From positions 1 to 40,573 of the forward strand of contig CAZQNA010000013.1 in NCBI GenBank assembly GCA_964594835.1: a stretch of DNA of 40,573 nt. Reading direction: 5' to 3'. Source of the DNA: an uncultured Nitrososphaerota archaeon. GTDB lineage: Archaea > Korarchaeota > Korarchaeia > Korarchaeales > Korarchaeaceae. The position numbers and the translations under genes were made by a program. A model generated the notes under the pieces. It saw only the letters and a list, made by a program, of their open reading frames with translations. It did no database searches and was not told the DNA's origin. The first letter of the stretch is position 1. Every line of letters begins with the position of its first letter. This document shows positions 1 through 40,573 of the stretch, piece by piece.

Positions 1-1345
1 AGACTGGCTCGCCGAGTTCACCTCGTCCCTAAATTCAGACAGGGCTCTATTCAGGGCGGTGGTGCTCACCGCCTACGCTCACTTTTTCCACCTGTTGGAG
101 AGGGGAGTCGTACCCAGGGAGGCCTCCCGCGTCCTGACGTGGTTGAGGAGAGCCCTTGAGAGGGAGGAAGAGGTCCTCTCGGGGAAATACGAGGATGTGC
201 ACGAGGCCTTGGAGGCCTGGCTCCTCGAGAAGGCGGGAAGGGTGGCTGGCTGGTTGGCCTACGGTAAGAGCAGGAACGATCAGGTCGCCACGGCCCTCAG
301 GTTGGCCCTCAGGTGGGAGTTGACTGGGCTGCTCCGGGAGCTCAACGGGCTGAGGGGATCGCTGCTCGACGCGGCCGAGAGACAGCTCGGCACCAAGATG
401 CCCCTTTTCACGCACCTTCAACCAGCTCAGCCGTCTCTGGCATCGCATTACCTGTTGTACGTGGAGGGCGAGGTCTTCCACCACTACAGGGCGATATGGC
501 ACGTGTTGAGGGAGGTGGTGGACCTCTGCCCGTTGGGTTCCGGCCCCGTGGCTGGAAGTTCCGTTTCGCTGGATAGAGGGAGGCTTGCGGAACTCCTGGG
601 CTTCTCGGGAGTTGAGGAAAATACCCTACTAGCCACCGGAAGCAGGACGTTTGCGTCCCTCCCCTTGGGCCCAGTAGCTAGCCTGATGGTCGCCCTGAGC
701 AGGGTCGCAGAGGACCTGATAATCTGGTCAACTCCACAGTTCTCCCTAGTCGAGCTGCCGGAGGGACACGTATCGACCAGCAGCATCATGCCCCAGAAGA
801 GGAACGCGGTTACCCTGGAGCTCGTAAGGGCGAAAACCGGGACCGCGATCGGGTCTCTAATTTCCACGCTCACGATCGCCAAGGGACTTCCAAGCGGGTA
901 CAGTCTGGACCTCCAGGAGGCGAATCTTCACATACTGAGACCGGTAGAGGAGGCCGCATCCTCGGCTAGGGTGCTGGCCGACCTGGTGAGGGGCGTTAGG
1001 TTCAGGGAGATCGTCGTACCCCCGACATTGGCTCAAGACGTTGCCGAGAGGCTCGCCAGGGAAAGGGGGATCACGTATAGGGAGGCCCACTCGCTGCTGG
1101 CCTCCACCCTCAGGGAGGAGGGGTGGGACCTGCTCAAGGCGGCTGATAAGCTGGGAGTGGACATCCCTGACATAGAGGAAGTTCTGAGGGGGAGGGGGAG
1201 GGGAGCCCCCAACCCTGAGCTGGTCGCCAAGGAGATAGGATCTAGGAGGAAACTCCTGAGGGTCGATGTGGAGAATCTCAAGTCCTACGAGGAGGAGAAG
1301 ATGAGGGCTGAGAGGTCCCTCCTCTCCCTGAGTGTGGGGGACTAG
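1..1345 (+). CDS. argH: Argininosuccinate lyase (5' end lies outside the window)
   Basis: Motifs GKSRNDQVAT, THLQPAQP, CPLGSG and SSIMPQKRN (fumarate lyase superfamily signature). The frame stays open upstream of 59 to the window edge (DWLAEFTSSL...). Confidence 0.95.
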   Translation, partial: DWLAEFTSSLNSDRALFRAVVLTAYAHFFHLLERGVVPREASRVLTWLRRALEREEEVLSGKYEDVHEALEAWLLEKAGRVAGWLAYGKSRNDQVATALRLALRWELTGLLRELNGLRGSLLDAAERQLGTKMPLFTHLQPAQPSLASHYLLYVEGEVFHHYRAIWHVLREVVDLCPLGSGPVAGSSVSLDRGRLAELLGFSGVEENTLLATGSRTFASLPLGPVASLMVALSRVAEDLIIWSTPQFSLVELPEGHVSTSSIMPQKRNAVTLELVRAKTGTAIGSLISTLTIAKGLPSGYSLDLQEANLHILRPVEEAASSARVLADLVRGVRFREIVVPPTLAQDVAERLARERGITYREAHSLLASTLREEGWDLLKAADKLGVDIPDIEEVLRGRGRGAPNPELVAKEIGSRRKLLRVDVENLKSYEEEKMRAERSLLSLSVGD

Positions 1346-1520
1346 CTGGCCAACGGTCCCCTTGATGTGCACGCGCTCTATCAAACAAACTTACCCCCTC
1401 CAAGAGTTCCTCGACGAGAGCGAGGGAGTGCCTCCACGTAGGAGGGCGGGTATGCCTCAGCCGGCACACGCGCGTCGCCAACATGCTGGCACCGGCGCAT
1501 CCCCACTAAGCTCGACTCAA

Positions 1521-1530
1521 GCTTTAAGTA
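1521..1530 (+). promoter_or_regulatory. TATA box of tRNA-Pro(CGG)
   Basis: TTTAAG at 1523-1528, about 29 nt upstream of the tRNA 5' end. Confidence 0.6.
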
Positions 1531-1556
1531 GTGGATGCAGACATGGGCTGACCGGT

Positions 1557-1678
1557 GGGGCCGTGGTCTAGCTTGGCAGGATGAGGGCTTCGGGAGCCCT
1601 TGGCCAGGGTTCAAAATCCGAACCTTAAATGTTCGGGTCGCGAACGAGGTTCGGATGGAAGTCCCTGCGGCCCCACCA
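1557..1678 (+). tRNA. tRNA-Pro(CGG) with a 46-nt intron (1616-1661) at T-loop position 59/60; CCA encoded
   Basis: Acceptor stem GGGGCCG/CGGCCCC followed by ACCA. Anticodon arm AGGGC-TT-CGG-GA-GCCCT. T-stem CAGGG/CCCTG. BHB motif: TTCA(1610-13) pairs with TGGA(1656-59), with bulges AAA and AGT. Splicing restores the T-loop TTCAAAT. Confidence 0.93.
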
Positions 1679-2047
1679 TCACTCCCTCTCTAGTTCTGAG
1701 AGGTTCCGCCTAGGGATCAGGCTGGTCTCAACCTGGCCCTCCTGGCCAGCTTGCAGGCATCCCACACGGCCAGGAGGGGAGCCGCCCCCGTAGAGAGAGC
1801 CAAGATGGTTGAAATATCGGAGAAGAGCCCCGAGATGTCCAGCTCCTGGGTCAGGGCCATAAGAGTCCACGCCGAGGCCACGTAACCCCATATCACCGAG
1901 CCCCTCCGGTAAAGGCCCAGGTACGCCTGGCCCAGTCCAGGTAGGAGGAGCGAGAGTATCCCGGCCCGCGCGGGGCTCGGAGGAGTAGAGGTATCCTGAC
2001 GTCGCCGGGCACATATCGACGGCTCTCAGGATCTTTGCCTCGGCCAC
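1679..2047 (-). pseudogene. Possible degraded gene fragment with weak resemblance to the cyclase/kynurenine formamidase family
   Basis: The segment PGVPGPLPEGLGDMGLRGLGVDSYGPD resembles the PG...G(V/I)D..SPD motif of that family. There is no N-terminal metal-binding motif and no clear start. Confidence 0.2.
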
Positions 2048-2399
2048 GAATCGGTTTGAGATCCCATACTTTTGAAGTTCAGAGTGAGGTTGAAGGAAAC
2101 CTCGCTGACTTACGAGGCGCTCCTTTCGGACCGCTTCAAGGGCGAAGATGTCGTCAGGGCCATTGAGGCTATGGTATGGGTGTGTACGACAGGCTGAGGG
2201 GGCCGAGATCCCGCTGTTTGAATGAGTGGGTGACTCAGACGGCGAGATTCTCCTTCATCTAGGCCCGACGCGGGAGATGGTTAAGCTTAGGCGATCTCAC
2301 AGAGACGTCAACCAACGCCATGGTGTGGATGCGAGAGCAGCTGGCCTACACGGATTTCACATCTCTCCTGATCTTGGGTATTGTAGATCCGAGGAGGAG

Positions 2400-2813
2400 T
2401 TATGCTGAGCTCAGGTCGATCCAGCCAGACTCGCATTTCGAGTGAGACCTATCGGCGCTCAAGATCGGGATCCCTATCAGCTCCGCAAGCGCCCTGTGCA
2501 GACTGTCGAAGTACCCCATACCACTCGCCCTAAGCTCGGCTGCCCTGAAGTGCGCCTCCGGTGTGACGTTGGCCACGGAGACCCTCCTGATCCGGAGCTC
2601 CCTGGCCACGTCGCGCAAGAACTCTGCCTCGTCGTCCGTCTCGATCTTCCTCGAGAGGATCAGGAGGTCTAGCTCTACCAAACTGTAGGGAGACAGCACC
2701 ACGCGCATGCGCTCGCAGGCCCTGAGGGAATTCTCGTGCAGTGGGTCCTCTCTGTTGAGCAGGGCGACCAAGAAGTCGGTCTCAGCCAGAACCTCCCGCG
2801 AGCTCCTCGGCAA
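2400..2813 (-). CDS. vapC: PIN-domain (VapC) toxin
   Basis: ETDFLVALLNREDPLH...SLVEL...GYFDSLH...ILSADR follows the PIN acidic-residue pattern. It overlaps the upstream AbrB-type gene. Confidence 0.9.
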   Translation of the reverse strand: MPRSSREVLAETDFLVALLNREDPLHENSLRACERMRVVLSPYSLVELDLLILSRKIETDDEAEFLRDVARELRIRRVSVANVTPEAHFRAAELRASGMGYFDSLHRALAELIGIPILSADRSHSKCESGWIDLSSA

Positions 2814-3021
2814 TCTCAGTCAGCTCCCTCCTCAGCTTTGGCACGTCTAGCGAGGTCACCCTAAACCTGGCTCTCTCTATGGGTCTCTTAGCTACGGGCT
2901 CGATGATCACCCTGCCGCCCTCGAGCTTCAGCCTAACGAGGTCCCTCAGACCCGCTTTGTCCCTCATCTCCTTTGGTATCGTGACCCTGCCCTTCTGGTC
3001 TATCTTTCCCACGACTTCCAT
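2782..3021 (-). CDS. vapB: AbrB/MazE/SpoVT-family antitoxin
   Basis: KIDQKGRVTIPKEMRDKAGL is a swapped-hairpin motif. The ATG at 3021 is preferred over the GTG at 3030. Confidence 0.9.
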   Translation of the reverse strand: MEVVGKIDQKGRVTIPKEMRDKAGLRDLVRLKLEGGRVIIEPVAKRPIERARFRVTSLDVPKLRRELTEIAEELAGGSG

Positions 3022-3215
3022 TGGTCCCACTGGTGCAGAAAGTGGCCCACCATAATTAACCCCTTTGCTTGGACAAGCGGGCGATCAGCCGCAAGGGTCC
3101 TCGCGGACGTAATCGACCGAGTGGCCGCTAGAGCGCCAAATAGGCAGCATACACAGGTTGAACAAGTTGCTATAGGCTCAAAGCAGTAATAGGCAAGCTC
3201 GAGACTCTTCGCGAG

Positions 3216-3761
3216 ATGCGCGCCCCTGACGCGAGGTCCAAGAGGGTGATCCTGCTGGCCCACTGCCTGCTCAACCAGAACTCAGTCGTCTTCGGCAAGG
3301 CCAGGAGGCCCGGTCCCGTGAGAGAACTCGTGGAGCTCCTCGTCGACGCGGGCGTGGGCATGGTGCAGCTCCCCTGCCCAGAGCTCACCCACTACGGCCT
3401 GAGGAGGTTCTGGGCCGTGAGGGAGCAGTTCGACAACCCCGGCTTCAGGGCCCACTGCCGCAGGATGGCCTCCGAGGTCGCTGAGGTGGTCGAGGAGTAC
3501 CTCAGGAACGGCTACGAGGTGCTGGGATTCGTCGGGGTGAACGGGAGCCCCTCGTGCGGCGTCACGGAGCACGGCAGCGGGGACTGGATGGGGAACCCCA
3601 GGGCGGCCGGGGAGTACCACAGAGCCCCGGGACCCGGGGTGTTCGTCGAGGAACTCGCCCGCGTCCTGGACGTGCCGCTCCTGGAGTGGGACTGGAGGGA
3701 CGTCGAGGGATCGCTGAGGAGGCTGGCCGAGGCCCTGCGGGGGGAGGGGGGTCAGGGTTAA
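3216..3761 (+). CDS. DUF523/TudS-related putative Fe-S desulfidase
   Basis: Conserved Cys motifs AHCLLNQN, QLPCPE and GSPSCG, plus GVFVEEL. Confidence 0.8.
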   Translation: MRAPDARSKRVILLAHCLLNQNSVVFGKARRPGPVRELVELLVDAGVGMVQLPCPELTHYGLRRFWAVREQFDNPGFRAHCRRMASEVAEVVEEYLRNGYEVLGFVGVNGSPSCGVTEHGSGDWMGNPRAAGEYHRAPGPGVFVEELARVLDVPLLEWDWRDVEGSLRRLAEALRGEGGQG

Positions 3762-3786
3762 ATTCCCGATCTCCCCGGTGAGGTCG

Positions 3787-3863
3787 GGGGCCGTGGTCTA
3801 GCTTGGTAGGATGCCGGCCTTGGGAGCCGGTGGTCGTGGGTTCGAATCCCACCGGCCCCACCA
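3787..3863 (+). tRNA. tRNA-Pro(TGG), no intron, CCA encoded
   Basis: GGGGCCG...CCGGC-CT-TGG-GA-GCCGG...GTGGG-TTCGAAT-CCCAC-CGGCCCC-ACCA. TATA element TTAAAT at 3758-3763. Confidence 0.97.
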
Positions 3864-4008
3864 CTCGCCTCGCACGGTAATTCGCCTGGATCCGTCTCCT
3901 AGTCGGCTAGTTCGCGGAATCCACCTCGCTCCTGCCTCCTGCAACTTACTCAGTCGGAAGGCAAGAATGGTTTATTTTCCGAAAACTCGCTGCACAGGTA
4001 GGACTACC

Positions 4009-5421
4009 GTGAGGATTCGACTAATTGGACTCGTCACGGCAGGCGTTATACTGATCGCGTTGGCCGTGGCCTTGGCGCCGGTAAGAGGGCCGCTCAGATC
4101 TCGAGAGGCGCCCCACTCAGATTTCTCGAGCGGGAGAGAGGCTTTCAGCGCCCCGTCGTCTGGCCGTCAAGCCATCAACTCATCGGACCTTCCGACTAAC
4201 GTGACCTACCTGTGCCTCCTGTCCAAGAGGAGCAACGCCACGTCGTACAAGGCTTACAGGGTTGAAAACGCGACGGTGTACGTCCCTGGAGATGTTAACC
4301 TCTTCTTCGAGTGGAGGGCCGCGGCCGTGGCCTCGGAGATGGGGGCCGAGGAGCTCAGCCAGAGGGTGGACACGCTGTTTGAGCTTCTGAGGAAGGAACC
4401 CGGCGAAAAAGGAGATTCGGACATCAAGCTGATGAATGGGACGCTGGCAGCCATCGACGGCCTGATCAGGAACCTGTCCATAGATAGGTTCAGAGAGGGG
4501 GCGCTGTTCGTCCTGCACAGCGAGATATCGGGAGGCGGTCCATCCCCCTATGTCGTCCTCTCGCTCGCCAGTGACTCTGACCTCTTCTTCGAGTGGAGGG
4601 CCGCGGCCGTGGCCTCGGAGATGGGGGCCGAGGAGCTCAGCCAGAGGATGTACGTCCTGTCCGAGCTGCTGAAGAGGGAGTTCGAAGGAGAGTACAGCGA
4701 GGACTTCAGGCAGAGCCTGGAAGTGGCCGAGACGGGGCAGGGTGCCTCCTACCTATGGGATGTTGTCAGGTGGAAGAAGGAGGGACTGTCAAACAGGGAG
4801 ATGCTCAACGAAACGCTCAAGATCATCGATGGCCTGATCAGGAACCTGTCCATAGATAGGTTCAGGGAGGGGGCGCTGTTCGTCCTGTACAAACTGTCGC
4901 TTGGGGGTGACTACGTCCTGACGACCTGTGATCCCCCGCGCGTCTCATTCCCGACGGGCTGGAGGTACCTCTACAACTTCGACAGGGCGGGGTGCCTGGT
5001 TTGGGTGGGGTGCTACAGCTCGCCCACCCCCCAAAGGTACGCCTTCATCGGAGAGACCTGCACGACCACCTACACCACCGACATGGACTACTACTGGCAA
5101 GAGGCAAATAGGTACTGCGATTCGAGCCTACTGAAGTCCATCCAGATCAAGTGGTTTCACAGGGCTCTGGCGCTGAGCCCATACAATTGGAGACACGACA
5201 TAATCTGGGAGGGAAACAAGAACTCCAGCGCAGAGTGGTACACCTACGGTGAGCCCTACAGGACCACCAATCCCTCGTCTGGCTGGTACTACATCCGTCA
5301 CAATCACTACTACGTGCTCTATTGCTGCTACCCTCCAAGGTACTACTGCAACACCCACTGCGGGGACTACTGCATTGCATGTGACGAGGACGCGACGCAG
5401 CACTTCGTCGGGAGGCCTTAG
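4009..5421 (+). CDS. Secreted or membrane-anchored hypothetical protein (470 aa) with an internal duplication and a Cys/aromatic-rich C-terminal domain
   Basis: GTG at 4009 lies about 30 nt after TTTATTT(3971-77). The N-terminus RIRLIGLVTAGVILIALAVALAP is a signal or TM helix. There are several N-x-S/T sequons. The longer ORF call from 3811 runs through the tRNA and is rejected. Confidence 0.8.
   Translation: MRIRLIGLVTAGVILIALAVALAPVRGPLRSREAPHSDFSSGREAFSAPSSGRQAINSSDLPTNVTYLCLLSKRSNATSYKAYRVENATVYVPGDVNLFFEWRAAAVASEMGAEELSQRVDTLFELLRKEPGEKGDSDIKLMNGTLAAIDGLIRNLSIDRFREGALFVLHSEISGGGPSPYVVLSLASDSDLFFEWRAAAVASEMGAEELSQRMYVLSELLKREFEGEYSEDFRQSLEVAETGQGASYLWDVVRWKKEGLSNREMLNETLKIIDGLIRNLSIDRFREGALFVLYKLSLGGDYVLTTCDPPRVSFPTGWRYLYNFDRAGCLVWVGCYSSPTPQRYAFIGETCTTTYTTDMDYYWQEANRYCDSSLLKSIQIKWFHRALALSPYNWRHDIIWEGNKNSSAEWYTYGEPYRTTNPSSGWYYIRHNHYYVLYCCYPPRYYCNTHCGDYCIACDEDATQHFVGRP
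4298..4891 (+). repeat. Intragenic duplication: block A 4298-4365 = 4580-4647 (68 bp, identical); block B 4452-4519 ~ 4824-4891 (68 bp, 3 mismatches)
   Basis: Direct sequence comparison. The blocks encode LFFEWRAAAVASEMGAEELSQR twice and IDGLIRNLSIDRFREGALFVL twice. Confidence 0.95.
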
Positions 5422-5561
5422 AGGAGAGGGTGGGAGACGAGGTAGCGTCCGTACAGGAAGGGGGGACGCTGGGCGCCTACAATTCGCGGTCACTGACCCC
5501 AACCGCCATTCCGATGGCTGGACTGGCGAGGTGGCTGATCCGGCGCCGGCGGAATCAACCA

Positions 5562-5960
5562 TCAGACCCGCTTATACCAGGTCGTCTTGACGCCCAGCTC
5601 CCGAAAGTGGGGGTCGTCGCTGACCACGACTCCTCCCGTGGACTTGGCCACGGCCGCTACGAGTGCGTCGGCCAGAGGGACTCCCCTGGCCAGCGCCATC
5701 CTCCCCGCCTCGAGGGCCACGCGCTCGTCTATCGGCGCCACCTTGGCTCCGCTCGAGATCCAGACCCTTAGCCTCACCTCGGCCCCCTCGGAGCCGAGCC
5801 TCCTCCCGGCGACCTTGATGAATTCGGCGACGACGACGGCCGGTATGACGAAGCCCTCGTCTGCCCGCCTGACGACGAACTCCCTGATCTCCTCCCTGTC
5901 TCGCTCCGTGGGCGGGAAGGTGTGGGCTATGAGAAAGCGAGTGTCCAGTATCAGCGCCAA
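5562..5960 (-). CDS. vapC: PIN-domain (VapC) toxin
   Basis: LILDTRFLI...VVVAEF...PLADALVAA...VVSDDPHF. Confidence 0.92.
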   Translation of the reverse strand: MALILDTRFLIAHTFPPTERDREEIREFVVRRADEGFVIPAVVVAEFIKVAGRRLGSEGAEVRLRVWISSGAKVAPIDERVALEAGRMALARGVPLADALVAAVAKSTGGVVVSDDPHFRELGVKTTWYKRV

Positions 5961-6175
5961 CGCGCCCTCTCCTCCTCGAGGTCGGACAGGATCTTGAGGT
6001 ACTCCCCCTCGCCCACGACCTCCCCCGGCTCCGGGAGCCCGGGCTTCCTCAGAACTATCTTGTCTCCCTCGATCTCCGCGTATATCAGATCGCCCTCCTC
6101 TATGCCCAGCATCTCCCTGAACTTCTTTGGGATGGTCACCTGTCCCTTCCTGGTCACCTTCAATGATACTGGCAC
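5951..6175 (-). CDS. vapB: AbrB/MazE/SpoVT-family antitoxin
   Basis: KVTRKGQVTIPKKFREMLGIEEGD motif. It overlaps the vapC start. Confidence 0.92.
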   Translation of the reverse strand: MPVSLKVTRKGQVTIPKKFREMLGIEEGDLIYAEIEGDKIVLRKPGLPEPGEVVGEGEYLKILSDLEEERARWR

Positions 6176-6178
6176 AAA

Positions 6179-6210
6179 TACTACCTAACAGTACTACCTA
6201 ATAAAGAATT
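6179..6210 (-). promoter_or_regulatory. vapBC promoter with a tandem 10-bp direct repeat (putative autoregulatory operator)
   Basis: TACTACCTAA at 6179-6188 and 6192-6201. The minus-strand TATA-like TTTATT at 6205-6200 abuts the repeat. Confidence 0.6.
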
Positions 6211-6437
6211 ATTGAAGAAGATAGTACCAACGTGGAAGCGAGGGTCGTAGGGTGGACGGAGGTTCCAGAGGGATCCACCCTCCTCTGAAGTCTAATCTGG
6301 GCAAATGTTGACTTCTCTTCAAGAGGGCCCCCACGCGGGAGCCGATATCCGACGTGGTTGAGAAGGGAGTCGAGGGTGTGAAGGCTGCCGGCAGGCATAC
6401 CACACCGTTTTATGGGACGCGCGCATCGGGGAGGAGG

Positions 6438-7097
6438 ATGCCCCTCGGCCTGGGCTTCAAGGACCGCATGTGGCGATCGAGCTTCGAGCTCGTGAGGGAG
6501 CACGCGGCCCTGGTGGAGGAAACTGTCTCTGGGCTGGTGAAGGCGCTCAGGGCGAAGGCCGAAGGCAGGGACGCCGAGGCCCTCAGGGTGATAGGCGAGG
6601 TCCGGGCGTCCGAGGAGGCGGCGGACTCCAAGAGGAGGGAGATCGTCGCCTCCCTAGGCAAGGGGGTACTCCCGCCTCTGAGCAGGCAGGACGTCATCCA
6701 CCTGGCCAGGAGGCTGGACCGCATAGCCGACAGCGCCATGGACGCCGCCAGGTACCTGACCCACGTGAGGTTCCACGGCGAGCTGGGCATGCTCGCCGAG
6801 GATCTCGTGAGGATGGCCGAGGCCGACCTGGAGACCGTGAAGTCCCTCAGGAGGGCGATAGACTCCATAGGATCAGACGTCGGCTCCTGCTCGTCCCACT
6901 GCGACGAGGTGGAGGAGGGGGAGAGGCTGTGCGACTCCCTCCACATGAGGGCCCTGAGGACCTTCTCGGGGATGAGCCCCCCCTCGGGACTGGCGTCCGT
7001 GGTGGCCGAGCTCATAGAGGAGCTGGAGAACATAGCCGACTTCTGCGAGGACGCCGCCGACGTTCTCAGGGCCATCGTGGTCAGGATGGAGGGGTGA
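6438..7097 (+). CDS. DUF47 / PhoU-like phosphate transport regulator
   Basis: EEAADSKRR...LPPLSRQD...LDRIAD and a second repeat E..CD...ELENIADFCEDAAD. ATG at 6438 follows GGAGG; TTTTAT lies at about 6408. Confidence 0.88.
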   Translation: MPLGLGFKDRMWRSSFELVREHAALVEETVSGLVKALRAKAEGRDAEALRVIGEVRASEEAADSKRREIVASLGKGVLPPLSRQDVIHLARRLDRIADSAMDAARYLTHVRFHGELGMLAEDLVRMAEADLETVKSLRRAIDSIGSDVGSCSSHCDEVEEGERLCDSLHMRALRTFSGMSPPSGLASVVAELIEELENIADFCEDAADVLRAIVVRMEG

Positions 7098-7111
7098 AGG
7101 CCTGGAGGACC

Positions 7112-8080
7112 TCACGCCAGGGCCAGGTAGGCCCTCGCCAGGGCGAAGGAGAGTGCCCCGGCCGCGGGGAAGGTGACGATCCAGGCGAACGCGACAGAGG
7201 CTAGTTCTGACACGTTCATCGGCGACCCCTTGGCGGCGGCTATCCCCACGAGCGAGGAGACGAGGATGTGCGTCCCAGAGAGGGGGAGGCCCAGCAGCGT
7301 CCCTACGAGCATCACCGCGGCCGTGGAGAGCTGGGCGACCATGGCCGAGGTCGGAGTCAGGTCAACGAGCCTCCCCCCGACGGACTCCAGGACCCTCCTG
7401 CCCAGGGTTGCCAGGCCCAGGGCCATGCCGACCCCCCCGAGCACCGTCACCATCATCGACCCTCCCAGCGCGGCCTTCAGGAACGCCGTGGCGTTGGCCA
7501 CATCGTTCCCTCCCCTGGACAGGGCGGTCAGGGACGAGGCCAGCAGGAGCAGGTGGGAGGAGTAGTACTCGACCCTGCACCTGGAGTAGAGCCCCCTCGC
7601 CCTCCTCAGCACAACGCGTCGGAACGCCGAGTAGGCGAGCCAGGACCCGGCGGCCCCAAGGGCCGGAGAGATCAGCCAGCCCAGGGCCACCTCCCCGAGC
7701 ACGCCGTAGTTCACGTCCCTCCCGGCGGCCAGGCCGAGCCCCACGGCGGCCCCCACGGCCGCGTGGGTGGTCGAGACCGGCCACCCCCACGACGAGGCGA
7801 GGACGAGCCAGGTGGCGACGGCCAGCGAGATTATCGCCGCCTCAGCAAGCCCTATCCCCGGCACGAGGTCCTGGCCCAGGGTCTCCTCGACGTTGGAGCT
7901 GAGGAGGGTCGCGCCCACGAGGTCCAGGGCGGCGCCCAGCAGGGCCGCCTGTCCCATCTTCATTATCCTGCTCCCGCCCACGGCCGCCATGGTCTCGTCG
8001 TTCGCCCCGATGGACCAGGCTATGTAGGTCGTCAGGGCTCCGGACGTCAGCAGGAAGGCCAGGGCGGGCATGGCGATCAC
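7112..8080 (-). CDS. pit: PiT-family inorganic phosphate transporter
   Basis: Signature motifs GAND (N-terminal) and GGNDVANA (C-terminal), plus PVSTTH and PLSGTH. Highly hydrophobic. Confidence 0.93.
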   Translation of the reverse strand: MIAMPALAFLLTSGALTTYIAWSIGANDETMAAVGGSRIMKMGQAALLGAALDLVGATLLSSNVEETLGQDLVPGIGLAEAAIISLAVATWLVLASSWGWPVSTTHAAVGAAVGLGLAAGRDVNYGVLGEVALGWLISPALGAAGSWLAYSAFRRVVLRRARGLYSRCRVEYYSSHLLLLASSLTALSRGGNDVANATAFLKAALGGSMMVTVLGGVGMALGLATLGRRVLESVGGRLVDLTPTSAMVAQLSTAAVMLVGTLLGLPLSGTHILVSSLVGIAAAKGSPMNVSELASVAFAWIVTFPAAGALSFALARAYLALA

Positions 8081-8087
8081 CCGGGGC

Positions 8088-8153
8088 GGCTCAGCCTGAG
8101 GGGTGGGCCGTCATCCCCGAGGTCCGTTGTCCCCTCCGGGCATCATCGCCCGC
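8088..8153 (-). ncRNA. Putative C/D-box methylation guide sRNA
   Basis: Minus-strand order: C box GCGATGA(8149-43), 16-nt guide, D' CGGA(8126-23), 5-nt linker, C' GGGATGA(8117-11), 16-nt guide, D CTGA(8094-91). Terminal stem GCGG/CCGC. The BRE-TATA AAACTTTAGTA (8185-8175) lies about 24 nt upstream. Confidence 0.72.
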
Positions 8154-8270
8154 GGAGGGGCAGGCCGAAGGCCCTACTAAAGTTTGAGCAGATGCGGGGA
8201 TGGCCACCCGAGGGTGTCCGCCGCGGCGAGGGCCCACGGCTTTTTTTGGGCGGGGCGCGGTGCTGTGGGG

Positions 8271-8347
8271 TGGAGCCCCGGGCGGGACTCGAACCCGCGA
8301 CCTGCCGCTTACGAGGCGGCCGCTCTGCCGAGCTGAGCTACCGGGGC
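8271..8347 (-). tRNA. tRNA-Thr(CGT), CCA encoded
   Basis: Reverse complement GCCCCGG...GCCGC-CT-CGT-AA-GCGGC...GCGGG-TTCGAGT-CCCGC-CCGGGGC-TCCA. Confidence 0.97.
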
Positions 8348-8406
8348 CCGCTGACCCTGCTCCGTAGGCTCTATAAAATTCCTGCGGGGATAACAACGAA
8401 GAGGTA

Positions 8407-8940
8407 GTGATGGAAGAGAGGGACTTGGCGCTCGCCGCAGTCGCCGCCGCCGTCGGCGACGTTGAGGTTGCAAGGTCGCTGCTGGAGCTCGCCTCCGCCG
8501 AGGAGTTCTATGAGGTGGAGCTGGCGCAGAGGCTAGACATGACCCAGCAGGAGGTCAGGAAGATCCTCTACGCCCTCCAGGACGCCAACCTCGCCCACCA
8601 GCTCCGGACAGAGGAGCTGGAGGAGGGGGGGAGGAGGGTCTACTGGAGGCTCAACCTCGCCAACTCCAGGGACTTCCTCAGGTCGAGGCTCAGGAGGGTC
8701 AGGGAGCTCCTTCTGGGTAGGAGGAGGCTGGAGGAGTTCAACGAGTTCTACGTCTGCGCCAACGACCCGAGCCACCACAGGGTGAGGTCGGACGAGATCC
8801 TCCCCATGCTGATGGACGGGGGGGAGGTCACCTGTCCGGTCTGCGGGGCCTCCCTCGAGCCGGAGGACAGGGAGGCCATGCTCTCAAAGATAGACGGGCT
8901 CGTTGAGGCCATAGACGAGGTGCTCAGGCTCCTGGGGTGA
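8407..8940 (+). CDS. tfe: Transcription factor E alpha (TFE)
   Basis: Winged helix ELAQRLDM..QEVRKILYAL...YW and zinc ribbon FYVC...CPVCG..L..ED. Confidence 0.88.
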   Translation: MMEERDLALAAVAAAVGDVEVARSLLELASAEEFYEVELAQRLDMTQQEVRKILYALQDANLAHQLRTEELEEGGRRVYWRLNLANSRDFLRSRLRRVRELLLGRRRLEEFNEFYVCANDPSHHRVRSDEILPMLMDGGEVTCPVCGASLEPEDREAMLSKIDGLVEAIDEVLRLLG

Positions 8941-9749
8941 TGACCCTGGTTCAGAGGGTCCTGCTGGCCGAGAAGGTCTATGGCAGATCGCTGAGCCGCA
9001 GGCTGGAGGAGTTCGGCTGGGAGATAATGTCTCAGATCGAGGAGATGGAGATAGACGGCCTCGACCTGGACGTGGTGGACAAGGACTGGGTGCTGGCCAC
9101 GCTGGAGGGCAGGGACGAGGTCGCCGCGGCAAACCTGCTGAGGCTCAGGTACGGGGAGGTCAGGAGCATGGAGGAGGTCTCAGAGGGCGAGGAGGTGAGG
9201 GGCTTCATCACCGACCTTGGGAGGGTCGGATACGGGGTGTACGTGGACGCTTTCGTGGAGGACAAGGACGCCCTCGTCCCGCTCTACGAGCTGAGGAGGT
9301 CGCTCGTCGGGGGGAGGAAGCTCCCCGCCAGGCTCATAGCGAGGCTCTTCGGGTTCGTGGAGAGGATGCCCCTGACGGTAGTCGTTCAGAGGAAGAGGGA
9401 CGGGGCCGTGGACGCCTCCCTCTCCCCGAGGCAGGCGGCGGAGTTCCAGAGGTGGATCAGGAGGGGGCTCGACGTGCTCGTCGTCTCAGGGTACACGGAG
9501 AGGGAGGTGAGGAGGGCCCTGAGGAAGTGCGGCCACGCGGTGGACGTGATAAGGATCGAGAGGCTCGCCTTCCTCTGCCACGCCCTGGTCTGCAAGGCGG
9601 ACACGCAGGCCAGGGGCCTGGTCCCGGCCGTCGGCCCCCACCTGCCGGGGGCCCCCCTCGGGGTCTTCTCCCCCAGGGAGGTGAGGCGCGCGATTGCGAG
9701 TGCCGAGGGGGCCGGTGAAACTGAGGGCGAGCGGGCGGGGGAGAGCTGA
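8937..9749 (+). CDS. DUF2110-family protein
   Basis: GRDEVAAANLLRLRYG, GRVGYGVYVD and GH..DVIRIERL...GLVPAVGP. This family typically follows tfe in archaea. Confidence 0.75.
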   Translation: MMTLVQRVLLAEKVYGRSLSRRLEEFGWEIMSQIEEMEIDGLDLDVVDKDWVLATLEGRDEVAAANLLRLRYGEVRSMEEVSEGEEVRGFITDLGRVGYGVYVDAFVEDKDALVPLYELRRSLVGGRKLPARLIARLFGFVERMPLTVVVQRKRDGAVDASLSPRQAAEFQRWIRRGLDVLVVSGYTEREVRRALRKCGHAVDVIRIERLAFLCHALVCKADTQARGLVPAVGPHLPGAPLGVFSPREVRRAIASAEGAGETEGERAGES

Positions 9750-11015
9750 TCAGGAGAGGTAGTCCGTGAGGTCCCCGAGGATCCTGGGGTCCCTGGGCGA
9801 CTCCCCGGGCGGGACGATCCGTCCGTACACCCCGTCGTAGCCGGGCTCGATGGTCAGGGTCCCGCCCCTCATGGCCCCGACCGACCGGGCCACGAGGTCT
9901 CCGGCAATGTTCCTCAGCCTCTCCAGGTCGCCCGTCATCAGGGCCTCGAGCTCGGAGCCGAATTCCCCGATCACGGACCCGTAGACGACCTGCGACCTGT
10001 CAGGCAGGGCCCCCCTGGAGCTGGCGAGGGACAGCAGCTCCTCAAGGGGGATGAGGCTGTAGAAGGGCCTGGCGCCTGGGGGCCTGCGCCCCTCCGGCCG
10101 GTCGGCAAGCTCCTCCACCCTGTGCAGCACCCCCAGGGTCAGCGGCCTCCCGCACATCGGGCAGGTGTTCCCCCTCCTCTCCGCCTCCCTGGGGTGCAGC
10201 CTGACCCCGCAGGCCCTGTGGCCGTCGTAGTGGTACTTCCCGTACTCCGGCGGTACCTCGACCGTGTAGGCTATCTTAGAACTGCCCTCCCGGCGGATCG
10301 CCCTGATCATCTCCCTGTACTCCGGCGCAGAGACCTCGAAGGCGGTGAGCTCCCTCCCCAGCCTCAGGGGCGTCGGGGAGTGGGCGTCCGAGAAGCTCAC
10401 AAGGGAGTAGCGGTCCAGGGAGCTCAGCCTCCAGTTCATGGGAGGATCCGACGAGAGTCCAGTCTCTATGGCGTGTATCCTGCGGACCTGATCGCCGAAG
10501 GCCTCCTCCAGGGAGTCGAACCCGCTCCTGCTCCCGAAGACGGAGTACCAGGGTGTCCAGGCGTGGGCCGGGATCACCTCCACCCAGGGATCGACCTCAG
10601 CCACGGCCTCCACGAACTCGGCCGGCTCGACGGAGAGCGTCGGCCTGCCGTCGGCCTCCAGGCTCCCCCACCTCGACATGACCTCCGCGGCCTGGTCGGC
10701 CGCGTCGAGGTCCGGCGCCAGGACCACGAGGTGAATCCTGTGGACGTCCCCTCCCGCTCGGAACTGGAGGTTGACCTCGGTCTGAGGGACGAAGAGCACC
10801 CCTCCGTACTCGTAGAGGTCGCCCGAGTCGGCCCTGGAGAGCCAGGACCTGAGCTCTTCCCTCCAGGCCGGGTGGGTGAAGTCGCCGGTCCCGAGGACAT
10901 CGATCCCCTTGAGCCTGGCCGCGGAGACCAGGTGGGGGATGTCCATCCTCGGGCTCGTGGCCCTGCTGTACCTGGAGTGGATGTGGAGGTCGGCCCTGAG
11001 GATCGTCCCCCTCAC
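9750..11015 (-). CDS. Endonuclease Q (PHP family, TIGR00375-like)
   Basis: ADLHIHSRYSRATS, GTGDFTHP, PAHAWTP, ETGLSSD, SDAHS, GKYHYDGHRAC...CPMCG and PGYDGVYG. Probable start is GTG 11015, overlapping the trmB stop. Confidence 0.93.
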   Translation of the reverse strand: MRGTILRADLHIHSRYSRATSPRMDIPHLVSAARLKGIDVLGTGDFTHPAWREELRSWLSRADSGDLYEYGGVLFVPQTEVNLQFRAGGDVHRIHLVVLAPDLDAADQAAEVMSRWGSLEADGRPTLSVEPAEFVEAVAEVDPWVEVIPAHAWTPWYSVFGSRSGFDSLEEAFGDQVRRIHAIETGLSSDPPMNWRLSSLDRYSLVSFSDAHSPTPLRLGRELTAFEVSAPEYREMIRAIRREGSSKIAYTVEVPPEYGKYHYDGHRACGVRLHPREAERRGNTCPMCGRPLTLGVLHRVEELADRPEGRRPPGARPFYSLIPLEELLSLASSRGALPDRSQVVYGSVIGEFGSELEALMTGDLERLRNIAGDLVARSVGAMRGGTLTIEPGYDGVYGRIVPPGESPRDPRILGDLTDYLS

Positions 11016-11701
11016 CCCCCTGCCGCCCCTCCGCACAGCGCCCCCACTATCCCCCTGAGCGTCGTGTACGCGCCCACCCAGGAGGTCCCGACCCGCTCCC
11101 AGATCACGGCCGCCGCGGGCGAGGAGGAGCAGGCGCCGCCCGTTCCACCGCCGAGCTCGACGGTCAGGTCCAGCTCCACTCCTCTCCTAGACTCGGCCAG
11201 CCTCAGGATCCTCCCCCAGAAGGGTGGGCTCGGCTCCCCCGGGAAGAGGACCAACCTCCCGGACGCGGACCTTATCAGGGCGGAGGCGGCGGCCTCCAGG
11301 GCCCTCGTCCCCCTAAGGGGGACCAGCCAGGCGCCCGTCGAGATCTCGAACTCGACGTGGAGGGGGTCGGTCCCCCCGGGCAGCAGTCCCGCAAGCTCCG
11401 AGGCCGCGTCCAGGGCCCCCTCTATGAGGTGGGCGAGGGCCGAGGATATGACCTCAGAGACGGGCCTCCCCCTGAACTTCATGGGCCTCCCTGGCTCGAC
11501 GTCGACCAGGCCCTTGGCGTGGAGTGAGTTGAGGGCCCTGTACGCCGTCGACAGCGGCACTCCGGCCTGCCTAGAGACCTCCTCTGCCGTCAGGCCCACG
11601 CCAGACCCCAGGAGGCAGAGTAGGCTCTCGGCCTCTGACCTGGTCAGGCCCAGCCTCCTCAGCAGGCTCCCCGCGGTCGTCCCGGCTCCCGTCTTCCTCA
11701 G
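11012..11701 (-). CDS. TrmB-family HTH regulator (start probably CTG 11701; first canonical start 11599)
   Basis: LRRLGLTRSEAE...LTAEEVSRQAGVPLSTAYRALNSLHAKGLV...GRPMKF is a TrmB N-terminal domain. The homologous segment extends upstream of the GTG at 11599. Confidence 0.75.
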   Translation of the reverse strand: MRKTGAGTTAGSLLRRLGLTRSEAESLLCLLGSGVGLTAEEVSRQAGVPLSTAYRALNSLHAKGLVDVEPGRPMKFRGRPVSEVISSALAHLIEGALDAASELAGLLPGGTDPLHVEFEISTGAWLVPLRGTRALEAAASALIRSASGRLVLFPGEPSPPFWGRILRLAESRRGVELDLTVELGGGTGGACSSSPAAAVIWERVGTSWVGAYTTLRGIVGALCGGAAGG

Positions 11702-11704
11702 GGC

Positions 11705-12010
11705 TCAGGACACCTCGGCGAACACGCCGTCCCTGGTTATCCTCTTAACCACCGCGGTTACGACCTCTCCAGGGTCCGCGGCCCCCCTCACTATGACGGT
11801 CCTGCCCCTGTACTGCCCCACGCCCTCCCCCCTCCTGGTCACGTCGGTTATCAGGAGTTCTATCACGTCTCCGACCTTCAGCGGGGACTCCCTGCCGAAC
11901 TTGGTGGAGCTGGCCCTCGGGGCGTATATGTCTATCCTCCTCTTTCGTCCCAGTCGTCCCTTCCATCCGCTCTGGGCGGCGCTGCCGCCCTTCGGGTTCT
12001 TCCTCGGCAT
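11705..12010 (-). CDS. Stand-alone TRAM-domain RNA-binding protein with a basic N-terminal extension
   Basis: PLKVGDVIELLITDVTRRGEGVG...IVRGA..GEVV...FAEV. TATA-like TTTATATTT at about 12046-12054. Confidence 0.85.
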   Translation of the reverse strand: MPRKNPKGGSAAQSGWKGRLGRKRRIDIYAPRASSTKFGRESPLKVGDVIELLITDVTRRGEGVGQYRGRTVIVRGAADPGEVVTAVVKRITRDGVFAEVS

Positions 12011-12067
12011 CAGAGACCCTCGTCGCCGGGTGACCGAGCGGCCCGAAATATAAAAGGCGATGTCCCC

Positions 12068-13462
12068 TCAGAGGGCAACCGCCACCTGGACGTCCATCAC
12101 GTTCGTGTGGGTGGGGCCGGTCAGTATCAGGTCCCCGAGCCTGCGGAAGAACTCGTACGAGTTGTTGTCCCTCAGGAAGTCGGAGGGCTTCATCCCCTCC
12201 CCCAGGGCCCTCTCGAGGGTCTGGCCGTCTGCCACGGCGCCGGCGGCGTCCGTGACGCCGTCTATCCCGTCGGTCCCTATCGACAGGAGGGCCACGCCCT
12301 CCAGGCCTGAGAGCTTCTCGACGGCCCCCAGCACCAGCTCCTGGTTCCTGCCCCCCCTCCCCTTGCCGGTGACCCTCACGGTCGTCTCTCCCCCGGACAC
12401 CACAGCCATCGGGGGTTCGGCTGGCACCCCCTGCCCCCTTGCCGCCTGGACGATGCTGGCCAGGACCCTCCCCACGTGCCTGGCCTCCCCCTCCACGAAG
12501 GAGCCGAGGATCACGACCCTCAGCCCCTGTCCAGACAGGGTCTCAGCCGCCTCGGCCACTGACCCGGAGTTCGACGCGACGATCAGGTTGTGGACGTCGT
12601 CGAACAGGTCGTCTCCGGGCTTCGGGGTCTCCGGCAGCTCACCCCGTAGCCCCCTCCTGAGCACGTCCACGACCGAGTCCGGCATCTCTCCCAGGAGGTC
12701 GTACTTCTCCAGCACCTCCCACGCGTCCCCGAAGGTCGTGGGGTCGGGCGCGGTGGGGCCGGAGGCTATGGTGTCGACCGGGTCCCCCACCACGTCGGAG
12801 ACTATCAGGCTCACCACCGTCGCCGGCCTGGCAGCCCTGGCCAGCTGCCCCCCCTTGACCCTGGAGACGTGCTTCCTGACGGCGTTGATCTCCTGTATCG
12901 TCGCCCCCGACTTGATCAGGACGTCGTTCATTCTCCTCAGGTCTTCGAGGGTGATGCCCCTCTGCGGGAGCTCCATGAGGGCCGATCCGCCGCCGGAGAT
13001 CAGGGCGAACACCACGTCACCCTCTCCCGCCCTCTCGGCCAGCTCGAGTATCCTCCTGGTCCCCTCAATCGTCCCCTCGTCGGGGATCGGGTGCCCCGCC
13101 GGGTGGGCGGCGATCGACCGGAGGGAGAACTCCCCCTCCGTGCCCCTGAGGACGTTCACGGAGCCGGCCCGGATCGCGCCGCCGAGCAGCCCCTCGAGGG
13201 CCTCTGCCATCCTCCCGGTGGCCTTCCCCGCCCCCACGACGTACGCCCCGCCGGACAGTCCCACCCGAACCCCTCCCACCTCTGCGTACCCGGGGCCGAC
13301 CGAGAGGGACCTGCCCATGGCCACCATGGGATCAGCCGCCCTGACGGCCGCCTCTGCGGCGGCCAGGGCGAGCCTCCTGGCCCTCCTGTCCTCCTCGGTC
13401 CTCCCGTTGCCCACGAGCGACTCGAGGTTCCTGACGATGACCCCCCTCCCTACGCCTCCCAA
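12068..13462 (-). CDS. Glycerate 2-kinase (MOFRL/GckA family)
   Basis: GAGKA, HPIPD, LISGGGSAL, RKHVSRVKGG, SDVVGD...IASGPT, GGETTV, GGRNQE, GTDGIDG and TGPTHTNVMD. Confidence 0.95.
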   Translation of the reverse strand: MGGVGRGVIVRNLESLVGNGRTEEDRRARRLALAAAEAAVRAADPMVAMGRSLSVGPGYAEVGGVRVGLSGGAYVVGAGKATGRMAEALEGLLGGAIRAGSVNVLRGTEGEFSLRSIAAHPAGHPIPDEGTIEGTRRILELAERAGEGDVVFALISGGGSALMELPQRGITLEDLRRMNDVLIKSGATIQEINAVRKHVSRVKGGQLARAARPATVVSLIVSDVVGDPVDTIASGPTAPDPTTFGDAWEVLEKYDLLGEMPDSVVDVLRRGLRGELPETPKPGDDLFDDVHNLIVASNSGSVAEAAETLSGQGLRVVILGSFVEGEARHVGRVLASIVQAARGQGVPAEPPMAVVSGGETTVRVTGKGRGGRNQELVLGAVEKLSGLEGVALLSIGTDGIDGVTDAAGAVADGQTLERALGEGMKPSDFLRDNNSYEFFRRLGDLILTGPTHTNVMDVQVAVAL

Positions 13463-14721
13463 GGCTCCCTCCTCCCGACCTCTCCGTAGTCCGGGCCCAG
13501 CCTGACGTGGCCGAGTTCTATCCTGTCCGGGATCCCATAATACTTCGTCCTAACCCTCGCGACACCCCCCTCCAGGTCCAGCTCCTCCAGGACGCCCACC
13601 GCGGAGCACAGGCCGTCGGGGTCCAAGAGGCCGACGTAGAGCCCCCTTAGGCCTTCCCTCGTGGTGTACCTGACCTCCTTCCCCGTGAGCTCGGCCATAG
13701 CCCTGACGGCCCCCGGGTTGGGCCTGCCTTCGCAGACCATGACGATCGCATCGGGGGCCTCCTCCAGGTGGAGGAGCCCGCACCCCAGGGTCCTGTCGAA
13801 GGCCTCAAGGGCGTCCGGCCTGGCCCTGCCGGACCCCAGGAAGGTCCCGACCAGCCCAACCTCCCCCAGGTCGTAGGAGGCGATCCTCGAGCCCTCGAGG
13901 TACCTGGCGTAGGCGCTCCTCCTTCCGAGCCTCCTGAGAGACCTGTACTTCTCGGAGGCGTAGGGGGGAGGGGACATGTCGATCACCCTCGCCCGGGAGG
14001 GGACAAGGCGCCTGAGGTGCTCCGCCTCCCCCTCCCTCTGGATCAGCGCGACCTTGGTCGGGGCCAGGGCCGCCAGCTTGAACCTCTTCAGGGCCCTGGC
14101 GGCCCCTCCCCTGACCATGCCCGTCGTGTTGACCAAGACCACATCGGCCCCCCTCTCGAGGGCCAGCCCGGCCAGCCTCGCGGATCCGACGACCATGGGG
14201 AGCAGGTGGCCTCTGGGGGTCACGTCTCCGACGAAGAAGAGGGCGTCTGGCTCGGCCAGCTTCGGGTGGACCGGCGGAGAGCTGGCCAGCAGGAGCCCTA
14301 TGGTCCCCGGCGGCCCCACGTCGGACTGTCCCACATCGGCGTCGACCAGGGCGACGGTCATCCCCCTGGCGGTCAGGCGGTTGAGGAGGAAGGCCAGGAG
14401 CCCGCTCTTACCCACGTCCACGCCGCCAAGGACCACGAACAGGTCCCCGGGCTCCATGGACCTGGCAACGCTTTCCCAGGAGTCCGGGACGACTCGGGGG
14501 ATTGGATCGACCCTGGCCGCCCCCTCCACGAGGACCCTCGACCTGCGGACGGCCCTGACCAGCAGCGGGACGTCGGGCGAGTCGACCCTGACCTCGGCCG
14601 CGGGGGCGCCCCAGACCTCGACCTCACCGTCGAGCGCCGAGAGCCCGACCGGCCCGTGAACCACGAACCCCTGGCCGGGATCTAGCGTGACTTCTGTGGC
14701 TCCCTCGTCGCCGGAGGCCAT
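13450..14721 (-). CDS. Clp1/Grc3-family polynucleotide 5'-hydroxyl kinase
   Basis: P-loop GGVDVGKS, DADVGQSDVGPPG, NTTG and the RRLGRR lid motif. Confidence 0.88.
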   Translation of the reverse strand: MASGDEGATEVTLDPGQGFVVHGPVGLSALDGEVEVWGAPAAEVRVDSPDVPLLVRAVRRSRVLVEGAARVDPIPRVVPDSWESVARSMEPGDLFVVLGGVDVGKSGLLAFLLNRLTARGMTVALVDADVGQSDVGPPGTIGLLLASSPPVHPKLAEPDALFFVGDVTPRGHLLPMVVGSARLAGLALERGADVVLVNTTGMVRGGAARALKRFKLAALAPTKVALIQREGEAEHLRRLVPSRARVIDMSPPPYASEKYRSLRRLGRRSAYARYLEGSRIASYDLGEVGLVGTFLGSGRARPDALEAFDRTLGCGLLHLEEAPDAIVMVCEGRPNPGAVRAMAELTGKEVRYTTREGLRGLYVGLLDPDGLCSAVGVLEELDLEGGVARVRTKYYGIPDRIELGHVRLGPDYGEVGRREPWEA

Positions 14722-14738
14722 CCGAGGCTCCCGCCGCA

Positions 14739-14757
14739 GAAACCATTAAGGGGTTTC
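14739..14757. promoter_or_regulatory. Symmetric bidirectional BRE-TATA shared by the clp1 and RuBisCO-like genes
   Basis: GAAACC-ATTAAGG-GGTTTC. It lies about 26-28 nt from both ATGs (14721 and 14775), consistent with two leaderless transcripts. Confidence 0.65.
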
Positions 14758-14774
14758 CCGGGAGCGGCCGGGAG

Positions 14775-15905
14775 ATGCCGAGTCCTTCCGATGTGGTGGC
14801 CGAGATAGCCCTGGAGGACCCAGGCGCCGCCGACGCGGCCTTGAGGGCGCTGAACTCGGAGTTCAGGGGGCTGGGAGAGCCGACCCCTCGGGTCGCGAGG
14901 GGAGAAGTCGAGGGCGCTCTGGTGGTCGAGATACCCGTGGACATCCTGGACCCGGCCTCGCCAGCCACTCACCTGGCCCAGGTGCTCAGGTGGATCGTCG
15001 GGGCCGTCCCCGCCAGGGCGACGGTCTCCAGGCTGTCGCTCCCCGGTGAGCCCTTCAGGGGTCCGAGGCTGGGCCTGAGGGACGTGCGGAGGCACACCGG
15101 CATCAGGGGCCCGCTGCTGGGGGTCGTGATAAGGGCGGACAGCAGGGAACCCTTCGACCTGGCCAAGAGGTTCTACGAGCTCGCGTCAGCCGGGGCCGAC
15201 CTGGGGCTGGAGCCCGAGGTCCTGACCGACCACCCGGCCTCCCCCATATCGGCCAGGGCGTCGCATGCCGCGGACATGGTTGACAGGGTGAAGGAGGAGA
15301 CCGGCAGGAGGCCCATCTACGTGGTGTCCGTCGAGGCCGACGCCTCCTCTCTGTTGGACAGGGTCCAGGAGGTCGCCGACGCGGGCCTCCCGTTCGTGGC
15401 GCTGGGGGCATCCAGCCTGGGCAGCGTGGAGGCCGTGGCCGCCTCGGACCTCAAGGTGGGCGTCTACGCGAGAGGGGGGCCGGGGCACCCATCCATGGGC
15501 TGGCTCTCCCCGGGGGCGTGCGCGGCCCTCCTCAGGTCGGCCGGGGCGGGCCTCGTTGAGAGGCCCTCGGCCGGCTCCATCCCCCGGTCCGACATAGAGG
15601 AGGCTGACTCAGCCCTCCTGTCTGAGGCCGAGGGGCTGGCGAGGGCCATGCCGGCGGCGAGGGGCGGCCTCCACCCAGGGTCCGTGGAGGCGAACGTCTC
15701 CCTCTTCGGCGTGGACCAGGCGCTGGTGTTCGACGAGGGGGTGTACGACCACCCCTGGGGGTTCAAGAGCGGTGTCTCGGCCGCCAGGGCGGCCATAGAC
15801 GCCGCCCTTAGGGGGGAGGGGTTCTACGAGGTCGTCGAGGCGAGCGAGGAGATAAGGGCCGCCGTGGACCGCTGGGGCTACCTCGCCCCAGACGCGGTCC
15901 GCTGA
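14775..15905 (+). CDS. RuBisCO large-subunit homologue (form III-like) with a degenerate active site
   Basis: FRGPRLG, PLLG, EETG, GGLHPG, HPWG and AVDRWG are RuBisCO scaffold motifs. The KPK, KDDE and HxHR motifs are replaced (see findings). Confidence 0.85.
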   Translation: MPSPSDVVAEIALEDPGAADAALRALNSEFRGLGEPTPRVARGEVEGALVVEIPVDILDPASPATHLAQVLRWIVGAVPARATVSRLSLPGEPFRGPRLGLRDVRRHTGIRGPLLGVVIRADSREPFDLAKRFYELASAGADLGLEPEVLTDHPASPISARASHAADMVDRVKEETGRRPIYVVSVEADASSLLDRVQEVADAGLPFVALGASSLGSVEAVAASDLKVGVYARGGPGHPSMGWLSPGACAALLRSAGAGLVERPSAGSIPRSDIEEADSALLSEAEGLARAMPAARGGLHPGSVEANVSLFGVDQALVFDEGVYDHPWGFKSGVSAARAAIDAALRGEGFYEVVEASEEIRAAVDRWGYLAPDAVR

Positions 15906-15926
15906 CAGCCCGGCCACGTGGGCCTG

Positions 15927-17762
<1,836 letters not shown>

Positions 17763-17778
<16 letters not shown>

Positions 17779-19043
17779 CGCCAGCCCTCCATGGTAGACC
17801 AGTCCCAGGAGACCCCCTCCGGCAGGAACAGTCCGTAGACCACGGCCCCCCTCCACACGGAGAACTGGGGCTCCCTGACCACCCTGGGCTGGGTCTCGAT
17901 CCCCATGTCCCTGAGCATCCTCGCAAGCTTCGTGGGGCTGTCCACGGCCACGCCCTCGAGCCCCGCGGGCACAGTCCAGCTGAAGGCGCCGCCCGAGAGT
18001 ATCACATTCCTCAGGAGCGTCGACTGGATCTCGACTGGCGTCCGGGAGACCGCCTCCCTTATGGCCTCGGCCAGCGAGACCTTGCCAGGTATGACCCTGC
18101 CGCCAACGACGGTGTCTCTCGGGCCGGGGAAGCCCCTGGAGTAGTAGCTCTCGAAGATCTCGTGCCCCGGGTTGAAGTAGAACTCGCCGATGAGGAACCT
18201 CTGCCACGCCTTGTCCCCCATGTCCACCTCAACGGTCGTCCCTGGTATCCTGAACTTGGAGGTCAGGGCCGCCTGGTGCTCCCTGGCCCAGGAGATGGCG
18301 GAGTTGAGGTCGAGGGGGACGAGGCCCGCCATCTCCTTGAACATCCTGACGAACTTGTCCTCCCTGGCCAGCTCCGGGTAGCCGAGGTCCTTCAGGATCT
18401 GCCTGGCTATAGCGTCGGAATCGGACCCTCCCCTGTTCAGCGGTATCACGGCCCCTCGGATCACGTCTCGGCTTATGGGGGTGATCTGGGTGTTTCCGTG
18501 CCCGCCCTCCAGGACCACGCAGGTCGTCGCCTTCTCGGCGATCGCCACGGCCAGAGGCTGCGGTATTATGGTCATCGCCCTGACGAGGGTCTTCCCCTCC
18601 TCGGAGTTCACCCGCTCGTGGATCTCGAAGAGCCTCTCGTACATGTACGTGGGTGCCTGCGCGGCGAGGGCGGCGACGACGTAGAAGCCCGTGAACCTGC
18701 CGCCAAGGGGGCTCTGCTGGCCGGGGTAGTGCTTCAGGAGGGCGTACCTCGTCAGCTCCTTCACGACCTTCCATCCCCTCTCGTCGTCCCTGGGGACGAC
18801 GCCGTTCCTCATGGGGTAGTACAGCCTCTCGAGGTCCTCTCGGGACTCAAGGTACTCCGACACCTCCGGGCCCACGACGACCTCCCTGGGCTGTATCCCC
18901 CTTATCTCGGCCACCACCTTCGACATCTTCGGGAAGTAGCCCCTGTTCTCGACCACCTCCGGGTACTTCCCGATCCAGAGGGGGCCGAACTTGAAGTAGG
19001 AGGTCCCGTAGTCCATGCCGAAGACGGGCCTGCTCTCAGCCAT
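17763..19043 (-). CDS. Crenactin (archaeal actin)
   Basis: FGMDYGTSYFKFGP (phosphate 1), YPMRNG...W.V.KEL.RY, IIPQPLAVAIAE, EGGHGNTQI.PI (phosphate 2), ILSGGAF (adenosine) and PQFSVWRG all match crenactin as I recall it. Confidence 0.92.
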
Positions 19044-19074
19044 CCTCTCTCACCTCACCTCGCCTCGCCCCGCC

Positions 19075-19698
19075 TCACCACCCGGCCTCGGCCCCCTGAA
19101 GGGCCACGAGCAGGCGTCCCTTGAGCGCGCTCGCCGGTATCAGGGCCCTCCTGTCCACCCTACCGGTCTCGAGGTCTATCTCGACCCCCTCCCGCATGAG
19201 GATGTACGCCTTCACGAGCCGACCGTAGGAGTAGCCGCCGACGGTCAGGTCGGACCTCACGACCCTGTGGCAGGGGATGATGAGTGGATACGGGTTCCTC
19301 CCGAGGTTGGACCCCACCACGCGCGGGGAGAGCCCGACCACCCTCGCCAGCGAGCCGTAAGTTGTGACCCTCCCTCGCGGAATGGCGGAGACCGCGAGCA
19401 GGACCCTCCTCATGGACTCCGACCTGGGGGGCTCCAGCTGAACGTCTCCGGCGTCGACCGACTCCCCCAGGTAGAGCCTGTTCACGAGAGCCGCCAGGTT
19501 CTCGGATCCGGGACCGCAGAACGGGTTCCTCTTGAGCCTCAACCTCCCCCAGGCCCTCTCACAGGCGATCTTCAGGTGCCTGAGCGCCGACCTCTCGCTC
19601 TCGACGGGTATCGTGTTGCAGATCAGCCTCGACCCAGCGAAGGCGAGCGCGACGAAGCCCTCTGACACCTGCTCGACGCAGACCTCGACCGCAGGCAT
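19075..19698 (-). CDS. ogt: O6-alkylguanine-DNA alkyltransferase
   Basis: IPRGRVTTYGSLAR...RVVG...NPYPLIIPCHRVV contains the PCHR active site. Confidence 0.93.
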   Translation of the reverse strand: MPAVEVCVEQVSEGFVALAFAGSRLICNTIPVESERSALRHLKIACERAWGRLRLKRNPFCGPGSENLAALVNRLYLGESVDAGDVQLEPPRSESMRRVLLAVSAIPRGRVTTYGSLARVVGLSPRVVGSNLGRNPYPLIIPCHRVVRSDLTVGGYSYGRLVKAYILMREGVEIDLETGRVDRRALIPASALKGRLLVALQGAEAGW

Positions 19699-19768
19699 TT
19701 CCCCCTTACCTCGCCATGGGGGCCTCGAACCTTATTTAAGACGGTGATCTCCGGTGAGAGGGCCCCAG

Positions 19769-20818
19769 ATGGAGCTAGTCAGGATAGACGGGAGCTACGG
19801 GGAGGGAGGCGGCTCCATATTCAGGTACGCGCTGGCGCTGGCCTCCGTGTCGCTGACCCCGGTAGAGGTGTACAACATCAGGGCGAAGAGGAGCAGGCCG
19901 GGCCTCAGACCCCAGCACCTCTCCGCCGCCAGGCTGCTCGCCCAGATGGCGGCCGCAGAAGTCGAGGGGCTGAGCGTGGGGTCCACCAGGGTCAGGTTCG
20001 TGCCGAGGGAGAGGAGGGGAGGGAGGTACAGGCTCGACGTCGGGACGGCCGGCAGCGTCAGCCTGATAATACAGGCCGTCCTTCCGGCGGCCCTGTTCGC
20101 CGACTCTCCGGTTGAGGTGGAGCTAGTCGGTGGCACGGACGTGCCGATGGCCCCGCCGGTGGACTACATGAGGTTCGTCTTCCTCAGGAACCTCGGGCTC
20201 GTCGGGGCTCAGGCGGAGATCGAGCTCGTCAGGAGGGGCCACTACCCGAGGGGAGGGGGGAGGGTTATCCTCAGGGTGAGGCCAGCCGGGGGCCTCAGGG
20301 CGATCGACCTGACGGACAGGGGGGACGTGGTGAGGGTCAAGGGACTCGCCCACGCCGTGAATCTCCCCAGGCACGTTGCCGAGAGGATCGCTGAGGCGGC
20401 GAGGAGGCGCCTGGAGGAGGCCGGCCACGACGCCGAGGTCGGGGTGGACTGGTCTCCCGAGGGCCACCTGGGGCCCGGCGCCGGGGTGACCGTCTGGGCC
20501 GAGTGCTCGTCCGGGTCGACGATCGGGGGGGACTCTCTGGGGAAGAGGGGGAAGCCCAGCGAGGTTGTCGGGAGGGAGGCCGCCGAGAGGCTCCTCGGGG
20601 AGCTGAGGCCGGGCGCCTCGCTCGACAGGCACACCGGTGACATGATAATTCCCTACCTCGCCCTCGCCAGGGGGAGGTCCACCGTGACCCTCACCGAGTT
20701 CACGTCCCACGCGAGGTCCAACGTCTGGCTCGCCGAGAGGATGCTGGGCTGCAGGTTCGAGATGAGGAGGGAGGGCCCGAGGTGGCTCCTGAGGGCCGAC
20801 GGGGCGGGGGTGGGGTGA
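19769..20818 (+). CDS. rtcA: RNA 3'-terminal phosphate cyclase
   Basis: IDGSYGEGGG, IRAKRSRPGLRPQH, GTAGS, GGTDV, RRGHYPRGGG, DRHTGD and SHARSN. Confidence 0.95.
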   Translation: MELVRIDGSYGEGGGSIFRYALALASVSLTPVEVYNIRAKRSRPGLRPQHLSAARLLAQMAAAEVEGLSVGSTRVRFVPRERRGGRYRLDVGTAGSVSLIIQAVLPAALFADSPVEVELVGGTDVPMAPPVDYMRFVFLRNLGLVGAQAEIELVRRGHYPRGGGRVILRVRPAGGLRAIDLTDRGDVVRVKGLAHAVNLPRHVAERIAEAARRRLEEAGHDAEVGVDWSPEGHLGPGAGVTVWAECSSGSTIGGDSLGKRGKPSEVVGREAAERLLGELRPGASLDRHTGDMIIPYLALARGRSTVTLTEFTSHARSNVWLAERMLGCRFEMRREGPRWLLRADGAGVG

Positions 20819-20819
20819 G

Positions 20820-22535
20820 CTGGGCGAGGAGTCCCGCGGGGAGATAGACGAGAGGATCAGGCTGGTGGCGGAGGCCGCCGGGGTGTCCGAGGACGAAGTG
20901 AGGCGGAGGATGAGGAGGTACATCGAGGACTTCAGGGGGCTCCTCAAGCCCGACGCGGCGCTAATACTCGTGGCGACGGACCTGGGGGTCAGCGTCCAGG
21001 AGACGCCCACCGAGAGGCCGGAGTCGGTCCTCCAGATCGCCAGCCTGTTCCCGGGCATGTCCAGGGTCAGGCTGAGGGGCAGGGTCACCAGGATGCACGG
21101 GGTCATAGAGTTCACGAGGAGGGACGGCACGCCCGGAGAGAGGGCCGAGTTTCGCCTGGCCGACGGGACGGGGGTCGTCCTCGTCGTTGTCTGGTCGAGC
21201 GAGCTGATAGAGGCCATCAGGTCGGGTGAGATAAGGGAGGGCGACGTGGTGGAGATCGGGGGAGGCAGGGTCAGGCCGAGGGGCGGGATGCTCACCGTCC
21301 ACCTGGACTCCAGGTCCACCGTGAGGCGCCTCCAGGGGGAGTTCCCGGAGTTTCCGTTCGAGGACGTCGAGCCCCTCTCCGTCGCGGAGGTGACGGAGGA
21401 CCTGGCCGGGCAGGAGGTGGACGTGAGGGGGGTCCTGACGAGCGCGAGCCCCCCGAGGGAGTTCGAGAGGAGGGACGGTCGGAGGGGGAGGATAGCCAGC
21501 GCGGTCCTGGGGGACGAGAAGGTGGACGAGGAGGTCAGGCTCGTCCTGTGGGACGAGAGGACCACGGCCCTAGACGGCGTCCCCCTCGGCTCCCTGGTCG
21601 AGGTGAGGTCGGTCAGGGTCGTGGTGAGGGACGAGGCCATCGAACTCCACAGCACCCCCAGGACGGAGGTCCGCGTGATAGAGCCTGGGGAGGGGGGGAA
21701 GGCCTCCCAGGAGATAGAGGGGAACGTGATATACGTCTTCGAGCCGGACGAGACCTTCTCCAGGGGGAGGAGGGCCGTGGTTGACTTCGTGCTGGCCACC
21801 GAGGAGGGCCCCATACTGGCGAGGGCCTGGGGTGAGAGGGCCGGGGAGATCCTCTCCGTCAGGCTCCCCGCGAGGGTCAGGCTCGTGAACCACTTCTGGA
21901 CCATAAGGGACGGGGACAGGATCCTCAACGTGGGCGACTACGGGAGGATAGAGGTCCTGGCCCAGGGAGACGGGAGGGTCCCAGACTCGGCCGCCAGGGT
22001 GGCCCACTCGCTCAAGTACAGGAGGACCTGGCTCGAGCTGACCGAGGGAGAGGGGTTCCGCGAGGTCAGGGGGACCGTGATCTCGGTCTCGGACCCCATC
22101 AGGATCCTCTGGTACTGCCCGGAGTGCGGGTCGAGGGTCGTCAAGGAGTACGGCGTTTTCCAGTGCCCCACATGCGGGGAGATCGCGGAGGCCACACCCC
22201 GGCCGGTCTTCCACCTGACCATAGACGACGGGACGGGGGTGGCGAGGGTCATCTTCCTCGGCAGGAGGGCGGAGGAGCTTCTGGGCAAGACAGCGGAGGA
22301 GATCCTCGAGGAGATAGAGCAGCAGGGATACGAGGAGGACTCCTACCCGGCCGACGAGCTGGCCTCGAGGCTCGTGGGCCGGGAGGTGGTGGCGAGGGGG
22401 AGGCTCAGGTACCAAGAGGACACGGGGCTCATCAAGCTCTTCGCGGAGTCCATGGAGTTCGCCGACCCCAGGGCGGAGGTGAGGCGGCTGATGAGCGAGA
22501 TAGAGCGCATGAGGGGGAGCGTGGGTGCCGGCTAG
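20820..22535 (+). CDS. rpa: Replication protein A (multiple OB folds plus C4 zinc finger); start probably CTG 20820, otherwise GTG 20865
   Basis: Repeated OB units (FTRRDG..G...LADGTG...VVW; FERRDG...LGDE...LVLW) and CPECG...CPTCG followed by IDDGTG. Confidence 0.85.
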   Translation: MGEESRGEIDERIRLVAEAAGVSEDEVRRRMRRYIEDFRGLLKPDAALILVATDLGVSVQETPTERPESVLQIASLFPGMSRVRLRGRVTRMHGVIEFTRRDGTPGERAEFRLADGTGVVLVVVWSSELIEAIRSGEIREGDVVEIGGGRVRPRGGMLTVHLDSRSTVRRLQGEFPEFPFEDVEPLSVAEVTEDLAGQEVDVRGVLTSASPPREFERRDGRRGRIASAVLGDEKVDEEVRLVLWDERTTALDGVPLGSLVEVRSVRVVVRDEAIELHSTPRTEVRVIEPGEGGKASQEIEGNVIYVFEPDETFSRGRRAVVDFVLATEEGPILARAWGERAGEILSVRLPARVRLVNHFWTIRDGDRILNVGDYGRIEVLAQGDGRVPDSAARVAHSLKYRRTWLELTEGEGFREVRGTVISVSDPIRILWYCPECGSRVVKEYGVFQCPTCGEIAEATPRPVFHLTIDDGTGVARVIFLGRRAEELLGKTAEEILEEIEQQGYEEDSYPADELASRLVGREVVARGRLRYQEDTGLIKLFAESMEFADPRAEVRRLMSEIERMRGSVGAG

Positions 22536-23187
22536 GGTTATAGTGGACTCCAACGAGCCGGCGGAGATCTACGAGTCGCTGAGGCGCCTGCTCAGCAGCG
22601 TCGACAGGAGGAGGCTGGAGCCCTGCGACTACCTGATAGGAGGGGAGATATGCGTCGAGAGGAAGACGCCGAGGGACCTCCTCAACTCGGTGTACGACGG
22701 GAGAGTCTTCGACCAGGTGAGGAGGATCCTGGAGGTGTACGGGAGGGCCATCCTCCTGATCGAGGGCCAGCCGCGCGGGCTCACTGGGCGGGAGGGGCGT
22801 GTCATAGCGGGCGCGCTGGCCGGTCTCGTGAGGATGGGCGCCAGCGTGGTGTGCCTCCCCGACAGGGATCAGACCTGCTGGTTCATAGCGGGCCTCGCCA
22901 GGGAGGGCAGGGCGGGGCCCGTGGTCGCCCGGAGGAGGCCGAAGCTCGCCACCCTGGCCGAGGTCCAGATGTTTGTGCTGACGAGCGTGCCGGGCATAGG
23001 GCCCAAGAGCGCCGAGGCCCTGCTGAGGCGATTTGGATCCCTACGAGGGGTCTTTCTGGCCAGCTTCCCCGAGCTGAGGTCGGTCATAGGGGAGAAGAGG
23101 GCGCGGAGGTTGAGGGATATCCTAGAGGCCAGCTACCCGGGCGGCGGGTGGGAGGGGGAGGGCGGGGCCCTGATCGGCCTGGAGTGA
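22525..23187 (+). CDS. xpf: Short-form XPF/ERCC4 structure-specific nuclease with HhH2
   Basis: VIVDSNE, CDY...VERKT..DL..S..DGR.FDQ and VPGIGPKSA..LL..FGSL. Confidence 0.9.
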   Translation: MPARVIVDSNEPAEIYESLRRLLSSVDRRRLEPCDYLIGGEICVERKTPRDLLNSVYDGRVFDQVRRILEVYGRAILLIEGQPRGLTGREGRVIAGALAGLVRMGASVVCLPDRDQTCWFIAGLAREGRAGPVVARRRPKLATLAEVQMFVLTSVPGIGPKSAEALLRRFGSLRGVFLASFPELRSVIGEKRARRLRDILEASYPGGGWEGEGGALIGLE

Positions 23188-23194
23188 CGGCGGG

Positions 23195-24502
23195 TCAGGG
23201 CGTGAGCCTCGTGGGTGTCCTCGGAAAGGCGACCGCGTCCCTGATGTGCGGCAGCCCGGCGATCCACCTGACGGTCCTCTCCACCCCCAGGCCGAACCCG
23301 GCGTGGGGGACCGAGCCGTACCTCCTCAGGTCGAGGTACCAGTCGTAGTCCTCGACCCTCAGCCCCTCCTCGCGTATCCGGGCGACCAGCTCGTCGTAGG
23401 AGTGGATCCTCTGTCCCCCGCCGATGATCTCCCCTATCCCCTCCGGGGCCAGGAGGTCGGCGCAGAGCACGACTTCGGGCCTCGCCGGGTCAGGAGCGTG
23501 ATAGAAGGCCTTGGCCTGCTTGGGATACCTGTGGACGAACACCGGCCGGTCGAACTCCAGTGAAACAACCCTCTCCGCCTCGGTGGACATGTCGTCCCCC
23601 CACTCGATCTGGACGCCCTTGGACTGGGCTATGTCCACGGCCTCGTCGTAGGAGATCCTCGGGTAGGGCCTCTGCGGGGGCTCAAACCTTCTCTCAAGTA
23701 TCTCAAGCTCCTCCCTACTGTTCTCATACACCCGCTGGACCGCGTGGTCCACTAGAGCCTCGGCGACGTCCATCATGGCGTCCAGGTCGTGCCAGGCCAT
23801 CTCGGCCTCGGCGTGCCAAAACTCCGTCAGGTGCCTCCTGGTCCGGGACTTCTCCGCCCTGAAGCTTGGCTGGATGGTGTAGACCTTCTCGAAGGCGAAG
23901 ATCGCGGCCTCCAGGTAGAACTGGGAGCTCTGGGTGAGGTAGGCCTTCCGGCCGAAGTAATCGAGCTCGAACAGGGTCGCCCCTCCCTCCACGGCGGCGC
24001 TCACGAAGGTGGGGGCCTCGACGGGGATGAAGCCGTTGGAGTCGAACCACTCCCTGAGGCCCGCCAGGAACTCGGCCCTTATCCTCAGGGCGGCCCACAT
24101 CCTCCTGCTCCTTATGTCGAGGTGCCTCTTGTCCAGCCTGAACTCCACCCCGGCGTCCTTCTTTATGGGGAAGTCAGGCGAGTCCCCCACCAGGCTGACC
24201 CTGTTGACCCTGATCTCCACTCCCCCCGGCGCCCTCGGATCAATCCTCACGGTGCCGGAGAGCCTCACAGACGCCTCGACGTCCGCCCTCCTCGCCGCCT
24301 CCCAGCTGCGGGCGTCGACCTCCTCCTGCCTGACGACCGTTTGGATCACGCCGGTGGCGTCCCTCAGGACTATGAAGATGACCGACCCGAGGTCCCTGTA
24401 GCGGTACACCCAGCCGGCCAGGCCGACCTCTCTCCCCTCCAAGTCGGGCCCGACCTCCGAGATCAGGTGCGTCCTCGCCACGTCCCCCGACCCAGAAGAC
24501 AT
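23195..24502 (-). CDS. asnS: Asparaginyl-tRNA synthetase
   Basis: N-terminal OB fold, EGGATLF, AYLTQSSQFYLE, FRAEKSRTRRHLTEFWH, GEIIGG and YGSVPHAGFGLG.ER. These motif variants are AsnRS-type rather than AspRS-type. Confidence 0.9.
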   Translation of the reverse strand: MSSGSGDVARTHLISEVGPDLEGREVGLAGWVYRYRDLGSVIFIVLRDATGVIQTVVRQEEVDARSWEAARRADVEASVRLSGTVRIDPRAPGGVEIRVNRVSLVGDSPDFPIKKDAGVEFRLDKRHLDIRSRRMWAALRIRAEFLAGLREWFDSNGFIPVEAPTFVSAAVEGGATLFELDYFGRKAYLTQSSQFYLEAAIFAFEKVYTIQPSFRAEKSRTRRHLTEFWHAEAEMAWHDLDAMMDVAEALVDHAVQRVYENSREELEILERRFEPPQRPYPRISYDEAVDIAQSKGVQIEWGDDMSTEAERVVSLEFDRPVFVHRYPKQAKAFYHAPDPARPEVVLCADLLAPEGIGEIIGGGQRIHSYDELVARIREEGLRVEDYDWYLDLRRYGSVPHAGFGLGVERTVRWIAGLPHIRDAVAFPRTPTRLTP

Positions 24503-24565
24503 TCTCAGCCGATCAGCAGATCCGCTTATTTAAATGGTTCCGGAGGTTGCCGGGAGGGTTCAAAG

Positions 24566-25903
24566 TTGGCCGCAACGGGTCTCAGGCGATCCCTGGAGGT
24601 TCTCGAGGAGGCCGACCTGCTCAGAGTATTCGGAGATAGGTTGAGCGTCGATTTCGAGATCGCGAAGCGCCTGGCCTCTGTCGAGGGAAGGTCTGCGGCC
24701 ATGTTCACGTCGCCCGTGCTCAGGTCCAGAGAGGTTAGCCGCTTCAGGGTGGCCGGGGGGGTGGCCTCCAGCAGGGAGCAGATGGGGCGCATCGTCGGGG
24801 CGGATCCGAGGGACCTCTGGAGGGTCCTGAGGTCCGCCGTCAGGTCTGGGATACCTCCGAGCCGGGGGCACACCCCGGAGTGGGATCTGAGCATCGAGCC
24901 CGTGGACCTGGGGAGGCTCCCCATACTGAGGCACTACGTGGGCGAGGCCGGGCCCTACATAACCGCCGGCATAGTGATAGCGAGGGACGAGCGCGCCGGA
25001 ATTTACTCGGCCTCTTACCACAGGATGACCCCCATATCGAGGGATCGGGTGGTGTTCAGGGCCGTTGAGGGGAGAAAGCTCCACAGGATGATAGCCGAGG
25101 CCGAGGCCGAGGGCAGGCCCCTGGACGTCTCGGTTGCTATCGGGGTCGGCCCCGGCCTGATGCTCGCCGGCGCGATCCCGGCCGAGGACAGGGACAAGCT
25201 CTCGATCGCCGGGGCGATAGAGGGTCGACCCGTCAGGCTAACCCCCTGCGAGAGCGTGGACGCCGACGCTCCAGCCGAGGCCGAGATAGTCCTCGAGGGC
25301 AGGATCCTGCCCGGGGAGCGGGCCGACGAGGGGCCCTTCTACGAGATACTGGGGAAGGACATCGTCCGAAGGCAGCCGGTCATGGAGATCAGGTCGATCA
25401 GGCTGAGATCCGACGCCGTCTATCAGTCGATCCTGCCGGGCGGCAGGGAGCACGAGCTCCTGATGGGCCTCCCCGTCGAGCCCATCCTGTGGGAGGCCGC
25501 GTCGAGGCACGCCAGGGTTGCGGGGGTCTCCATGACCCCGGCGGGAGGCATGTGGATAGAGGCGGCCGTGGCCATCGAGAGGGAGTACGAGGGCCAGGCT
25601 GTCCAGGTTGCCCTGGCCATGATGGCCGCCCACAAGAGCCTGAAGAGGGTCATAGTGGTGGACTCAGACGTGGACGTCTACGACTACGAGCAGCTCATGA
25701 GGGCCGTCGTTCAGAGGACCTATCCGCCCAGGGACTTCATAGTGATAGGGAACGTGCTGGGGTCGTCGCTCGACCACAGCAACGTCCAGCTGGTGGAGGT
25801 GGATGGGGAACTCAGGAGGGTCCGACTCCCCTACGCCAAGATGATCATCGACGCAACCGTGAAGGGGCCGAGGGAGCTGTACGAGAGGCCAAAATTCGGC
25901 TGA
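24566..25903 (+). CDS. UbiD-family prFMN-dependent decarboxylase
   Basis: LPILRHY..EAGPYIT, SYHRM, AEIVLEG, EGPFYE, VVDSDVD and GSSLD. TTG start at 24566; the 704-aa ORF call includes antisense asnS sequence. Confidence 0.9.
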   Translation: MAATGLRRSLEVLEEADLLRVFGDRLSVDFEIAKRLASVEGRSAAMFTSPVLRSREVSRFRVAGGVASSREQMGRIVGADPRDLWRVLRSAVRSGIPPSRGHTPEWDLSIEPVDLGRLPILRHYVGEAGPYITAGIVIARDERAGIYSASYHRMTPISRDRVVFRAVEGRKLHRMIAEAEAEGRPLDVSVAIGVGPGLMLAGAIPAEDRDKLSIAGAIEGRPVRLTPCESVDADAPAEAEIVLEGRILPGERADEGPFYEILGKDIVRRQPVMEIRSIRLRSDAVYQSILPGGREHELLMGLPVEPILWEAASRHARVAGVSMTPAGGMWIEAAVAIEREYEGQAVQVALAMMAAHKSLKRVIVVDSDVDVYDYEQLMRAVVQRTYPPRDFIVIGNVLGSSLDHSNVQLVEVDGELRRVRLPYAKMIIDATVKGPRELYERPKFG

Positions 25904-25966
25904 GAGGGGCGGATAGATTAATTAGCCCGGATGCCTGGAGCTTGAACCGAGAGGGGAGGGCGAGGG

Positions 25967-27088
25967 GTGACCAGGAGGCCCAAGGTAATCACGGTGATGG
26001 TGAAGACCAACCCCCACGACCACCACCTCTACAGGATCCAGATGGGGGAGCTGGAGAGCCTGCTCCAGACGCTGGGCTACGCGCCGGTCTACCGCATGAT
26101 CCAGGTCAGGGCGAAGCCCACCGTCAACTACGTCCTGGGGAGGGGGAAGGTGGAGGAGCTCAGGGAGAAGGTCAGGCAGATAGACCCCGCCCTCGTGGTC
26201 TTCTACAACACCCTGTCGAGCAAGCAGAAGTGGAACCTGGAGGGGGCCCTCGGCGTCGAGGTGGTGGACAGGTACGAGGTCACCCTCAGGATATTCAGGG
26301 AGGCGGCCAGCGACGTCGTCTCAAAGCTCCAGATAGACCTGGCCGCCCTCAGCAAGGCCCTCCCCTACATCAAGCTGGCGGCCGCCAAGAAGTTCCTGGG
26401 GATGCGGGCTGGCTTCCTGGGCGGGGGTGAGTACGCCTACCACAGGGCGGTGAACGCCGTCCAGAGGAGGATGAAGATCCTGAGGAGGAAGATCGAGAGG
26501 CTGGAGAGGCAGAAGCTGGAGAGGGTCAGGAAGCGCCTTGAGTCGGGCGGGAAGATCGTGGTCATCACCGGCTACTACAACGCCGGCAAGACGAGCCTGT
26601 TCAATGCCCTCACGGGTCTGGACAAGCCCGTCAGCCCCCAGCCCTTCACGACGCTCTCCAGCAAGTATGCCAGCCTCATGGACGGCCGGGTCTACCTCGT
26701 GGACACGATCGGCTTCGTGCTGGACCTCGACCCCAGGCTCATCCACTCGTTCAGGCTGAACGTGATAGACATGGAGTACTCTCAGCTCGCTCTCATGGTC
26801 GTCGACGTGGCCGACAAGCCGGAGGTGGCCGAGGTGAAGATATCGGAGTCTCTCAGGCTCCTAAGAGAGCTTGGAAAGGGTCCCGAGGACCTGCTGGTGG
26901 TCTTCAACAAGGCCGACCTGCTCGACGACGCCACGCTCAGGGAGAGGGTAAAGGACTACGTGGGCCTCATCGACGGGGCCCCCCACATAGTCGTCTCCGC
27001 CAGGACGGGATTGGGGCTGAGGCGGCTCGTGAGTGAGATGGCTGAGCAGCTGGAGGGGCGGGGCGTCGTCCTCCCCGAGCTCCAGTAA
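25967..27088 (+). CDS. hflX: HflX-family GTPase
   Basis: GRGKVEEL, VVDR...LRIF...A...KLQ, G1 GYYNAGKTS, DTIGF, NKAD and SAR. Confidence 0.88.
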   Translation: MTRRPKVITVMVKTNPHDHHLYRIQMGELESLLQTLGYAPVYRMIQVRAKPTVNYVLGRGKVEELREKVRQIDPALVVFYNTLSSKQKWNLEGALGVEVVDRYEVTLRIFREAASDVVSKLQIDLAALSKALPYIKLAAAKKFLGMRAGFLGGGEYAYHRAVNAVQRRMKILRRKIERLERQKLERVRKRLESGGKIVVITGYYNAGKTSLFNALTGLDKPVSPQPFTTLSSKYASLMDGRVYLVDTIGFVLDLDPRLIHSFRLNVIDMEYSQLALMVVDVADKPEVAEVKISESLRLLRELGKGPEDLLVVFNKADLLDDATLRERVKDYVGLIDGAPHIVVSARTGLGLRRLVSEMAEQLEGRGVVLPELQ

Positions 27089-27120
27089 CCTTTATACCAT
27101 AATCGGACAAATGCCCAGTT

Positions 27121-27678
27121 ATGATCAAAATGGGTGCGGCGGCTGGCGGACCCTCCACAAACGGTAAGGCCGTCTTCGCCGGCATGCTGGGCGCGCTCGG
27201 AAACGCCCTGGCTGTTGTGTCCATGGAGCTGGGGAATTTCCACCCCCAGATAGCCCTCGACCTTTCTCACCTGGCAACCATAGTCTCGGCCTACTCCCTG
27301 GGGCCCGCGTGGGGCGCGCTCACCGGGGCCCTCGTGGCGGCCTTCCCATTCGTCAGGTTCTCCCTGATGGGCTACCTGCCCGTGGTCGTCGGCCTCCTGA
27401 TCTTTCCCGGGAAGGCCATGACGGGCCTCCTCGTGGGCGCGCTGGGGAGGAAGCTGAGGCCCGCGGTCGCCGTGCCGCTGGGGTACATCCCCGAGTCGGC
27501 GCTCACCTATGTCGCGCTGGAGATGGCCAGGAGGCTCTTCCTCCCCGCGGATCAGGCGGCATTCCTCTCGACGGGCGTCATCCTCGGGATACTGGTGAAG
27601 GCGTGGGTGGAGATCCTCGTCCTGGCGGCTATTGCCGAGGTGCTCCTCCCGCGGGTGCCCGGGCTCGGGCGCTACTGA
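27121..27678 (+). CDS. ECF transporter S-component-like membrane protein
   Basis: About six TM helices with AVFAGMLGAL, LDLSHL....A..LGP.WG. TATA CTTTATA at about 27090-27096. Confidence 0.7.
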   Translation: MIKMGAAAGGPSTNGKAVFAGMLGALGNALAVVSMELGNFHPQIALDLSHLATIVSAYSLGPAWGALTGALVAAFPFVRFSLMGYLPVVVGLLIFPGKAMTGLLVGALGRKLRPAVAVPLGYIPESALTYVALEMARRLFLPADQAAFLSTGVILGILVKAWVEILVLAAIAEVLLPRVPGLGRY

Positions 27679-28553
27679 CGCCGCTCCAGCGCGCCGATAA
27701 CGCGGGCGACCAGCTTGGCCACCAGGTAGGGGGCGTCGGGGCGGGCAGAGCAGTCTCCAAGTTCCACAAAGTCCACCGCTACGGCCCTGACCTCGGCCAG
27801 GATGGTCTCCACCGCCTGGACCGCCTCGTACCAGTCCAGCCCGCCCGGCTCCGGGCACCCCGTGCAGGGGACCAGCGAGGGATCCAACACGTCGACGTCG
27901 AAGCTGACGTAGGCCTCCGCCCCCTCGAGACCCCCGAGGGCCCTGGACAGGGTGGTCGGGTCCCTCTTCAGGTCCCAGGCCCAGACGACCTTCACGCCCC
28001 TCCTCCGGGCGGCCTCAACCTCCTCTCTACCCGCCGATCTTGCACCTACGACCAGGGACGCTGTCGCCCTCTCAGAGCACCTGGCCGTCACGGAGGCGTG
28101 CCCCCTTCGGCTCCCCTCGAACTCGTCGTACGAGTCGAGGTGAGCGTCGAGGGAGATGAAGGCCAAACCGCCGGCCGAGCCGACCCCGGCAAACGAGCCG
28201 ATCGTGACGCTGTGATCCCCGCCCAGGACGATCGGGGTCTTCCCGTCAGACGCTATCCTCCGGGTGAGGCTCTCCACGAGCTCTAGAACCGCCTCGTGAT
28301 CTCCCCTCGGAACTGAGGGCTCCGGGAGCGTGTGGATGGGGAGCTCGGAGAGGTCGAGGTCGGAGTGGGGGTCGAACGTCTCCAGACGGAGGGACGCGTC
28401 TATCACCTGCCTGGGGCCGAACCTGGCCCCGGGGCGGCAGCTGGCCGTTGAGTCGTATGGGACCGGCAGGATGACGTAGCGCGCGTCCTCGTAGGGCACA
28501 CTATACCCTAGAAAAGCCCTCTCGGGGCCCCATGGCCCCCTCGGCCTCGACAT
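27672..28553 (-). CDS. speB: Agmatinase (ureohydrolase family)
   Basis: PYDST...PGARFGP, GGDHSVT, DAHLD, SFDVDVLDP and PEPGGL. Confidence 0.92.
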   Translation of the reverse strand: MSRPRGPWGPERAFLGYSVPYEDARYVILPVPYDSTASCRPGARFGPRQVIDASLRLETFDPHSDLDLSELPIHTLPEPSVPRGDHEAVLELVESLTRRIASDGKTPIVLGGDHSVTIGSFAGVGSAGGLAFISLDAHLDSYDEFEGSRRGHASVTARCSERATASLVVGARSAGREEVEAARRRGVKVVWAWDLKRDPTTLSRALGGLEGAEAYVSFDVDVLDPSLVPCTGCPEPGGLDWYEAVQAVETILAEVRAVAVDFVELGDCSARPDAPYLVAKLVARVIGALERRQ

Positions 28554-28572
28554 CCGGGACCTCTACCCCGGC

Positions 28573-28779
28573 TCAGCCAGACACAGGGGTCCCTTTAACC
28601 TTCTCCGAGGTCGTCTCCTCCTCGACGCTCACCACCTGGGCCTCCACGAGCGGCTCGAACTCGGGCCTTGAGGCCAGGTAGAGATACTCCACGTACAGGG
28701 CAGTATCCCAGTCATCGGCTACGATGGGGGACACAACATCGATGTAATCGGTCTCCACGACATCACCCCCCGTATTCAT
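28573..28779 (-). CDS. Small acidic hypothetical protein (68 aa)
   Basis: ATG start about 20 nt after a minus-strand TTTATTA. Coding-like codon usage. It fills the gap directly upstream of speB. Confidence 0.55.
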   Translation of the reverse strand: MNTGGDVVETDYIDVVSPIVADDWDTALYVEYLYLASRPEFEPLVEAQVVSVEEETTSEKVKGTPVSG

Positions 28780-29141
28780 TGAAGGGCGGGGGATCTAATA
28801 AACTAAGCTTCGGCATTAGACCCCGGGCGTTTTGTATACAGGCGTATCGGCCCACTGCAGCAAACATTTGACGGAGCGGGAGGGTAGGGTGTTCCCTCCG
28901 CGTGGCAACCGGCGCGGTGGATCGGAAAGTATATTTTACTACTGTAAAATGTCACGCGCTTGCACCCGTCTGTAGCGGAGGTATTTCAATTGGATCTCAC
29001 ATTCAAAAGGGGAGAAGGGGGCACTTTCTGGAGGGGAAAGACGCTCTGGGCTTATGTTGGGAGAATATTGAGAAAACCATTAAATAGTCCGTAGCCTAAT
29101 CTGCCAGGCTCCCACGAGAGCCGAACTAGGAGGGAGAGAGC

Positions 29142-29390
29142 ATGTCCGCCAGGCGCGTTGGTGTGCCCATGACCGACCGGATACTGGAGTTCCTCGAGCA
29201 GAGGCAGCCCGGGCTGAAGAGCCAGGTCTGGAAGATCTTCTACCCGATGAGGGAGAGCGACCCGATTGAGGTCAGCGTCAAGCCCGGGGCCCTGGGGGGC
29301 AGCACCCTGGAGCTCCAGTTCGAGGGGATGACCCTCACCGTCAAGGAGGAGGCAGTTCCGGAGAGGGGCGGGAGGCCTGGGGGCTTCTGA
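29142..29390 (+). CDS. Small hypothetical protein (82 aa), monocistronic
   Basis: BRE-TATA GAAAACCATTAAATA (29072-86), SD GGAGG, strongly GC3-biased codons and a pyrimidine-rich tail downstream. Confidence 0.8.
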   Translation: MSARRVGVPMTDRILEFLEQRQPGLKSQVWKIFYPMRESDPIEVSVKPGALGGSTLELQFEGMTLTVKEEAVPERGGRPGGF

Positions 29391-29400
29391 GCCCCCCTAA

Positions 29401-29420
29401 CTCTTTCTGAATCTCTTTCT
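29401..29420 (+). terminator. Pyrimidine-rich terminator-like tract
   Basis: CTCTTTCT occurs twice just after the stop of the 82-aa gene. Confidence 0.4.
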
Positions 29421-29534
29421 CCGCGGCCGCCGGTCGCGCAGTTTCCCATAACGGCGCGCGGGGCTCTCGATTGATGGAAAAGATTTAGTCATTTCCACCA
29501 ACCCACAATTCTCGTGGGCTGGTGAGGCTGAGAG

Positions 29535-29801
29535 ATGCCCTCTGACGTGGTAATTCCAGTTTCAAGTCCATCAGAGGCGGCCGCCGGTCAGACTGGACTG
29601 TGGCGAGTGTTCAAGCCCGTGATCGACAAGAGCAAGTGCGTCAAGTGCTGGGTCTGCGCCCTTTACTGCATGGAGGACGTGATAGACGAGGGGCCGGACG
29701 GGTACCCCGTCGTGGACTATGAGTTCTGCAAGGGCTGCGGGATCTGCGCCAACGAGTGCCCCACCAAAGCCATAGAAATGGTCCCGGAGGTGAGGGAGTG
29801 A
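29535..29801 (+). CDS. porD: 2-oxoacid:ferredoxin oxidoreductase delta subunit
   Basis: TGLWRVFKP and two 4Fe-4S motifs, CVKCWVCALYC and CKGCGICANECP. Confidence 0.93.
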   Translation: MPSDVVIPVSSPSEAAAGQTGLWRVFKPVIDKSKCVKCWVCALYCMEDVIDEGPDGYPVVDYEFCKGCGICANECPTKAIEMVPEVRE

Positions 29802-31000
29802 TGCAGAGGCAGGCAGAGAGGGGGAGGTGGGACATAATCACCGGGAACCACGCCGTGGCCCACGCGGCCAGGCTAGCCCGGGTGAAGGTCGTGCCGGCCT
29901 ATCCGATCACCCCCCAGACGACGATCGTGGAGTACATTGCCGACTTCATAGAGAGTGGGGAGATGGACGCCGAGTACGTCAGGGTGGAGAGCGAGCACAG
30001 CGCCATGGCCGCCGCCATAGGGGCCGCCTCCGTGGGCGCCAGGACGTTCACGGCGACGGCCAGCCAGGGGCTCCTCCTGATGCACGAGGTCCTGCACTGG
30101 GCGGCCGGCTCCAGGCTGCCGATAGGGATGGCGATCGTCAACAGGGCCGTCGGGCCCCCGTGGAGCATCCACGTCGATCACCAGGACGCCATCTCCCAGA
30201 GGGACACAGGGTGGATGATCCAGTTCGTCTCCTCGAATCAGGAGGCCCTGGACACCGTGCTGATGATGTACAAGGTCGCAGAGAGGGCCGACGTGCTTCT
30301 GCCCTTCATGGTGTGCCTCGACGGATTCGTCCTGAGCCACACCTTCCAGCCAGTCAACATACCCGACCAGGCCGACGTCGACGCCTTCCTGCCCGAGTAC
30401 CGGCCGCCCCACTGGGTCATGGACCCCGAGCGCCCGATCACATACGGCAACCTCGTGATGCCCGACAGGGAGTACATGGAGATGAGGTGGTCCATCCACG
30501 AGGCCATGCTGAGGGCGAAGGAGGCGATACGGGAGGTGGCGGGGGAGTTCAGAGAGGCCTTCGGCCGTTTCCACGGGGACCTCGTCTGGGAGTACCGCGT
30601 GGAGGACGCCGACGTCCTGATCCTGACGACGGGTACCCTGGCCTCCGAGGCCGAGGAGGCGGTCGACCTCCTGAGGTCGAGGGGCGTGGAGGCGGGCCTG
30701 CTGAAGGTGAGGAGCTACAGGCCCTTCCCGGAGGAGGAGGTGGTCAGGCTGGCGGAGGGCAGGGAGGCCCTCGTGGTCATCGACAGGAGCCTCTCGTTCG
30801 GGCAGGCCGGCCCCCTCGCCACGGACGTCAGGGCGGCCCTCTTCGCCGCCGGGGTCTCTACACCCGTCGTGGGGTTCGTAACCGGGCTCGGCGGGCGCGA
30901 CATAACGTACGGGGACATAGCAGAGATGGTCGAGATCGCGAGGGAGAGGGTCAGGGAGGGCCGGATCAGACCCGTGGAGTGGTACAAGCTTAGGGGGTGA
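29801..31000 (+). CDS. porA: Pyruvate/2-ketoisovalerate:ferredoxin oxidoreductase alpha subunit
   Basis: GNHAVA, YPITPQT, ESEHSA, TATASQG, DGFVLSH and GLGGRD. TGATG coupling to porD. Confidence 0.93.
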   Translation: MQRQAERGRWDIITGNHAVAHAARLARVKVVPAYPITPQTTIVEYIADFIESGEMDAEYVRVESEHSAMAAAIGAASVGARTFTATASQGLLLMHEVLHWAAGSRLPIGMAIVNRAVGPPWSIHVDHQDAISQRDTGWMIQFVSSNQEALDTVLMMYKVAERADVLLPFMVCLDGFVLSHTFQPVNIPDQADVDAFLPEYRPPHWVMDPERPITYGNLVMPDREYMEMRWSIHEAMLRAKEAIREVAGEFREAFGRFHGDLVWEYRVEDADVLILTTGTLASEAEEAVDLLRSRGVEAGLLKVRSYRPFPEEEVVRLAEGREALVVIDRSLSFGQAGPLATDVRAALFAAGVSTPVVGFVTGLGGRDITYGDIAEMVEIARERVREGRIRPVEWYKLRG

Positions 31001-31005
31001 TCTCG

Positions 31006-31899
31006 ATGGCGAGAACCGTGATGGACCTGGCCAAGGGGCCCAAGTACGTCCTCCCCGGCTCCGCCGCGTGCCCGGGCTGCGGAGCCCAGGTGGCGCTGAA
31101 GTGGGTCCTCAAGGTGCTCGAGGGGAGGGCCGTCTTCGTCATACCGGCCTGCTGCACCAGCGTCATTCAGGGTCCGTACCCGAGGAGCTCCTTCAAGTTC
31201 CCGGTCTACAACATGGCCTTCGCTGCCGCCGCCTCAACGGCCTCGGGGATGACCAGGGCGCTGAGGGCCCTCGGAGAGGAAGACGTCTACGTGGTGGCGT
31301 GGGCCGGCGACGGCGGGACCTACGACATAGGCCTCCAGGCCCTCTCCGGGGCGGCGGAGAGGAACGAGGACATGATCTACATATGCTACGACAACGAGGC
31401 CTACATGAACACCGGCATCCAGAGGTCCGGCGCGACCCCGCCGAAGGCCTGGACGAAGACCACCCCCACAGGCAAGGCCGAGATGAAGAAGAACATGGCC
31501 CTCATCGTGGCGGCCCACGGGGTCCCGTACGTGGCCACGGCGAGCATAGGGTATCCGGCCGACTTCCTCAGGAAGATCGAGAAGGCCAAGCAGGTCAGGG
31601 GGTTCAGGTACATCCAGATCTTCGCCCCCTGCCCGACCGGGTGGAACTTCCCGGTGGACAAGACCATAGAGGTGGCGAAGCTGGCCGTGGACACCTACGT
31701 CTGGCCCCTCTTCGAGGTGGAGGAGGGGAGGCTCAGGATCACAGTCAGGCCCAAGAGGAGGCCGCTCAGGGACTACACGAGCCTCCAGAGGAGGTTCAGG
31801 CACCTCTCGGACGCCGACCTGGAGGAGCTCGAGCGCGCATTCCTCGCAAGGTGGGAGGCGCTGGAGAAGCTCGAGGCCCAGGGGACCATATTCATCTAG
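31006..31899 (+). CDS. porB: 2-oxoacid:ferredoxin oxidoreductase beta subunit
   Basis: ACPGCG, TPP-binding GDGGTYDIG...DNEAYMNTG.QRS, and PCPTGW. Confidence 0.93.
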   Translation: MARTVMDLAKGPKYVLPGSAACPGCGAQVALKWVLKVLEGRAVFVIPACCTSVIQGPYPRSSFKFPVYNMAFAAAASTASGMTRALRALGEEDVYVVAWAGDGGTYDIGLQALSGAAERNEDMIYICYDNEAYMNTGIQRSGATPPKAWTKTTPTGKAEMKKNMALIVAAHGVPYVATASIGYPADFLRKIEKAKQVRGFRYIQIFAPCPTGWNFPVDKTIEVAKLAVDTYVWPLFEVEEGRLRITVRPKRRPLRDYTSLQRRFRHLSDADLEELERAFLARWEALEKLEAQGTIFI

Positions 31900-33695
31900 G
31901 ACCAGGGATCCCGCGGGCGCGTCTCCCCGAGGTACCCGAGCTCGGCCCTCCTGAGGGCCTCCCTCAGCGCCGCCTCGTACCCCCTCTTTTTCGACATCCT
32001 CAGGACCTCCACCGCCAGGTCCCATCGCTCGACGGGCTCCTCGAACAGTATGGCCGCCAGCCTGGCCTCCATCTCCCTGACCTCGGGGTCCACCCGCGGC
32101 TGGCCCCTCAGGGCGAGGCTGAACAGCGCCGTGAGGGCGGCCACCAGGATGGAGAGCGGTATCAGCGGCCCCAGGATGGAGAGGGTCAGGGCCTCGTCCA
32201 GCGCCCTGTAGGCTGAGGAGAAGTCTCCGGCCAGCCTGTAGCCCTTGGCCGCCTCCACCAAGTCCCTCACCTGGCCAGCCAGGGGGTTGAGCGGCTTGGT
32301 CCCGTTGAGGACGGTCATGACGAAGCTGGCCCTGACCTCCAGCGGGTCTCCCACCTCGACGGGCCTGAGGGGCAGGTTGAAGCCCAGGGCGGAGAAGTAG
32401 TCGGAGAGGTCCTCCCCGGCCGCCCTGCTGAGGTAGTAGACCAGCTCGTCGATCTCGTCTACCTCGGCCCCGTCGGCCCGGATCTCCTGGAAGAACTTCT
32501 TGTAGAAGCCCAGGCCACCGTATCTCTCCCCGAGATCCGAGAAGACGTAGAGGCTGGCCAGGTAGTAGGTGGCCGGGTCCGGCGGTGAGCCCCCTCCCCT
32601 CCAGTCCTGCAGGAAGCCGAGATTCCTCACCTCCTGGAAGACCAGCCTCGACAGGTTGATGTCCTCCTGGCCAGCGTCCGGGTAGCCGTTCTCCCGGAGT
32701 ATGAGGTAGCTGAGGTACTGGGCCAGGCCCTCGTGGGCCCACCTCAGCTCAGTCGAGAGGCCCGCTCGCAGCATGTACTGGTGCAGGAGCTCGTGTACCA
32801 GGGTCTCGGGGAGGTAGCTCTCAGGGTAGCGAACAAGCATGAGGTTGAGGGACACCTTGCCGGGCGTGATCACGTCCTCCATCAGGAGGGCCGGGCTGGA
32901 CACGCTCGTGAAGCCCAGGACCGCGATCTCCTCGGGGTCCGAGGGGATGAAGAACCTCATGGAGATGGGGATCTCCGGCATGTCGGTGACGTCGGAGACG
33001 GCCGGCTGGAACCTCGTGTAGATCTCGGTGACGTTCTCGGCCACGTCGACGTACCTCTCCGGCGTCGTCAGGGTGAGGGCCCCGGCCGTGAGGTTGACCA
33101 GCCTGGGCTCCTCGGTTGTCTTGAAGACCACCATCACCCTGTGACCGGAGTCGGAGCCCGGCGGGATCGGGAAGGTGAGGTAGAGCAGGCCTCCGGAGGT
33201 CTCCTTGGAGCTCGGGTCTTCCTCCCTGCCGTCGACGAAGGACGCCTCGACCTCAAAGCTGGCGGGCATCCTGACGACGACCTCGCCCGGGTAGGTGGGG
33301 TCGTACCCCACCAGGGTCGAGAAGAAGACCCCGTTGGGCTCGACTATGAAGGAGCCGAACCTGTAGCTGTAGCTCATCTGGAGTGACGCGCCGGCCTCGA
33401 ACTGGAATGTGAGGTTGCTGTAGAAGTAGTAGGCCGTGTCCCGCTGCAGGCTGGTTGAGGTGATCCCGTCCTTGGAGAGGGAGTACTCCCTGAACTTGGG
33501 GACCATGATCCAGGCCCTGCCGGGCTCGTCCGAGGTGAACCTCGCGACCAGGGACACGGTGCCGTTCTCGTGTATCGTGAACTCGTAGGTGAAGCCGGCC
33601 TGGTTGGGCTCAGCCCACAGAGGAACCGCGTGGGGGGAGGCGAGCAGGGCGAGCATCAGAAGCGCCGCGAGAGCCGCTTGAACCCTCTCAGTCAC
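31896..33695 (-). CDS. Secreted, membrane-anchored zinc metallopeptidase (gluzincin/MA clan)
   Basis: N-terminal signal peptide, HELLH (HExxH) followed by WAHEGLAQY, a C-terminal TM helix and a short cytoplasmic tail. Confidence 0.8.
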   Translation of the reverse strand: MTERVQAALAALLMLALLASPHAVPLWAEPNQAGFTYEFTIHENGTVSLVARFTSDEPGRAWIMVPKFREYSLSKDGITSTSLQRDTAYYFYSNLTFQFEAGASLQMSYSYRFGSFIVEPNGVFFSTLVGYDPTYPGEVVVRMPASFEVEASFVDGREEDPSSKETSGGLLYLTFPIPPGSDSGHRVMVVFKTTEEPRLVNLTAGALTLTTPERYVDVAENVTEIYTRFQPAVSDVTDMPEIPISMRFFIPSDPEEIAVLGFTSVSSPALLMEDVITPGKVSLNLMLVRYPESYLPETLVHELLHQYMLRAGLSTELRWAHEGLAQYLSYLILRENGYPDAGQEDINLSRLVFQEVRNLGFLQDWRGGGSPPDPATYYLASLYVFSDLGERYGGLGFYKKFFQEIRADGAEVDEIDELVYYLSRAAGEDLSDYFSALGFNLPLRPVEVGDPLEVRASFVMTVLNGTKPLNPLAGQVRDLVEAAKGYRLAGDFSSAYRALDEALTLSILGPLIPLSILVAALTALFSLALRGQPRVDPEVREMEARLAAILFEEPVERWDLAVEVLRMSKKRGYEAALREALRRAELGYLGETRPRDPWS

Positions 33696-33748
33696 GATCT
33701 GGAGACCGCCGTCCCGAATTAATTAGTTTCACCAGGCGAACGCCGCGG

Positions 33749-35086
33749 GTGACAGACTTGGAGAGGGTCCTGATCAGGGGCCTCACGGCGGTGGTCACTC
33801 AGGACGAGCAGAGGAGGGTCCTTCGGGACGCCGACATCCTCATAGAGGGGAGCGAGATAGCGGCGGTCGGGAGAGACATCCCGGGGCCCGCCGACCTGGT
33901 CGTCGACGGGAGGGGAAAGGTGGCGATCCCGGGGCTCATCAACGCGCACACCCACATACCCATGACCCTGTTCCGCGGGGTCGCCGACGACATGGACCTG
34001 ATGACCTGGCTCCAGGAGAAGATATGGCCCATGGAGGCGCACCTGACCGCCGATGAGGTGGCCGCCGGGGCCGCCCTGGGGATGTACGAGGCCCTCAGGA
34101 CCGGGACCACCACCTTCGCCGACATGTACTTCTTCGAGGACGCCATAGCTGAGGAGGCCATCAAGCTGAACATCCGGGCCGTCCTCGCGGAGAGTTACAT
34201 AGGCTTCGGGAGCCCGGTCGTGCGAGACGGCTGGAAGGCGTTCGAGTACGCGAAGGAGTTCGTCAGGAGGTGGAAGGGGAGGCACGACATGATAACCCCC
34301 TCGCTGGGGCCGCACGCCCCCTACTCGGTCGAGCCGGACCTCCTCAGGGCCTCCGCAGAGGCCGCCAGGGAACTCGGGGTCCCGCTGCAGATCCACCTGG
34401 CCGAGGACAGGTCGGAGGTCGAGAAGGTGACGAAGGACTATGGAAAGACCCCCGTGAGGCACGTCGAGTCCCTGGGGCTCTTCGAGGGGAACAGGGTCAT
34501 CGCGGCCCACGTGGTTCACCCGCAGGACGGCGAGATCCAGATCCTGAGGGAGCGCGGGGTGCTCGTCGCCCACAACCCGATAAGCAACATGAAGTGCGGC
34601 GCTGGCTTCGCCCCGATCCCTGACTACCTGAGGGAGGGCGTGCTGGTCGGCCTCGGAACGGACGGGGCGGGAAGCAACAACTGCCTCGACATGTTCGAGA
34701 CTATGAAGGTCGCGGCCCTGATACACAAGGGGTACACCGGCGACCCGAAGGTGGTCTCCGCCCAGGAGGCGCTGGACATGGCCACGGTCCTCCCGGCAAG
34801 GGCACTTGGCCTGAACGTGGGGTCGATCGAGCCCGGCAGGCTTGCGGACATAGTTCTGGTCTCGACCGAGTCGCCGTGGTGGAGGCCCCTCCACTCGATA
34901 GTCTCGCACATCGTCTACGCGGCCAGGTCCACGGACGTCACCCACGTGTTCGTCGGCGGGAAGCTCTCCATAGAGGACGGCAGGCTCTTGACGGCCGACC
35001 CGGGGGAGATCGTCAGGAGGGCAGAGGATGCGGCGCTGAGGCTCATGGAGAAGGGCGGAGTGGAGTCCTTCCTCAGCGGCGCCTGA
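33749..35086 (+). CDS. mtaD: Amidohydrolase, MTA/SAH (5'-deoxyadenosine) deaminase type
   Basis: PGLINAHTH, GTTTFADMY, PHAPYS, IHLAE, AAH, HNPISNMK and LGTDGAGSNN.LDMF. Confidence 0.88.
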   Translation: MTDLERVLIRGLTAVVTQDEQRRVLRDADILIEGSEIAAVGRDIPGPADLVVDGRGKVAIPGLINAHTHIPMTLFRGVADDMDLMTWLQEKIWPMEAHLTADEVAAGAALGMYEALRTGTTTFADMYFFEDAIAEEAIKLNIRAVLAESYIGFGSPVVRDGWKAFEYAKEFVRRWKGRHDMITPSLGPHAPYSVEPDLLRASAEAARELGVPLQIHLAEDRSEVEKVTKDYGKTPVRHVESLGLFEGNRVIAAHVVHPQDGEIQILRERGVLVAHNPISNMKCGAGFAPIPDYLREGVLVGLGTDGAGSNNCLDMFETMKVAALIHKGYTGDPKVVSAQEALDMATVLPARALGLNVGSIEPGRLADIVLVSTESPWWRPLHSIVSHIVYAARSTDVTHVFVGGKLSIEDGRLLTADPGEIVRRAEDAALRLMEKGGVESFLSGA

Positions 35087-35636
35087 GGCCGGCGACCATC
35101 TCGGCGTAGGTCTGGGAGACGGCCCTCCCCTCGAGGCCCAGCCGGCGGAGCAGGTCTCTAACCTCGTCCGCCGGCCCCTCAATCTCCACGAACTCGCCCA
35201 ATCCGTCGACCCTGTCGAGGTAGGCCCTCGAGCGGAGGCCCCCGAGGCTGACGGGCACCCGAACCTTCCTCACGACGACCACCGGGGTCAGGCCAGCGGG
35301 GGCCATCGCCTCCTCCGGATCCGGCTCGGGGCTGAGGCCCGCCGCCTCCAGGGCTCGGGCCGCCTCAACGCTTCCCGGAGGACCCTCCAGCTCAACCCGA
35401 GACTTCACGCCCCCCTCAAAGCTCATGGGCCCCTTGTAGGTGACGACGATTCCCTCGGAAGACCTCCTAATCCTCAGGGCGACCCCGCTCTTGGTCAGCC
35501 TGCGGTCCGGGTAGTCGTAGAACGTGTCGACCTGCTCAACGGGCCTCCCCAGGGAGAAGGGTACGCCCGCGCGCTTCAGGGCCTCAAGGAACTCCCCGTG
35601 GGACACCCTCAGCTTTGCCTCCTCCTCGACCGGCAA
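35073..35636 (-). CDS. cyaB: CYTH-domain protein (class IV adenylate cyclase-like)
   Basis: EEEAK (ExExK), QVDTFY, ALRIR, TYKGP, KVR, LDRVDGLGEFVEIE and TY. Confidence 0.88.
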   Translation of the reverse strand: MPVEEEAKLRVSHGEFLEALKRAGVPFSLGRPVEQVDTFYDYPDRRLTKSGVALRIRRSSEGIVVTYKGPMSFEGGVKSRVELEGPPGSVEAARALEAAGLSPEPDPEEAMAPAGLTPVVVVRKVRVPVSLGGLRSRAYLDRVDGLGEFVEIEGPADEVRDLLRRLGLEGRAVSQTYAEMVAGLRRR

Positions 35637-35672
35637 CTCTGAGAACCTCCGGATGGGGAAGGCGGCGGGGCC

Positions 35673-35760
35673 TGGTGCGGGGGGTGGGATTTGAACCCAC
35701 GAACCCCTGAGGGAGCGGATCTTAAGTCCGCCGCCTTTGACCTGGCTCGGCCACCCCCGC
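35673..35760 (-). tRNA. tRNA-Leu(TAA), long variable arm, CCA encoded
   Basis: Reverse complement GCGGGGG...GCGGA-CT-TAA-GA-TCCGC-(variable arm)-GTGGG-TTCAAAT-CCCAC-CCCCCGC-ACCA. Promoter AACCTATATAA at about 35795-35785. Confidence 0.96.
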
Positions 35761-35762
35761 CC

Positions 35763-35782
35763 GCGGTCAGGGCCCTGACCGC
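35763..35782. repeat. Perfect 20-bp palindrome GCGGTCAGGG|CCCTGACCGC
   Basis: Seen directly, between the tRNA-Leu 5' end and the shared TATA. Confidence 0.9.
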
Positions 35783-35827
35783 ACTTATATAGGTTAGAGC
35801 CGCCTGAGGCGCGATGAGTCTGGTCGG

Positions 35828-36178
35828 GTGTCGGCGTTGAGCGAGGGCAGGACGGAGGAGATACCGCTGGCTGTGGTGGACAACGAGATCCTAGCTCTTG
35901 GATTCGAGATGGTGGGAGTGAAGGCTGTGATCCTTAGGGGGAGGCGGAAGCTCCTTGAGTTCTTCAGGGAGCAGGAGAAATCGCTTCCACATGTCGTGTT
36001 CGTCAACGAGAGAGTCTTTGAGGAGATAGAGCCCTATAGAGCTGACATGCTCCGTAAGGGTAAGATCAAGCCTGTTTTTGCCGTCGTGCCTGACCTAGAG
36101 AGGCCGAGGGGAGTCAGGCTCCGCCAGCTCCGTCAGCTCCTTCTGAAAGCCCTCGGTACCGAGGAGATCAAGATCTGA
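35828..36178 (+). CDS. atpF: A/V-type ATP synthase subunit F
   Basis: LAVV...LALGFEMVGV...VFVNE...P.FAVVPD...KALG. First gene of the operon; the start could be TTG 35837. Confidence 0.75.
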   Translation: MSALSEGRTEEIPLAVVDNEILALGFEMVGVKAVILRGRRKLLEFFREQEKSLPHVVFVNERVFEEIEPYRADMLRKGKIKPVFAVVPDLERPRGVRLRQLRQLLLKALGTEEIKI

Positions 36179-36185
36179 GAGGGGG

Positions 36186-36491
36186 GTGGGGATGCCAAGA
36201 CTTATTGAGATCGTCCTTCGAATCGAGGAGGAGGCAAAACGAATCCTGGAAGAGGCCGAGAGAGAGGCGGAGAGAATAATCAAGGAAGCGGAAGAGGAGC
36301 GTGACAGGATCCTAAAGGAGGCCAGGGAGGCCAAGATAGAGGTCGGGGTCAGAGCGGATGCCGCGAAGGAAATACGGGAGATTCTTGAGAAGGCTAAGAA
36401 GCAGGCCGAGGAGATGGAGAGGAAGGCCAACTCAAACATGGAGAGAGCCGTAGAGTTCATAGTGAGGGAGGTGCTCAGCGGTGGCGGGTGA
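36186..36491 (+). CDS. atpH: A/V-type ATP synthase peripheral stalk subunit H (G)
   Basis: EEEAKRILEEAEREAERII coiled coil ending ERAVEFIV. Located in the atp operon. Confidence 0.78.
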   Translation: MGMPRLIEIVLRIEEEAKRILEEAEREAERIIKEAEEERDRILKEAREAKIEVGVRADAAKEIREILEKAKKQAEEMERKANSNMERAVEFIVREVLSGGG

Positions 36492-37107
36492 GGTCAGGGA
36501 AGAGGACGCCATGATGACTGCGCTTCTGGAGCCTGCCAGGAGGCGCGCGGAGGAGAAGATCGAGGAGGCCAGGAAAAGAGCCAGGGAGATAATCGAGGAT
36601 GCCAAGAGAGAGGCGAGGAGGATAATCGAGGCAAGGAGAGCCAGGGCACTAAGGGAGATGGAGGAAGAGATCGAGAGGAAGCGTAGCGCGGCCGAGGTGG
36701 ACGCTAGGAAGGTCCTCATGGAGGTAAAAATGAGGTACGTCCAGGAGGCCATAGAGCGAGCCAAGGATGCCCTGAACGAGGTAGTCGCGGGAAAATCCAC
36801 CGGCATGGACTACCGGGAGGTGCTGGCGAACCTAGCAGAGGAGGCGGTGCGGGGCGTGGGAGAGGCGGAGGTGTACTTGATGGGGAGGGAGGGGGACAGG
36901 GAGATCCTTAGGCACGTCGCGGCGGATCTCTCCAAGAAGCTCGGGGTCACCGTGAAGGTGGACGAGAAGACGCTGAGGATCATCGGAGGCGTCGTGGCGA
37001 GGGACGCCCAGGACAAGAAGAGGTTCTACAACACCATCGAGGGCAGGCTCAGACGCGTCCAAGAGGAGAAGTTCCACGAGATCGCCGCCCTCTTGTTCGG
37101 GAGGTGA
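36481..37107 (+). CDS. atpE: A/V-type ATP synthase subunit E
   Basis: N-terminal coiled coil; C-terminal IIGGVV...YNTIEGRL...IAALLFG. Confidence 0.9.
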   Translation: MAGEVREEDAMMTALLEPARRRAEEKIEEARKRAREIIEDAKREARRIIEARRARALREMEEEIERKRSAAEVDARKVLMEVKMRYVQEAIERAKDALNEVVAGKSTGMDYREVLANLAEEAVRGVGEAEVYLMGREGDREILRHVAADLSKKLGVTVKVDEKTLRIIGGVVARDAQDKKRFYNTIEGRLRRVQEEKFHEIAALLFGR

Positions 37108-37113
37108 GGATGG

Positions 37114-38898
37114 TTGGTGGTCAAGCAGGAGGTCACCGGGATCGTCTCCCACATCAAGGGCCCCATAGTCGTCGCTGATGGGATGAGGGGGGCCCGGATC
37201 AGGGAGATAGTCCTCGTGGGAGAGGAGAAGCTCATAGGCGAGATCGTCAGGATAGAGGGTGACAGGGCGATCATACAGGTCTACGAGCCCACCGAGGGGA
37301 TGAGGCCCGGAGAGCCTGTTGAGAGGACTGGAGAGCCCCTGTCCGCCGAGCTTGGTCCGGGCTTGCTCGGCCAGGTGCTCGACGGGCTCGGCAGGCCCCT
37401 CCCGAAGATAGCCGAGATGGCGGGGCCCTTCATCACTAGGGGGATAAAGCTCCCCACCCTCCCGCGCGACGTCAGGTGGTACTTCAAGCCCACCGTCGAG
37501 GTGGGAGAGAGGGTCGTGCCGGGCGACGTGCTCGGCACGGTTCCCGAGGGCGCGGTGACCCACAAGATCATGGTCCCGCCCAACGCCCAGCCGGGCCGCA
37601 TCGTGGAGATGGCCCCAGAGGGCGACTACACGGTCGAGGAGGTCGTCGCGGTCGTAGAGTCGGCTGGAGGCGTTCGACAAGAGATCAAGCTTTACCATAA
37701 GTGGCCCGTGAGGATGCCTCGGCCCTTTAGGGAGAAGTTGGAGCCGACGATGCTCCTGGTGACAGGGCAGAGGGTCATAGACACGTTCTTCCCGATAGTG
37801 AAGGGAGGGGCCTCCGCGATTCCTGGAGGCTTCGGCACGGGGAAGACCGTGACCCTTCACCAGGTCTCCAAGTGGGCCGATGCCGACGTCGTGGTCTACG
37901 TCGGGTGCGGCGAGCGCGGAAACGAGATGACGGACCTGCTCCAGCACTTCCCGAAGCTCGTCGACCCTAAGACTGGGAGACCCCTGCTTGAGAGGAGCGT
38001 GCTCATCGCCAACACCAGCAACATGCCTGTGCCCGCAAGGGAAGCCAGTATCTTCATCGGCATAACGTACGCGGAGTACTACAGGGACATGGGGCTCGAC
38101 GTGGTGCTCACGGCCGACTCCACCAGCAGGTGGGCCGAGGCGCTGAGGGAACTCTCGTCCAGGCTGGAGGAGATCCCGTCGGAGAGGGGGTTCCCCGCCT
38201 ACCTGCCGGACTACATCGCCTCCTTCTACGAGAGGGCCGGGAGGATTAAGGTCCTCGGCAGGAGGGATGAGATGGGCTCCGTCGCCGTGATTGGCGCCGT
38301 CAGCCCCTCGGGCGGCGACCTGAACGAGCCCGTGACCCAGCACACCATGAGGTACGTGGGGGCATTCTGGGCCCTGGACAAGGACCTCGCGTTCAAGAGA
38401 CACTTCCCGGCCATAAACTGGCTCAAGAGCTTCTCCAAGTACGCGGCGGAACTCAAGTACTGGTGGATAGAGAACACCGGCCACGACATGATGGAGTACA
38501 GGGAGCGCGCCATGGAGATCCTGCAGAAGGCCTCCAGCCTGGAGGAGGTGGCGAGGGTCGTTGGGGAGGCCGCCCTGAGCGACGAGAACAGGCTCGTCCT
38601 GCTCGCCGCCGAGATGATCAGGGAGGGCTTCCTCGTGCAGAACGCCTACCACGAGGTGGACACCTACTGCTCCCCAAAGAAGCAAGCCATGCTGCTCAAG
38701 GCCCTCGTCGAGTTCTACGACCGCGCCAGGCCTCTGGTCGAGGCCGGAGTCCCCATGTCCTCGATCAGGGAGATGAGTTCTGTGGGTCTCCTGATGAGGC
38801 TCAAGTTCGTCCCGGAGGACGAGTTCGAGGAGGCGCTCAAGCAGGCGCTCACCAAGCTCGAGACCGAGGCCGGCATGCTGATGGCGGAGGTGAGGTGA
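37114..38898 (+). CDS. atpA: A/V-type ATP synthase subunit A (no intein)
   Basis: [39 protein letters not shown] and SFYERAG. Confidence 0.97.
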
Positions 38899-38903
38899 GA
38901 GGA

Positions 38904-40334
38904 ATGGCGTTAATCTACGGGGCCGCCAGGAAGGGCATCAGGCTGGTCAAGGGCCCCCTCCTGTTCATGGAGGGTGTTCCCGAGGCCCGGTTTGGTGAGG
39001 CCGTCAGGATATTCTCCGAGGAGGGAAGGGAGTGGGTTGGCCAGGTACTCGAGGCGGGTAGGGAGGCAACAGTTATTCAAGTCCTCGGAGATACCGAGGG
39101 CATAGACTCCGGCGTCATCGTTAAGTTCACGGGAGAGACGCTAAAGCTCCCCATCGCCGAGGAGATGCTCGGCAGGGTCTTCAGCGGCTCCGGCGTGCCC
39201 ATCGACGGAGGGCCGCCTGTGAAGGCCGAGGACTACAGGGACATCAACGGGGCCCCGATCAACCCAACGATGAGGGACTACCCCGACGAGTTCGTGGAGA
39301 CGGGCATCTCGGCCATAGACGGGATGCTCAGCCTCGTGAGAGGTCAGAAGCTCCCCATATTCTCCGAGTCTGGGCTCCCGCACAACCAAGTTGCCGCTCA
39401 GATCGCCAGGCAGGCCGTGGTGCCCGGCAAGGCGGAGAGGTTCGCCATCGTGTTCGCGGCCATAGGGCTCAAGCACGACGAGGTGCTCTACTTCAGGAAG
39501 CAGTTCGAGGAGTTTGGCGCCCTCAGTAGGTCAATCCTGTTCCTGAACCTGGCCAACGACCCGGTGATAGAGAGGATAATGACCCCAAGGGTGGCGCTCA
39601 CGGCGGCGGAGTACCTGGCCTTTGACCTGGACATGGACGTCCTGGTCATACTCACGGACATGACCAACTACTGCGAGGCGCTCAGGGAGCTCAGCGCGGC
39701 CAGGGAGGAGGTGCCCAGCAGGAAGGGCTACCCTGGGTACATGTACAGCGACCTCGCCAGCATCTATGAAAGGGCCGGGAGGATTAAGGGTAAGACGGGC
39801 TCGATCACGCTGATGCCTATCCTCACCATGCCTGGAGGCGATCTGACGCACCCGATACCCGACCTCACCGGGTACATCACGGAGGGCCAGATCTTCCTAG
39901 ACTACGACCTGTTCAACAGGGGCATCTACCCTCCGATCAACGTCCTCCCCAGTCTCAGCAGGCTGATGAAGGACGGAGTCGGCAAGGGCAAGACGAGGGA
40001 GGACCACATGGAGGTGTCGAACCAGCTCTACGCTTCATACAGGGAGGGGACTAAGGCGAGGGAGCTTGTGCAGATCATAGGCGAGGCGGGTCTCAGCAAG
40101 AGGGAGAGGACATACCTGCAGTTCGCCGACAGGTTCGAGAGGGAGTTTGTGGCTCAGGGCTTCAGAGAGAGGAGGCCTATCGAGGAGACTCTGGAGATAG
40201 CCTGGGACCTGCTGGCCATGCTGCCGGAGGCCGAGCTTACTAGGATAAGCGACGCCACGATCGCGAAGTATCACCCGAAGCACAGAGAGTCTCGAGAGGG
40301 AGGCCCCGAGGGGAAGACCGAGATCTACGCCTAA
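38904..40334 (+). CDS. atpB: A/V-type ATP synthase subunit B
   Basis: [34 protein letters not shown] and [17 protein letters not shown] at 38904 follows GAGGTGA. Confidence 0.97.
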
Positions 40335-40349
40335 CTCCGGTGAGGGGCT

Positions 40350-40573
40350 TTGTCCTCTAGGTCCGTTGGAAGGGTCGTCCCGACCAAGGGCTTCCTGATC
40401 AGGTTGAGGGAGAGGATCTCGTTCCTGGAGAGGGGCGTCGAGGCCCTCAAGATGAAGAGGGACCAGCTCGTTAAGGAGGCCCAAGCGCTGATCAAGGAAC
40501 TCAAGATCAGGGAAGAGGCGGAGAAGAAGATGGTCGAGGCGTACGAGGTCCTCAGACTTGCCTACGCCACAGC
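40350..40573 (+). CDS. atpD: A/V-type ATP synthase subunit D (3' end lies outside the window)
   Basis: TTG at 40350 after GGTGA. It translates as MSSRSVGRVVPTKGFLIRLRERI...G.EALKMKRDQL, the AtpD N-terminal motif. Not listed in the ORF track. Confidence 0.88.
   Translation, partial: MSSRSVGRVVPTKGFLIRLRERISFLERGVEALKMKRDQLVKEAQALIKELKIREEAEKKMVEAYEVLRLAYAT

What the first reader, a model, noticed from the sequence alone, without database searches (positions are those of the whole stretch)
14775..15905. Intact pseudo-RuBisCO with a systematically rewritten active site, next to R15P isomerase
Seen: a full 376-aa ORF with its own BRE-TATA that keeps form III RuBisCO scaffold motifs (FRGPRLG, EETG, GGLHPG, HPWG, C-terminal AVDRWG). 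By-eye alignment to remembered form III sequences (spinach numbering) gives these changes: K175-P-K177 to R-A-D; K201-D-D-E204 to L-E-P-E, so no carbamylated lysine; HxH294-R295 to YARG; the H327/K334 region to ERPSAGS; S379 to R; the G403-G404 loop to D-E; the N-domain ESSTGTW and GN(123) motifs lost, with a shortened N-domain. Established: characterised form IV RuBisCO-like proteins generally keep the K201 motif, and R15P isomerase feeds form III RuBisCO in the archaeal AMP/nucleoside pathway. Inference: losing both catalysis and phosphate binding while keeping the fold suggests a non-catalytic role, such as a structural or regulatory partner of a true RbcL encoded elsewhere, a scaffold or a sensor. 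A new chemistry is also possible. This is my best candidate for an undescribed system.
Basis: partly seen in the sequence, partly recalled or inferred. Interest (0 to 1): 0.88.

Follow-up and report, generated by a model that had tools for sequence, protein, structure and literature searches.

The report
Catalytically stripped RuBisCO paralogue in Korarchaeia
This is an intact, selection-maintained copy of the RuBisCO large subunit that has lost every residue needed to fix CO2, belongs to a small clade found only in Korarchaeia, and probably does something other than carboxylation.

Summary
ORF 14775..15905 (+, 376 aa) is a RuBisCO large-subunit homologue (Pfam 52 bits; AF2 pLDDT 96.5; Foldseek TM 0.82-0.84 to form III and RLP structures).

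It is not a one-off. It belongs to a clade ('K-type') that I found only in Korarchaeia-type genomes. All 27 members examined lack K201 and D203. The clade stands apart from the form III and RLP groups in both trees (SH-aLRT 100). The gene sits in a conserved block: CLP1-like kinase, K-type, R15P isomerase, DUF72, crenactin.

It is not decaying: dN/dS is 0.19-0.30 in this genus and 0.05-0.14 in three others.

The suggested role as partner of a true RbcL is weakened. One genus has no canonical RbcL or R15P isomerase in 21 genomes, yet about 10 keep the K-type gene under purifying selection. Two genomes with the full pathway have deleted it.

A head-to-tail homodimer is predicted. The former active-site positions are no more conserved than average.

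Best reading: a non-carboxylating, probably non-catalytic RuBisCO-fold protein of unknown role. My literature searches found no description of it.

The parts
14775..15905 (+). K-type RuBisCO large-subunit paralogue (376 aa) lacking the carbamate/Mg2+ triad and both phosphate sites
   Evidence: ORF. PF00016 52 bits. Residue table against canonical RbcL. AF2 pLDDT 96.5. Foldseek TM 0.82-0.84 to form III and RLP structures. dN/dS 0.19-0.30.
14740..14756 (.). Conserved near-palindromic A/T-rich box AAACCATTAAGGGGTTT in the 53-bp divergent spacer; candidate shared BRE-TATA for leaderless transcripts of both flanking genes
   Evidence: Sequence. Consensus AAACCATTAAGGnGTTT, invariant except for one base in 4 of 4 orthologous spacers despite dS of 0.8-1.7 in the flanking genes. 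The promoter function is inferred, not shown.
15927..16928 (-). Ribose-1,5-bisphosphate isomerase (e2b2), convergent neighbour
   Evidence: TIGR00511 440 bits against cut-off 314. Adjacency to the K-type gene is kept in genera g1, g2, g4, g5 and in family f2.
13450..14721 (-). CLP1-type P-loop protein, divergent neighbour sharing the spacer
   Evidence: PF16575 118.7 bits. Adjacency kept in g1, g2, g3, g4 and in the Methanodesulfokora-titled loci.
16999..17778 (+). DUF72 protein, synteny marker
   Evidence: PF01904 144.7 bits; synteny.
17763..19043 (-). Crenactin-like actin, synteny marker and taxonomic hint
   Evidence: NF053560 603 bits, just under its cut-off of 630; synteny.
12068..13462 (-). 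Glycerate 2-kinase-like protein (DUF4147 + MOFRL), synteny marker

Best explanation
The ORF encodes a real, selection-maintained paralogue of the RuBisCO large subunit. It belongs to a clade that I found only in Korarchaeia-type genomes ('K-type').

Shown:
- It keeps the RbcL fold: a shortened N-domain plus the alpha/beta barrel.
- It lacks K201 and D203, and therefore the carbamate/Mg2+ site that every characterised RuBisCO and RuBisCO-like enzyme uses (that generalisation is recalled knowledge).
- It also lacks K175, K177, H294, R295, H327, K334, S379 and the G403-G404 phosphate loop.
- All 27 clade members examined share the loss, so it predates the split of two families of the order.

Inferred:
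- It cannot bind or carboxylate ribulose-1,5-bisphosphate.
- It descends from the rbcL that sat beside the R15P isomerase gene, while a separate canonical form III RbcL does the carboxylation.
- It now acts as a homodimeric, non-catalytic binding, structural or regulatory protein.
- Its role does not depend on canonical RbcL or R15P isomerase.
- The old phosphate pocket is closed or remodelled by a covarying Arg263-Asp320 pair.
- An invariant, clade-specific D342-x3-R346-G-E348 patch is the best candidate for the new functional surface. From the model's secondary structure I place it at the C-terminal end of helix alpha8, on the face of the barrel opposite the old active site.
For: 1. Fold. 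PF00016 over its cut-off. AF2 mean pLDDT 96.5, pTM 0.93. Foldseek E about 1e-27, TMq 0.82-0.84 to type III Rubiscos 8dht, 3kdo, 6hun and to RLPs 2oej and 2zvi.

2. Residues. Tables: 27 of 27 clade rows lack K201 and D203. By contrast, 84 of 100 non-clade rows keep K201 and 91 of 100 keep D203.

3. Separate clade. SH-aLRT 100 in a 127-row LG+G4 tree and in a 62-row LG+C20 PMSF tree. No NCBIfam model reaches its cut-off.

4. Selection (NG86 dN/dS). K-type 0.19-0.30 in g1 (dS 0.07-1.66). K-type 0.07-0.11 in g2, 0.05 in g5 and 0.05-0.14 in g3. For comparison, canonical RbcL in g1 is 0.15-0.24 and the CLP1 neighbour is 0.19-0.30.

5. Independence from the pathway. In g3, 0 of 21 genomes have rubisco_III or e2b2 over cut-off, yet 10 of 21 have a K-type match. 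Four of these were checked by alignment and synteny.

6. No conserved pocket. Entropy of 13 ex-active-site columns is 1.98 bits against 1.84 for all 370 columns. 75% of random column sets are as conserved or more.

7. R263 and D320 covary: R+D in 22 rows, R+E in 1, V+P in 2 (g4), L+S in 2 (f2).

8. R346, G347 and E348 are present in 27 of 27 clade rows. In non-clade rows R is present in 10 of 100 and E in 8 of 100.

9. Homodimer model. ipSAE 0.94 in each of 3 runs, best of 3 controls 0.00. The runs agree in at least 99% of contacts and the partner's pLDDT is 93. The mark was reached by 20 of 30 proteins solved as pairs of one chain and 1 of 23 solved as single chains. My own alignment was used, so those counts hold only roughly. 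RuBisCO dimers are solved structures, so the pass may reflect likeness only.

10. Synteny with e2b2 is kept in g1, g2, g4, g5 and f2. In 4 of 14 non-clade archaeal loci, e2b2 sits directly upstream of a canonical rbcL.
Against: - No expression or protein data.
- Within genus g1 the barrel mouth carries a conserved charged set (R120, D/E122, E146, R234, E262, R263, D320, E321). That set could be a ligand-binding or catalytic site specific to this genus.
- dN/dS of 0.05-0.14 in other genera is as low as for working enzymes.
- Predicted homodimer-interface positions are less conserved than the rest (2.23 against 1.75 bits). That comparison is confounded because the rest includes the buried core.
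- The gene is dispensable: no K-type match in 16 of 38 genomes of the order. Clean deletion at the locus was shown in 5 g3 genomes and 2 g5 genomes.
- The salt bridge and the position of the RGE patch are inferred from covariation and secondary structure. I had no model coordinates.
- The trees are unrooted and were made with the 'quick' search. Forms I and II and named form IV references were not included. K-type branches are long.
Confidence: 0.6

Rival explanations
1. A neofunctionalised enzyme. The barrel has been rebuilt around a new, metal- and carbamate-independent active site, for example the Arg/Glu/Asp cluster at the barrel mouth, acting on a substrate that is not a sugar bisphosphate.
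For: Purifying selection is strong (0.05-0.30). Within g1 the charged residues R120, E146, R234, E262, R263, D320 and E321 are conserved in all 7 rows. D/E at position 202 is kept in 27 of 27 rows, R263 in 23 of 27 and D320 in 22 of 27. From recalled knowledge, the RuBisCO superfamily has repeatedly evolved new chemistries (enolase, isomerase, decarboxylase).
Against: From recalled knowledge, all characterised chemistries of the superfamily use the K201 carbamate with Mg2+, which is absent here. Apart from D/E202 (also conserved family-wide) and the R263-D320 pair, no polar barrel-mouth residue is shared between genera. Ex-active-site columns are no more conserved than average.
Confidence: 0.25
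2. One reading: a non-catalytic subunit or regulator that assembles with the canonical form III RbcL, or with the adjacent R15P isomerase, to tune the AMP / pentose-bisphosphate pathway.
For: This genome has canonical RbcL, two AMP phosphorylases and R15P isomerase. The K-type gene lies next to e2b2 in five genera. It keeps a RuBisCO-type dimer interface in the model, so a heterodimer is sterically conceivable. In g3, where the pathway is absent, the gene has been lost from about half the genomes.
Against: About 10 g3 genomes keep it under dN/dS 0.05-0.14 with no canonical RbcL or R15P isomerase over cut-off. Two g5 genomes with the full pathway lack it. It is convergent with e2b2, not co-transcribed. 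No heteromer was modelled.
Confidence: 0.12
3. A decaying gene: a recently inactivated rbcL copy whose frame is still open by chance in GC-rich DNA.
For: High GC (0.71 here) gives many long spurious ORFs. The protein evolves about three times faster than canonical RbcL in the same genome pairs (dN 0.163 against 0.048-0.053). It has been lost repeatedly.
Against: The frame is intact in every member read through by alignment, across 16 genomes of six genera. dN/dS is 0.05-0.30. The start codon and upstream box are conserved. The AF2 model is very confident.
Confidence: 0.03

Closest known systems
Archaeal form III RuBisCO (e.g. Thermococcus kodakarensis 1GEH/3A12; this genome's own 446-aa RbcL on contig C2)
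   Same: Same two-domain fold (Foldseek TMq 0.83-0.84). Best NCBIfam profile hit of the query and of the least-diverged clade members P0006 and P0005. Same scaffold motifs (FxGPxxG, ETG, GG[LI]HPG, HPxG, WG). Genomic association with R15P isomerase. Predicted head-to-tail dimer.
   Different: 28% identity to the genome's own RbcL. rubisco_III scores 105 bits against a cut-off of 497. K175, K177, K201, D203, H294, R295, H327, K334, S379, G403 and G404 are all replaced. The 60s loop is deleted and N123 is lost. It stands in a separate clade.
Form IV RuBisCO-like proteins (e.g. DK-MTP-1-P enolase MtnW/YkrW, Geobacillus kaustophilus 2OEJ; Chlorobium tepidum RLP 1YKW)
   Same: Non-carboxylating members of the same fold. 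2OEJ is the best PDB hit by sequence (E 2e-26). Similar length, and no long insertion between helix alpha6 and strand beta7 (alignment).
   Different: The RLP-type sequences in my sample keep K201-D203-E204; this protein does not. The mtnW models score 96 and 79 bits against cut-offs of 409 and 514. It is not inside the RLP group in either tree.
Other K201-less RuBisCO homologues in environmental data (e.g. P0022/P0034, P0062, P0079, P0100, P0103)
   Same: They also lack K201: 16 of 100 non-clade rows. Loss of the carbamate lysine has therefore happened more than once in the family.
   Different: They sit inside the form III-like or RLP-like groups, not in the K-type clade. I have no genomic context or selection data for them.

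Membership tests
RuBisCO large-subunit superfamily (PF00016 fold) | Significant match to the catalytic-domain profile | tested here: met
   PF00016 E 8e-14, 52 bits against cut-off 30.1.
RuBisCO large-subunit superfamily (PF00016 fold) | N-terminal alpha+beta domain followed by an eight-stranded alpha/beta barrel | tested here: met
   AF2 pLDDT 96.5 with beta-alpha-beta-beta-alpha-beta then eight beta/alpha units. Foldseek TMq 0.82-0.84 to Rubisco and RLP chains. The N-domain is about 45 residues shorter.
RuBisCO large-subunit superfamily (PF00016 fold) | Head-to-tail L2 dimer | tested here: inconclusive
   Model only: ipSAE 0.94, best control 0.00. The pass may come from likeness to solved Rubisco dimers.
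Bona fide RuBisCO, form III (TIGR03326) | Score over the equivalog cut-off | tested here: not met
   105 bits against 497.45.
Bona fide RuBisCO, form III (TIGR03326) | Carbamylatable K201 with Mg2+ ligands D203 and E204 | tested here: not met
   L145, P147 and E148 stand at these positions. K201 and D203 are absent in 27 of 27 clade rows.
Bona fide RuBisCO, form III (TIGR03326) | RuBP phosphate and enediol binding residues (K175, K177, H294, R295, H327, K334, S379, G403, G404; E60, T65, N123 from the partner) | tested here: not met
   All are replaced or deleted; only G380 and G381 are kept.
Bona fide RuBisCO, form III (TIGR03326) | RuBP carboxylase activity | not testable with these tools
   Needs an enzyme assay.
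Form IV RuBisCO-like proteins (characterised clades) | K201-D203-E204 metal/carbamate site retained | tested here: not met
   RLP-type rows in the sample keep it.
Form IV RuBisCO-like proteins (characterised clades) | Placement inside the RLP group, or a score over the mtnW or OiaX cut-offs | tested here: not met
   Outside the RLP group with SH-aLRT 98-100. PRK09549 95.9 against 409, TIGR03332 78.9 against 513.6, OiaX 41.6 against 700. Named references for the other RLP subclades were not available.
Pseudogene | Frame disruptions or dN/dS near 1 | tested here: not met
   No stops. dN/dS 0.05-0.30.

The most novel reading that the evidence does not exclude
K-type proteins are the first true pseudoenzyme lineage of the RuBisCO superfamily. 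On this reading they are the original rbcL of the archaeal e2b2-rbcL nucleoside-salvage cluster. That gene was functionally displaced by a second form III RbcL. It was then exapted, before the Korarchaeia diversified, into a non-catalytic homodimer that works through a new surface (the invariant D-x3-R-G-E patch) as a sensor, regulator or structural protein.
Probability: 0.3. Interest if true: 0.75.

Novelty: new variant of a known kind. Interest (0 to 1): 0.62.

Why it matters
From recalled knowledge, every characterised member of the RuBisCO superfamily, carboxylase or RLP, builds its chemistry on the carbamylated Lys201-Mg2+ site. A lineage that dropped that site and both phosphate sites, yet stayed under purifying selection across an archaeal order, would show one of two things. 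Either the RuBisCO fold can be reused without catalysis, or it can host chemistry with no carbamate. Both bear on how the family diversified.

There is also a practical point for annotation. Genome surveys that count rbcL by Pfam or KEGG hits could score this gene as RuBisCO and overstate CO2-fixing or AMP-salvage capacity. That risk is greatest in the genus that has only this copy.

Tried and rejected
- Expression: the look-up of sequencing runs (kind rna, window 14000-17000) listed no RNA holder.
- Review of RLP active-site substitutions: I tried a PMC id from memory, and no paper is held under it. Statements about characterised RLP clades therefore rest on recall and on my own residue tables.
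- Protein atlas: only generic RuBisCO clusters (score 0.94); it added nothing.
- Bacterial-type promoter and terminator scan: no promoter-like site and one terminator-like site inside the ORF. Not informative for an archaeon.
- Metagenome scan with P0006, the least-diverged member: no relative found.
- 'Careful' IQ-TREE run: not finished and killed by the sandbox. Only 'quick' trees are reported.
- Heteromer models with canonical RbcL or R15P isomerase were not run. The single complex-prediction job went to the homodimer.
- Interface conservation test: no extra conservation at the predicted interface. I do not count this for or against dimerisation, because the comparison set includes the buried core.
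- Pseudogene reading: rejected on dN/dS.
- 'Stops inside' flags for some g3 matches: for the one checked (L016) the match ends at the end of the open frame, so I take the stop to be the natural terminator. The others were not checked.
- Literature searches and passages read in 10.1101/386292, PMC12787533, PMC10667645, PMC4207490 and 10.64898/2026.09.21.753380: no description of a K201-less korarchaeal RuBisCO clade. The two Korarchaeota papers mention only form III-b rbcL, deoA and e2b2. Their supplementary trees (figs S10, S11 of PMC12787533) could not be seen and may include these genes.
Full report
**1. The observation**

The window holds an uninterrupted ATG-started ORF at 14775..15905 on the + strand, 376 aa. 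Pfam recognises the RuBisCO large-chain catalytic domain: PF00016, E 8e-14, 52 bits against a cut-off of 30.1. Only residues 285-367 align well, and the N-terminal domain model gives no hit. NCBIfam's best hit is type III RuBisCO at 105 bits, far below its 497-bit cut-off. The two DK-MTP-1-P enolase models score 96 and 79 bits against cut-offs of 409 and 514.

The same genome is 1.82 Mb in 24 contigs and 97% complete. It carries a canonical RbcL on another contig (PF00016 303 bits; rubisco_III 668 bits). This protein is 446 aa and has KPKVG, IKDDEN, HAHRAMH, SSGGLHPG and GGGVIGHP. The genome also has two AMP phosphorylases over cut-off.

- K175/K177 to R/D
- K201-D-D-E204 to L-E-P-E
- H292/H294/R295 to Y/R/G
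- H327 to E, with K334 lost
- S379 to R
- G403-G404 to D-E
- the ESSxGTW loop deleted and N123 not kept
- an N-domain about 45 residues shorter

The neighbour at 15927..16928 (-) is ribose-1,5-bisphosphate isomerase (TIGR00511, 440 bits against 314). It is convergent with the ORF and 21 bp away.

**2. The promoter claim**

The 53-bp spacer to the divergent CLP1-like gene contains a single A/T-rich element, AAACCATTAAGGGGTTT (14740-14756). Its centre lies 28 nt from the ORF's ATG and 26 nt from the ATG of the divergent gene. The consensus AAACCATTAAGGnGTTT is invariant except for one base in all four orthologous spacers I aligned. The flanking genes of those loci differ by dS 0.8-1.7. I read it as a shared bidirectional BRE-TATA for two leaderless transcripts. 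That is inference from position and conservation only.

**3. Fold**

AlphaFold2, run on an 88-row family alignment, gives mean pLDDT 96.5 and pTM 0.93. The model has a small beta-alpha-beta-beta-alpha-beta N-domain followed by eight beta/alpha units. Foldseek against the PDB returns type III Rubiscos (8dht, 3kdo, 6hun, 3a12, 1geh) and RuBisCO-like proteins (2oej, 2zvi, 1ykw, 3fk4). E-values are about 1e-27 to 1e-25 and query-normalised TM is 0.79-0.84. By sequence the best solved relative is the Geobacillus DK-MTP-1-P enolase 2oej, E 2e-26.

**4. It belongs to a clade**

The word-indexed protein search found only four relatives, at 98, 75, 55 and 56% identity. The exhaustive HMMER search of 1.84 billion representatives found 468 proteins at E<=1e-3 but only five at E<=1e-30.

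Searching 61 related genomes found a second RuBisCO-type gene in many of them, at 28-75% identity. Named public records with the same gene are titled 'Thermoproteota archaeon' and 'Candidatus Methanodesulfokora'. The latter is in class Korarchaeia. Together with the crenactin-like neighbour, this makes the window's organism most probably a korarchaeon.

In a 127-row tree (LG+G4, quick search) all these genes form one group of 27 rows with SH-aLRT 100. That group is separate from a 45-row group holding the canonical form III sequences, including this genome's own, and from a 55-row RLP-like group. A 62-row tree under LG+C20 PMSF gives the same split: K-type on one side of a branch, SH-aLRT 100, length 0.53; RLP-like group 98.

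My III and IV labels rest on tree position and on NCBIfam scans of ten representatives. Forms I and II and named form IV subclades were not in the trees. The trees are unrooted, 'quick' searches only, and K-type branches are long.

The least-diverged members (P0006, P0005) score best against the form III model, at 283 and 185 bits.

**5. The loss is clade-wide and old**

All 27 of 27 K-type rows lack K201 (V, F, L, R, I, M or A instead) and D203 (mostly P). Position 202 stays D or E in all 27. H327 is E in 17. The G403-G404 loop is D-E, D-L or D-V in most.

P0006 still has E60, T65, W66, K175, K177, R295 and E204. The stripping was therefore stepwise, with K201 and D203 lost first.

Among the 100 non-clade rows, 84 keep K201 and 91 keep D203. 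The other 16 lack K201, so loss of the lysine has happened elsewhere in the family too. That sample was picked by similarity to a K201-less query.

**6. Synteny**

The gene order is glycerate-kinase-like (-), CLP1-like (-), K-type (+), R15P isomerase (-), DUF72 (+), crenactin (-).
- This full order is kept in genera g1 and g4.
- The Methanodesulfokora-titled and g5 loci show the K-type-to-crenactin part of it.
- g2 has the same order without DUF72.
- The K-type / R15P isomerase pair is also kept in the second family f2.
- In genus g3 the K-type gene is at the same place but the isomerase is missing.
- In four of 14 non-clade archaeal loci the isomerase lies directly upstream of a canonical rbcL.

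So the K-type gene plausibly occupies the ancestral rbcL slot. This is inference.

**7. Selection**

All values are Nei-Gojobori dN/dS.

K-type gene:
- within g1: 0.19-0.30, with dS from 0.07 to 1.66
- within g2: 0.07-0.11
- within g5: 0.05
- within g3: 0.05-0.14 where dS is not saturated

Comparators in g1:
- canonical RbcL: 0.15-0.24
- CLP1-like: 0.19-0.30
- DUF72: 0.15-0.19
- glycerate kinase: 0.11-0.17
- R15P isomerase: 0.03-0.08
- crenactin: 0.05-0.09

The gene is therefore under purifying selection. In this genus the constraint is somewhat relaxed, with dN about three times that of canonical RbcL. The decaying-gene reading is rejected.

**8. Distribution against the pathway**

Across the 38 genomes of the order, canonical form III is over cut-off in 15 and R15P isomerase in 14.

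Both are over cut-off in 0 of 21 g3 genomes. Many of those genomes are 96-99% complete. Yet 10 of the 21 g3 genomes have a K-type match. I confirmed residues and locus for four of them; the other six are assigned by score and frame length only.

In five g3 genomes without a match, CLP1 and DUF72 are directly adjacent, which indicates a clean deletion. In two g5 genomes that have canonical RbcL and the isomerase, CLP1 and the isomerase are adjacent and no K-type gene is found there.

In all, 22 of 38 genomes have a K-type match.

The gene is thus kept without the pathway and lost with it. This argues against an obligate partnership with RbcL or the isomerase. It does not exclude such a role in this particular genus.

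**9. What is conserved**

Across 13 lineage representatives, the 13 former active-site columns have mean entropy 1.98 bits, against 1.84 for all 370 columns. 75% of random column sets are as conserved or more. There is no sign of the extra constraint expected of a catalytic site at the old location.

Positions conserved in at least 21 of 27 K-type rows but rare elsewhere are G112, F133, G144, S156, R263, D278, N307, L317, D320, R346 and E348.

R263 follows the H327 position, and D320 stands at the G403 position. They covary: R+D in 22 rows and R+E in one. Both are replaced together in the two lineages that lack them, V+P in g4 and L+S in f2. I infer a salt bridge across the old phosphate site. 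I had no coordinates to check this.

R346-G347-E348 are invariant in 27 of 27 rows. By the model's secondary structure they cap helix alpha8, which should place them on the face of the barrel opposite the old active site. They are not in the predicted homodimer interface. They are my best candidate for the clade's new functional surface. This is inference.

**10. Assembly**

A two-copy model using the 22-row clade alignment scored ipSAE 0.94 in each of three runs, against 0.00 for the best of three controls. The runs agree in at least 99% of contacts and the partner's pLDDT is 93. In the tool's calibration the mark was reached by 20 of 30 proteins solved as pairs of one chain and 1 of 23 solved as single chains. 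My own alignment was used, so those counts hold only roughly.

The interface pairs the N-domain helix (residues 56-83) with barrel-mouth segments 120-124, 147-149, 233-234 and 321-325 of the other copy. That is the RuBisCO head-to-tail geometry. RuBisCO dimers are solved structures, so the pass may show likeness rather than binding.

**11. Conclusion**

The gene is a member of the RuBisCO fold superfamily. It fails the defining tests for a bona fide RuBisCO and for the characterised RuBisCO-like enzymes.

I consider it most likely (about 0.6) a non-carboxylating and non-catalytic homodimer with a binding, regulatory or structural role that does not depend on the AMP pathway. Rivals:
- a carbamate-free new enzyme: about 0.25
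- a partner of RbcL or the isomerase: about 0.12
- decay: about 0.03

My five literature searches and the passages I read found no description of this clade. Supplementary trees of the Korarchaeota papers could not be seen. I rate it a new variant of a known kind.

Noticed in passing
window 14722-14774 (box 14740-14756): Near-palindromic A/T-rich box AAACCATTAAGGGGTTT midway between two divergent ATGs (26 and 28 nt away). The consensus AAACCATTAAGGnGTTT is invariant except for one base in 4 of 4 orthologous spacers. It looks like a single bidirectional archaeal promoter for two leaderless genes.
   Followed up: partly
G009:C8:151-1461 (L084) and G025:C9 (L085:1471-2706): Some related genomes carry a third RuBisCO-family gene (437 and 412 aa) that keeps K201-D203-E204 but not all RuBP-binding residues. 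These are ordinary RLP-type proteins alongside the canonical and K-type copies.
   Followed up: partly
proteins P0022, P0034, P0062, P0066, P0079, P0088, P0100, P0103, P0109 and others: 16 of 100 non-clade RuBisCO homologues among the best hits also lack K201. They are scattered in the form III-like and RLP-like groups. Loss of the carbamate lysine seems to have occurred several times in environmental archaeal sequences.
   Followed up: no
L001, L038, L039, L040 (canonical RbcL of genus g1): Canonical RbcL of G003 is only 52-53% identical to that of G000, G001 and G004, although neighbouring genes are 72-86% identical. Canonical RbcL dS between G000 and G001/G004 (0.25-0.29) is lower than for the genes around the K-type gene (0.44-0.91). 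This hints at replacement or transfer of the canonical gene within the genus.
   Followed up: no
L086 and L087 (G008, G011); L046-L050 (five g3 genomes): Clean deletions of the K-type gene, leaving CLP1 next to R15P isomerase (gaps of about 600 and 310 bp) or next to DUF72 (about 170-190 bp).
   Followed up: yes
window 12068-13462 (-): A glycerate 2-kinase-like gene (DUF4147 + MOFRL; NCBIfam 256 bits against cut-off 550) is conserved two genes away from the K-type gene and R15P isomerase. A link to 3-phosphoglycerate or glycerate metabolism is possible but untested.
   Followed up: no
window 1556-1628, 3787-3863, 8271-8347, 35673-35760: Four tRNA genes: Pro-CGG, Pro-TGG, Thr-CGT and Leu-TAA.
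   Followed up: no
protein P0009 (1731 aa): A long protein matched query residues 23-69 in 28 stretches. This is probably a low-complexity Ala/Glu-rich repeat and not homology.
   Followed up: no
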